A stretch of DNA of 64,000 bases from NCBI GenBank assembly GCA_028534125.1, contig CM052849.1, forward strand, positions 2,108,001 through 2,172,000, written 5' to 3'. Below are positions 1 to 64,000 of the stretch, piece after piece; the first letter of the stretch is position 1, and each line of letters opens with the position of its first letter. The notes beneath the pieces were generated by a model. That model did not search any database. It saw only the letters and a list, made by a program, of their open reading frames with translations, and was not told the DNA's origin. This stretch comes from Lama glama. Its lineage: Eukaryota. The position numbers were made by a program, and so were the translations under genes.

Positions 1-709
1 GTGCCTCCCTCCTGAAGCCCTCCATCCCCAAGGGAGGCTGTACCGCCTGTCACTAGGCGAAGAGCACAGCATGGATGGGTGAGGGGTGGTACCGGGCTCA
101 ACAGCCCCAGAGAGGCAGCCTTGGCTCCCTTCTGCCCCAGGACACGGCCATGGGAGCCCCGGGCCCATCTAGACAAGTGAATAACCTAGAGTTCACTACC
201 TAGAGTTCACGCTGGTCCCAGGGCTCCCGTGCTTTCCTACCTGGCCAGGCGTGTGGTGCAGCAGGCTGGGCAGGGGTGGGAGCACTGGAGGACTCCTGTC
301 CTGCTGCACACACCTCATCTATGGGCACCGCATGGCTCCCACTCTAGCCTGGGCTGACCCTACAGGCAAGGGGCTTGTCCTCATTGTTCCTACAGAACCC
401 TGCTCTTCTCCAGAAACAACCAGGGGCCTGTGGGGGGGCGGCCAGAATCCTGGGAGGGCCGCACCCCCCAACCTGGGACTCACTCCCCATCAGGGTAGTT
501 GTAAGAGGGACAACGGGGAACCCCCTCCACCTCACATCCCAGATGGCCCCAAGCCTGATGGGGAGGCCAGGCACTCTGAGGACTCGCAGAGGTCCCCGCA
601 GGCCCCAGAGACCAGAGTGGGGTCAGACACCCAGCAGAACTTGCCCACGGGCCAGTGTGAGAGGCTGCTGCCCCATTGAGCTCCCAGCCCAGCTCCCCCA
701 GCTGCCCAC

Positions 710-878
710 CTTCTCTCTCTGGATGTCACTCTTGATCTGGGAAATCTTCATCTTCATGGCATCCAGCTCCTCATCCAGCACCAGGGGGATGTTGGGCGCA
801 GCCTCCGACTCGTCCACCGTCTGGAAGCTGAGATCCGTGAGCGGGATGTACCACTTGCAGTCGTACTGCTGGGTTTTG
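710..878 (-). CDS. BCR: BCR exon 10 (169 nt): KTQQYDCKWYIPLTDLSFQTVDESEAAPNIPLVLDEELDAMKMKISQIKSDIQREK (PH domain)
   Basis: ccccactcag|C AAA ACC acceptor (phase 2), AAG|gtgggc donor. The gene continues beyond position 1. Confidence 0.97.
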
Positions 879-1517
879 CTGAGTGGGGGAAGGGATGCAT
901 TAACAGGCTGACCACCTTTGCTAAGTCACTGCTTTCAAGTCTGGGAACCCTTAAGTTCACACCCAGGCAGTTTACCCAAACTTCAAACCCTGCTTGTCCC
1001 CAGGACAGGCTGGGATGAGACCACAGGCAGACACTGGTGACCCAGCCTTGATGACCCTTGGGAAGGAGCACTGTGCACGTGTGACCCAGGTCCCGGGGGT
1101 CTGACAAGCCCTCACCCACCCTACCCTGTGCTGGCAGTGGTGGCTCACCCCTGATGTGGGACAGCATCGAGGCACCAATCCACCCGGTGTAACCCCTCCC
1201 TCGACAGGTGGGGAAACCAAGGCTCTCTCCCGATAAATCCAGGCAGCACAGCAGAACGGGGTGAAGGGCCCAGTTCTGGTCCTTCCCCACATGACCGTCT
1301 TTCCTCAGTTCCAGCCCCTGCAACCTGGGTGGTCTGATCCCTGGAGGGACTGGGTGGGGTCTGCAGGCCAATGCTGAGAATGACTTATAAGCCACCCGGG
1401 TCTTGGGGAGACAGAGCGCATCTAGTGATGCCTGCTGACGGCAGAGGAGGGCAGCTACCCTCCACTCCCCACCTGCACCAGACCTTGCAGCCCCCTGACC
1501 TGCCACCACTCCCTTGA

Positions 1518-2017
1518 NNNNNNNNNNNNNNNNNNNNNNNNNNNNNNNNNNNNNNNNNNNNNNNNNNNNNNNNNNNNNNNNNNNNNNNNNNNNNNNNNNN
1601 NNNNNNNNNNNNNNNNNNNNNNNNNNNNNNNNNNNNNNNNNNNNNNNNNNNNNNNNNNNNNNNNNNNNNNNNNNNNNNNNNNNNNNNNNNNNNNNNNNNN
1701 NNNNNNNNNNNNNNNNNNNNNNNNNNNNNNNNNNNNNNNNNNNNNNNNNNNNNNNNNNNNNNNNNNNNNNNNNNNNNNNNNNNNNNNNNNNNNNNNNNNN
1801 NNNNNNNNNNNNNNNNNNNNNNNNNNNNNNNNNNNNNNNNNNNNNNNNNNNNNNNNNNNNNNNNNNNNNNNNNNNNNNNNNNNNNNNNNNNNNNNNNNNN
1901 NNNNNNNNNNNNNNNNNNNNNNNNNNNNNNNNNNNNNNNNNNNNNNNNNNNNNNNNNNNNNNNNNNNNNNNNNNNNNNNNNNNNNNNNNNNNNNNNNNNN
2001 NNNNNNNNNNNNNNNNN
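1518..2017. other. Assembly gap (500 N), probably containing BCR exon 9
   Basis: Round-number N run. Exon 9 peptide (HRQLLKDSFMVELVEG...) not found elsewhere between exons 8 and 10. Confidence 0.9.
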
Positions 2018-2156
2018 CCCCAGGCCCCAGGACGTCCCAGGTCTGGGGCACTCTGTCAAGGCTGGGCTGGGCACCACACTGTCTCTAGCCACAGCCCCCA
2101 GACCCCTGTCCCCCAGGCCCCAGGACATCCCAGGTCTGGGGCACTCTCTCAAGGCT
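2018..2156. repeat. 93-bp-period tandem repeat (about 1.5 units visible) running into the gap
   Basis: caggccccaggac(g/a)tcccaggtctggggcactct(g/c)tcaaggct starts at 2021 and again at 2114. Confidence 0.85.
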
Positions 2157-4699
2157 AGTGGTTCCACCTGGTACACAGCCTGGGACCCTGACCCCTGGCA
2201 GATGCCTCCTTCTGGCTCAAAGAGGCAGGGAGCGGAGGTCCAATAGTGGGTCAGTATGAGGCCCTGCGAGGGGCCACTCTGCCCTCTGAGGAGGGGTCTG
2301 GAGAGGCTGCTGGACCATGAGGCCATCACCTGGCCACCCCTCCATCATCCTGGGCCCCTGATCTGACCTGGGGCCTACGGGGATGCCTGTCAGCCCGGTC
2401 TCGTCTGTCAGCCTCCAAGGACCAGGGCTGGGGGGAGGCCTATGCCTGCCCAGGAGACGACCCTCTCAGACACACCCACTAGCCCCGTCCCCAGGCTCTC
2501 AGGACTGGCATTGACTTGGCCCATCAGGTCCTCCTGGAGTCATAGGCCAGAGCAGGGCTCAGCCCCAGGCACCCAGAGATATGCTCTAAAGATGGTCTGA
2601 GGTCACAAGACTATTCCTTTGACTAATAGTCTCACTAGAACAAACAGCCCCAGGTGGAGCCGTAGGAGGAGAGAGAGAGGCCCAGGACTCTGCTGGACCC
2701 CAGGACAGGGCGGTCTGAGGGGCAGTGACTTATAATTGCTGGCTGGCTGGGAGTGCCTGATTGATGGGTGGTCTGCCTCTGGAATGGCCGTGGGGCATGC
2801 GTGGGGGCACCTGCCTGCATCCTGGACTAGTCACCATCTATTCCCTGAATGGAGAGCTCTGAAGGAAAGTGAGGGCGAGTCAGACTCACGACCTTTAAGG
2901 GCCATTGACCCTCCTCCCCCTTTCATGGCTGAAACACTCCAGTGACCCCTGGAGGAGCAAACATCATAGGCCAACAGGGCCAGATGCTGGCGGGGGTGGG
3001 GAGGCCCAGGTAGAGACCCCTGCCCGCATGAAGCACTGGCCCCTACACACCTCCCGCTCAGACGCCCTGGGGCCCCGACCCCGTCCTTGCAGGGACAAGG
3101 CCCTGGCTGCCAGCTGCCAGGAGACATCCGATCTTCCTCAGTTCCCCAAGGCAGCTGCTGCCAATGATCGGAACAGCAAGAAGGCGCTTCTCCTGGGACC
3201 CTAACTGGCAGTGGGAGGTCTGGGTAGGCTAGGCAGCACATGAGAGGCTGAGGGGAAAAGGACTTGCACGGCGGCTTCCCAGGAGTTCAGTGCTCCCATA
3301 AAAGGACAGTCAGCAAGGGAGAGAGAGCAGGTGTCCCAGTGGGGGACACTGAGCCGCATGAACCCGGTGGGGACGGGAGTCTCAGCAGAAGCAAATCTCA
3401 CGTTCACGTCCACGTCCAGTGAGACTGTGTGAACTGCTCACGAGGGAGGCCAAGGCTTTGCTCCTCCCATGTCCCGGAACCAGGACCGTGGGGTGGGGGA
3501 CCTCAGGCCCCACTGTTGCTCCAGGAAAGGAGACCTGAACCCCAGCTCTGAACCCCAGCTCTCCTCAGGTTCCAGCCATCACAACCGGGTGGGGAGCCCC
3601 TGGGACGTGCTGGGGACACATGCCTGCCTCCCACGAATCAGAGACTCAGGAGCTAACACACACAGCCAGGGCTGCTGCCTGTGCTGCTGGTGGGGCTTCT
3701 CCCGGAAACCGTGCCCCGTTGGGTGCCAGGCACCCAATGCAGTGTTTCCACTCTGCCAGAAAGGAAAGGAACAGGCTCGGGGTGGGAGAGCACAGGTGCC
3801 AGACTGCCTGGCAGGCGAGTATGTGGCGATGCAGGGATGGGATCCCCAAATCGGCCCTTCCTGGGCCAGGACCCCCGGGGAACTTAACCATGAAGCTTGC
3901 TCTCTGTTAAGCCTGCAGAGGATCTGGGGCAGCCTTGGCACCGAGCATCTGGCACATGAACTAGAAGAGGAGGAAGTGGCTCTGAGTGGCAGCTACAGTC
4001 AGGCTCACTGCCAGCTTGTGTGTTGCTGGGCTGTAGGGCTCCCCTTGCCCTGGCACCGCTCCAACACAGGAGGCCCACGCTGGACGCCAGCTCCCTGACT
4101 GCACACCTCTGCGTCTCACTGTGCACTGCTTGGCACCAGGCTGGGTCCCTCCCGGAAAGGGGCTGATGTGGCAGGGGTGGGGTCTGAGACCCTCTGTTCC
4201 ACACCCTCTCATCTGCAATGGGCATGGAGATGGAGACCAGGAGGGGCTGTCAGCCAGGGACGGAGGAGAGGAAGGAGAGCCTTCCTGGTGGAAGATGCCT
4301 GCCACGTCCTCCATCTGTTCTCCCATCAGACAAAGCACGCATCCCTTCACTGCTTCCCCTTCAAAATCCTTACATACCGTTAAAGTGTTTTGTAACAAAA
4401 ACACTAGAGGGAACTGAATGGATCCCAGGCAGATAAATGTCACCCTCCTCCTCACCTGGCTCCTCAGCTGGGGACCCTGAATTGGTGAGGGTGTGGGGAA
4501 AAGCCGGGGACCCGGGACATACTGGCCACAACGGAGAGAGGTGGTCAAGTGAGGCCCCTGCCCCTGCAACTCCACCTTGACGCCCTGTATGCCAGCCTGC
4601 GCTCACCAGGGTCCAGGGCCCCAAAGGCCAGGCATTTCCATGTTGGGCTGAGCTGCCGTGACACAGTGGGTCCCCCCACAATCGACTCCACATGCTCAC

Positions 4700-4840
4700 C
4701 TCCCCCTTCTTCACGGTCATGGACTGCCGGCGGGGTGTGATCTCCTCGTTGATGCTGGACAGGAAGTTCTGCGAGATTCGGAGGGCGTCCTGCAGCAAAG
4801 GGTAGTCGGGGTGGCTGGACGGAGTGTGTTTCAGCAAGTC
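4700..4840 (-). CDS. BCR: BCR exon 8 (141 nt): [47 protein letters not shown] (end of DH domain)
   Basis: gatgcag|GAC acceptor, GAG|gtgagc donor, phase 0/0. Confidence 0.98.
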
Positions 4841-5351
4841 CTGCATCGGGCGAAGGGCTCGACTCAGCACAGCCCCAGCACCCACTGCCATGAGAGCCGT
4901 AGACGCGCTGGGCGTGACCCGGGCCACCATCTCTCAGGATGGCCGAGGCTGTGTGGGCAGTGCTCGTGCAAGGACCATTCCGGGAGCAGGTCCCAAATGG
5001 GGACCCACAAACCTAGGCTGTTTGCCTGCTGCCAAAAGGGGCTCTCCACCTGGGCACCAGCCGCGTGCCTGGCGGGGCAACTCTGGTGGGGGCTGTCCCC
5101 TGCACGGTGGGATGTTGGTACACTCCTTGGCCTCTGCCCACTTGACGCCAGTGGTACCTTGTGACAAGCAGGAGTGTCTGCAGACACTGCCGCATGTCGC
5201 CTGGGGCAGAACCGGACCTAGCCCACTGGTCTGTGCGAGGTCAGGAGAAAGCCCCCGAGCTTCCCGCTCTTCCTCCCCTGCAAGGTGACGGCTCCCTGCT
5301 TCAGAGAAACAAAACCCTCTCAGCTCTCAGTCTTACAGCAAAGAGAACCCA

Positions 5352-5396
5352 GGGAGACGAAACAAGTTTGGGGGAGACGAAACAAGTTTGGGGGAG
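5352..5396. repeat. Perfect 20-bp tandem duplication (gggagacgaaacaagtttgg x2)
   Basis: Direct reading of the sequence. Confidence 0.9.
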
Positions 5397-6448
5397 GCTC
5401 TGGGATCGGGGGTCCCAGGCCAGCCTCCCCACTCTGCTCCCAGTAGCTTCAGCTCCCTTCTGCCAGGCCTGGGCTCATCACAGAGAGGGGACAGAATAAG
5501 GGTCTCGGGGACTTGGATGGGCCACCTGCCGGAGCCTCCCACAAAGTAACTCTCAACTCCTCTCCCTGCGTCCAGGAACCGTCAGTCGGAGGTAAGATGT
5601 GAAACGTACACCGGACGGGAGACCATGCAGTTTAAGAACAAACGAGGCAGAGCCATCTGGGTCCAAATGAGACAACTGTCACGATATAACTTTAAGGGGA
5701 AAAAAGCCACGTGTGGGATGGTATGCTCAGCACAATGCCGTCTGAGTGGTTAAGCAGATGTCACACGTGGCGGCATAAAGATCTCTGTGGTGGCGGCTCC
5801 TTTGTGGGGAGCAAAAAGTAGAGGAAATGGAAACTTCATACACTTCTGCAACTTGGCTGTACAGTTTTAAAAAACGCCCACAGAAGGCTTGCTCTAAATA
5901 CAAATGAATAGGGCAGTAGAATTGGGGGCCATATTTTTTCTCAGTATTAAGACGTTCCCTTAATGCTGTGACTCGCCCTGTGCCTTCAGGGGCAGCCCCA
6001 CCGGGCGCGGCCCCCTCACCCACCTTCTCCCGGCGGGGAGGATGTAGTCCAACCATAGCCCCAGGACGCACCCACACCCATGCCCCAACCTGTCCACCTT
6101 AGCTCACGTGCTGAGACCCCCACCCCCACCTCAGGAGCTTCTCCATCTGTGAGCTCCTGCCCATGTGGGAAGGGATGCTCTCAACCTGTTCCTGCCCACG
6201 TGATAGCACTGGGAACACCTGGAGAGCCTGCTGTGGCCCCCCACTGCCGCCCCCAGGAGCAATGGCCAAGGTGCCTCACTTCTGCATTCTCAATAAAGGT
6301 GAGTTGCAGAAAAGCGGGGGAGGTGAGCAAAACTGACAGACATCAGGGTCAGCCCCAGGACAGAAGCCAAGAACCGCAGGGCGAGAAGGCCCGGGGCCCG
6401 AGGGTAGTGAGGCTGTTGTCCTGGGAGGGCGTAGGCTGAGGGACTCAC

Positions 6449-6501
6449 ATGCAGGACCAGCGTGCTCCGCGTCACCCGGTCCACAGGCTTGTAAAGAAGG
6501 G
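6449..6501 (-). CDS. BCR: BCR exon 7 (53 nt): (T)LLYKPVDRVTRSTLVLH
   Basis: tctctccacag|CC acceptor completes the A|CC codon. CAT|gtgagt donor. Confidence 0.97.
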
Positions 6502-7626
6502 CTGTGGAGAGACAGGCAGAGTGAGAGATGCTGGCCGTGGAGAAGGGACTGCCCGCCTGCCCACCCTCACTGCAGAGCCAACCTCCATATCCCCTCTGCT
6601 CCGCGACAAGGTTGAACCCAACATGCTGGAAGGCTGGGGACACAGCTGTGAGCTTTCAGTCTGTGACCATGAAGGACCCAGGGCTGCTGACCAGAACTGG
6701 AAGCTGCAGGGCTGACTCAGTAAAAAGCATTAAAAGGGCTCAGTGTTGACGACCTTCCTGCCTAGGGTCACGCAGCTGGCCAGCACCCTGGTGAGGACGG
6801 GGCACTGAGGGTTCGGGGGGTGAGGGCTGCAGACCAGCACACTGGATCCAAGCCTGATACTAAGACAGGGCTCTTGGCTTTCCAGGTGTTTTCACACACC
6901 CAGACGCCAGCAGCATGGAACTCCCCCACTTCTGCACAGTGGGCACAGCCCATCACAGCACAGGCGCTCAGGTGTGTTCTGAGATGTCAGGTGCAAGTGT
7001 GCCTCTGACTCCCATGACTAGTGCAGGGCGTGCACTTTTACCCCCATCTTACGGGGAAGCCGGCTCAAAGTGTGGTGAAGCTCTGGGCACTGGACCACGT
7101 CTGCTGTTCTCTGTGAGCGTGACTGTTCCTGAGACCCTAACAGCCAGAAGTGAGAGAGAAGTGCCTTCCAGCTCCTGAGCCAAGTCTGTGCCCCGAGGCG
7201 GGGGGTGGACGAGGCCTGGGAGCCTGACAACTTGTGCCTGACCGCTGCCAAGCCACTCAGGGCCTGTGTTCTACACGGTAATTTCCACTCTAAATGTTCC
7301 ATCACCTGAAAGGAAGGAAGATAAAATCCTCCTGCAGGGCCATTGGGACAGTGTGATGACATCTTAAATGCTGGCAGTGCCTGCTTTGTGGGCATCTGGT
7401 AACTCCTACCGTTCTTCCCAGTTGCCCTCATTGGTGGCAATATGGTCCCAACCACGTCCCTCCCCACCCAGCCCAGCGCTGCTCCCTCCTCAGCCCCGCT
7501 CTCACTACTGCAAGTCTGGAGCAGCAGAGGGGCCCGAGGGGGACCTGGCTGGATGCCGCGCCTGCCGTCCCAGCAAACGCCCTGTCTGCTGGCGGCAGCC
7601 ACTCCCAAGGGACATGGAGAACTCAC

Positions 7627-7687
7627 TTTCCAAAGAGTTCTTGGTCATCTGGTCCTTGGCATCCTTGTTGCTTCTGGCTCTCAGGTT
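7627..7687 (-). CDS. BCR: BCR exon 6 (61 nt): NLRARSNKDAKDQMTKNSLE
   Basis: ttttctctttgcag|AAC acceptor, GAA A|gtgagt donor (phase 1). Confidence 0.97.
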
Positions 7688-7869
7688 CTGCAAAGAGAAA
7701 AGTGCATTTTCAGAGGGGACGAACCAAGCAGCTCTGAAAATGCCAGTTCATGCTCAGGAACTTTCAGCAAAATTTCACCACTGAGCACCCTAGATGTGGG
7801 AAAACCTCAGGGGCATGTCTGGGCCACAGTGTGAGCACACAGCATACCATGGACGCCGTGGTTCACCTG

Positions 7870-8068
7870 GGGTGGCTTCTCAGCCTCGGCGTTGCTGCCA
7901 TCACAGCAGAAACTGTCTATTGAGAGGGCCTGTCCTGCGCACCTGGGACGTTGAGCATCGTCCTGTGGGTGCAGTGGCACCCCGTCTTTCTACCATGACA
8001 ACCAAAAGTGTCCCCGGGCACTGCTAAATGTCTCCAGGGGACAAAACAGCCCTGGTTGAGAACTGGAA
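7870..8068. mobile_element. MER20-like hAT MITE
   Basis: ttctcagcct...gacaaccaaaagtgtccc...ctaaatgtctccaggggacaaaa...cctggttgagaac. Confidence 0.7.
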
Positions 8069-10494
8069 TAGAAGAACCTGCAAATGGAAGCAACCTGCAG
8101 TGCCCCTCCTGGATGCATGGAACAGCTTTCTCGGAGCAGTTAAACAGCGTGCAGGGGCTGCTGGGTTGGAGGAACACTTGGGCTGAAGCCGCCAGGGCGG
8201 GCCGCCAGCGGGGCTGTGCCTCCACCCAGCCTCTCCTGACTTCGCAAATGTCCTTGCTAAGAAACAAAGGTGCTGGATTCCAGGAATGAGCAGAGCTTTC
8301 TAGTGGGTAGGTCAGGTTTCAACACAACTGCGTCAAAGGCATCACTGATTTGGTCCAAGGTACCAAGAGAAATATGGATCAAAGGTCCCTGTGTGCCTGA
8401 AACAGTCTCTGGAAAGAAGCTGTGGTAAATCCCAGCACTGGGCTTTTGAACAAAAAAAACAGCACAGGGGCGGGAAGGGGCCTGGAGATGGCTTCCCCCA
8501 CCTCACAGGCTGCAGGAAACCTCTTGGGACTGAAAAACACACAGGGGCCAAACTCCTAACGCCCCCTTGGTGCCTCTCCTGAGAGTTTAGCGACCCTCAG
8601 TGTGACTCCTCCATCCGTCCACCTGAGCAGCTCCCAGAGGGTGAGTGGCGGGGCAGGAGGTGTGAGAGCTCAACTCTGCAAAAATCAGGTGCCGCTCACG
8701 TGAGCTCGGGCAGCAGCGAGACACCAAGTGCCCCTGTAAGGCGAGATGCTAGTGGGTACCTTGAGCATCTTGGGCTCCAGGAAGCCTGCCTCAAGGAAAC
8801 ATACAATCCAGTTTAACCCCACATTTCCCAAACCTCCTTGACTCTAGAAGCCCTTTTCATACGGTTCCTGTGATCTACCGTCTGGAGAGCTCACGCTCAC
8901 GGAACCCAGGTGGGGCCTCCAGTCTGACCGGATGCTGCCACACCCCCATTTCTTAGGCCTGGTCCTGGGAGACATGAAGGACCACTGCTCCACCCCTGCC
9001 TGTCCTTGGAAGTGGACGTCCAGAGCCTATGGCTGACCTCTGGCCCCCCAGAGTGCACCCCCAACACCTCTACACAGCCTGCTGCCTGTTTCCCTTTGGG
9101 TCATTTCACTGTCTGTGTGACTCTCATTTTTTAGATCGTTTTTGAAATGTGCATGGGAGAACCACAGTAGACACAGCCGATGGTATAAGCTCCATGGAGG
9201 GCTGGCTTCTGGCTGCCCCAAACGCCGTCCTGCTGCCTGTGTGTGGGCTTTGGCTCAGTTCCCACCTGTGCGTGGTCGGCAGGACCACGCGACCCCCTGG
9301 TGGAGCCCTAACATTGCTTCCTCCCTCCTCTGCAGAAACCTGTCAGGTGGATATGAACTTGGCCCCGTTCAACCGTAGCCTGATCTTAAAGAACTAGGTC
9401 TCTAGTTTGTCAAGGTCACTCGGGACTCTGCACACGCATTCCAGCTGTTAGGGGGGTGAGGTTGCTAGTTTAATGAGCTAAAGAGACAAACAGACCCAAC
9501 ACTCCAGGCAAAAGGGGCAGCTGCAGAGGGGGCGTGGAGCCAGACAGCAGCCCTGGACGTGCGCAGCCCATCACCGCAATGCCAGGTGGGGAGCAGGGCG
9601 CCCACGGGCTCGGGGTGGGGGACGAGGGGGATGGCAAGGCACACGTCATCACTGTGGGAGACGTCAGTGCCAGGACCCAGAGGCCTGCCTCCCAGCATGA
9701 GCAGTATGGCATGGAGAAGAGCCCGGGGTGACAGTCGGGCACGATCATCTCCCAGTGAGGGACCCTCCCCCTACTTCTAGTTTCCCTTTCTCTTCCTAAA
9801 CTTGATTTCTTACTCAGAGGTCTTTCTACCCAGAATCCTTGTTTGGCTGGGAAGGCTTCCGAGGACAGGCCCAGGAGGAGGGAAGTGTCACCCAGTTGCT
9901 ATGCATAGACGCAAGAAAAGGCAGAGAGGGACGGACCCCGTCCTCTGCATCCAAGGGGCTCTTCGGAGGCCCCTGGTGCTAACACTCCAGGGCTTGAGGG
10001 TTCAGTCCTCCCAGGGCCGGAACGGTGCCCAGCCTGCAGCTCTCCCCCTAGGGTGGGTCTACAGAGCACACGACACCAGCCATACCCCCAGCGCCAACTG
10101 CAGGCCACAGAGGAGCAGAGATGGGCACCTTCCCACCAGCCCTCCAGGCACGAAGTGCAAAGTCGGCCTCAGGACTCAGGTGTTGAGACCCCTTGTTAAT
10201 GGGGCAGGACTACAGACACCCTGAACTGCAGAGGTGGTGCAAGAGAGCGTGTGTTGGGGGACAATGTGTCAGGGGGACAGAGTTGAGCCAGGTCCCTGGG
10301 GAGCCTCAGGCTGCTCCATCTGCTCAAAACAGCGTCCCCCGCCCGGGGCTGACGGTACCAACCCACAGGCATCCGGAAACAGAGCTGAAGTCTATATAAA
10401 AGTTTGGTGTGCCTTGTTCTCCTAGGTCACGACCAGCCCACAGCCCACCCGCGGGAGGTGGAGGGTGCACCTGTCTGAACAGCGTCACGCGTAC

Positions 10495-10602
10495 CTCGGA
10501 GATTTCTGCAAACTGAGCGTTGGCCTGACAGCACTTCTCGGCCGTTTCCATGGCAACTCCGTAGTTGTCCACAAAGGCCCGGTACACACCCAGCTGGCTG
10601 GC
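10495..10602 (-). CDS. BCR: BCR exon 5 (108 nt): ASQLGVYRAFVDNYGVAMETAEKCCQANAQFAEISE
   Basis: tttcctccccacctgcag|GCC acceptor, GAG|gtacgc donor. Confidence 0.98.
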
Positions 10603-12040
10603 CTGCAGGTGGGGAGGAAAAGAGTGTGGGACAGGTGCCACTGCTCTCCATCTCTCTGAGACACGGGCTCTGAGCACAGCTCTGGAGGAAGCCCAAGTGC
10701 AGCAGACCGTGCAGAGCTGCAGGAATGTCAGCTCCTCCGAGCAGCCGGGGCCTCCCGCCTGCACACCCCCCCACTGCCCCCACGCACTGAGCACGATTCC
10801 TCCTCCCGAAGCGACCTGTCGAGAAGTGACTCAGAGCCCCGGGTGGGTAGCAGTTCCTGTCTGCAGCTGCCTGGCCTCCCACTGCACTTGTTTAAACGGG
10901 GCCACCAGCAGCGGCTAAAGTTACGAGGATGCTAGTGAATTCAAATAAGTATGCCCAGCGGGTGGGACAGGGCGGCCCCTTCTCATCCCGGCCACAGGAG
11001 ACCTCAGTGGACCAGGAGGTGGGCCTGCCCCCGGCTGACGGGACTAGACTCCACTTGTGTCCGACCTCTTCAGACATGCAAGGAGCATGCGGTTTAGCTG
11101 CCTTGGAGAAGAGGGGCTCGCACTGCCCAGACACGACCCAGGCCCAGACCTGGCAAGGGGGCCCAGGTGTCACACCACACACCTGGCAAGTGGAAAACCT
11201 CCACTGCCGGCTGCAAGGTGAAAGGCATTTTCAACCAAAGGCATTAATGGAAGGTCTCCCCCCCTCAGCCGCCCGCTCCGACACACAGTTGAGTAAAGAA
11301 CCCCATGCAGGTGAGGGGTGTGCAGCCACCACCAGCACTGGCCGAGGTCACCTCCAGAGGCAGCCGGGGGACCCAGCCCTCACTGTGCAGCGGCAAACTC
11401 AGGCCTGGGGAGGGAATGGGGGACGCCCTGACCTGCTGGCCAGGCCTCCCCCTGCAGCTGACCTGGAGTGGGAGGCCTAAGCTGATACTGGTGTTTGTTC
11501 TGCCTCAAAACTAAATTCTATTTCTCCATGCATTTGCATTTATATCAAATTTTCTGCGTCTTCAGATGGCAATCCCAGATGCCCATGGCACTGTCTGGTC
11601 TTCTGGCCCTGCTCCCTGTGGGGGGCTGCACAGAGGGCCTGGGGGTGCGGAGAAAGCGCAGCAGCTGGAGGAAGCCCCCGCCCCTTGCCCCGACCACACT
11701 GAGCGCCCCAGACAAGCTGCTGCATCCGGAATGCCAGGTTCTCTATCACAGGGTGGGACTTCTCTCCCTCTCTCTCTCTCCCTCTCCCCTTCCCCCCACC
11801 CCCGGCACTGAGCGCCTCCCGCCAAAACAAGGAGCCTGCTCTGGGCACTGTCACCGCGAATCCCTCAGACACAATGTGGCTGGCCAACAGGAGAGACACG
11901 TGATACATAAGTAAAGAGAGACGTTAACATGGCAGATGGCTGAAAGGAGAGCGGGGGCTCCATACGATGGGGCTGCTTTAGATCATGTGGTCAGGGCAGC
12001 CTCTCCAAAGAGATGACGGCTCAGCTGAGTCCTGAGGGGA

Positions 12041-12404
12041 TGTTACTATTGAACTGTGTCCCCTTGAAATTCACCTGCTGAAGCCCTCACCCCAGCACCT
12101 CAGAATGTGCCTGTACTTGGAGATGGGCCTAAAGAGATGACTAGGTTAAAAGACACCGCTGGAGTGGGCGCTCATCCACTCTGACTGGTGCCCTTACAAG
12201 GAGAAGAGATTAGGACACAGACACAGAGGGACGACCACGTGAGACACAGGGAGACGACGGCCCTCTACACGCCAAGGAGAGGGGCCTCGGGAGAAACCGG
12301 CTCTGCAGACACCTTGATCTCAGACTTCCAGCCTCCAGAACCAGGAAGAAATAGGTCTCTGTTGTTGGAGAGGCTGGGACCGCCGCAGCCTTAGTAAACG
12401 AACA
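12041..12404 (+). mobile_element. MaLR solo LTR (MLT1A/B-like)
   Basis: gaactgtgtcccc...cctcagaatgtg...gacaccttgatctcagacttccagcctccagaac hallmark blocks. Confidence 0.8.
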
Positions 12405-12679
12405 CTGGGTCTTTGGGAGGAGAACCTCTTTCCTTACTTCTCCTGCTGCCTCTTCCAGGAGCTCACATCTTCCACGCAGCTTTTGAGGAGTTCCAAGCAA
12501 TTCATTCCCACTTTATTTTAGCTCATCAAAACCCAAGTTGCACTGACAGCAAGGCAAACGGAGATTACGTCGCCCCTCCCCAGCACCCCCTCCGCCATGG
12601 GAGGCACTGGGAGGACACAGCATCACTGCGGTGGGTGGCTGATCTTTTTTCCCATCAGAGACGCAGAACCTGAATCTAT

Positions 12680-13050
12680 TCCTGAAGAAACGTCAGGCCC
12701 AAACTGCACCCGTTAAAAAAGACATCCAGGTCGTGGAAAACCAGCAAAGGCCAAGGAACCGGTGCAGATAAAGGGAAACTAGAGACGTGACAACCACATA
12801 CGTCTCATGACCTGGACTGGATCCTGACTCAAAAGGAAAATGGCTCCAAAGAACACGATGGCTAACTTGGGAGACACAAGGAAGAAGCACATATTAAATG
12901 ATACGCAACTGTGCACCACATGTAAAGGAGAGAAAAAGATAACAGTTAAAAAGGGTGGCAAAATGTTACAACCGGTGTATCCAGCACATGGAGTTCTTCC
13001 CGCTATTCCTATAACAACTTGGGAAGTCTGAAATGATTAAAAACAAAAAA
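12680..13050 (+). mobile_element. L1MC-like 3' fragment
   Basis: cctggactggatcctg...ggagttcttcccgctattcctataac...gtctgaaatgatt then an A-rich end. Confidence 0.55.
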
Positions 13051-15546
13051 CCCAAGCTGATAAAAAAATTCAGCCAGAAACAAAGCCCCGACAGTGGCAG
13101 TTAACTCATGCAGCCCTCCCGCGAAGGGGGGGTTGGACCAGCTTCCCATCTACCAGGTATGGCGCGTGAGTTCCCCAGGCGGCAGAGGTAACAGGGCTGG
13201 GACATCTCGGGCTCCTCAAGTCCTGAGACTCTCCCAGCTGGGGAGCCAGGGAGCCTGAGCCTGCTGTGCTGATCTGAAAGGGACGATGTCTGTCTGTCCC
13301 TAGGGAGACCCAGCGCCCAGCCCCGGTGGCTCACATGTGAACACACAGCTTGTGGCTCCACCATGGAAAGTCGGCCCCACCTCTCACCCCGTGTTCCTGC
13401 TGCAACATCTGATACACGAAGGTAGTTCAAGGACACCAGGGAAAGCAGGGAAACTTTCCCAATTCCAGCATTCATCAGAGCATGAACCTCAAAAAGAGTT
13501 TCCAAGCGACTTCAGAGTGTTATTCAGGGAAGACTGTGGTTGTTGTTTCTGCCCACAACAGATGGGGGCTTCAGGACGGGGAGCACCTATGACAAAATAC
13601 AGCTCCTGCTCTCTCTCTGGCCACGGGAAAGGGGTCCCAGGTGACAGAATCTGAACAAAAGAGGCACCTCACACCGTCCTCGCATCCTCGCTCCAGTGTG
13701 TCTGCAACCCAGAGTGGTGGACGGAGGGGACGGCCAACAGGAAAGCCGCACCTCGGAGCGGAACCCTGGACCACCATGAGCCCAGGCAGGCAAGCATTCA
13801 GCCAGCTGGGTGTCTGGGGGCCCAGGAGGGCTGGGGCCTGGCATTCAGTCACCGCGTGCTCTGTGCAGTTGGGGGAGCCTGGTGACCTCGGCCACCCAAC
13901 CCTGCAGGACTGGTTTCCCTGGAGAGGTTGCACAGGAGGCCCGGGTAACCCTGGAATCAGGATTGGAGGTGGAATCCCGGTCACAGAGGCCTGACGGGCA
14001 GCTGTCTTCCAGGGAGTCCCAGGACGGGGGCTCGAGGTGCTGGGAGGCGGCTGCTCCAACAGTGGCCAGGCTCTTGTATCCAGATGCCCCCCACCAGACT
14101 CCACCTAAAGAGACGGCCCCCCCTTCAGACCCACAAAGGTGCGCACACCTGAACCTCACACATTAGAAGACAGATGTCGACCCGGCATCTCCATCAGCCT
14201 CAGGTCCCGTAACAACCCCTTCCTTTTGTACAAGGTCCACGCATCCTCGTCTCGGTTACGTGTGGACCCTGAGCCTGAGCCCCACCCTTCATCTGACTGC
14301 CCCATTTCCCTGATCCCACTAACCCTATAAAAGCCACATGCTCGGCTCCTCTTGGGCCCTCAGGTCAGCAAAGGGCCAAGGAAGGCCCCTGACCTGCCCA
14401 CACGGCGGGCCTCACCTTCCCTGGGACCTGAACCAGGATCCACAGCCACCTCTGCCGGATGCATTCCTGGCCAATTTGGGCCCCTGAGCCCTTTCAGAAA
14501 CCCTTGTTCTGTTCTCCAGCACCTTCTGCCTCCAGTTTTATGGTCCCTGAAGGCAGGGGAAGCACTCTTTCTGGAGACAGATAAACCAGGCTACAGTCTG
14601 GGCAGGTGACCTACCGTTCCTCAGCCTCCTCACCTGCTGGGGTGAAGATGGGACCTGCTGTGTAGAACTGCCTCAGCTCAGCTGAGACAGGGCACCCAGA
14701 GGCCCCCTTGAGCCCCTGATTGGAGCCGAGCCCATTACTCAGGGACCCGATGACCTCACAGCACAAGGCCGTCCCTCAGTCCACACTCTGGTGTGGACGT
14801 CCCCAGCTACAAACCAACCCCTCCCGCATTTCTCCAGCCTGTCCACAGGACATGTCCTGGCTCCCGCAAGGCTCAGGGGCGCTGCTGTCCAAGTCTCTGG
14901 CATTCAATATGCCTCCAGGTTCCCAAAAGAGCTACTGCGGGTGCTGGGGCCACACAGAAGGCCTGGTCTCACCTGAGAACTCCTCTCCCACAGCCCTGAC
15001 TATTACTGACTAGTCTTCCCTCCCCAAACCACTTCTCTTTCTTTCCTTCTTTTTTAAAAAAAATTATTGATGGATTCAAGAGCCTTTAATTTAGAGAACT
15101 GCAAAAATGAAATAAAGTACAAAACCCCCACAGTTCCCGCCCGTGTGTGCCCCTCCAGGCGCCGCCCACCCCACCCCTCCGCCCGGAGCCTGAGTCCTGC
15201 TCCCTGGGCAGCAGCTTCCTTCTGGTCCAAAGGGGACCAGGCTAGAGACTGGGAACCCTGAGTGAAACTGAGCGGAGCCAGAAAGGACCAGTGATGTCAG
15301 CGGGGTAGGGGGAGGGAAGGAAGCAGCCCCGCTGGCTGGTCTTGCACGGGGTCCTGCATGGGCGCTGCGGCGACACCCCCTCCTCGTGGCCCGCCCTTTG
15401 CAATCGGAGGCAGTAAGACACAGCCAGGCTCACGCCGCCTACCCTGGCAGCGCACGCCCAGGGGGGTGTCGGGCTCAGGGAGAGGCCTGGTCCCCTCCGC
15501 AGGTCACCCCCACAAGGCTGCCAGGCCCCTGCTGCATGTCACTCAC

Positions 15547-15732
15547 CAGCTTCTGGAAGAGGTCACCCACGCACTGCTGGCGGCCCCACTGCTGCACGCG
15601 GGGGAGGAGCCCATCATAGAAGTCCTTGTGGACCTCGTAGAGCTCGGGCACTTTGAAGAAGATGGTCTCGATCTGCTGGCTCGTCAGCACCGGCTGAGAG
15701 GTGGTGGCGGCGGCCTTCAAAGGCTTCATGGG
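15547..15732 (-). CDS. BCR: BCR exon 4 (186 nt): [32 protein letters not shown]...VGDLFQKL (DH domain)
   Basis: ctcttccag|CCC acceptor, CTG|gtgagt donor, phase 0/0. Confidence 0.98.
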
Positions 15733-16075
15733 CTGGAAGAGGGTACGGGTGACGGGTGGAGGGGGCACGGGTGAGCGGGCTCGCTGTTTTGTCAGGTGCA
15801 TTGTGGTCACATGACATACAAGCTTTTAATTTTAAATTCTATTAACAACAAAAATTGAAAGCCAGCTTGGTTGGCACTGAGTCTTATGCTGGCACCCCCC
15901 CATCCCCCGACCCACCCAGGGAGGTCCAACCCCTACGGAGGTGGAATGTTTTGACCCCCACCCCCCACAGGTGTGTCGAGGACTCCCGGGCCGTGACCTG
16001 TGACCCGTAAGCTGGGAGTGTGCGCAGCGCTCTCGGGGCCCCGCCCGCCCGGCTCAGCCCCTGCACCCTCCTCAC

Positions 16076-16180
16076 CAGCAGCAGTGCCTCCAGGTGGCTC
16101 AGGTACGTCTCCTCACTAGCCAGGATTCCGGACAGGACCCATTTCCTCATCTCCAAGCCCTTTTCCAGGTCCAGCTCAGT
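16076..16180 (-). CDS. BCR: BCR exon 3 (105 nt): TELDLEKGLEMRKWVLSGILASEETYLSHLEALLL, start of DH domain
   Basis: tttctcctgcag|ACT acceptor, CTG|gtgagg donor, phase 0/0. Confidence 0.98.
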
Positions 16181-16934
16181 CTGCAGGAGAAACAGGCACA
16201 TGTCAGATCATCCGTGGACGGTGCCTGGGGTGGCCCCCTCAGAGGGGAAGCCGGCATGTCAACCTGAGGACCAGCCTCCCAAGAAGGTTCCAGGTGGGAT
16301 TAAGAGGAGGCAAGGGAGCCCCTTGTTTGCGGTCACTGCAAATTCTGGAGGGTCATCTGGCAGAGCCGAGGGCCACCCTTGGTCTTGACACTGAGAAGTG
16401 GGCAGGTGGGGCAAAGCCTGTCTCCGCACCTTCTGCCTGTGACCAAGGAGCAGCTACCCTGGAGGAAGCTGAGCCCAGGGGGCGTCAGGCCGCCTCCCAG
16501 CCACCCTGACTCCCTCCGCCGCTGCCCCTCCTCGCCTGGTTCCGGCTTTGCCGGCTTCTGCACCGTGGCCGTCTGACCCTTGGACTGACCGGTCGGGCAG
16601 TACCGCCTCCCTCCACACATCCTCCTCCTTCCCAGCCACAGGGGTGGAGCTAGGGTGCTGCCACCTGCCCAGGGGAACCTGGTGCCCTGGGCTCAGGGCC
16701 TCTGTCCACTGAACCTGCTCTACTGAGCCCATCTGCAGACTCGGACTTTGTTGGCAGAGACCCCCTTACCACTGGGCTATGCAAAGGGCCCCCCTACCTA
16801 CTACCAAACACCCCTACTACAGCGTGTCAGGTGACGCTCTGCTGACTTTGTCTCCAAACCCAGAGCCGATGAGTCACTGGGTGCAGGTGCAGGGGGTAGA
16901 GTCCACATGGCCGGAAGACTGCCCTCCCCCCAGG

Positions 16935-17560
16935 TGTGATGGTGTTACCGGTGCAGTGTGTCCCTGGTGCCTCAGGACGTCACTGTACTCAGAGACAGGG
17001 TCTTTAGACAAGTAATTATGTTAAAACGAAATCATTAGAGTGGACCCTAGTCCAACGTGTCTGGTGTCCTGCTAAGAAAAGATTAGGTACAAACGTCCAG
17101 TTATAGAGCAAGTCAGTCCTGGGACATCCTGTACAGCTGGTGACGACAGCTCATAACGCTGCATCGTATAAATGAAAGCTGCTAGGAGAGTAGATCTTAA
17201 GTGTTCTCATCACAAGATAAAAATTTTGTAACTATCATGGAGTTGGATATTAACTAGACTTACACTTAGTGATCATTTTTCAATGTGTACATATATTGAA
17301 TCATCGTTTGTCCACCCGAGACTAATGTAATGTTATAAGTCAGTATCTCAACATAAAAAAGAAGAGGAGATTAGGACACAGACACGCATAGGGGAAGACA
17401 CAGGGAAAGGACGGGCACCAAGGAGAGAAGCCTCAAGAGAAACCAACCCTGCAGACATCTAGATCTTGGACGTCCAGCCTCCAACACCGGGAGAGCTCAA
17501 TCTGTGTTGTTTAATGCCCTCTCCATGGCACACTGTTACAGACGCCTGGGAAACCATGAC
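16935..17560 (+). mobile_element. MLT1-like LTR interrupted by an L1 3' end (17088-17361)
   Basis: MLT1 blocks on both sides of an AT-rich L1MA-type 3' end with A tail; degenerate TSD. Confidence 0.75.
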
Positions 17561-20500
17561 TGGGCAAAGGTGACGAAACTGCCATTTTCATCGACTTCCT
17601 GGCCCCCAGTCCACTTGACCCAGACCCCTGGCGAGGCAACCCCGTGCTCCATGGGGCTGAGGCTGCCCTCCCTCTGCCCAGCCTGTGTCTGAGGGAGGCG
17701 CCAGGCAGGTGGGGCCCTATGTGCAGAGAAGGGGTCATAACAGCCTGCCCATTCTCCACAGGTGACGATGGGACAGCCCCACCGTGGCGGCCCTCAGCAC
17801 CGCTGATGTCTGGGGCTGCAGGACTCTTTTGGGTGCTGGGGGGCCACGATGTGCTCTGTGGCATGTTGAGTGGCATTTCCTGCCTCTGCCCACCAGACAC
17901 CAGCAGCAAGACCCTCACCCCCGGCTGGGACAGCGGCAGGTGTCTACAGATGTTGCCCTATGGGGGCGTCACCCCGTGGGGGCCAAAGCACCCCCAGGTG
18001 ACAACCTGGCTGAGGCCAGCTCAGGGCTCATGGTGTCACCACAGAGTCTGGAACCGGACCCCCAGCACAGCCCCTCTGTGTCCCCAACCCTGCTGGTCTT
18101 TCCTCCAACCTGGCCTGGCGGGAGGGAGGCACTTAGCAAACAGGGACAGACAGCAAGCCCAGCAGGAAGCACTTGGGGCCAAGGGTCGGGGGAGTGAGGC
18201 CGCCACGCCAGGCCCGCCCAGCGAGCCCCACCATCTCAGACAACTGCCATCCTGTCCTGAGCCTTGGCTGCCCATGGAGGTGGTGGGGGCACCTGGGGAA
18301 GGGGGCCCAATCCCCACGTCCACCCTGCTTCTGCTTCCTGCATCCCCAGGGCTTACCACATCCTGGCTGCCCACTGGGACCAACCAAAAAGGTTTCCTGG
18401 ACCACCACTCTACTCTGGGACTCTCGGCGTGCACGAGCCAAGTGTAAGCATGTGTGTGCTTGTATGTACGTGTGTGTACGTGCTTGAGTGTGTGCATGCA
18501 CAGGGGGCAGCCACTGTGGCTTAGAGCCACTCCAGGGAAAGGACACCTGCGACCCACACCAAAACGCCCCCTGAGGCCACACTGCCCAGCAGCTCCACTT
18601 GGGGGCGGTGCCTGGGGCTCGCTGTGCTGATCCTGAAGCTCCCTGCGCCCCGCACCACACCTGGAACACACACAGGTGCTCCGCTAAGATTCATGGAATA
18701 AACGAACCAATGAGGGGGTCCAGAACTCCTGGCTGGGCCCTAGCTGGGCTGCATCTTAGGGCCCCTCCGGGGAACCCTCGTCTGTGAGACAGGCAGGTCC
18801 CAGGATCCAGGACCGTCCAGGCAGCCTGCTCTGGGGCCCCTGGCGCCACCAGTGTCAGCACAGACGTGCAGCGTCAGGGGACCCTGTCCCCTTCTCTCAT
18901 CTCAGACCACAGAGGCCACGTTGCCTCGGGGAAGCAGCTCTCAGCTGACCCTGCACGCACCTCCCATCCTGTCTGGGCACCCTTCCCGCCCGAGTGAGGG
19001 ACGGGGTGCAGGCTTGTGTGCTTAGGAACAATCCCTCTCCTGTGAGCTTGGCGGGGGAGCCCCGCTGGGCACAAGATGCCGTCTGGTTCCCACCCCCGCG
19101 GTTTGGAGAGCCGGGAGGAAACAGCACAGGCAGGACGGCGCCGAGTCCAGCGCTCGTTCCGAAGGGCACAGCCAGCTCAAGGGAACGTCTGAGCAGGGGC
19201 CCGGGCACCTCTCCTCCTGAGCCCTGAGCAGGCCAGTAGCATCAGACAGGGGCGGCTCGGACACCAGCCAACCCCCTCGGCAGGAGAGACGGTGGAGGGT
19301 GAGTGTAGAAGAGAGAGTCAGGGCCGGACGGGACCAGCGCCCCTGGTGACCCCGCACGTGCCAGGTCTGGAGAGGGCACGTGAATCCATCCGTCCAGGAT
19401 GGCGGAGGATATGGGGAGGAAGCGCAGGAAAAGGGCAAGTGGAAAAGAAGAAAGGATGGCCACCGGCCACTGCTGCCCGGGAGGATGGGGGAGGGAGGAA
19501 CACAAATTCTGCAGCTAAAAGGATGGATAAAAACAGAACTGGGTGTGATGACAAAGCAGGAAAGCCAAGGGAGGCACCCAGGTGAACAGGCGCTGAGGGT
19601 GGGATGGGCAGAGCTCTAGGGGCACCTCTCACCCCCACCCCCACCCTGGGGTGATCGGGAGGTGCAGAACCTGGGGCTGTGAGAGGTGGGGTGCTCCTGG
19701 CTGGGAGGTGGCGGCCAGCACACCTGCTGGACAACAGACCCCTCCCTCCTTCTCTGGGCAGGGCCAGCGCCACGTGCGAGGGGGCTCCTGCAGTCCGAGT
19801 CCTCCACGCAGAGTGACCCTCGCACTCAGGGCAGGCAGGATGATTCCTGGGCCCACCCCGCAGGTTCTGGGGAGAAGAGAACCGGCCAAGGCACCAAACC
19901 CCGAGGTGTTGCAGCTTTGCAAGGAGGACGGGTGAGAACATCCATGACCCCCATTTAAGTCTGGACCCCAGAACCAGGGAACGTGGCTGAGCTGAGCCTG
20001 CTGCAGGCCTCCTGGGGGCCCCTGAACAACTGGTTAAAAACATGAGTCAAGAGTTATCATTTCTGTCCCACGGACACAATTGCTGACCAGGTGCACTGAG
20101 CATGGGGAGGAAAGTGGCAAAATCATAAGGCAGGTCCGTTGTCATCACTCTGGAGCCACCTTTTAGTTCCTTTGTAAAGACGTAAAACTGACTTCTGAGT
20201 AGGAGTGACCCACTGAATGAGTATATGCATTTATTTTGGCTCCCTCCTGAAAAAAAAACACTCACAAAACAAAAATACTCACTGTGTCGTGGGCCCCACC
20301 AGCCAAGGCCACTTCTGCTGATCCTGGGCGCACAGGCCTTCTGGGCCTCATGTGTCCATGACAGGCCCCCTGCTGGAGGCCGACCAGCCCCACCACGGAG
20401 CTGAGAGAAGGTGTGGGTGGGGTTGCGTCTGCCCCTCCCTGCTGAGGCCCAGTGCTGGACTCCAGGGCTGCCCCTCGCTGGTGCCCTGGCGACCGGGCCT

Positions 20501-20900
20501 GGCAGGTCACTGTGACCAGCAAACACAGTCACACAGCGTGTCCTTGGGTAAAAGGGGCAAGGGTACCGTGTGGGGTCTGGGGACAGAAGCCTGGACACTG
20601 TGCACTCAGACCCTGCTGGGGCCACCACCCCAGGTCCCGCTGCTTTAGACAGCAGCCAAGTTCTCAGCCTCAGCATGGGCTGCCTGCCTCCTCCACCCTT
20701 GGCTGGCAGCTCCATCACCTCCCTGCCTGGTACCCAGCAGGTGGTCTCCGTGCACCAGATGCAGGGCTGAGGGGTTTTAGTGACTCCGACTTCCGACCAC
20801 TGACGGCCCCATTACCTGCTTGCTACCTGCTCGTGAGGACGGTGGGTCTGCAGCCCAGCCTAGCCCCATTCACACCGGGCCCTCCCACCTGGGGACTCAC

Positions 20901-21067
20901 CGCTTTGGTGGCCTCTGGTGCGTCCCGGCTGCCCCTGCCCTTGCTGCCCAGGTGGGGCGAGGAGGAGGGCGAGTCGTCGATGTAGGGCAGCCCGTCCTGG
21001 TGCCGGCGCTGCTCCTCAGCCAGGTCCGCGGCACAGCCGTACCCCGGCGGCGTTCCGAATGATGCAT
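20901..21067 (-). CDS. BCR: BCR exon 2 (167 nt): (D)ASFGTPPGYGCAADLAEEQRRHQDGLPYIDDSPSSSPHLGSKGRGSRDAPEATKA
   Basis: Acceptor ...tacacacag|AT completes the phase-1 codon from exon 1. Donor GCG|gtgagt. Peptide matches BCR. This frame is not in the ORF track; read by hand. Confidence 0.96.
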
Positions 21068-21092
21068 CTGTGTGTACAGAGAGGCAGCCGGG

Positions 21093-21099
21093 GTTAGAG
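21093..21099 (-). promoter_or_regulatory. Likely branch point of intron 1 (CTCTAAC)
   Basis: Matches YNYTRAY; branch A lies 27 nt upstream of the exon 2 acceptor. Confidence 0.6.
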
Positions 21100-22089
21100 A
21101 CGGGGAGAGGGGCCGTACCCTACCTGTCACTTGCAGGTGTCAAACAGGGACCTCAGGTAGACTGACCTCACAACTGACTAGCCAAAGGCGGCAGGGCGAG
21201 GTGGGGTGGACCAGCGACTCGCTCCCCCAGCAACACAAGTCCGGGCTTTGAGCACTATCTGGGGCAGCGGGGCCTGAAAGGCGGCCCCCCAATGCTAGTG
21301 TCTAGATGTCAGGGACATCCTTTAATCCCTGTCCATGGAATCTGACCTGATCCTGCTGACCCAGGTGTAGGGCCAGGAACAGGCCGCAGGGCCCCTCCCA
21401 GCCAGGTGTCCCTCTGAGCAGAGTGGCTTATCCTGCAACAGGCTCCCTGCTATTTGGGACCATCTAGTTACAGAGCGAAAACCTTCCTCCTGCAGGCACC
21501 TGAAGGCGGTCACCCCGCCTCCCAGGCTAACTCCAAGCCCTTGGCCCTTCTGTCGCTCTGTTCTCAGAATTGTTCTAATCTAGGGGACCCCTCACTGGGC
21601 CAACAGCCTACGAGGGCCCAGCCCGTTCCAAGTCTCACATGAGGGCCACTTCTCAACTCCTTCCAAAGGGCACCCTCTCTGCTGTGGAATTTCTGAGAGG
21701 TAATTCCAGTTGGGTTAAGTCACTTCACTATGACTCAGCTGCAAGCAGCCCAGGCCACAGCACACGTGGCCTCCCAGGCAGTCAGCCCCCAGTTTACAAC
21801 CACCTCCACCACCAAACACACCCAGGCCAGGTGGGCACAGGGCCTGGCACAGGGCCACTCTTGGGCCCCCGGACTGTAGATAGGCGACTGTTTTCAGCTC
21901 TTTCCACGTGGGCAGCTGAGAGGAGTGGCAGCTGGGGTGGCTGGTTGCTCACTGCAGGCTAAGACCGACCGCCAAGCCTGGGTGTCCACAGACGGCCAAA
22001 GTCCCAGTCCCCTGCACGCCTGTGCCTCACCCCAGTTTCTCCACCCCCATGTCCCAGCTAGACCTGTGACTTCTAACAGGTGTCCTGAG

Positions 22090-22230
22090 CCCTGGTGACA
22101 CATCAGTGTCACCTGGGGAGCTTTGAAAACATAACAGGCGGGCCCAAGACAGACCAACTGAATCAAGATGCCTGGAATAGCCTGGGTCTTAGTGACCATT
22201 AAGGATTCCTCGGGGATTCCAGAAAGCAGC
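22090..22230. mobile_element. MER5A-like fragment
   Basis: catcagtgtcacctggggagcttt...agaccaactgaatcaaga. Confidence 0.55.
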
Positions 22231-22530
22231 CGGGGCACAGACTCAAGGCACTACCTCCACCAGGATGGACACGTGCTGGCTGACTCCACCACTACCCCGT
22301 GTCCCTGGTGCCTGCATACAGGTGCCGACTGCATACAGGTATGTCCACAGGAGGGTAGCAGACCAGGTGGAGGACCCTGAGAGCTGGGTGGGTTCCTTCA
22401 GCAAGCTGCGGAGGCACCCTGGTACCTCTCAATCTTGTGGACCCTTAATCCATGGGCCACTGAAGGGGCTGCAGGTACCAGGATCACTGTTTTGGGTTAT
22501 CACTGCTCAGATGCCCTGGACCTTGGGCTT

Positions 22531-22639
22531 TGGGGGTTTTTTTGGGGGGGGGTAATCAGGTTTGTTTATTTAATGGTGGTACTGGGGGTTGAACCCAGGA
22601 CCTCATGCATGCTAAGCACACACTCTGGCACTGTACCCA
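22531..22639 (-). mobile_element. tRNA-derived SINE (camelid Vic-1-like)
   Basis: Reverse strand reads ...gcttagcatgcatgaggtcctgggttcaacccccagtaccaccattaaataaacaaacctgattacccccccc plus an A-rich tail; B-box GGTTCAA present. Confidence 0.8.
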
Positions 22640-24699
22640 AGTTCTGCCTCCTCCTCCCATGAATTTTCAAAGGCACTTAACTAGTTCTCACCCAGCATCC
22701 CTGAAGACAGCTGTGGAGGGTTCGATTGTATTAGAAAACACAAAACCCTGTTAACGCAGACCCCTAATCCCCCACCCCGCCCCCAAAATGACTCTGATTT
22801 CAGCTTCCACTTTCTTTGGGGGAATCACAGATTTTTCTTTTTTGAATAAAACCAACACAGAGGCCTTCTTGTCCTAAGTCACTGCAACCCCTATTCGAAA
22901 CTTGCCAACCACTGGAGCTGTTTCCCAGGGCAGGCGGGGGGCAGGCGCAAGGGCAGAAGGCCTCAGCTGTCGTGGCCTTGCTCCCGTGAACCTGAGTGGT
23001 CCCCCTAGGTCACCAAGCTCTTTGCTCTAGTCCTGCAACCTAGGACTTGCCCTCCAGGTGGGCCAGCTTTAAGCTGGGGTGGGAACTTCTCTGAAGCAAG
23101 AGGCTCTGGTCCTGCCAGGTGGCCGCACCCCTGAGATGGTGCAGGTCAGTGAGCCATCCATGTCTCGGGTTTCCTGACTTAAAATTGGGCCTGTGAACTG
23201 GACCATGGATAGAGGCCCCCTCAGCTCTAAAACGTCACTGTCGCTCCTCAGGGTGGTGGCTGTGCCCTCCCCTCCCCACCTCCTTCAGCAGCTCCCATCC
23301 TCTGCCTCCCGCCCAACCCCGCCTCTGCACCTGGCTTTTACATTAGCTCAGAATCATCAGCGTCCCCATGTCCTAAGAATCTTTGAACTGTTTTTCAAAA
23401 CAGCAATCTTAGAAAAATCAACATATTCTTCATCTCCTGGAAGAACACCCACCCTCTTATCTGAGCACGCCACCTGATTTCCAGGCCTGTGACTACACTG
23501 AGCTCACGTCCAAGGTTAAATCAACACCCAGGAAGCCCTCAGTGAGGACCTCAAGGTTGAGCTCAGAGCCCCAGGGCTCACCCCGGAGGATTTGCAAGAA
23601 CTCACGTTTGTGAAGTCACGAGATGATTCAGCAACACCCAGGATAAAACCTGGTACAAAATCAAGTCACTGGTGCGGGTCTGCCGGTCAGTGTCGAAGGA
23701 ACCATCGGCTCCGACGTGGATGCTTCTTCACCTACACCAGGTGAGACTGAGGGACCAGGTTGGCAGCCAGGCTCTGGGGGGTAATTACGAGGCTCCCCGG
23801 CAACTAAAACCCAGCTGTCTTCCCAGCCTGCACACATCTCCCCAAACCGACGTCTGAGGAACTGACGCTTTAACGTCTGGGTTCTGGCCAGCCGGTCACC
23901 CCCCCTGCATTCTACCTGGGGGCTCAGGCCAGTCACTGTCCAGCTGATCTGGACTCGACCCCCACATTTTGCTGATTCCCCTAGGCTGTCCCAATGCCAG
24001 CGTGGTGGGCGAGAGGAGAGCCTGCGCCCTACCTACTCACCTTCTAACTGGGGCACAGGGACCCGCCTTCCTCTCACAGCGTGGTTTTCACACCTGAGGT
24101 CCCCCCACAAGGCGGGGCTCCCTCCTCTTGAGCATAAGGCGCATTATTAGGGGATTTTTGAAAGCTGCTGTCTCCCCAGAACCAAAGCCAAGCAGAGAGA
24201 GGCCAGGAACAGCCACGGGGAAGACTGCTCCGGGCCCAGCCACCCCAAGAAGGACTGGGGACCTGGTGGCTGCAGCAGCTGGGCGCTCCCTGCCAAGCTC
24301 TCCCCTAAGCTGAAGCCAAACATGGGAGAGCAGGGGGTGTGGGCCTGGGATCCGACAGCCTCTGGAGGCTCAGGGAGAGGAGGGCAGCTCCACTGAACCG
24401 CTCACCAGCAGAGAGGGGAGCAGGAGCGTGGACTGATTCATGGCCCCCGGCTCAGTGTGGAGAAGGGACTGCACAATGAAGTCCGAAGCCTCCTCCTCTC
24501 CAGGCAAGCTGACTCAAAGGCCCCAAGCCCGGCAGTCTGCAAATCTAAAGTCTAATCTCTGGTGCAAAAAGAAAGGCAGCCCCCAGCTGAAAAAGTAGGA
24601 GGAGTTAAGTCCCGGGGCGGCGGTGGGGGGGTGTCCCAGTCAGTGCCCAGGTCACGCCCATTCTTACACCTCAAGGCCAACGCTGGTTTAGAAAACAAT

Positions 24700-25268
24700 C
24701 CTTCAAAAAATTAAACTGAGAATGACTACACGATCCAGCAATCCCACTTCTGGGCATGCATTCAAGGAAACTGAAAGCAGGGACCGGAAGAGTTATTTGC
24801 ACACCAACGTTCACAGCAGCATTACTCACAACAACCAAATGATGGCAGCAACCCACGCATCCATTGATGGATGAATGGGCCAGTCTATCCGTCCAGCAGA
24901 ATATCACTCAGCTTTAGAAAGGGAGGACACTCCAACACGTGCCAGACCACGGAGGAACCTCGAGGACGCTGTGCTCAGTGAGCCGGGCCAGTGACAGAAG
25001 GGCAGATGCACTCCAGCACTGCACTGAGATGGGGTCCCCAGAGCAGGCAAATTCACAGACACAGCAAGTGGGACAGGGGCTCCGGGGGGCTGGGGCTGGG
25101 AGGGAATGGAGCTACTGATTAACGGGGACAGAGTTTGGGTTTGGGAAGATGAAAGGAGATCCGGAGATGGATGGTGGGGATGGTTGCACAACAATGTGAA
25201 TGTGGTTAACGCCACTGCACTGCACACTTACAAGGATAAAAATGGTCCATTTTATGTTACGTATACAG
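24700..25268 (+). mobile_element. L1M (L1MB-like) 3' fragment
   Basis: gatccagcaatcccacttctggg...ttcacagcagcatt...gatggttgcacaacaatgtgaatgt...gccactg. Confidence 0.8.
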
Positions 25269-27076
25269 AACCAAACACACACACATTCTGGAGGCTCCTC
25301 CCTCCCGCTGGCCATGCTGGGTGGCTGTGCAGGGGAGGGGATCGGGGGAGGGACGAGGGGGCTCCCCTCTTAATCTCTAACAGTCCCTGTGCAGTCACGT
25401 CCCAAATAAGCAGAAACAAAATAGGCAGAGAATCGAAACTTCCAAGGGTGTGCTCCCTGAGCTGCGAGACAGGGCTGGCTGATGGGCACCCAGGCCTTAC
25501 ATCTCCCAACCCGTGTATCTGTTTAATAATAGACAATCAAGGGAAGCCTTGGTATTCCCTGGAAAGGCAGCCTCAACCAACCATCACGCTGTCCCACCAG
25601 TCAAACTGGCACAGTCACTGTTGCCGGCGGCCACACGCCAGTCTGAGCCACTCCCTCTTCTTACAGAGTTTGCACAGCATCCCTTTCTGAGGCCTCTTCT
25701 CTGTCCACCTGCACCTTCCTGACCCAGGCTGACAACTCCTGCTGGCCGGTTTTCTGAGGTCAGAGGAGGACCTGGCCCATCACAGATCACACCCAGTGAC
25801 TGCACAGCATGAGCCTGCAGCCCACGTACACCCACACCATACCTGCCTGGAAAACACCAACTGCCCCCAGACCAGCCTAAGTCCTGCCGGCTCCTCAAGG
25901 GGACCCCAGCGACCTTGACACCCCATTCCCCAGTCCCACTTCTGCCTATCAGGGAGCCAGGCCCCCTCTGAGGCCTCTGCCCCACCCTGCAGGACCCCCG
26001 CTGCAGAGCTCTCAGGAAATGTGTGCAGAATGGAGCCCGGACTGCTGGCGACTGGTCTCCAGGGAGCAGCCAAGCTGGGTTGGGGGAGTGGGGTGGGGCT
26101 CCTGGACCCGACATGCATGGAGGATCCCCAGTTCCTGTCCCAGATCCCAGCTCCTGTCCAACCCTCTGGCCAGTGTGCCCCAGGCTGAGGCTGGAGCAGG
26201 CCCTCTGGAGGAGCAAAGGTCACACTCTCAGTCCTCCCTGCCCAGAACAGATGGGGACAACAGGTAGGACCAGGGGAGCAGTTCACCGATCAGCACACAC
26301 ACGGGTCAAGAGAACGGAACGAGAGACGGGGCCCTGGAACTTGGGTGGGTGGGCAGGAACTCAGTCACGCAGAAAGACCCCAGCGGCAGGGTGGTCTCCA
26401 GTTTCTGTTTACACCTCCAGCAAACGCTGGGCCACATTTGTTTACAAAAGTAAAAGCTGATCAAACACCAGCCTCCTTCTGGTGGCTCGGCCAGCGGCAG
26501 TGAGGCAGGCCCGGAGCCCCCAGCGCATCTTATCTACAGAGGCCCCGCCTGGGCACCTGCCCGCCTCTAGCCCCACTCCCACCCTGGGTCCCAGGCCAGC
26601 AGCACCGTGGCAGTGATGGCACAGTGCTGGGGACTCTTCCTGATCGTGGCTCATATCCTTGGGGGGTCCAGCCAGGGAGGCGTCGCCCCTGAAAACTGGG
26701 CTGGGATGGAGGTCACAGAAGAGCCCACGGGCTCCACGGGACAGAGCTGGTTCTGGACTCCACACTCATCCTCAGTTTGAGCCTTCCTCCCACCGCCCTA
26801 TGCTCTAGGAGGGGACTCCATCCGTGGGACAGGCCACGGGTCCTGGGGATCAGGCCCTGTCTGTTGTGCAGCAGAAGCTCGGGTACAGTCAGTGAACGTC
26901 TGAGGTGCTTCAGGGAAGTCAGTGTCCCAAACAGTGGAAAAGCCTCAAATTTTGATGTTGCTAATGGTTATTTTTGCAAAACACCTGCCAACCTTTGCCC
27001 AGCACTGCCCCCGGCCCAGGCACCCATACCATCTCCCTGAACCTCCCCATCCCCTTAGGGGCAGGAACTTCCAGAC

Positions 27077-27120
27077 GCCCATTCTTCAGACAGGGAAACT
27101 GAGCCTCCAAGAGACTAACA
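27077..27120 (-). mobile_element. MIR SINE core fragment
   Basis: cccattcttcagacagggaaactgagcc. Confidence 0.5.
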
Positions 27121-27214
27121 GGTGGACCCTGACTGCACCCGTCCTCCTGTGTGACCTGCCTATTCACTTACTTTCCAAACACATTTCAAAGAGAAGATGT
27201 TTTTAGAAGGCCAA

Positions 27215-27710
27215 CCTGATAACCCTACGACCCAGCAATTTCCCTCCAAGGCATATAACCCAGGAGTTCAAACCAAAACCTAAATCAGCAAGTTTAAAGA
27301 GCACTCTATTTCACAATAGCCGAAGGGTGAAACAACTCCAATGTCCATCATCTGATGAGTACACCCAAGTGGTCTATCCACACAGTCGAGTATTGTTTAG
27401 TCTCAGAAAGGCCGGGAGTACGGACACCTGCCACCACAGGATGAACCCCCAGAGCGTTATGCCAAGAAGGCAAAAGACCCCATGCTGTCTGATCCCGTGT
27501 ACATGGAGCATCCAGAACAGGCACATCCGCAGTGACAGAAAGTAGAACCCTCGCGAGTACGGGGTTTCCTTCGTGGGTGATGAAAATGTCTGGGAGCTAA
27601 AAAGAGGTAGTGAGCGCACAGCATCGTGAATCAAGTGCCACTGAACCATTTACTTGGAAGTGTTTAGTTTTCGGTTACATTATGTCATCAAAATGGTACA
27701 AAAAAGAACA
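27215..27710 (+). mobile_element. L1M 3' fragment
   Basis: gacccagcaatt...ttcacaatagcc...aatgtccatca...gccactgaa blocks. Confidence 0.7.
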
Positions 27711-30700
27711 AAATAGACCTGTTTTTCTCTCTTAAATGGGGAACTGGGAACATAATCCAGCTGTTTCCTGAAGACCCAGAGCATCATTCCGGACAGACGT
27801 CAGTCCGGCCTGGCACTGTCACCCCAGGCCACCCACAGGCAATGAGAGGCTGCTCCATTTCTGAGATATAGCTGGTCGATCTGGGAGGTTTTCCTGTTTT
27901 CCCTACCACCGTCAGGCTGGCAGCTACACCAAGTGGGCCAAAATTCTTTATATCAAGAGGTCCCCCATCCAGTTAGCGGCTGCGCCCTGGCGGGAGGGCT
28001 TCTGTTGGAGCCTGGGGTTCTGTGGGAGCCTGTCAATCTCGCCCCTGCCCCAGTCCTGGGTCAGCCCGGTAGACAGCACTCCTGGAGACTCACTGGCTTC
28101 CAGATGCACTGAGGGGGAGGCCCCCAGGTGCCAGCCTGAGTCGGGGGCTCAGATCTCCAGGAGGCAACCCAGCAGCAGCACCAGGTCTGGGCCAGGTGTG
28201 CCACCACGAATCCTCACACATCCGCAAGGTGGCCGCGGGCGCCTTGTTTAACAGAAAAAGCTGACGGTTTAGAAGTGGAAGCAATGTGTCCTGAGCCCCA
28301 GGGCTGGAAAGTTAAGCAAAGTTGGGAGGTCTGCCCGGCCAAGGCCACCTCCAGGGACCTCACGGGTTCAGCCACACCCTGAGCTGGATCCCCAGTTTCA
28401 GGAGTCCTGAGGGTGGCCTCGGAGTCGGCTTGTGTAAAGGGGTGATATCTGGTATTCTGTACCCGAATTTGAGATGTCTCAGATGTCAAAGGCAAGGAAC
28501 AGACCAGAAGGTGCAAGGTCTCAAAGTCTAGCCCCAAATGGATGCTCTCTTGGAAAACCTGTGCACGGGAATCATGGGAGGGTCAGGAACTCATCCATCC
28601 TGGACTTAACGTATCTTGAAAAGGAGACAGAATGCCCTCTGTTTCCAGGCTCCACTAGCCCGACCTCCGGGGCCTCCTTCAATCATCCCTGCCGCAAAGA
28701 AAGACAATAAACAAGCTGGCATCGTCGCGGGCCCGGCGGCATTGTTTCATCTCTCCACGTTCCCACCGGTGAAATGGGGATAATGACACTCCACCCACAC
28801 ACCCCGGGGGGTGACAAGCAGGGCACCTCCCAGAGGGAGGAAGCGTCTAGAAGCACAAGCATCATTTATTGTAATTATCGGAAGCCTCGGCCATTCCCGC
28901 GGTCCAGCCTGTGACAGCTGCCGGCACCACATCCCAGAAAGCTGCACGATGTCCCCTTGCCTGACTTCGCCTGGCATCTTCAGTGCTGCTCCTACATCCA
29001 CACCAGGCTGAGGGCTCTACTCTGGGAAACATGGAAGGGCCCATGTGCTCGGGGCTGCCAGCAAGATTCTTCCCGGGGCTGGGATCCAGCAGGATCCATG
29101 GCACCGGTTGGGTCTCCATGGGTCAAGGGGTGACCTTGGCACTGTGATTCTGTCCCTCTGGTCCACCCCAAAGCCAACCAGGGCGCCAAACGCTGGCCCC
29201 ACTCCACCATTGCAGAGCCACCCACCAGGAAGGCATGTCCCTCCCACTGTCCCAGACGCGATGTGCTCCCCCACTCCTGGGGGCCTCCGGGTCTCTGTGG
29301 AGCACAGGGTCTGGGAAACAGCTTAGGAACCAGGTGGGAAACAAGCCAGCGAGGCTCTCCATCCAGATGCAAGAGGAGCCGAGGATGAGGCTCAGCCCTT
29401 GACCTGAAACTTGAAGCTGTCATGTGGGAATTACCACCTCCAATGATAATCCCAGCTGTCGTCGTGGCATGACAGCCTGTCCAGCCCATGGCTCACTGCC
29501 CAGTCGGCCAGGCTCGTGGGAGGAGATGGGACTTGCACGGCCGCACCACCCCCAATGGGCACAGCTGCCAGACACCGACTCGGGGCTCCAGCTGGCCACC
29601 CGCAGGCCAGCCAGGAGAGTGGGTCCCCATGAAGGTCTAGGGCATTGGTTCCAAAGGCACCTTTTGGGGAAAATGAGTTTTCCAGAGACTCAACCCGTAG
29701 ACAGGGCAGCGTGGACCACTATGCTGCAGAAGGCCCTGGACCCACAGGGTGGAGACCCACTCAGCCCTTCCCTTAAGAATCATGTGCTCCAGGGAAAACA
29801 AGGTATCCAGGAGGGATCCCAGAGGGGCCTGACACCCGTTCTGTGCCTGGCGCTTCTCCTAGAAATGTCCCACGTGGTAGAGTAACAGCTCGGCTCCACC
29901 ACACCCCCCGCCCCATACACAGGCCGTAGGATGGCACCTCACGTGGGTACTCTTAAAGGCACAGGCTCTGAGCTCGGACTTCCCGGACAGACCTGGAGAA
30001 AACAAGCCCAGCTCCTGGGTCCCAGGCCACTGCCCAGGTCGCTGACCGCGTGTCTCTGTCCCTTCAGACCATGCACGGCCATCCCCCTACACGGAGAGCA
30101 GTGGTGACAGGCCACACGCTCATGTCCCCACCTGGCACACAGCAGGCATCCTGCACGTGTCAATCCCCGTTCCATCCTCACGAAGGAACCCGACCACTCA
30201 CCCCCCGGCTCTGCACACCAGGACCCTTCTCAAATTAAGCACTTTCTAAAGCATTTCTGAGACTCAAGTCAGTCCCAGTTGTGCAGAGGTCCGTCTCTCA
30301 GTCTTGCCTGACTCCAGCCTGAAGCGCACCTGCTCTTGGCTCAGGCGTGGGGAGTGTCACCCACAGCAACTGGCAGGTCGAGCTGGTCTACTTGGACCGC
30401 TCGACTCAGCCAGCAGCTCCCTCTCAGCCCTTCCAGAGAGGCTGCATGTGTCAGCACCACAGTGGCAGTGCAGACAAGCATCCCCCAGCCTCCTGGCTGC
30501 CCAGCTGAGCTGCGTCCCAGTGTTGCAGGGTGGACAAGAGGGGAGGAGACAGCCGTGTCCGAGCCCCACTGACTGGCCAGTGAGGCTCGAGGAACCGGTG
30601 CGGAGAGACCAACTTTTTCCTCTGGGGGTGGGGATGTGAGAACCTGGTGGGCACCAGAGCTGGCTGGAGCCCAGAACACTGTCACAGAGGCCTCAGAGCT

Positions 30701-32123
30701 GGGGTGACAAGCCAGCCTCTAGCCAACACCCACTCTGGCCCCAGGGAGTCAGCCCCCAGGCATGTAGCCCCTCAGTCTTCAGGGCAAGGCCCTCTGGGAT
30801 GCCCCTCCCTGAAAAATCTGACACCCGAGCATGTGGGCCTGGACGTTTACACCCTCCCTGCTCTGTGGGAAGGGCCCCTTCATCAGAGAAGCCACTTCCC
30901 GGTGGTTTACGCCCAGTTATACCCAGAGGGCATGGGGGCGGCAGGGTTGCTTCCAGGGAACTCAGAGCCAGAGACCTAAGAGGTGGACCAGGAACGGTGC
31001 CTCCACCCTGAAGCCCACTCTGCGCCAGCCCCCTGCAGCGCAGGCCCCACCGCGGCGGGGAAAGCAGGAGCATCAGGTATAAGGCCCTGCAGGGCTGGGA
31101 AACACACTGCGGGCCTTGTCATCCACCGTCTCCCCGCCTCCCCCACTGCGTGCATGGCTCTGGGCTACGCCAGGCATGGTCCCCGCAGCCCGTCCAGCCC
31201 AGGCTCGCGGTCAGGGGCCCAGCGCTCCTGCTTGCTGCCCAGGCTGCCTCCTCCCTTTGCTCCCGCAGGCTCCCCCCTCCTCCCCGCAGCCCGGTGGACT
31301 GGGCCCCCAACACTCTCCAGCCTGGGCCCTGGCACACTCTCTCCATCCAGGTGGCCTCCTTGGGCCTCTAAGACCAACCAGGTCTTCACAGTCCAGCCCT
31401 CCCCAGTGTGACTGTACCTGATACCACACCTCTGCCAGGGTTTCAAGACACCTGAGGGGAGCGTGGGCTAGGCTCACTTCTGAGTCACAAAATTCAACAG
31501 TGATTTTTTTGGGTCACTGACAGCCTAGAGAGCCTCTGGCATCTGCCCAGGGGCCCCATGTGTCCACAGCCCTGGCTGGCACACCTCATGCAGCAGGTGA
31601 AGTCACCGTGCCTCCCAGGGTCCAGGAGTGGAGGCACTGACGGGGAGGGGAGCAGGAACCCACCACGTGCACACATGGAGCCAGCACTTGACACACGGCA
31701 TTGAAGTCGGCCTCGTGTTTTGGGAAAGCGGAAAAAAAAAGCAACGATGGTGTCTTTTCTGTTTTCAAACAAGAACAGCCTGTCGCCACCGGGCAGAGAA
31801 TCGTCTGTGCCAAGAGAAGGATGGCGGGGGAGGCGCCTGCATGGGCTGCTCAGAGCACACTTCAAGAAGCAAGCATCTATCTAAGTGGGAGCCGGGCGCA
31901 CATGGGCCTGCAGGAGGCTCCGATGAAGGCACTCCGCTCTGCTCAGAGATGTCAGGGGTCCCGGGAGACCACAGCAGGTGCAGAGGAGCCCCATGGGAGA
32001 TCTCCCACCAGATCCCGGTGATCCAGAAAAAGGCTTCTCTCTGAGGCTCTGGACCCAGGTTCAGGCTGAAACCCTCTAAGCGGATCTCCATCCCTTGACA
32101 TTCTCCCTGTCCTTACAGAGAAG

Positions 32124-32198
32124 CACGTGTGTGCATGTACATGAGTGTGCACAAGGGCATGTGTGTGCAGGCATGTGCATGTGTGTGAGGCACGTGCA
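32124..32198. repeat. Imperfect (TG/CA) alternating purine-pyrimidine tract
   Basis: cacgtgtgtgcatgtacatgagtgtgcac...; similar tracts at ~18448-18502 and ~36230-36278. Confidence 0.7.
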
Positions 32199-32564
32199 CC
32201 TACCACAGGGAGCCTCACCCAGCTCCTCAGGCCGGCAGCTCCTGCTTGTGGTCACCAAATTCATGCAGGACAGACGCCCCCTGGCCTGGCCCCACCACGT
32301 GAACCTCACTCTTGAGTTCATGGTGGCACTTGTGTCCCTCTCATCTGCCATCCTCTCCTTGAGGCTGAGGCAGGACGGGGCCATGCATGCACATCAGGGG
32401 GTGCTTGCTGACCGGCCAGAGGGACACAGAGCTGGCAAATGGCCGAGCTGGGCTACAACCTCCCTCCCGGTCAGGCCCCACTGCCCCCAGGCACTAGACT
32501 CTACAGGTGGCAGGATGGTCGCCCCACACTGGCTGTACCCAAGTGGCTGATTTGGGGCAGAGCA

Positions 32565-32662
32565 GAACTTGGCTCCAATCCAGTGGCACCACTGCCCAGC
32601 TGGGTGACCTTGGCAAGTTACTCTGTCTCTCTGGGCCCCGGGCTTCTCATCAATAAAAGAGG
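32565..32662 (+). mobile_element. MIR SINE core fragment
   Basis: agctgggtgaccttggcaagttact...tctctgggcc...ttctcatcaataaaa. Confidence 0.65.
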
Positions 32663-34295
32663 ATTCAGCTGGTCCGCTGGCCGCACATCCCGAGGAGGAG
32701 GTGCTGGGCACCACACTTGGCAAGGCAGCATCCAAGAAGGCGCCTGCCCAGGGGCCCTGGGGGCCTGTGTCCTCAGCCTAGCTGGGCCAGGACTCGGAGA
32801 TCAGCAGACACTGTCTTTGCCTGAGCACTGGGTCTCGAGGCTTCCAAGTGTTGGAGGGCGACATAAAATTGGGGCATTGTGCTGAGGTCTGAATATGTCG
32901 GGAGCAAGTCCCTGGGAGGGGAGGGGAGGCTGGAGAAGTCAGGGCAGCGTGCAGGGGATGAAGGCCTTTGGACAGGCTGAGGGCGCCCCAGGGAGCAGGT
33001 GGGTCAGGCACGGCCCAGAGGGAACCAGGAAAGGCTGAGAAAGAGAGTGGGAAGACACCAAAGACTCACTCACTCACCTGCGACTTCCCTCCCCAACCTG
33101 CAGCTCTAGCCTGGGCTGATTCTCCCTCTGATAATGGAGCATAAATGTGGGAGTGGGCCCGGGTGGGGACATAACTCACGGGCCATGTGCTCCACCAGCC
33201 TGGCCAGATGGTGCAGGCAGCCTGAGCATCCAGGGAAGCGTGCACTGCCCATTCCTGCTGGATTCCAGGCCTGCTAAGTGTGGCAGTGGGAGGGGGGCGA
33301 GGAGACCACAACCAGCTGAGACTCCACACAAGGCCGCCCGAGCCCACAGGGGCCTCCCGACGCTGCAGCTCTGTCCAGCACACGCTGCTGTCCCTTGACG
33401 GCAGGGCAGCTGGGGAACCATCTCAGATATAAAGCCCCCTTCCCGAGGCACCTACGAGCCGGGCTGTTAGAGACCTCAATGCTCACCCCAGCACAGCCCT
33501 GAACATTCCTACATCACTCCCCTCTGACCAAAGGGAGAACAGACGCACAGAGGAACCATCACCTGCCCGAGGCCATCCGCCCCGTCAGATGGTCTTGGAC
33601 ACTGTGCTCCCCACCCCACCCACAGCCCCCACCTCAGAGAAGCAGGAACCCCATACTGCGCTGGGGCACATGCCACGGAGGAACGCTATGCGTCCAGGAC
33701 AACTGCAGGGGGTGGCGCTCTAGGGAATGACAGCTGGATGTGGGGCTGGGGAGGGGGCGGCTGGGAAGGCAGGCCCGGCACGCAGGACAACTTCTGGGAT
33801 CCTCCGGCTGGGAATCCCCAGATGGGCAAAGGTCTCCACGCCTCGGTGGCCTGAAGCCTTTCTCTCCTCTGGAAATAAGGGCGGGAATTTCAACACGCAG
33901 ACAGCTGTAGCCACTCCGCGAGGACTTCTGAGCCAGGCCATGGAAATTGACAGAGGAGCCCGCAGCAGAGCAGGGACAGGGCAAACCAGGGTATGCAGCC
34001 GAGAAGACCAGGGAGGCAGAGAGGTGCTACCCAGCATCACAAGCTAGTGGCTGCGGGACACGGTCAGGGGTCCCGAGGGCCGGCCTGAACCTGCCGTGTG
34101 AGCGTCGGCTGGGCCAGGCTCAGGGATTTGAGGAGCGGCTGCAGTGACCAGCACCCTCAGAACAGTGTCCAGGGACAGCGGTCAGCCCACGGGGCACCGC
34201 CACACACAAGAGAGGAGGTTCACAGGCAGAAGCGTGAGCTCCCAGTTCCAGGGGAGGTGGAGAAACACACCACTCTTCCCTGCTCACCACAACTA

Positions 34296-34420
34296 AGATT
34301 TCTGGACAAATCACATGAAGTAGCCGTCTTGGGGCTCTGAGAGGCAGACACGAGCAGGAGGGCGGCGTAGGGATCTCACGACTCGAGGCATGTCCTGGCA
34401 GTGACTTCTTTGGTGTTTTG
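34296..34420 (+). repeat. Inverted repeat, arm A (partner 37956-38062)
   Basis: agatttctggacaaatcacatgaagtagccgtct(t)ggggctctgagaggcagacacgagc...gtagggat...cctggcagtgacttctttggt equals the reverse complement of arm B. Confidence 0.95.
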
Positions 34421-34653
34421 GTTTTTTTCACTGTTACTATTTTTTGCTTTTGTTTAAATGTGTTACGATTGATGGAGACTGATTTCCTCTCAGTGGAACC
34501 GGCTGCGGACCCCACCTACGTGCTCCTAACCACTCACAGGGCTGACAAGGGAAAGGAAACCCAAGGCCGACAGAGGCTCAGCACAGCAGGCATGAGGAAC
34601 TCATGTTGGTCCAGCCTTCCAGAAGATTCCTTCAGTTCAAGAACCATCCCAGT

Positions 34654-34735
34654 GGAGGGGGTGGGGGTACAGCTCAGTGGTAGAGTGTGTACTTACGCAT
34701 GCACCAGGTCCTGGGTTCAATCCCCAGTACCTCCA

Positions 34736-34774
<39 letters not shown>

Positions 34775-34797
34775 ATCAAAGAACAAAATAACCAAAA
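34654..34797 (+). mobile_element. tRNA-derived SINE (Vic-1-like) with (CA)n/A-rich tail
   Basis: A-box cagctcagtggtagag, B-box gggttcaatccc. Degenerate TSD aagaaccatcccag (34639-34652) / aggaactatcccag (34798-34811). Confidence 0.85.
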
Positions 34798-35816
34798 AGG
34801 AACTATCCCAGAGACCAAACGTCCAATAACTCATGGACTTGAACCTTCTCGGGCTCAGCGCTGCTGGGATCTGATCAGTAAATGATTTGGGGGCCATCCT
34901 GGGAGGAGAGCTACTGAATCAGAAAGGTGGCACGGCTGTGCTCCAGAGCCAAAGAGGCCAGTGCTGGTCACCAGGCAGCTGAAAACCCAAGCACTGAAGA
35001 TACACCTGAAAACGGTTTATCTTTCCCAAACCTCTACCCAGATGGGACTTCCTCACACTCCCCTGATGGCTTTTCCGTGTTTAACCAAGCTTGCACACAA
35101 GATGCTCTTCCTCCTGTCCCTCAGGGCAGCTCAGATGCTGGCTGACTCCCCGTTCTTCCTGTGAGGGCCGGACCACAGGGCACCGCGCTCCAGTGGCTCC
35201 CTCCCTGCTTGTGGGCTGAGTGATGCATTCTTGGCGCCTCTGCTGGCAGGAGAGACACCACCAGGGCTGTTTTGGGACTGAACATGTTGACAGCACCCAC
35301 TGCGGTGCCTGGCACGCGGCCGACGCGGAGAGTGGTGGACACCAACAGCAAGTGGCCCCTTCAGTCCAAGTCCCCGGGCTGCCCAGACTCCACTTCAAAT
35401 ACTTCCCGCAAGGCTCTGCTTTCTAACTTTTGAATCACTCAGTGTGTTCAGGCAGCTCAGGGTTCATGTCATTTTTGGCTTTGTGGGAATTTTTTAACCT
35501 CCAAGTGAAGCTGTATTCACAGCAGGCGGCTCCCTCTTCAAAAGGATTCTGTCACAGGCACACATGCATGGCCACCTCCAAGTCACTGCCGGCTCCATCC
35601 TGGGCCTGGTCTCCAAGCCGAGTCGAACTTCACTCTCTCCCCAAACCTAAATCTCAGGTCCTAGTTCTTCTGGTCCCTTCCAGGTGGAATTGAGGGAGCT
35701 CGCATTTCATATTAAACCTAATTTAAAAGTTAAAACTGCCAGAGATGAAACTCTGGACACGCTCCAAAGGAGATGCTATTCCGGGGCCTCTCCACCTCTG
35801 CATTTTATCCTAAACC

Positions 35817-36026
35817 CGGGGTCAGCTACCTTGGTTCTGCAAAGAGCCAGCTAGTAAATATTTTTAGCTTTTCAAGCCATGTGCTATCTGTCACAATTAC
35901 TCAGCCTCACCATCACCAAGCAAAAGCAGCTATATGTTTGGCAGGGACTGAACGTGCAGTGTTCCAATAAAACTTTATTTACAAAAGCAAGCGGGGGTCC
36001 AGATCAAGCTGTAATTTGCTGACCCC
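35817..36026. mobile_element. MER58A-like hAT-Charlie MITE
   Basis: Terminal inverted ends ggggtcagc...gctgacccc; internal gtgttccaataaaactttatttacaaaa. Confidence 0.8.
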
Positions 36027-37955
36027 AGCCTCCATAACAGGGAGAGGCCCACCACCGCCTTCCTCTCCTCGGTTTCAGAACCTGGCTGTTTCCTGCCACC
36101 ACCATGGACCTGGAAATTTGTTACGCAGCTTGGGAACCTCTTTCTTCATCTCTGCCAAGAACCCATCAGCATAGGTGACACCGTAAGACAAAAAGAATTT
36201 CTCAGCTCCCTTCACATGTGGCACCAGTAACACACGCATGTGCTCACACACACGCACACACACGCGCATGCACACACTCTTACAGAAGAATGACTCTGGC
36301 TCCTGTGGGAAGAATATTTCCAGAGGGAGAAAACACACCAGTCACAGCAGAAAGTATGAGCCAGGGCCTTGATTCATTCGTAATAGCGATTGTGCTGGAA
36401 AACAGCACAGGACACTTGAAGGAAATGAATCATTTATGGAGCCCAAGGAGGAGGTTGGCAGGATTTCTCAGGAGACGCCCCACCCAGCCCCGCCTGGAGG
36501 AGGGAGCCCCACGAGGAAGGAGAGCAGGATGTGGGCAGCGAGTCTGCCAGGCTGGGAGAGCATGTTTGCATAGGTTTTATCTGCCTGGTTCCAAAACGAT
36601 TTGAGGCAGCCTTCAGACATTAAACAGCATGAAATAAGACCGCTGGGAAGAAGACAAAAACAAAGGCCCAAAGAGTGTCTGAGGTTCCTGGATGCGTGAA
36701 CCAGGCCAACTGAACACAGCCTGGCCCCCGAGCCTCCTGATGGCAAAGGCTGGAAAGGTGGATGAGTCTGAGTAATGGCTGCAGTCGGGGGGGCAGGGGA
36801 GCTGGGGTGCAGGACGACAGGGGCTGGCAGTCAGTCGCTCACTGTGGGCTCCATAGCCCTGCAATTCTACCCCACCCCCCGATTTGCTGGAGCAGATGCT
36901 GCCAGAGGTAGAAAAGGAGGAACAAGCCCAGATCACCTTGGCTTCCTCCAGACCCACAGGGATTTCCCCCAAATCAAAGTCCCAAACAGCCGCCAGCACA
37001 GAGGGGCAGGAGGGCACTCAGGCCATGCCTTCTGAGTCCCAGGGCGTGACAGCCCGGAGTGGGAGCCCCACAATCCCGTGTGCAGCCAGTGGTCTTGGCT
37101 TCGGCAGAGCCCGCGCCCTGCACCTGGCCTGGCCAGCCTGCCGCGGGCGGGGTCTGAGAAGCAGGGTGGGGTCCAAAGAGTGAGTGGGCCCAAAAGTGCA
37201 CAGAGAGGAGGTCCCCAAATAATCACCCTGTGCGCTGCCCTGGGCTCGGGTGGCATCCTCCGTCCAGGGCTCCCCGGGTTGGGCGTCCTCTGGACGTCCC
37301 CAGAAACAGTGCAGCCCCAAACTGCTTCTCCCTTGGAACAGGAAGCATGTGTCTCGGGGAAGCCGATCTCAGCCCTGCCGGAGGCAGGCTCAGGCACACC
37401 CTCCCATGCCCTGCCCAGCGCTGCCGACCGCCACAATGTCCTTGACCGTGGTGCTGCAGGCAGGTCACCCTGATGTCCCCCTGAACATTCTACAAAGAGC
37501 TCTGAGAACAGTTAGCCAAGTCAACAGCATAAACACCACCTCTAAGGCAGCCCTCCGGACAGCAGAGCCCTGAGGACCAGAGGGGTGGCCCTGGGGCAGC
37601 GGGAGTGACCACTGCCAGGCAGCCACGGTCGGGTCGGTGCCAAGGGACCCGCGCCCACGCCTGTCTTCCTGTTGTGGAGTCAGTGCTGCATTTGCCGCTT
37701 CAGCACCAGCTTCCTCTCGACCGCGTGGAAAGGAGAGATAAGCGGCCGACATAAGGGCACTCCTGTCACTCCCCGGGCACCAGGGCCTCTGCCCGTGGGA
37801 AAGGCAGGGCAGGCCGCGCTCGGGGGCCAGCGGAGGAAGCGGAGGCGTGCCCAGTGCTGGCGCTGCAGTGGGAGGGGGCAGAGCCCCCGTCCTCTCTGTG
37901 CGGGGAGGCTGGGGGAACCACGTCAATGGGGGCCTAGAAACAAAACGTGGAATCT

Positions 37956-38062
37956 CAGAAAACCAAAGAAGTCACTGCCAGGCTATCCCTACCCCAACCC
38001 TCCGCTCGTGTCTGCCTCTCAGAGCCCCAGACGGCTACTTCATGTGATTTGTCCAGAAATCT
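37956..38062 (-). repeat. Inverted repeat, arm B (partner 34296-34420)
   Basis: See arm A. Also visible in the ORF track as the shared peptide RFLDKSHEVAV on opposite strands. Confidence 0.95.
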
Positions 38063-41000
38063 CCTTTGGACTCCCTTGGTCACACTGCTAGGTGGTCCCC
38101 CTTCTCCTGCTCTACGGAAAGACATGGACCAGAGACCCAGAGGGATGGAGGTCAGGCAGGAACCCGCCCAGGTACCCACCCTGCCTCCGCCCGAAGGGAA
38201 GGCTCCGGCTCCTGAACCCAGCATCCCTGCCCTGATGGTCCGGCTTCAGCCTTTCTGTTCTGTTCACTCAACACACCGCCAGGCAGGGCCGTTAGCCACC
38301 CTCTCCTGCCTGGGCCGTGTCTTCCTGCACCCTCGGCCCTCTGCCAAGTCCCACCCTCCTTAACATCCAGGAAATCGCCACCCTCTACCTGCGCTGGAAC
38401 AGCCCCTTGGTCTGAGCTTTCCCAGCCCCCAGCATTTGGGCAATTTACTGACAGTCACAGAACGCTTCCCATCGTATGCTGTGAACTATCACTTTACTTC
38501 TCATCTTAATTCTTAAATATTTCTGCTCCACCCTGGAAACTGCCCATACCAAGGCTGTCTGTGCTGTACTGTGCCTTGGAGGGGACCCTAGACAAGATGG
38601 GCAGGAGTGTCCTCCCTTCCCTCTGCAAACAGCAAGTGAGCACCTATTTTGTGCCCCAAAATGCCCTGGTGATGGGGACACGGGAGTGAACACAACATAC
38701 AGTGACTGCAGGCCCTGGGGAGCTTGCTCTGGAGGGAGACCAACAGGAGGGACAGGTACGGGGACACCTGACAAGTGGTGTCACTTTTCACAACAAAGAT
38801 GACTTCTCTACTCACAAAAACTGGCTCTTGAAGGCAGAAAATCTAGTAAACCCAACTGGGAAAACAAAAGTCATATTCACCACCAACTGGGGATCTGTCC
38901 TGAGTCTTAAGAAATAAAGTTTCCTTCATCCTGGAAGTGAGATCCCTGAAGATCTGACTGGAGCTGGGACTTTCCTTGAGAAGCACTGAGAAACATGGGT
39001 GCCCCCATCTGACCTCTGCGTTCAGCAAGAAGGTGGGTGAAAGGACCCTCCCCAGGTCCTACAGAGCCCCCCCACCGGCTCCTAGCTCTGAGCCCATCAT
39101 CCGGAACCCCTCCTGTGAAGACATCTCCCATTTGCCCTGGTCTGGGGGAGGCAGTGTCTGCAGAAGCAGAAGCAGAACCACCATCTTCGCTACTGTCAGA
39201 GAGAAGTGGGGTGAAGACGAGAAGGGGAGAAGCAGCGGGAGGACCAGGCAGGGGACAGAACCCGCTGGGGGAGCCGGGAAACAGTCCCCCACAGTTCCTC
39301 TGCGGGGCAAAGGGTTGTCCTTAGATGAGAGCATCAGAACCCGGGGAGTGAGCAGGTTGTCCTGTATCTGCATCTCAATTCTCCAATAAGAAAGGAAGCA
39401 AATCATGGATACGAAATCCTCGTGCATTGGGAAGAGTGAAATATTGCAGCCAAAACAACCCTGGTTCACTGTCAAGGCCGCAGAAGCAGGAGGTGAAGAT
39501 AAGATAATATGAGTCCGTTAGAGTGAGACACTCAACCCAAGGAAGCCTCGTCTGCGCAGACCCTGCTCCACCGTCAACGGGCAGTGATGGTGCCAACAGG
39601 GGACTCCATGCTCCAGAAGGCGGGGCAGTGCCTGTATGAGCACCAAAGAGCCTGGACAATGCATGAAGGTGGCATGAGTGAGGGGCTGGGAAGGTCAGAA
39701 GGAGAGGTCAAGGGGCAGAGAGGGACATGGGGTGGGACAAAGGAGGCTCGTGGACAAAGTGGCATCAGAGCTGGGCCTCGGGGACACATGGATCTGGGCA
39801 GGTGGCGACACATGGGGGGGTGTTCCAGGCGAAGAGATGGGGTGCAGAACACACCAGGGAGTAAGATCTCATAACTAGTGGGGAGGAGGAGGTTCTGCTC
39901 CCACCGCAGCACCCTCGAGGGTGGGAAGAGGAGTGGGGGTGGTCCTGCAGGCCTGCCTGCCTGGGAAGAGCAGAGGACACGACTGGGAAGACACTCTGGA
40001 GTGTACACTGGCTGGTCCAGGGAGCAGCAGGGTGAGCCGGGGGGCAGGAAGGTCACAGTCAAGGTGGGGGTCAGTGTGGCCTGATGGGGTCCACACGGGG
40101 CTGGTTTGGAGGCACAGTGGGGAGACAGCATCTAACAGCAGGGACAGGCCTTGAAGATGACCCCACCCCCCGACCGCCCTGCCCACAACCAAGTGTCTTC
40201 AACTTTTTGCCGACTCACTGGATGTCCAGCCTTGAAGCTGGACCACTGGAAGATGCCCCCCCACGAGGGGCAGCTATGGGTTTACGCTCTCCACTTCTTC
40301 ACTTTCTCCCTTCCCCCTGGATTAGTTTTAAAAGATTAGGTTTCCTGTTTCCACTGTCAGGCTGGCTGGGCCCTCTGTCCATCCATCCACCATCAAGGCC
40401 ATCAGGGCAGCGGCAGGGCAGGGGCGGGCTGGCACGCTCCCGACCAGCCAGCTCCCCGCCCTGCACCAGCTGGACTCTGTAAACACCACTTCCTCCCGAG
40501 CAGGGCCGAGCTGCGACCTCTCCCACCGGCAAGGGGCCTCTTAATGGAACAAGTAAATAGGCGATTCATCCTAGCTGCTGACAGCCACTCACCCTCGGAG
40601 CTGGCGCGGTCCAGGGCAGAGAAAACAGCCCTGTTGGTGGGGCCCCTCCGCCTCCCTTCCCAATCCCTCCCCCATCGGTGGGGCCTGGACCTCGGCCTGG
40701 ATGCTCTGGGCTGGAAGTGCCGGGTCCCACTCTGAGGACCGGGGTCCATCACACCTGTCCAGCCCCTGTGACCTGAGCTGTAGGCACACTGTCAGGATGA
40801 CTCCCAGCCACCTCCACCCCAGACACGCTGCAGGGCTGACAGCCAGTCTCGGGGGCCCACTTATGCACCAGCTGCCAAGAGAACCAGACCACACCGTGGG
40901 GTCATCCCTGAGAACAGGAGGGCCTGAGGCTGGGCCTTCTCAGCTGTTCAGGCACTACGGCAGCCTCCAAGGTGGGGGCCAAGCCAGGACAATGTGGGGC

Positions 41001-41621
41001 AGGGGCGTGTCGAACAGCTCATCTGCCTTGTATCCCAGGAGGGCTCACCAATTTCACTAAGGTTCTGCAGCTGGTAAAGAAAAAGTTGAAAACCAGTGGG
41101 TTGGGAAAGGAGCTCAGTTTCCGGGTGATTCATCCTAGCTGGGTACCAGCCCTGCCCTGGCTCACCTCCTGGGATCCCTGCACGGCTCCTGGGGGATGAC
41201 AGGGGCGGCGGTGGGGGCGGTGAGGGGACAGAATCTCCCAGGCCGACCCGCAGCGGGAGCAGACCCAGCAGGAGCAGACATGGAGGCTCACTTAGCTCTG
41301 AGGGCTCCCCCTGCCCACCACCAGCCTAGGGAGCTGGGGCACGGGCAGGGCTGGGGGTTCAAGCAGGAGGAGGCGGGTCCCCAGGCGACAGGGGAGGAGG
41401 CTCTCCCACAGGGGCGGGATAATCCACAGCCCTGGGGCGAAGCCCGCTAGCTCCTGGCAGCTTCGAGCCCCTTCCCGCTCTCCCGGCCCCCACAGTGCTC
41501 CCTCCAGCAGGATCTGGGTGCCCAGGCCTCTCCCGTCCCAGAGCCCGGCCTGCACAGGAACGCCCTTCCTCCCGGCGGGCCTCACAGCCAGCCCACGTGG
41601 AGGCAGAGCGCGGTTTCCCAT

Positions 41622-41700
41622 GTATTTATTTATTTAACTTTTTATTTTGAAACACTTTCAAACTCACAGAAAACTTGCAAGCAGAGTACAAAGAATTCCT
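41622..41700 (-). mobile_element. L1MC/MD-like extreme 3' end, minus orientation
   Basis: tttattttgaaacactttcaaactcacagaaaacttgcaagcagagtacaaagaattcc. Confidence 0.55.
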
Positions 41701-42419
41701 TGTTTAGGACAGTAAGGACCTAAAAAAGGAAGTTGGAGGGGAGGGTGTGGACAGATAAATACACCTCGCACCCCCAAATGGAATCGACCAGACAGCACTG
41801 TCCTTGGACACAAGGGTCCCTGTGACGCCCCCTGCCCCTTCCTACGTGAGGATGCTCAGCTGCTGCTGGCTGGGCCCATGCCCACCTCTCGGAGGTGGAC
41901 CAACACCTGCAATGGCCTGGGTCCATTCATGCTGCCCAAGGCCCACCCACCTTACGTCCAGGTGACAACGTAGGGGGCCCCGTGGAGCTGGGAGGCACCC
42001 ACTTACTGTCCTTTCCCCAGAGTCCAGGCTACAGTGTCCCCCACTAGCCAAGCCTGCAAGTCTACAGGACCTAACAGTTGGGCTCCCCACCCAGCCATTC
42101 CCGAGCCAGGCACCCAGTGGTTGGCATGCAGAGAACTACCATTTTAAACCTATTACATAAACACGGCAGTGGCAGACGTCTACAGGGAGACCTCACCCAC
42201 GCCCTCACCTCCCTGACCAATCATCTGGGTTGGTTTCCCCAGCCCCATAAGTCCCTCTCCTGGGACTACATAACTGGAACCCCACAGAAGGCGGCATAAC
42301 CCAGGCACTGGGAGTGATCACCTGGCTGCGCCACACCCAGGGCTACGCGATGCTGTCTCCGGCCAGAGGCAGTCTAGTCCCAGCTCCCCATGCCCTGTCC
42401 CAGAGGTGACCAACACGGC

Positions 42420-42710
42420 GAGGCGAGGTGATGGGGTGTGAGGCCCACAGCTCAGATCTCAAGAGGCCTTGCAACTTCTATCTTTGCCTTGGAACCCAGC
42501 CTGCATGTGAAGGCACTCAGACAAGACCATGGAATGATGGCTGATCCCAAGGAGAGAGAGAGAGAGAGAGGTCTCAGCCTTCCAGTGTCCCCACCAGTGA
42601 CAGCAACAAAAGAACCACCCAAAAGCCAGAATCAAAAAAGATTAAATCGTGCTGTTGTAAGCCACTCAGAGTGGGGACGGTTTGTTACACAGCAAGAGAT
42701 GACAGAGACA
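42420..42710 (+). mobile_element. Old MaLR LTR fragment (MLT1 family)
   Basis: 3' block tgttgtaagccact...ggtttgttacacagcaa. Confidence 0.55.
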
Positions 42711-43739
42711 AAGCCTAACAGTACGGCTCTGTGTGTCACTTCTTCTACTCAGGAGCCCCTACTGCACGGCTACACAGTCCTCATCATTACCGTGCGATGG
42801 TCACGTCACAGTCCACCCGGCTGACGCACCCCCTGCTCTACTGCAGGACTAGCTGAGTTTGTTTCCAGCTTCCCACTGTTACGAACACAATGAATCGCTT
42901 CACATAATAATACCAAAAGGAAAAGGGAAAAAAAGGTTCTATTTCCTTAGGAAAATCTAGGGTGGGATTCCTGGGTCTGAGCTTATAAACATGTTAGTAA
43001 GTCTGGAACAATGAAGACCCTGAGAATTCGAAGAGAAAGCTGTCCCTGAAACTGATGAGAAGGGTCAAGGAGTACACTTGGCTTTGTAGGAACAGACTTC
43101 CATGTTCTGAAGCCAGGCCAGCTCAGCTAGGTTCCCTGAACCTGGCAAAATTCAAGGGAATCTGGTTATTCTAGAAAACAACCCAGGAAAGAGCCAACGC
43201 CTGGAGTCTCCGTCACTGTCTGACTCCTTGACTCCCTGGTCCCATGTCCCACTTACAAGTCCCCGTCCCCTGAAGGCAGGCTCCCATAGTCCCACCCCAG
43301 GGCCAGGCTCAGTGCTGCCTGGAAGCACAGTCAAAACCAAGCAAGGACCCTGTCCCACCTCTGCGCTGGCTTCATCCCTGACTTGCCCAGGGTCAGGTGG
43401 ACCACCCAGAGGAACACTCCACCATCTCCCAGGAACCCAATCAGAGATTTGCCACTTTCCAGGAGTGGCTGATGCAAGTTTCCTTGGCAGAGAGGTGGCT
43501 AGAAAACAGAGGTGGGACTCACCACCAGAAACGCCCCTTTCCAAGAACTCCCGCCCTGTTCATCCGCCGCCTGCTACATTCCGGAGGGTTGTGCTCCCAG
43601 GGCAGTAACTGCAAGAGAATGGTGTCCCCCCACCTCCGCCGCCTCCCCATTACAGGTAGCTGAGCGGTGCCCTGGGCGCTCCTGAAGGGGGACCTGGTTA
43701 CAAGAGATCAAGATGAAAAGTATTACACCCACACCCACA

Positions 43740-44135
43740 GCAGCCAGGAGGCAGAAACAATACAAGTGTCCACTGATGGATGAGTGGTTGAGCAAAATGT
43801 GGTCTATTCATACAAAGGAACATGGTTCAGCCTTAAAAAGGAAGATATTCTGACACCTGCTACAATGTGGACGCACCCTGAATACTACGCTAAGTGAAAT
43901 AAGCCAGACACAAAAAGACAAATACTGTAGGAGTCTACTTATGTGAAGTGCCTGCAGTAGTAAAATTCATTGAGTAAGAAAGCAGAATAGGGGTGCCAGG
44001 GGCTGCGGGGGAGTGAGGGGTTAGTGTTTAGTGGGGACAGAGTTTCCGGAGGATGAAAAGTTGGGGAGTCAGATGGTGGTGATGGTTGCACAACAAGGCC
44101 GACGTGCCCAATGCCACCAAACCATCACTTCAGAT
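43740..44135 (+). mobile_element. L1MB-like 3' fragment
   Basis: tgtccactgatggatgagtgg...gctaagtgaaataagccagacacaaaaagacaaatactg...gatggtggtgatggttgcacaac. Confidence 0.8.
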
Positions 44136-47100
44136 TTGATCGCAATTTAAAAAGAAAATGAACGAAAGCAAAGTTCTATGACGGCCGAAAGCCTTGCCTC
44201 GAACCCCTTCCAAATGCAGGTTTGGACAACACACTGGCAAACCCAGGCTCCGATCCAGCGTGTCCCCTCCCCTCACCCCACATCTGCTGACAAGAAGAGC
44301 TGGTCGTTCCCGGGACCAAGTCTGCTTCTCTGCTCCGAGAAGAAGCTGTACCAGGCTCCCTGCCCAGCTGACTCCACCTTGGAGAAGAAGGACACCGATC
44401 TCCAAGAAGAGCCTCCCCCTAGGTCCCCGAGAGAATCAGCAACAAACTGGGGTCCTCAGAGCCACATGGCGCCGGGTGGGAGGCTGAGCAGGGCTGGGTA
44501 CCAGGGATCCTTTGCATCTGTTTCACGTACTGAGGTGTCACCTAAAATGTCACTTGAAAAGAAGGGCTCTGCTCCCAGAACAAAACCAAACCCTTTGAAA
44601 AACCACTTCTTGGAAATGGACTCTGGGCGTTTCCAACTCTGATGGAAAAAGGCAGCTTCTCATCTTCCACTGCGGCCTCTTAAAAAAAAACAAACCCACA
44701 CCTCCAGGCAGCTGATGAAGCAGCCAACCTCCCCTCCCGCTGGATCTGTCACAACAGCAACACGAGGATAACAAGTGCTGTTAAGCGCGAGGCGCGCCCG
44801 GAGGCGGGCTGAGCGCTGCTTCTCGGTCACGCCGGCCACTGCCGCTTCACACAAGTCCCCGCGCAGGTGACTGCTCCGATCCCTAGCTTGTACGTGAGGG
44901 AACCTGACCATCCTTCTCAGATGCTCAGGCACACATTTTCCACACACTTCAACCTAACCGGAAGTGGGATCTCACACTCATCTCTGTCCCTCACGACAAC
45001 TGGCAGTGTGGCCTTCCTTCTTGGCGGCTCATCAGCCAACGGCCAACGGTTCACCAGGTTCACCACCGAGGGAGTGTCGGGCGACTGGAATGAGCAGTGA
45101 AAGTCCCAGCTCTGTGTCCCTGAGGGAGGGGCCCGCCACACCTCTCAAGGACCCCAGTGCCACATCCACGGCCTGGCCAGCGCCCATGCGGCATGGGACC
45201 TCCCCCTGGGTCATGAGTGTCCGCAGAGGGCGGCAGGGGTCAGCACATTTCCTCCAGGGTGGCTGCCCCGAGACCACCCAGTAGAGCAAGGGCACAGCAG
45301 GCAGGGGAGCCCAGAGGTCAGAGGACCTCCTGGGGTCTCCCCAGGACCTGGTGTCACAGGGAGGCCCGGAAATCTTCTAATCAGTGTTGTCCCTTCTGTG
45401 GTCCCCACCCTCCCAGTGACAGAGAAAAAGCCCACCGGCCTTCATATCCCCCAAGTCCTCTGTAGATGAGATGCTGACTTACGACCAAATAACTCATCCC
45501 GTGGTCAGGATGAGACTCGGAACTGGGCGCACGGCTTGCAGCTGCCACCTCTCTTGGCCAGAAAGCAGGTGCATCACTTTTCCTCTTTAAACAAGGGAAC
45601 GAATCCAAACACACAGTCACAAATGCCCTGTAGGTCAGAATCAGAGCCCATGGAGGGCTCTGGCTAGGGGTACACTCACGGGAGGGCACGATCCTCGTGC
45701 ATAAGTCTACTGCACTGCCCGGCTCCAGAAGCCCCTGTGCTCCCAGAGCAAGGCTGTGTTCCTGCGGGAGAGGCCGCCGGCCCCAGCCCCGCAGAGCCCA
45801 CTGGGGACTTACTGTAGGCCCTGCAGCCCGGTGGGTCTAGTGCACCTGCAGCCACAGCCCTGATAAGCTTCCAGAAGCCAGAATGCTCCCTGCTGAGGCC
45901 TGGAGCCCTGGACAAAGGGCATCCCTGCAGATGCCAAATACCACCACGGTTCCCAGGGACATGTGTCAGCGGTCACAGGCTGAGGACAACAGGCAGCACA
46001 GGGATCCCACTGTGATCACAGCCCACCCTGCAGGTCTTCCTCCAGCAGAGCCAGCACGTCTGCCCAGCCTAACCAAGGTCAGGCCTCCAGCTAGAGCTCA
46101 GACCCCAGGCTGCAGCTGTGGCTGGGTGCTGGGCAGCTTTCTCCTGCCTCCAGCCTCTTTCCCGGGCCTGGCCAAGCCAGCAGCAAAAACAAAGGGGATT
46201 CGGCAGCTGGAGCCACAGGGAAGAGGAGAGGCAGGGCCTTCTGGGGGTCTGAAGGGTCCAACCTCCCATCCACCTGCCACCTCCAGGATCCAAACCCCTA
46301 GTGAAGGCCAAGGGCAAGACAGGTGGGACCCCAGTCATGGAGAAGGGGAGTCAGAAGAGAAAGGGGTTTGTTCCCTGGTACGCTGTGGGAAGCAGCCCCA
46401 AACCCAGAGAGAAAGGCCCAGTCTCGGGGAGGAGCTGAGGACACACTGTGGGGAGCTGCTCCTCAGGCCCCATGGGCCCCTCAGGATGAGGGTGGCTGAA
46501 AGACAGGCCTTCCAAAAGAAGCCAGAAAAAAAGGACAGCGTCCACCAGAAGCCACACACTGTAGACCTCATTTGTATGAAATGTCTAGAAAAGGCAAATC
46601 CACACAAAGAGAAAGCTGATTAGTGGTGTCCGGGCTCAGGGGAGGAGGACTGGGGAAAGACCACTGATGGGTGTGGGCTTCTTGCCGGGGTGATGAAAAG
46701 GTTCTGGGACTCGAGAGTGGTGGTGGTCGCATCCCTCAGTCTGTGAATCTAAAAGCCACTGAGCTGTGCACGTGCAGTGAGGGACCTAGAAAGGATATAA
46801 GTTCTCCCTCAGTAAAGCTGTTAGAACAGACTCGAAAGGAAGAGTACCAGGTCATCCCATCCAGGTGATGAAATGCGCCTCAGTAACAGGAGGAAACAAG
46901 GTATCAATACACACAACGACCTGGATGAGTCACAGGTGCCCTCCCGAAGTGAAAGGAGCTGGACCAAAAGGCTGCGCGCCGTAGGATTCCATGTATCCGA
47001 CGTTCGGGAAGAGGCAAGACCAGAGGGAGAGGACACACATCAGTGGTTGCCCAGGCTGCGAGGGGTGGTCCTGGGGAGGTGTTTACAAGGGACATAGTGA

Positions 47101-47410
47101 CGGAACCTTCTGGGGTGATGGACCTTCGGGGGTGACGGACCTGTTCTGTACCTTGATTGTGGTTATACCACCCTGTCCTCACTCACAGAAGAGTACACCA
47201 TAAAAAGTGACTTCTGTAAATTACATTTCAACGCACCCACACACACCTCTACTGATGTCACAATATCTTTTGAATTTATAGCCTTCTTAAAAAAAAAGAG
47301 GAATAGATAGTTTATGATATATCATTTTTTTTATCCTCAACCCCAAATTTCTTTCCTAACACGGACAAAAGCTCCTATAATTGGAAATCTGTTAAAAGAA
47401 GAAAGCAGGA

Positions 47411-47501
47411 AGGGAGGGTACAGCTCAGTGGTAGAGCACATGCTTAGCATGCACGAGGTCCTGGGTTCAATCCCCAGTACCTGCAGTAAAAGAAAAAAAA
47501 A
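47411..47501 (+). mobile_element. tRNA-derived SINE (Vic-1-like)
   Basis: gggagggtacagctcagtggtagagcacatgcttagcatgcacgaggtcctgggttcaatccccagtacc followed by poly(A). Confidence 0.85.
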
Positions 47502-47806
47502 GGTGGAGGGAAGGAAATTGGTTGAAAAACAAATAGGTGAAAAGAAAAATGTGTTAACTACACATGGCGATGGGTGTTAACCTACCGTGATTATCATTTT
47601 TCAATATATACATATTATCAAATCTTTCTGTTGTAAAGCTAAAATGAATACAATGTTACATGTCAATTACAATCTCAATAAAAATAAATCAACCAAATAG
47701 CTGAAGTGAGAGGCAGACAAAAATAGAATTCTGATGTCAACAAAAGACTGCTGAATTTGGAGACTCATGTTCACAGCATCATCATTCACAAAAGCCAAAA
47801 GTGGAA

Positions 47807-47952
47807 NNNNNNNNNNNNNNNNNNNNNNNNNNNNNNNNNNNNNNNNNNNNNNNNNNNNNNNNNNNNNNNNNNNNNNNNNNNNNNNNNNNNNNNNNNNNNN
47901 NNNNNNNNNNNNNNNNNNNNNNNNNNNNNNNNNNNNNNNNNNNNNNNNNNNN
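47807..47952. other. Assembly gap (146 N) inside an L1 fragment
   Basis: N run with L1-like sequence on both sides. Confidence 0.95.
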
Positions 47953-48251
47953 CAAAAGGACAAACCCTGCAGGATCCCACCTAAGCGAGGTCTCTGCAGG
48001 GGCCAAAGCAGAGAGCGGTCATCAGGGACCAGGAGAGGGAACATGGGGGAGCCCTGGTTTCATGGGGACAGCTTCGGTTTGGGAAGATGAAGGGTTTGGG
48101 GGCAGATGGTGGAGACGGTTGCACAGCAGCGTGAATGTACCTAATGCCACTAAACTGCATGAATTGAAGTTCTGGAGGCTTCAGATGCACAAACTGATGG
48201 GTAAATGGGTGGATGGATAGATGGATGTATGGATGCATGGATGACGAACGG

Positions 48252-48587
48252 TGCTACAATGAATGACTGTGTCCCCCTAAAATACAGATGTCGGAACCTA
48301 AGCCCCAGTGTGCTGGTGTTAGGAGGAGGGGCCTTTGGGAGGTGATTCAGTCACGAGGGTGGAACCTTCCTGAGTGGGATGAGTCCTGTTATAAAAGAGA
48401 CCCTGGAGAGCTCCCGCACCCCTTCCGCCACGTGAGGACACGGTGAGGAAGGGAACCTTCACCAGACCCCCTGCTGGCACCTTCATCTTGGATGCCAGCC
48501 TCCAGAAGTGGCAGAAATAAATTTCTGTTGTTTATAAACCACTCAGTCTACGGTACTCTGGTACAGCAGCCGGAATGGAGTAAGGCA
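48252..48587 (+). mobile_element. MaLR solo LTR (MLT1A-like) flanked by (GGAT)n repeats
   Basis: gcctttgggaggtgatt...cttcatcttggatgccagcctccagaa...aataaatttctgttgtttataa; GGAT runs at ~48196-48245 and ~48588-48665. Confidence 0.8.
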
Positions 48588-50899
48588 GATGGCTCGATAG
48601 ATGGATGATGGGTAAATGGATGGATGGATGATGGACGGATGGATGACTGGCAGATGGATGGAGAGGCTTAAGCACAGCTACGCCTTTCCCAGGAACATTG
48701 GCTACTAGGGAACAGATGAGTAAGAGTTTACCCACAGCCTAAATTAGCTACTACCTGGCCCTTTAAGAAAAGGTCAGCCACCCCAGTACCACAGAGCCAA
48801 GAGCAGATGTTCACAGAACCACCCCTGGTTCAAATCCAGGCTCTGCCATGGAGGCTTCCTACCTTCTTACCCTCCCAAGCTCCTGCCGTCTGAGCATCTG
48901 TGTGGTAGGTACCACCCGGTTCCCTGCAGGCTGGCACGGGGCTCGGATCCCGGAAGGCACACGGGATTCCATTACTAAGTGCAAAGCCAACCCAAGAGTG
49001 AAGTTCCAGTGAAGGGAGGGGGTCCTCTCTCCTGCACCATCACCAGAGAAAGAAACGCTGGGGGGGTCCCTGGAAATCCAAGCCAAGCCCACCAAACATA
49101 AAGTTGTGAAGGAAAGCATGGATTTCTGCTGAGGCACCCGAGCCTCACAGCAGTGCAGGTATTCAGCAAAGTCTCCTTCCTGTGCTCGTGTCCCCTAGAC
49201 TGACCAACCCACCCCTGGGGCTGGCCAGCACGGGCACAAGACAGTCCCTTCTCCGGCTGGCACGGAGGGTGCTCAGAAAGTGAAACAGGGACCAGACAGA
49301 GAGCTTCCTCTGCAGACTCCAGTCCCAGGTGCGGCCTCATGAGGCAGCAGGCTGCTGGAGGATTTGTCATCTGCGATGAAGGAAAACAGCCCCAAGGCAC
49401 CAACACTCCCCAGCTCCACAGCACAGAGCTGCACGCAGGCACAGCCATGCACGCAAGCCTCGCCTGTCTCAGGGCCGACCCCGACAATGGCGTTCCTGAC
49501 CACGCAGGGCTGTGCTCTGGCTAGGAAGACCAGCTGGCACCTCCAGGCATCCCGCTGCCAACCACCTGCCCGGACCCCACCACCTCCACCCTGGCAGATG
49601 CCCTCTACGCTGCCCTCACCCCCCCCCATATCGCTGGCCGGGCCTCCCGCCACCCACGCCATGCCTGTCAGCACACTGCCCAGAGCATCCGTGCTGCCCC
49701 AAGGGCCGACCCTGGCCAGTGGGCAGCAAGGGAAGACGACAATTCAACCAGCAAAGCAGCATCCTGGTTCCCACTGAAGGTACACGCAGAGCCAAATTCA
49801 CCCCCGGCCCACCACTGGCTCCCTGGACCACGTCTCTGCAGGCAGCCAGACCCAATCAGGGTCTAACGGGAAGACTGCTTCAGACACCCGCCAATGAGAT
49901 TTTCCAAGTGATTTGCTGGCAACTCAGAGCAACAGGACTTAATTTTATTTGGAATCACAAAACTAAAGAGATCTTTAAGATTCCACTGTGCAGCTTTCAC
50001 TTACGGGGTCGGGGGGGGGACACAGAGACCCACGGGGTTTAAGTGATTCACCCAGAATCTGAACAGCAGCTGACGCCACAGCCAAGACAGGCAACACAGC
50101 AGAGGGGGCGCACGGGAGCCCCAGCTCTGTGATGCATGCGCCCGGACGGCTCAGACTCCGGAAGTGCTGGCTCTCAGCTGCAGTGAACGCTAAGACAGTA
50201 AGACAGACCCCTGCCAGCGTGGAGTAGTGTCCACCATTCTCCTCTCCTCCCCAAGCCTGTTACACCACACTGCCCAACCTCCAGCTATGGCCTTGCTGTA
50301 TGTATCTGCACCCCCAACACACACACAACCTGCACAACCACACAGCCTACACAACCACACAATCTACACACTCCAAGTCCTCAGGCACAGGGAGGTGTTT
50401 GACCTGACAAGCCCAACAGCGTCTCGCTGCCCTGGCCCAGCTCCTGCTGGCTTCTGCTGCCTGAGTGCAGCCATGTGCTACCTTCTGTAAAATCCCTTTT
50501 CTACCACAGTGTCTGGTTTCCTTGGAGCTTCCCTTAAGCCAGGCAGGAACTCCAGGGGCCAGAATTAACTGGACAATGCTGTCCAGCTGACTGAATCCAC
50601 GGCCAGGATGCACAGAGGCTGAAATGCTTTTCAGATTTGGTCACAAGCAGTCCAGGGAAGTAAGTTCGATCATAAACAAGGGGCCAGTGAGTTCCCTCCC
50701 TGCCGAGGACCATGGAGCTGACAAAGAACTGGCACATAGCCGGAAGCCTCAGGAATCTCCCCAAACGAGAGAGAGGACTGGTGTGGTCCCAACTCAGGGC
50801 CTTTCCTGATTTAGGGCCCTCGGGGAGCACTAAGGAATGAGGCGTTAAGGTGAGACCCAGTTTGCCAGGAAAGGAGTCAAAGGACAGCAGAGGATTAAC

Positions 50900-51800
50900 T
50901 GTAAAATCAAGGGTAAACAGGAACAGCATTTCTGGAGAGTAATTTGATGACAAATATCAAGGGTCTTATAACCATCCAGATCTCTGATTTGGTAACTCTA
51001 CTGACCAACACTCACTTTCAAGGAGGAAGCAGAAATGCGAATGGAAATGGATGTAAAAAGAGGAGATGCTCACAAAATGCGATGAACGCCACTGAACTGT
51101 AACCTGAAACAAAATGTGGTCCAAACAAACAGTGGAATATTATTCAGCCGTAAAAGGGGGGACATTCTGACACATGCTATGACATGGATGAACGCTGAAG
51201 ACATTATGCTCCGTGAAATAAGATAGGAATACTGTGTAAGTCTACCTAAGCGAGGTACCCAGAGCAGTCAAATTTATAGAGACAGAAAGTAGGGATGGTG
51301 GCTGCCAGGGGCTGGGGGAGTTACTGCTGAAAGGGCACAGAGTTTCAGTTTCACAAGATGAAAGGAGTGCTGGAGATGGTGGTGATGGTTGCACAACAAT
51401 GTAAACATACCATCACAAAAAAACGCTTATTTATGGTAAGTCACATATATATGTATATGTAAAACCGTGATTTTTAAAAGTTAATAATGCAATGTACCAA
51501 CACCCATCAAACTGTACATTTTAAATGCAAATTGTATGGTATGTACATCATACCTCAGTGAAGCTTTCTTTTTTAAAAATAGATGCTCACTGAAACATTG
51601 TAATAACCAGCTACATTTAGTAAACATTAAATGTCCAACAAAATTCATCAAAATTAGATCAATTAAACCATAACTCCTCTATGCAGTAATAATGTAGCCT
51701 TTAAAAAACATTTACAAAATATTCAGTAAAACAGAAAAATGATCCCATTCATCGACAAAAGCAGGACACCCAAGTACGCAGTGAGATCTCAGCTACATAA
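50900..51800 (+). mobile_element. AT-rich L1M fragments (core L1MB-like at ~51105-51480)
   Basis: gtggaatattattcagccgtaaaagg...acatggatgaac...gatggtggtgatggttgcacaacaatgt. Confidence 0.7.
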
Positions 51801-52059
51801 AATATTCATAAATATGACTTTATATAAAGTCGGGAAGAAATGAAAATCCCCATTAACACTGAGCAGAAACCCGCCTCCCCAAAGCTTCTCATTGTTAATA
51901 ACAGACCAGCCTTCCAGCTGTAACCCTAAAGAAATCCACTCCCTCTTCCACATGACAACCATTCGAAACACACAGCTAGCACTCACGGATTCCCGCAGGT
52001 GGACAGTTCTCGAGCTGGCTGCTGAGAAAATCACCCAAGGAGATTTCCAGAAACCCAGC

Positions 52060-52320
52060 TGGCTCAGACGGCCTTGTGGGAGGTGCTTATGAAGACGGGT
52101 GGCCTCTGGGAGCTGGGAGCAACCGACAGGCAGCAAGAAATCAGGGACCTCAGTCCTACAACCACCAGGAACTGACTCTGCCAACAACCTGTGCTTGGGA
52201 GGGGATGTGGAGCCCCAGATGGGAAGGCAGCCCCGGCTGACACTTTGACTGCAGCCATGGGAGACCCTGAGTAGAAGACCTAACTAAGCCATGCCAGAAC
52301 TGCTGACCCATGGAAACTAC
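52060..52320 (+). mobile_element. MaLR LTR fragment (MLT1E-like)
   Basis: gggacctcagtcctacaaccaccaggaactgactctgccaacaacct...gctgacactttgactgcagcc. Confidence 0.65.
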
Positions 52321-54189
52321 TATTACTAGGCAAAAATAAGAAGAATCTCACTAATCAGACTCTCCAGGAGCGACCAGCTGTGGGGATGTGTGTGACTTTT
52401 CTAACACAGCGGAGGTGGTCCACGTGGGCAGGCAGGACAGAGATGCTGCCTTCAATCTCCACCAGGCCAAATGCCTCCAGTTCCCGTCACCCCCCTGCTG
52501 AGCCTCTGGGCTTAGCGGCACCATGCAGAGTAAAGCCATGGCCTCGCAGGGCCCGGACATGTCCATGGATACCAGGCAGGACCCAGATCTTTCCCAAGTG
52601 ACCCAAAGCCCGGCCCAGCCCAGCCTTTAAAGCCCCCTCGAAGCAGCTCCACAAGGGAACAGTCAAGGGCAGTACGTGGGTCCTGACCCGCTGCTCCTGC
52701 CGGGTCTACACACCCTGGAGCCCATGGGGGGCCAGCATGGTGTCAGCACACACCCCGAGGACAGAGGGAGCTTCCCACGAGCAAGCCCCACCTCGGCCTC
52801 TGATGTCCAAGGTCTTATTTACAGACATGCCCCGTCGTGCATGACTCAGAGCCTAATAAACACACAGTGACCCTCCTCCCTTAGGAACAGGTCTGATTAA
52901 TGCACATACTTGAGGGAGCCCAGCGCTTTGGGGCCAGAGAGAAAGAGGCACCCACACTCTGTTCTCCTCCCAGACGTAGCCCCTGCACTCACAGGGTGGC
53001 CGGCAGGGCTCTCTGGTTCTGACACTCTGGAACCCTGCCTGTCACACCCCAGCAGCTGACCATGGTGGTTTCGCACCTGCCGCCTGCAGAATCAGTGTCC
53101 AGCCCAGCGGACACTCCTGAGTGGTCAGAACAAAGTGTCTCTTCTGGGTAGCCAGCAGGCCGGTCTCAGCCCTGAGCCTTCCTGGCTTCCCTGCCAAGGC
53201 TTCCGGACCCCGGGACCGCAGACCCAGTGAGGATTAAGAGCCAGCATAGGCCCCACAGGGTGGGGAAGCTGGGAAGTGACAAGGAGTGCCAGGACCAGAT
53301 CTCCACCACTGCCCCTCCCCCGCTGCCCCCTTCCCGGAGTCTCCCCACCTTCCACAGAGAAGAGTCTGCTACAATGATTCACACCATCTGGTCGCTGACA
53401 AAATACCACAGGAGGGGAACCCAGACTTATGTTCATCTTCACAACCTGGATTTTGTAGGGCCAGATTCAGGCAGCGCTGCCCCGCCGCTCTGGGGGACAA
53501 GGGTGGCCCATTCGGCTGCTCCGTGATGCTGTCCCCTAGGGCCTCCTCGCGGGCGTGGCGGTCTCCGATCCAGATCGCCCCGCAGGGCCCCAAAGCGGAC
53601 ATGTTCACCCACGTTCCCAAGGGAGAAAGTGGAAAGCTTTCACCCGCGAGTGAGTTCCCCTTTTCAGTCTAAGGTCTAAGATTTGAGTGAAAACAGATTT
53701 TGCACACACACATGTCCAGAGGGCGAACCCGCCGAGCTGAGTGTCTCCTGAGAGAATTCGCAGGTCAGGTCACCAAGGCTTCCGGGCAATCGGATGACAG
53801 CTCTGAACCCAGCACGGGGACCCCTAAGCCTCGCAGAGAACAGGAGAGGTGGGCACAGGCAAGGCTGGCCTAGCCTGTGTGTCCCCCCGCCGTCGCGGCA
53901 CAGCCGCTCCAGGACATCAGGGAGTGCCAGGGATGAAGATCGCCCTATCTACTAACCTCAAGCCTGCAGGACACCCCCAGTCCCCCACCTAAAGCCTCGG
54001 ACGGTCAGCTGTGAGGGTTCCTGCTGCTCCCCCTGTGGGGGAAGCCACTGTGCAAAACGCAGCATGCTCCCCAAGCACCATCCGCCCCCCCATGCACCAA
54101 GCAGAGGACTTGGTGGCTCAGCCTCTCCGGGTCCTGCTGTCCGGCCACCATCCAGGGCCGGCAACGAGAGGCCTGAGGGAGAATCGGTG

Positions 54190-54450
54190 AAGTCACTGTG
54201 CTCAGTGACACAAGCCGGACGCAAAAGAACAAGTGCCGTGAGTCCACTCCTGCGAGGCCCCCGGAGCAGACGCACAGGGACAGCAAGGACAGTGGTCCTG
54301 CTAGGGGCTGGGGGAGGGGGGGGTTACTGCCTAACAGGGCCAGGCTTTCAGTGGGGAAACAGCAAGGTTCTGGAGATGGATGGAGGTGATGGTTGCACAG
54401 CAAAGTGAATGCACTTAATGCCACTGAGCTGGACGCTTCAAATGGTGAAG
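54190..54450 (+). mobile_element. L1MB-like 3' fragment
   Basis: ttctggagatggatggaggtgatggttgcacagcaaagtgaatgcacttaatgccactga. Confidence 0.7.
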
Positions 54451-57177
54451 ACACATTGGGCCCAGCTGTCCACCGTCCCCCCGACATGACCTGGGGCAGC
54501 ACCCTCTGCTCTGCAGAGCCCTGGCAACCTGCTCGGGAGCCTAGGGATGCCGAAGCCTGAGCGAGCCCCACAGCTTCCCACCTTCTCCTCTGTTTCCTAT
54601 TGGAGTAAGAAGGTCTGAGGTTCTCACCTCCTCTCTCAGGGCCCCACAAACCACTGAAAACAAGAACCAAGTGGTTCTAAGCTTTTCCTCTGCAATCAGC
54701 AGGGGGGGGGGCTCTATGCGAACAATCGAGCTCCCTGCAGCTCCCAGCTTCCCAGGCCCCCAAAACTCACAAGGCCAAGTGGCCCAGGAGCCCTGCAAGG
54801 TGACCCCCCTCCACACCACAGGGGTGGGCGCGGCCCTGGCCCCAGGTACCCCGGGCTAAGCGAAGAGCCCACCAGGCGAAGCAGCGGGCTTTCCTTTGGG
54901 GCCACGATGCAGAAAAACACATACACACTGTACCTTCAAGACGAACGAACCCCACTCAGCCCAGGACACACTGCGAGAGGGAACGGAGTGGGATGAAGTC
55001 CACCTCAGACCCCTGGGTCCCCCCTCCGGAGCTCATTCTGAGCACTCTCGCCGAGCCCAGTGGGTGAAAGGGCCTGCACCCGCTAAACTATGCATCTGCC
55101 CTTTACAATCGCTCGCTAAGTGCTTGTTCAATCATGGATGTCAGATGCCCAGGGGAGGCAGGTACTCTTTGAGACGAGAGAGAGGGCCCGACCCCAGCGG
55201 CCACCGTTCTGGGCACTCACGCCCCCACAAAGCCCCCAAGGAGGGGGCATCCTCTCCAGCCAACAGAATCCAGTCCCTGCAGAAGGCCACACACCAGATC
55301 ACGGGCATATCAGGTCTACCTTCAAGGTCTGCGATCTTTCCCCAGGCTAGAGGACACATGTTCCAGAAAGTTGACCTTGCTCCATGCAAGGCTGTGTGCA
55401 CATGTGTCACGTGCAGAAAACCGCTTTCTGCTCTCCAGACCAACTGACCCCAGCAGCATTTTTTAAAGGGAGCAGGTCAGGCCCATAAAATGGAGTGAAT
55501 CTTCAAAGGCTCTTTTTATGCCAACAGAGGCGCATGCGTGCGTGGAGGATCCCCTGGGGCTGTGCATACCTGGTCTGCCAGCCTGGCTCCTGTGGTGGCG
55601 GGGGGCAGCGGGGCTCTCCCTCTCCCTCCTGCATGCTGTCGATGGCTCCTTCCTAGGGCTCCCTGGGCCACATGCTGACCCCTCTGTGCATGAGGGCACC
55701 TCTGTCATCTCTTTCCAGCCAGCCCTGCCCCCTGCACCCTCTAGGACTGCCTGCAGCAGAGCCGGTCAGCATCCCACCCTCCACCCCCCAATATCTGACT
55801 GCTGAATGGAAAAGGCGATGAACAGGCAGTGTCCTTCCAACACGTCTGTCCTCTTGGGCCCTCTCCACCGACTTGCTGGAGGAATCTAAGCAAAGCGCCC
55901 CCGGAGGACGTATGCAGATCAGGAGATTTTTTTTGTTTGCCGAATGACTGATCAGGTCCCCTCCACCCCTGGGGGGTCACTCTGGGCCCACTCTCGTGCA
56001 TCACCCCCCAGCCTAGGAGAGAGGCCAGCGCCAGTCCTGCTGCCAACCGCCTGACCTCGGGCAAGGGAGTGCGTCTCACACCCCTCAGTCCCACTCCGCC
56101 AACAGTGCACAATTATGGTCATAATCTCACTCCAGCTACTTTATGAGAACACTCCATGGGCACATGACACAGCCTGCGCCAAAGTCGTGTTTACTCCCCA
56201 AGTCGGGCATCGCAGTCCCTCCCCCGACCCGGCCCCCAGACCTGGGCAGGCACATCTCCCGGGGGCACCCACCATCGCGCCATCCACAGTCGTTTTGCAA
56301 GGTAGCAGCAGTGAGGCCAGAATCTAAGATGCTGATTCTCAGGCCCAGGCTGGGGATCCGGGAAACTCTCAGGGTTGAGCAGGGGGAGCCCAAGTCTCAG
56401 CAAAGAAGGACAAATTACCTCCAGACCACCTCAAAGCCAACAATCTCCCTCGCTGGACACCTGTATCATTAGGCCCCTGAAAATCTGAGGCCACTTAGAT
56501 GCCAGTAAGCGCGGAGGGGCCGGAACAAAGGGAAACCTCAGAGAGGTGGTCTCACTCCACCTGTCACCCACAAACACCCCTGACACGCCAGACACAGACA
56601 CCCAGGTAGGTCCTTAAGGGTCTCACCAACCTGCAGAGGAAAGCAGACAGACACAAGATTAACAGGAAATGGCTGCACACACAGTTAAAGAAAGATACAC
56701 AGTCAGGGAGGATGTGAGGACGTTACAAAGGTTCCGCTCGTCTGCGCTAGTTTTTCAGACAAGGCCCTTGGAGAGAAGCCTTTCCACAATCCTGTGAAGA
56801 AAGGCAAGAGAGACCTTCCAGAGACAGTGGCTGGCACTCAGCAGACGCTCAATAAACACCGCTGCGTGAGAGGGGAGAGGGGGCTGCCATGGTAAAGGAG
56901 ACGCAGGTATGAACCAGGAAACAGGAGAAAGACATGGGGAAAGTTAATAAACTTTTAAGATAAGAATTTAAGAATGGAAGGAAAGGATCTTAGCAACAAC
57001 AGGGTCCAACCTGTAGCTTTTCAGGTGAGGAGAGAGACGCGGCCTCTCCTTCTCCCGGCTGGGTCCTCTTGGCCCCACCAGGCTGCTTGACACCACCCAC
57101 CTCACTCGAATTCCTCCTAAAACCCGCCAGCACACACACTGTCTCTCTCTGCTGCCCAATCAGGGACTCACTGAGGG

Positions 57178-57495
57178 CTGTGGGCTGACCTGTGTCCCCC
57201 TCGAAATTCACATGTCGAGGTCTTAGCCTCCAGCACCTCAGAACAGGACTGTGTGGAGGTGAGGGTTTAAAGAGTTAAGTTAAAACAGGGTCATCAGAGT
57301 GGGCCCTAAACCAATCTGAACTGTGTCTTTATAAGAGATCTTAGGCACACACATGTCACCAGGGGTCCACCTGCACAGAGGAATGACCAGGTGAAGGGGC
57401 AGCGGGGTGGGGAGGGGGGGATCTACACGCCAAGGATAGAGGCCTCTGGGGAAACCAACCCTGCTGGCACCTCGATCTTGGACTTCCAGCCTGAG
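57178..57495 (+). mobile_element. MaLR LTR (MLT1-like), 3' truncated
   Basis: tgtgtccccctcgaaattcacatgt...gaaaccaaccctgctggcacctcgatcttggacttccagcct. Confidence 0.75.
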
Positions 57496-57619
57496 CACAC
57501 TAATACACTGGGTCGCTTCACATATGTGGGCGTGACAGTCAAGGAAACACCCCCATCGCTCACAGGTGTTTTCCTAAAAAGAAACGCCTATTAAGGACCA
57601 GAGATGCGGCGCTGAGGAT

Positions 57620-57960
57620 GAGAATGCTGCCCCTGGCAACGGCAGCTTCAAAACCCTCCGTGAGTGAGATCAGCCAGACACACAGGACAGCTAGTACCTG
57701 CTTCCAGGTACCTGGGGTACGTAGGACAAGTAAATTCATGGGGTCGGAACGCAGAACCAGTTGCCGGGGGCTGGGGGCAAGGGCAGGTGCATTATCGCGT
57801 AATAGATACAGAGTTTCTCATCAGAAAGATGCAAAGTTCTGGAGATAGTGATGGTTGCACAACAACATGACTGCACTGAATGCCACTGAGCTGGACGCTG
57901 AAAAATGGTAAAAATGCCGCCTTTGGTTACATGTATTTTACCACGATAAAGAAAATCCTA
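57620..57960 (+). mobile_element. L1MB-like 3' fragment
   Basis: agttctggagatagtgatggttgcacaacaac...aatgccactga...tgtattttaccacgataaa. Confidence 0.7.
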
Positions 57961-60900
57961 CCATACATACATAAACAACACATTTTAATTAAATAAAATG
58001 ACTACATTTCTTCAAGAGGAAGGAAAAAATTCAACAGAAGCCACTGGGGTTGTAATTCCAGTCGGGGTCAAGACCCCCCTGGGGTTCACAGTTAATTAAA
58101 TCCTTCACCCGCCCACTCCCACCCCCGAGCCCTGATCTAAGAGGCCTCAGTCAAAACTCAGGCCTATTGTTGGCAACTCGAGACACTGGAAGACGTCTCT
58201 CCCTCCACCATGAACGTGAGCCCCCCAAAGACGCAGGGTGGGCTGCAGCCCAGGTTCACGCCCCGCAGCGTCCTCTCCCAGGTGGCCCGGGTGCCTGGTT
58301 CACCTGGATTCTGTCCTGCCAAGGGTGACTCTCTGGGCCCAGGACTCCCGGCCAGGGAGGGCAGGCGGCCACTGAAGCCAGAAGCATCAAATGAGGCAAC
58401 AGGGAGGAATGGGGGGCCACGGTCCCTTGGACCCCACAAATCACCACTCCCAGCTCCTTCTTTCGGGATAGTTCCAAAATGCCTCCTTCTGTTCCCAAAA
58501 CAAGAAAGTCATTCTTCCTGAGCTGGAGAACCCCTTTAAAATTTACTATAGGTTCTGCTTCCACTCCATTGGTGACTTAAGTGGTCTCAGACCCCACCCA
58601 GTTCTGTCCCCTCTGCCTCTGTCCACAGGGAGGAGCCTGCATTCAACTTGGAGGTGACCACAGGCGCTGGGCCAGAGACGCCGGTGGGGCCCACACCAGG
58701 CCTGGGTGACATCTGACTGCCCCGCAGTTACTCACTCACACTGGCTGCCCCAGGGAAGAACAAAGCCGTGGTCATTCTGACGCTAACACGTCACCAGGAT
58801 CCAAAGGGCAAATGAAGCTGCTTAACAGAAATGTGGAAAAACAGGGCAGCAACTCACAGGAGCGCCCGAAAGAAACAAAAGGCCTGGGGTCCCAGCTCAA
58901 GAGGGACGCAGGGCGGGGGTGCCTGAGACCCAAAAGAGGAAAGACCCTTGGCTGTGTGGCCGTATTCAGGAAAGGGTCACCAAAGTCCTTGAAGGGAGTT
59001 TAAGGGACAGGGACGGGCGCAGCTAAGATGACAGTGTGAACATACTTGATGCCACTGACCTATACACTCAAAAATGTCTAAAGTGGGTTAATCCGGTAAA
59101 TTTTGTCATACGTAATGCACCACGATAAAAAAAAAAAAAAGTACAGTCTAGAGTGACAAGCCTTTGCTCCCACTGCTCCTCCAAGCAGACGGCTCCCCTC
59201 ACCAGAAGGTCCCTCTCCAGTGCAGCTGCTTCCAGAAGCTTCCCTGATCGCGCTCCCTCTGAACACATAAGTGACGTGTGCATTCCTGTCTCCCTGTAAT
59301 TTGTAAGCTCCCAGATGACAGGGACCAGACTCTCTCCTCTGCAGCCCACGGGGCACAAGGGAAGAGCCTGCCCGCAGCAAGGTTCACAGCGTGGGGACCT
59401 GGGTGTGCGGAGCTGGAAGGCCCCCTGGACTGACCCGAGGGGCCCTGGCACACAGTGGCAGGTGGTCATTTCAGCTTCTTCTCTCAACTCAGAAACACCA
59501 GAGCCCGCTCATCCAAAGGGACCCTGAAGCTGTTAGGTCCAGGCCACGGACCAGCTGCTGCTGCTACAGAGTCTTAGAGTGACTTCCACTCCCTCCCACA
59601 CTGTGATTTCCATCACTGGCCCTTTTCAGAGGTGCAGCCCTGCCGAGCAGTCCCCAGGCCCGAGAACGTGGGTAAACAGCCAGGACAGAGACAGATGGCC
59701 GGGCCAGAGCGGGATCCCCCTATCCTTTCCAGCACAACCCTCAGAGGAGGGTGCTGGCAACTGAGCTGAAAGGCTCCCAGAGCTAAACCCAGCAGGAGTT
59801 TTAAAACGTAACAGGAGAGACAACGTGGAACCTGGAAGGACAGTTCAGGGAAGGATCCAGAAAGTGCTGAGAGTGGGGTCCAAGTTGGAAAGTTAACTTC
59901 TCAGCCGAGAACCTGCTCTGTGTCACCCACAGAGCCGGGGTCTCCGGTCTGCAGGAGCTGTGAGCTCAGGGAAGGGCCTGCTGATACACACCCCAGCCGG
60001 CAGGGGCCCACCTTCTGGAAACTCAGAATCCTCCACCAGCTAGAGAACATCGTTTCAGAAGACAGGTCTCCATGAAAACCTCTTATTTTCTCCTTTATTA
60101 ATTACATCCTCCTGCACCACAGCGCTGAGGGCCAGTTCAAGCTGGCTCGCTCAGCTGACAGCTGGCCAGCCGAGGCTGGTGCCAAGTGACCACAGGGCAA
60201 TCCTCCAGACCCCGGAGGAGCTGATGGGCCTACAAAGCAGGCTTCTAAACATTACAGCCTTCCACCCGCTCCGAGAGACGGAGGGGATGAGGCTGCGCCA
60301 GGCCGCAGGTCCCAGCAACACCAACACAGCCACCCAGTTGCAGATGGAGGGCCGGCCACTGGATGGGCCTAAAACAAACAGGACAGAGCGCTGATTGCAA
60401 AGAGACCGCTGGACAGAGCCAAAAATAGCCTCACTTGCTTCAAGAGGATTCTTGATGGAGGAGGCACATACAAATCCATCAGCAGAAAAAGAAAAATCAA
60501 TGGAGCAGAAAACCGGATCAGCCCAACAGGGACTAGGACGAGAGCCCCGACTGCCTCACATCCCACCCCCACCCAGGCCCCCCTCCCCACCCCCATCACA
60601 AACTGTGCCTGGATCGCAACACCCGGTCCCATCAGCCCAACATCTCAAGGCGTTTGTACACAGAAGTTATATACACAATAAAATTCCATAGGTTTAATCT
60701 GAGGGCCGGGAGTCAGACCACAGAGTAGGAGCCCCAAATAAGCACCAGTGGGCAGGCAACCTTGGGGAGACAGGAGGAAGAGTGTGCCGAAGGATCAGAA
60801 AATGGAGGTGGGGTAAGAGGCACAGAGGTGAGTAATGATGGGTGACGTCTCCCACCAGTGCCAGGCAGATCAGAACGGGTGTGGCTCCGCTCTGGCCCCA

Positions 60901-61547
60901 GATAAAATCTTCAACCCCGGCGATCTTTTGTGGCCCACTGAGTCAGACCTGCCTGTCACCTATCTTCCTTCTAATTCGCATTTTCACCTGCTCTGACTTG
61001 CACTGGGGCTGCTAGCTCACCAGTGAACCTGACACTCTTAAGGCCTGGGAGCAGCTGGCACATCTTGGATTCACCAAAAGTGTCACATAACTCTTCTAGG
61101 TCAAGTGATGGGGAATGCCCAAGACACAGATCAATCCCAGCTGAAAACATCCACCTAGGTGGCAGAGCTGACCCCTTCTTTATACCATCCCAACTGCCCG
61201 GGGTGGAAGTATCAGTGGGCAAGATGACGACTGCCCAGGGCATCCTGGTCCTGACCCACAGAGAGGACTCTCACAAGAAGCACATGGCTCTGGAACCAAA
61301 GAAATGAGCTGCTTACCATCCCCACACATCACCCCTCCCAACCCATCTCATTCCAAGCACTGGGAATTTGCATTCAGGAGGAAAGCAGGATGGAGTTTGT
61401 TCAGGCACAGGGGCAGCATGAATCAGTTCACAACAGTATCTGAAAATCACTCCCCAAAGTGTCCACTTATTCCTCCCTGTAGTCCCTCCTGCTCAGTGGT
61501 TTCCAGCCAGGGGCAGGTGTGCCTACCAAGGGGGTGGAGGTACCCAC

Positions 61548-62853
61548 CTGCGTCTCCATGGAAGGTGCCATCCTGAGGCACCCTGCTCGACAAACTGTCC
61601 CCATCGTTGGGCCAGATCTGCCCAGTCTTGCGGACGCCCACGATGGTGGCCTCGGACACGACCACCTGGCCCTGCCGGTGCCGCTTCTGGCACTGCGGCG
61701 TCGGGGGGCTGCTGCTGTCAAAGGACTGCTGGGAGTTCTGCGAGGGCGAGCGGCTCTTGTCTCGGAATATGCGGTAGGTGGTGGGGCTCGGGGACACGCG
61801 GCTGGACTGGCCCGAGGAGAAGTCCTCCTCGCTGGAGGTGAGGTTCTCGTTGGAGCTGCAGTCTGGCGTGTAGCCGCCTCCGCTGTCCTCAAAGCTCCGA
61901 GGGGAGTAGGACCTGCGGGGCCAGGTAAGGCGCTTCTCCTGCTCCGAAGTGCTCTGGCTGCGCTGGAGTGGGCCCTTGCCCTCCCCTTCCACCATCATGC
62001 CCCCGACGTAGATGCTCTGGTAGGGCTGGTACTCCAGGGGCGGCCAGGGAGGCCTGCCGCCGCCGTCGGCGTTGATCAGGTTGTCCTTCAGGAAGCGCGG
62101 GTTCAGCTCGGCGTCCTCATAGTCGCCGTCGAGGCCGCAGCTGCTCTCGGAGGCGCGCCCGCGGTAGGGGGGCCTGGGCGCATCCCCCGGGCCGGGCCCG
62201 GCGCCCTGCTGGGACCTCTTGCGCTCCATCTGCATGGCCTGGGTTCCCAGGGAGCTGATGCGGTCCGAGACGTCTTTGTCGTTGACCTTCACCAGGCCGC
62301 GCTCGTGGTGGAACTCGACGTTCACATAGAAGGGCTTCTCGGCGTCCGCCGCCGCTGGCTGGCCCGGGCCCTTGCGGATCCTCTCGAAGTTGGAGCGCAG
62401 GGCCGCCACGCTGGTGGGGGGCCCCCGGTCGTCGCGGTCCGCGGGAGCAGCGGTCCCGGGCCTGCGAGCGGCCGCGGGCCTGGCTTTACCCGGGGAACCC
62501 TCTCCATCTGGCCGGGACTCGGACTCGTCGGTGGGCGGAGGGTCGGCACCGTCGGCGGGCGCGGGCTGGGGGCGCGGAGCGCGGGGCTCTGGGGCGCCGT
62601 CGGGGGGCTGAGCGGCGCGCCGGAAGCCCCAGCGCTGCCGGTCGTAGCTCTTCTTCTCCTTGGCCAGCAGCGTCTGCAGGTAGATCATGCGGAAGCGCTC
62701 CTGGTTCACCTCCTGCTCCAGGCGCCGGATGGAGGCCTTGCAACGCTCTAGCTCCTGCTCGATGTCGCCCACCGAGCGCAGCTCCATGCGCGGCGGCTCC
62801 GAGTCCGGGAACTGCGCCTTCCACGCCTCGGCGAAGCCCACCGGGTCCACCAT
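61548..62853 (-). CDS. BCR: BCR coding exon 1 (435 codons + 1 nt): N-terminal oligomerisation coiled-coil, Grb2-binding YVNV motif, Ser-rich/atypical kinase region
   Basis: Translation MVDPVGFAEAWKAQFPDSEPPRMELRSVGDIEQELERCKASIRRLEQEVNQERFRMIYLQTLLAKEKK... is the BCR N-terminus. Strong Kozak (gccATGG). YVNV tyrosine codon at 62326-62328 (Y176, human Y177 equivalent). Ends FHGDA-G at donor GCAG|gtgggt (phase 1). Confidence 0.99.
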
Positions 62854-62901
62854 GGCGCGGCCGGCCTCACCTGCGCCGCCCGGCTGCGCGCGGGGCCCGG
62901 C

Positions 62902-62958
62902 TCAGCGGCGGCGCGACGGCCTCGCCAGGCCCGGCCCGGGGTGCCGGGCGGCCCCCAT
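62902..62958 (-). promoter_or_regulatory. Upstream ORF, 18 codons (MGAARHPGPGLARPSRRR*), in frame with but ending 48 nt before the main ATG
   Basis: gacATGG (purine at -3, G at +4); TGA at 62902-62904. Confidence 0.75.
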
Positions 62959-63183
62959 GTCCCCGGCGGGGCGGCGGCGGTGGCGGTGGCGGCGGCGGGC
63001 GAACAATGCCCGCCCCCTCCCGGGCGGCAGGTGAGGCTGCGGCCAGGCTCCCCGGGCGCGAGGCGGGGCGCGGGGCGGGCGCGCGCGAGGGCGGGGGAAG
63101 GGCGCGGGGCTGCGCGCGCCGCTATTGTGTGCGGGGCTCCCGGCGCGCGCGGGGCGAGCGCTGCCTCGGCTCTGCCGGGCCCA

Positions 63184-63192
63184 CTAGCCCAT
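63184..63192 (-). promoter_or_regulatory. Minimal upstream ORF ATG-GGC-TAG (Met-Gly-stop)
   Basis: gccATGG strong Kozak context. Relevant only if the TSS is upstream of 63192. Confidence 0.45.
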
Positions 63193-63381
63193 GGCCGCTG
63201 CCCGCGCGCTGCTCTCCTCGGGCTCCCGCGCCCGCGCCCGCGCCCGCGCCCGGCCGCCGCCGCCTCCCAGCGCTGCGCTTGGCCCGCCCGCTCTCGCCGC
63301 ACTCGCGCCCGGCCCGCACCCGGCGCCGCAGGAAGGGGAGGGCCGGGGGGCGGTGGCCGCGGCGCGGCGGACGAAGCGGGA

Positions 63382-63395
63382 GGGCCTCTTAAAGG
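63382..63395 (-). promoter_or_regulatory. TATA-like CCTTTAAGAGGCCC element in the BCR promoter
   Basis: One of very few AT-rich words in the island core, ~540 nt upstream of the ATG. I recall the same word in the human BCR promoter (unverified). Confidence 0.45.
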
Positions 63396-64000
63396 AGCCG
63401 CTCCCCCGCCCAGCCGCGGCCCGGCCTGCGTCCCCGAGCTTGGGGAAACCGAGGCCGGGAGGGAGAGTTCTGTACTCCCGGGACAGGAACCCCTGCACCC
63501 TCATTGTCCCCAGCCCGGCGGCCCCTCCCGGGGGTGAGGGCTGAGTGCGCCCCCAGCGAGCAGGTCACCCAGCGGTGCCAACCGGTCTCCAGCCCTGAAG
63601 TCGCCGGGTGGGTGATGAAGCAACTTTTGCCACGCGGGATTGTCAGACATAATCAATGAGAATTTCTCCCCCGGTCACTCAATACCCACGCCTCCCTTGC
63701 TGCGGTCCTGAGCCCGTGTTCGTCCCGGGGTTGCCTGACTCGGAACTTCTCTGTGTAATCTGCCTCTAAGGGGGTCGCCAGCCTCCACTGGGACGCCCAG
63801 GGCTCGGCATAAGACGGGATAGCCCAGGCGGGCAGTGCAACAAAATCTTTTCTTGTCCTCCAGGGAAGCCCAGAGATCTTAGACACACAGCAGAGCGCAC
63901 CCTGGAGGGAGTCTGAGGAGCGCAAAGTCACAATACCCCAACCAGCCTGCCAGGTGAGGGGAAAAGCAAACAGGATTTGTCAACCAGGAACCAGGGCTTG

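What the first reader, a model, noticed from the sequence alone, without database searches (positions are those of the whole stretch)
34296..38062. Near-perfect ~100-bp inverted repeat of apparently unique sequence in BCR intron 1, enclosing a 3.5-kb loop: candidate long-range pre-mRNA duplex
Seen: arm A (34296-34420) is the reverse complement of arm B (37956-38062). The match is 34 perfect nt, a 1-nt bulge, 25 perfect nt, a 1-nt bulge, 6 nt, a short mismatched patch, 8 nt (gtagggat), a ~17-nt one-sided insertion, then 21 perfect nt. That is about 95 paired bases, and the differences are mostly indels rather than substitutions. The arms resemble no SINE/LINE/LTR I recognise and have no flanking TSD. 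The loop contains an ancient MER58A and no transposase, so this is not a recent DNA transposon. One mismatch reads as a G-U wobble on the BCR sense strand but C-A on the other (single case, weak). Established: intronic duplexes of this length are ADAR substrates and can loop out intron segments or alter splicing. Inference: either a selected RNA structure in BCR pre-mRNA, or an inverted duplication kept homogeneous by gene conversion that could also invert the 3.5-kb spacer.
Basis: partly seen in the sequence, partly recalled or inferred. Interest (0 to 1): 0.8.

Follow-up and report, generated by a model that had tools for sequence, protein, structure and literature searches.

The report
Local inverted duplication in BCR intron
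A piece of unique DNA about 110-125 bases long occurs twice, in opposite orientation and 3.5 kb apart, inside the first intron of the BCR gene of a non-human mammal; it looks like an ordinary copying accident, and nothing found here shows that it is a selected RNA structure.

Summary
Arm A (34296-34420) is the reverse complement of arm B (37956-38062), with 102 of 126 columns matching (E about 1e-25 to 3e-28). These are the only two copies in the 64-kb window. BCR exon 1 lies at 61447-62853 on the minus strand, so both arms are in intron 1.

I found no sign of selection on an RNA structure:
- The duplex is equally stable on both strands (-194 against -190 kcal/mol).
- The two transition differences give one wobble on each strand.
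- The differences between the arms are CpG changes and indels, as in neutral decay.

There is no target-site duplication, no transposase and no further homology. The 3.5-kb spacer has the same transcription-type strand asymmetry as the rest of the intron (T-A skew -0.09 against -0.10 +/- 0.05). This indicates it was not inverted recently.

My best reading is a young, neutral, copy-and-paste inverted duplication made by a replication or repair template switch. It would incidentally give a roughly 100-bp duplex in BCR pre-mRNA.

Three things were not tested: genome-wide copy number, other species and RNA editing.

The parts
34296..34420 (.). Arm A of the inverted duplication (125 nt). In BCR sense RNA (minus strand) it is the downstream, 3' arm.
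34375..34393 (.). One-sided indel: arm A carries 17 nt more than arm B here. It is predicted to bulge out of the duplex.
34421..37955 (.). 3535-nt spacer. This is native intron DNA in its long-term orientation: + strand T-A skew -0.093 and G-C skew -0.038, both typical of the intron. It has no long ORF and no Pfam domain. Places 35834-35872 were barred and left out of all searches.
34650..34775 (+). tRNA-derived SINE copy with an (AC)16 tail inside the spacer. It is not part of the duplication and has two relatives elsewhere in the window.
37956..38062 (.). Arm B of the inverted duplication (107 nt). In BCR sense RNA it is the upstream, 5' arm.
61447..62853 (-). Context: an open frame that holds the BCR exon 1 coding sequence and runs on past the exon's end into the intron. 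It sets the gene's strand and places the arms at least 23.4-27.2 kb into intron 1.

Best explanation
I read this as a young, lineage-specific, selectively neutral local inverted duplication. About 110-125 nt of unique intron DNA was copied in reverse-complement orientation to a site 3.5 kb away, without turning the DNA in between. The most likely cause is a template switch during replication or break repair, the class that creates an inverted repeat with an uninverted spacer. The two copies have since drifted apart by CpG changes, three 1-nt indels and one 17-nt indel. As a by-product, BCR pre-mRNA and any antisense transcript can close a 3.5-kb loop with a duplex of about 100 bp, which ADAR may edit. 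Shown here: the repeat, its limits, its uniqueness within the window, its position in BCR intron 1, and the lack of transposon marks. The native orientation of the spacer is supported indirectly, by composition. Inferred: the mechanism, the age (roughly 5-20 million years from 2-4% substitutions, if there has been no gene conversion and at mammalian neutral rates quoted from memory) and the neutrality.
For: Only two copies exist in 64 kb, and the edges are sharp. No TSD is seen on reading, and no direct repeats flank the arms. The 10 longest of the 25 spacer ORFs of 70 aa or more (the longest is 167 aa) have no Pfam domain; the one match is below threshold, E = 0.019. Rfam finds nothing on the arms. 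Spacer orientation: the intron shows a strong transcription-type asymmetry on the + strand. The T-A skew is -0.104 +/- 0.047 in 182 tiles of spacer size taken outside the unit, with a maximum of +0.009. The spacer has -0.093, or -0.074 without the SINE. In 500-nt bins the log-likelihood ratio for 'collinear' over 'inverted' is about 14 nats from T-A skew and 2 from G-C skew. There is no strand preference of the duplex. The differences between the arms sit on CpGs and are indels. Template switching that creates inverted repeats without spacer inversion is a described mutation class in primate genomes, and it can create RNA hairpins without selection (PMC5453318; PMC8794818). First-stage notes list many other inverted duplications in this genome, several of them of unique DNA (unchecked leads).
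Against: No outgroup sequence could be compared, so the ancestral state (one arm, collinear spacer) is inferred and not seen. Genome-wide copy number of the arm is unknown. The described short template-switch events are tens of bases long and local; a copy of about 110 nt placed 3.5 kb away is at the large end, nearer to the FoSTeS/MMBIR type of event. Microhomology at the junctions is unconvincing (AG at the outer edge, a T-rich fade at the inner edge). The skew test treats bins as independent and assumes that the asymmetry re-equilibrates slowly. An old inverted repeat kept alike by gene conversion would look the same.
Confidence: 0.55

Rival explanations
1. The arms are two members, or the two ends, of a low- to medium-copy dispersed repeat such as a short non-autonomous DNA element or an LTR or other fragment. 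In that case they either landed near each other by chance or mark the terminal inverted repeats of one 3.8-kb element.
For: The arms have similar limits at both ends, as full-length short elements would.
Against: There are only two copies in 64 kb. There is no TSD around the pair or around either arm alone, and no poly-A or A/B-box features. There is no transposase. The spacer carries the host intron's own strand asymmetry, so it is not foreign cargo. Identity of about 96% at aligned sites would need a family active in the last 10-20 million years. From memory, DNA transposons are long extinct in most mammals.
Confidence: 0.15
2. The repeat is an older inverted duplication whose arms are kept alike by occasional gene conversion. 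It is neutral or nearly so.
For: There are long perfect blocks (33 and 26 nt) next to a patch with clustered differences. That pattern can come from patchy conversion.
Against: The arms are short and interrupted by indels, which is poor substrate for conversion. The pattern is equally what a young duplication shows. Age could not be tested without outgroups.
Confidence: 0.1
3. A 3.5-kb inversion was made by staggered breaks, which duplicated the breakpoint sequence in inverted orientation at both ends (the model proposed for Drosophila inversions).
For: The anatomy fits exactly: inverted duplications of unique sequence at the two ends of a segment. The model is described in PMC1885836.
Against: The spacer's T-A and G-C skews match the surrounding intron in sign and size. 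Before a recent inversion it would have had a skew of +0.07 to +0.09, which none of 182 tiles of the intron reaches.
Confidence: 0.08
4. The repeat is a selected long-range RNA structure of BCR pre-mRNA that loops out 3.5 kb of intron 1 or recruits ADAR for a purpose.
For: The duplex is very stable (-194 kcal/mol against -59 +/- 5 for a shuffled partner). It is part of the minimum-energy fold of the whole unit. It is the only long inverted pair in a repeat-poor intron. RNA-run contigs hold about a third of the 31-mers of the region, so the intron is seen in RNA.
Against: The duplex is equally stable on the antisense strand. Wobble differences split 1:1 between the strands. Bulges and a 17-nt indel have been tolerated. 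No exon or known element is enclosed. There is no comparative evidence of any kind. Any DNA-level inverted duplication gives the same picture.
Confidence: 0.05
5. The repeat is an assembly artefact.
For: None beyond the general possibility. The window holds two N runs, but they lie far away (1518-2017 and 47807-47952).
Against: Contigs of 14 DNA runs from 4 coded organisms and several studies hold 0.89-0.99 of the 31-mers of the 5.9-kb stretch, junctions included. The arms also differ by indels, unlike a collapsed or duplicated read.
Confidence: 0.02

Closest known systems
Template-switch mutations that create inverted repeats (four-point model, types 1-4-3-2 and 3-2-1-4; Loytynoja and Goldman 2017, PMC5453318; Monttinen and Loytynoja 2022, PMC8794818)
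   Same: Nearby unique sequence is copied as its reverse complement, the spacer is left uninverted, and a ready-made RNA or DNA hairpin results without any selection.
   Different: The described events are mostly tens of bases long and very local. This copy is about 110-125 nt and lies 3.5 kb from its partner, closer in scale to replication-based FoSTeS/MMBIR rearrangements. The ancestral state was not seen here.
Inverted duplications at inversion breakpoints from staggered breaks (Ranz et al. 2007, PMC1885836)
   Same: Inverted duplicates of non-repetitive sequence bracket a segment.
   Different: That model requires the bracketed segment to be inverted. The strand composition of the spacer argues that it is not. 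The scale there is chromosomal, not 3.5 kb.
Inverted SINE pairs in introns as ADAR substrates (for example inverted Alu pairs; A-to-I editing surveys in other mammals such as PMC5823453 and PMC8659423, listed and not read in full)
   Same: An intronic duplex of about 100 bp or more forms between arms a few kb apart. Hyper-editing is the expected outcome.
   Different: The arms are unique sequence and not a repeat family, so there is one partner only. Editing was not tested here.
Inverted repeats that mediate recurrent inversions by non-allelic homologous recombination (Aguado et al. 2014, PMC3961182)
   Same: The geometry is the same: inverted arms around a segment.
   Different: The examples quoted from that paper are long: duplications of 7 kb, a 782-bp tract at 99.9% identity, and highly identical repeats defined as at least 1 kb at 97% or more. 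Here the longest uninterrupted identity is 33-34 nt, so flipping is improbable.

Membership tests
Template-switch local inverted duplication | Reverse-complement copy of nearby, otherwise unique sequence | tested here: met
   Two copies only in 64 kb, inverted, 3.5 kb apart. Uniqueness in the whole genome was not tested.
Template-switch local inverted duplication | Spacer between the copies not inverted | tested here: met
   Indirect. Spacer T-A skew is -0.093 and G-C skew -0.038, against an intron mean of -0.104 +/- 0.047 and -0.04. The log-likelihood ratio is about 16 nats for collinear.
Template-switch local inverted duplication | Ancestral or outgroup state with a single copy | not testable with these tools
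   No mammal genomes are on hand.
Template-switch local inverted duplication | Microhomology at the switch points | tested here: inconclusive
   AG is shared at the outer edge and a T-rich fade marks the inner edge. Donor and copy cannot be told apart.
Inversion with staggered breaks | Enclosed segment inverted relative to the ancestor | tested here: not met
   The strand asymmetry of the spacer equals that of the flanks. This is indirect, and outgroups are needed for proof.
DNA transposon with terminal inverted repeats | Target-site duplication flanking the inverted ends | tested here: not met
   Flanks are ...CACAACTA / CCTTTGGAC..., with no 2-10 nt duplication in any register.
DNA transposon with terminal inverted repeats | Transposase, or multiple copies in the genome | tested here: not met
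   No ORF exceeds 167 aa, and the 10 longest spacer ORFs have no Pfam domain. There are no further copies in the window. The genome-wide count was not testable, and 35834-35872 was not scanned.
Conserved long-range pre-mRNA structure | Pairing kept across species with compensatory changes | not testable with these tools
   No orthologous sequences are available.
Conserved long-range pre-mRNA structure | Strand-specific signal: G-U tolerated on the transcribed strand and a better duplex there | tested here: not met
   -193.7 against -189.9 kcal/mol. One wobble on each strand.
ADAR substrate (intronic inverted-repeat dsRNA) | Long, nearly perfect intramolecular duplex in a transcribed region | tested here: met
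   97 arm-to-arm pairs in the minimum-energy fold of the 3967-nt sense RNA. The arms lie in BCR intron 1. This is a prediction only.
ADAR substrate (intronic inverted-repeat dsRNA) | Clusters of A-to-G differences in RNA reads on the sense strand | not testable with these tools
Recombination-competent (NAHR) inverted repeat | Long uninterrupted identity between arms (a few hundred bp, from memory) | tested here: not met
   The longest perfect block is 33-34 nt.

The most novel reading that the evidence does not exclude
The duplication is lineage-specific, yet the roughly 100-bp duplex it created is used. It would close a 3.5-kb domain of BCR intron 1 in the pre-mRNA, be heavily edited by ADAR, and measurably change intron 1 processing or BCR output in this lineage. 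That would be a young, non-repeat-derived long-range RNA structure caught soon after its birth by template switching.
Probability: 0.05. Interest if true: 0.45.

Novelty: new member of a known kind. Interest (0 to 1): 0.2.

Why it matters
In itself it matters little. It is one more example of a mutation class that makes ready-made hairpins from unique DNA. Such cases show how long-range RNA duplexes can arise in one step without selection, so complementarity alone is not evidence of function. If many such unique-sequence inverted duplications in this genome prove real, as the scan's notes suggest, their size and distance spectrum could inform how far replication template switches reach in mammals. 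The position in BCR intron 1 has no demonstrated bearing on BCR biology.

Tried and rejected
1. Laying reads of three DNA runs and one RNA run on 33200-39100, to get depth over the arms (copy number), inversion joints and A-to-G clusters. In scripts those places were set to N or left out, the repeat finder was run beside them, and only ORFs clear of them went to Pfam.

2. Exact-word scans of metagenome contigs (two arm words) and viral contigs (two words) gave 0 hits. These collections hold little mammal DNA, so this says almost nothing about copy number.

3. The scan's own index, searched by sequence and by words, was blank, which per the operators means nothing.

4. Rfam on 32000-40500 found nothing on the arms, only the SINE's tRNA-like part and weak chance matches.

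5. I looked for extended, weaker homology beyond the arms and found none.

6. I looked for TSDs or direct repeats at the arm edges and found none.

7. I tried to tell donor from copy by arm composition. On the + strand arm B is C-rich and arm A is G-rich, and the intron is slightly C-rich. At about 110 nt this has no power, so I rejected it as evidence.

8. The CpG-island or promoter idea for the GC-rich end of the spacer (37000-38000): CpG observed/expected is 0.41-0.52, below the usual 0.6, so I did not pursue it.

9. I did not run the large protein searches. Nothing here is coding.
Full report
**Observation**

Reading the two stretches shows that 34296-34420 and 37956-38062 are reverse complements.
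- The repeat finder reports three gap-free blocks of 38, 45 and 35 nt, at 97, 87 and 86% complementarity.
- Gapped blastn joins them into one alignment of 126 columns with 102 matches. E is 3e-28 with the arm as query and 1e-25 in the window self-comparison.
- A local alignment gives perfect blocks of 33, 26, 6, 8 and 21 nt. Between them are three 1-nt indels, a short patch (CGGCG in arm A against TTGGGG in arm B) and a 17-nt excess in arm A at about 34375-34393.
- Neither arm has any other look-alike in the 64-kb window.
- No weaker homology continues on the same anti-diagonal for about 1.5 kb on either side. The duplicated unit therefore has sharp limits: 125 nt in arm A and 107 nt in arm B.
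- The window is repeat-poor, with 15 distinct self-matches. This is its only inverted pair of 80 or more columns with a spacer of up to 10 kb.

**Context**

The ORF at 61447-62853 on the minus strand begins MVDPVGFAEAWKAQF and matches Pfam Bcr-Abl_Oligo at E = 2e-40. The gene is therefore BCR, read on the minus strand, and the arms lie at least 23-27 kb into intron 1. In the sense RNA, arm B comes first and arm A follows 3.5 kb later.

Contigs of 14 DNA runs from four coded organisms hold 0.89-0.99 of the 31-mers of 33200-39100. The arrangement is therefore not private to one assembly. Those organisms are near-identical relatives and add no evolutionary depth. Three RNA runs hold about a third of the words, so the intron is seen in RNA. 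I could not locate those words within the stretch.

**What could not be done**

I therefore have no depth profile over the arms, no test for inversion joints and no test for A-to-G clusters.

- In scripts they were set to N or left out.
- The repeat finder was run beside them.
- Only ORFs clear of them went to Pfam.

No repeat library and no other mammal genome were on hand.

**Not a transposon, not an RNA gene**

- The flanks (...CACAACTA on the left, CCTTTGGAC... on the right) give no target-site duplication in any register, for the pair or for either arm alone.
- There are no direct repeats at the edges.
- The spacer has no ORF above 167 aa even with alternative start codons. The ten longest ORFs have no Pfam domain; the one match is sub-threshold at E = 0.019.
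- Rfam finds nothing on the arms. It finds only the tRNA-like part of a SINE at 34663-34735 and weak chance matches.

**Was the spacer inverted?**

Inverted duplicates of unique DNA at the two ends of a segment are the signature of an inversion made by staggered breaks (PMC1885836). I tested this indirectly, using strand composition.

The intron has a strong transcription-type strand asymmetry. On the + strand the T-A skew is negative in all 18 consecutive 3.5-kb pieces. In 182 tiles of spacer size taken outside the unit it averages -0.104 +/- 0.047, with a maximum of +0.009. The G-C skew averages about -0.04.

The spacer has a T-A skew of -0.093 (-0.074 without the SINE) and a G-C skew of -0.038, which puts it in the middle of the intron's distribution. 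Had it been turned recently, it would have carried +0.07 to +0.09 before the event, and no tile of the intron reaches that.

In 500-nt bins the log-likelihood ratio for 'collinear' over 'inverted' is about 14 nats from T-A skew and 2 from G-C skew. This figure is somewhat optimistic, because the bins are treated as independent.

I conclude that the spacer sits in the orientation in which it has long been transcribed. The event was a copy-and-paste of about 110-125 nt in reverse orientation, and not an inversion. The same result argues against the spacer being foreign cargo of a mobile element.

**RNA level**

- RNAduplex gives -193.7 kcal/mol for the BCR sense strand and -189.9 for the antisense strand. 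A shuffled partner gives -58.7 +/- 5.3.
- The minimum-energy fold of the whole 3967-nt unit contains 97 arm-to-arm pairs on the sense strand and 102 on the antisense strand.

The duplex should therefore form if kinetics and proteins allow. From established knowledge of ADAR, an intronic duplex of this length is a plausible editing substrate.

Nothing points to selection, however:
- The two strands are equivalent in duplex stability.
- Of the two transition differences, one is G-U on the sense strand and C-A on the antisense strand, and the other is the reverse (read). The other two substitutions are mismatches on both strands.
- Three bulges and a 17-nt loop have been tolerated.
- The substitutions in the core sit in a CpG patch.

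This is what neutral decay of a DNA duplication looks like.

**Mechanism and age**

Template switching during replication or repair is a described source of new inverted repeats with uninverted spacers in primate genomes; that type made up 31% of high-confidence events in a human-chimp comparison (PMC5453318). It is also a described source of RNA hairpins created without selection (PMC8794818).

The present case is larger and longer-range than those short events. It is closer in scale to the FoSTeS/MMBIR type of replication-based rearrangement (from memory).

With 2-4% substitutions between the arms, and mammalian neutral rates of about 1-2.2e-9 per site per year (from memory), the event would be roughly 5-20 million years old if there has been no gene conversion. 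This is an inference from very few sites.

Donor and copy cannot be told apart. Junction microhomology is unconvincing, and arm composition has no power at this length.

Flipping of the spacer by recombination between the arms is improbable. The longest perfect block is 33-34 nt, whereas the inversion-mediating repeats described in PMC3961182 are far longer.

**Other notes of the scan**

A look-up in this genome lists 63 first-stage notes on inverted duplications. Several are of unique DNA bracketing 1-9 kb. None carried a later check, and I did not test them. As a lead, they suggest a recurrent mutational class and not something special to BCR.

**Verdict**

The most likely explanation is an ordinary, young, neutral local inverted duplication (confidence 0.55).

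The main rivals are:
- membership in an unrecognised dispersed repeat family (0.15);
- an older repeat homogenised by gene conversion (0.10);
- a staggered-break inversion (0.08);
- a selected RNA structure (0.05).

Genome-wide copy number, outgroup state and RNA editing remain untested and would settle it.

Noticed in passing
window 1-61400: The whole of the BCR intron 1 part of the window shows a strong and uniform strand asymmetry. On the + strand the T-A skew is about -0.11 and the G-C skew about -0.04, and the T-A skew is negative in all 18 consecutive 3.5-kb pieces. This fits long-term transcription from the minus strand, and it is useful as an orientation marker for segments of a few kb.
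   Followed up: yes
window 34650-34775: A tRNA-derived SINE copy (Rfam tRNA 42 bits at 34663-34735) is followed by (AC)16. Related copies lie at about 22560-22633 (inverted) and 47416-47498.
   Followed up: partly
window 1518-2017 and 47807-47952: Two runs of N (500 and 146 letters). A 46-nt direct repeat at 95.7% identity (2018-2063 and 2111-2156) starts right at the edge of the first run. The runs were left as they are.
   Followed up: no
They were left out of all later searches.
   Followed up: no
window 12050-12366, 17359-17511, 25033-25229, 43793-44096, 48064-48159, 51110-51405, 54256-54449, 57186-57492, 57831-57912: Old dispersed repeat copies at 66-84% identity to each other are all in direct orientation relative to one another. 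This suggests an orientation bias of ancient repeats within this intron. The family was not identified.
   Followed up: no
window 36226-36285: A weak mir-297-like Rfam match (27 bits against a gathering score of 90) falls on CA/CG-rich low-complexity sequence. It is almost certainly chance.
   Followed up: no
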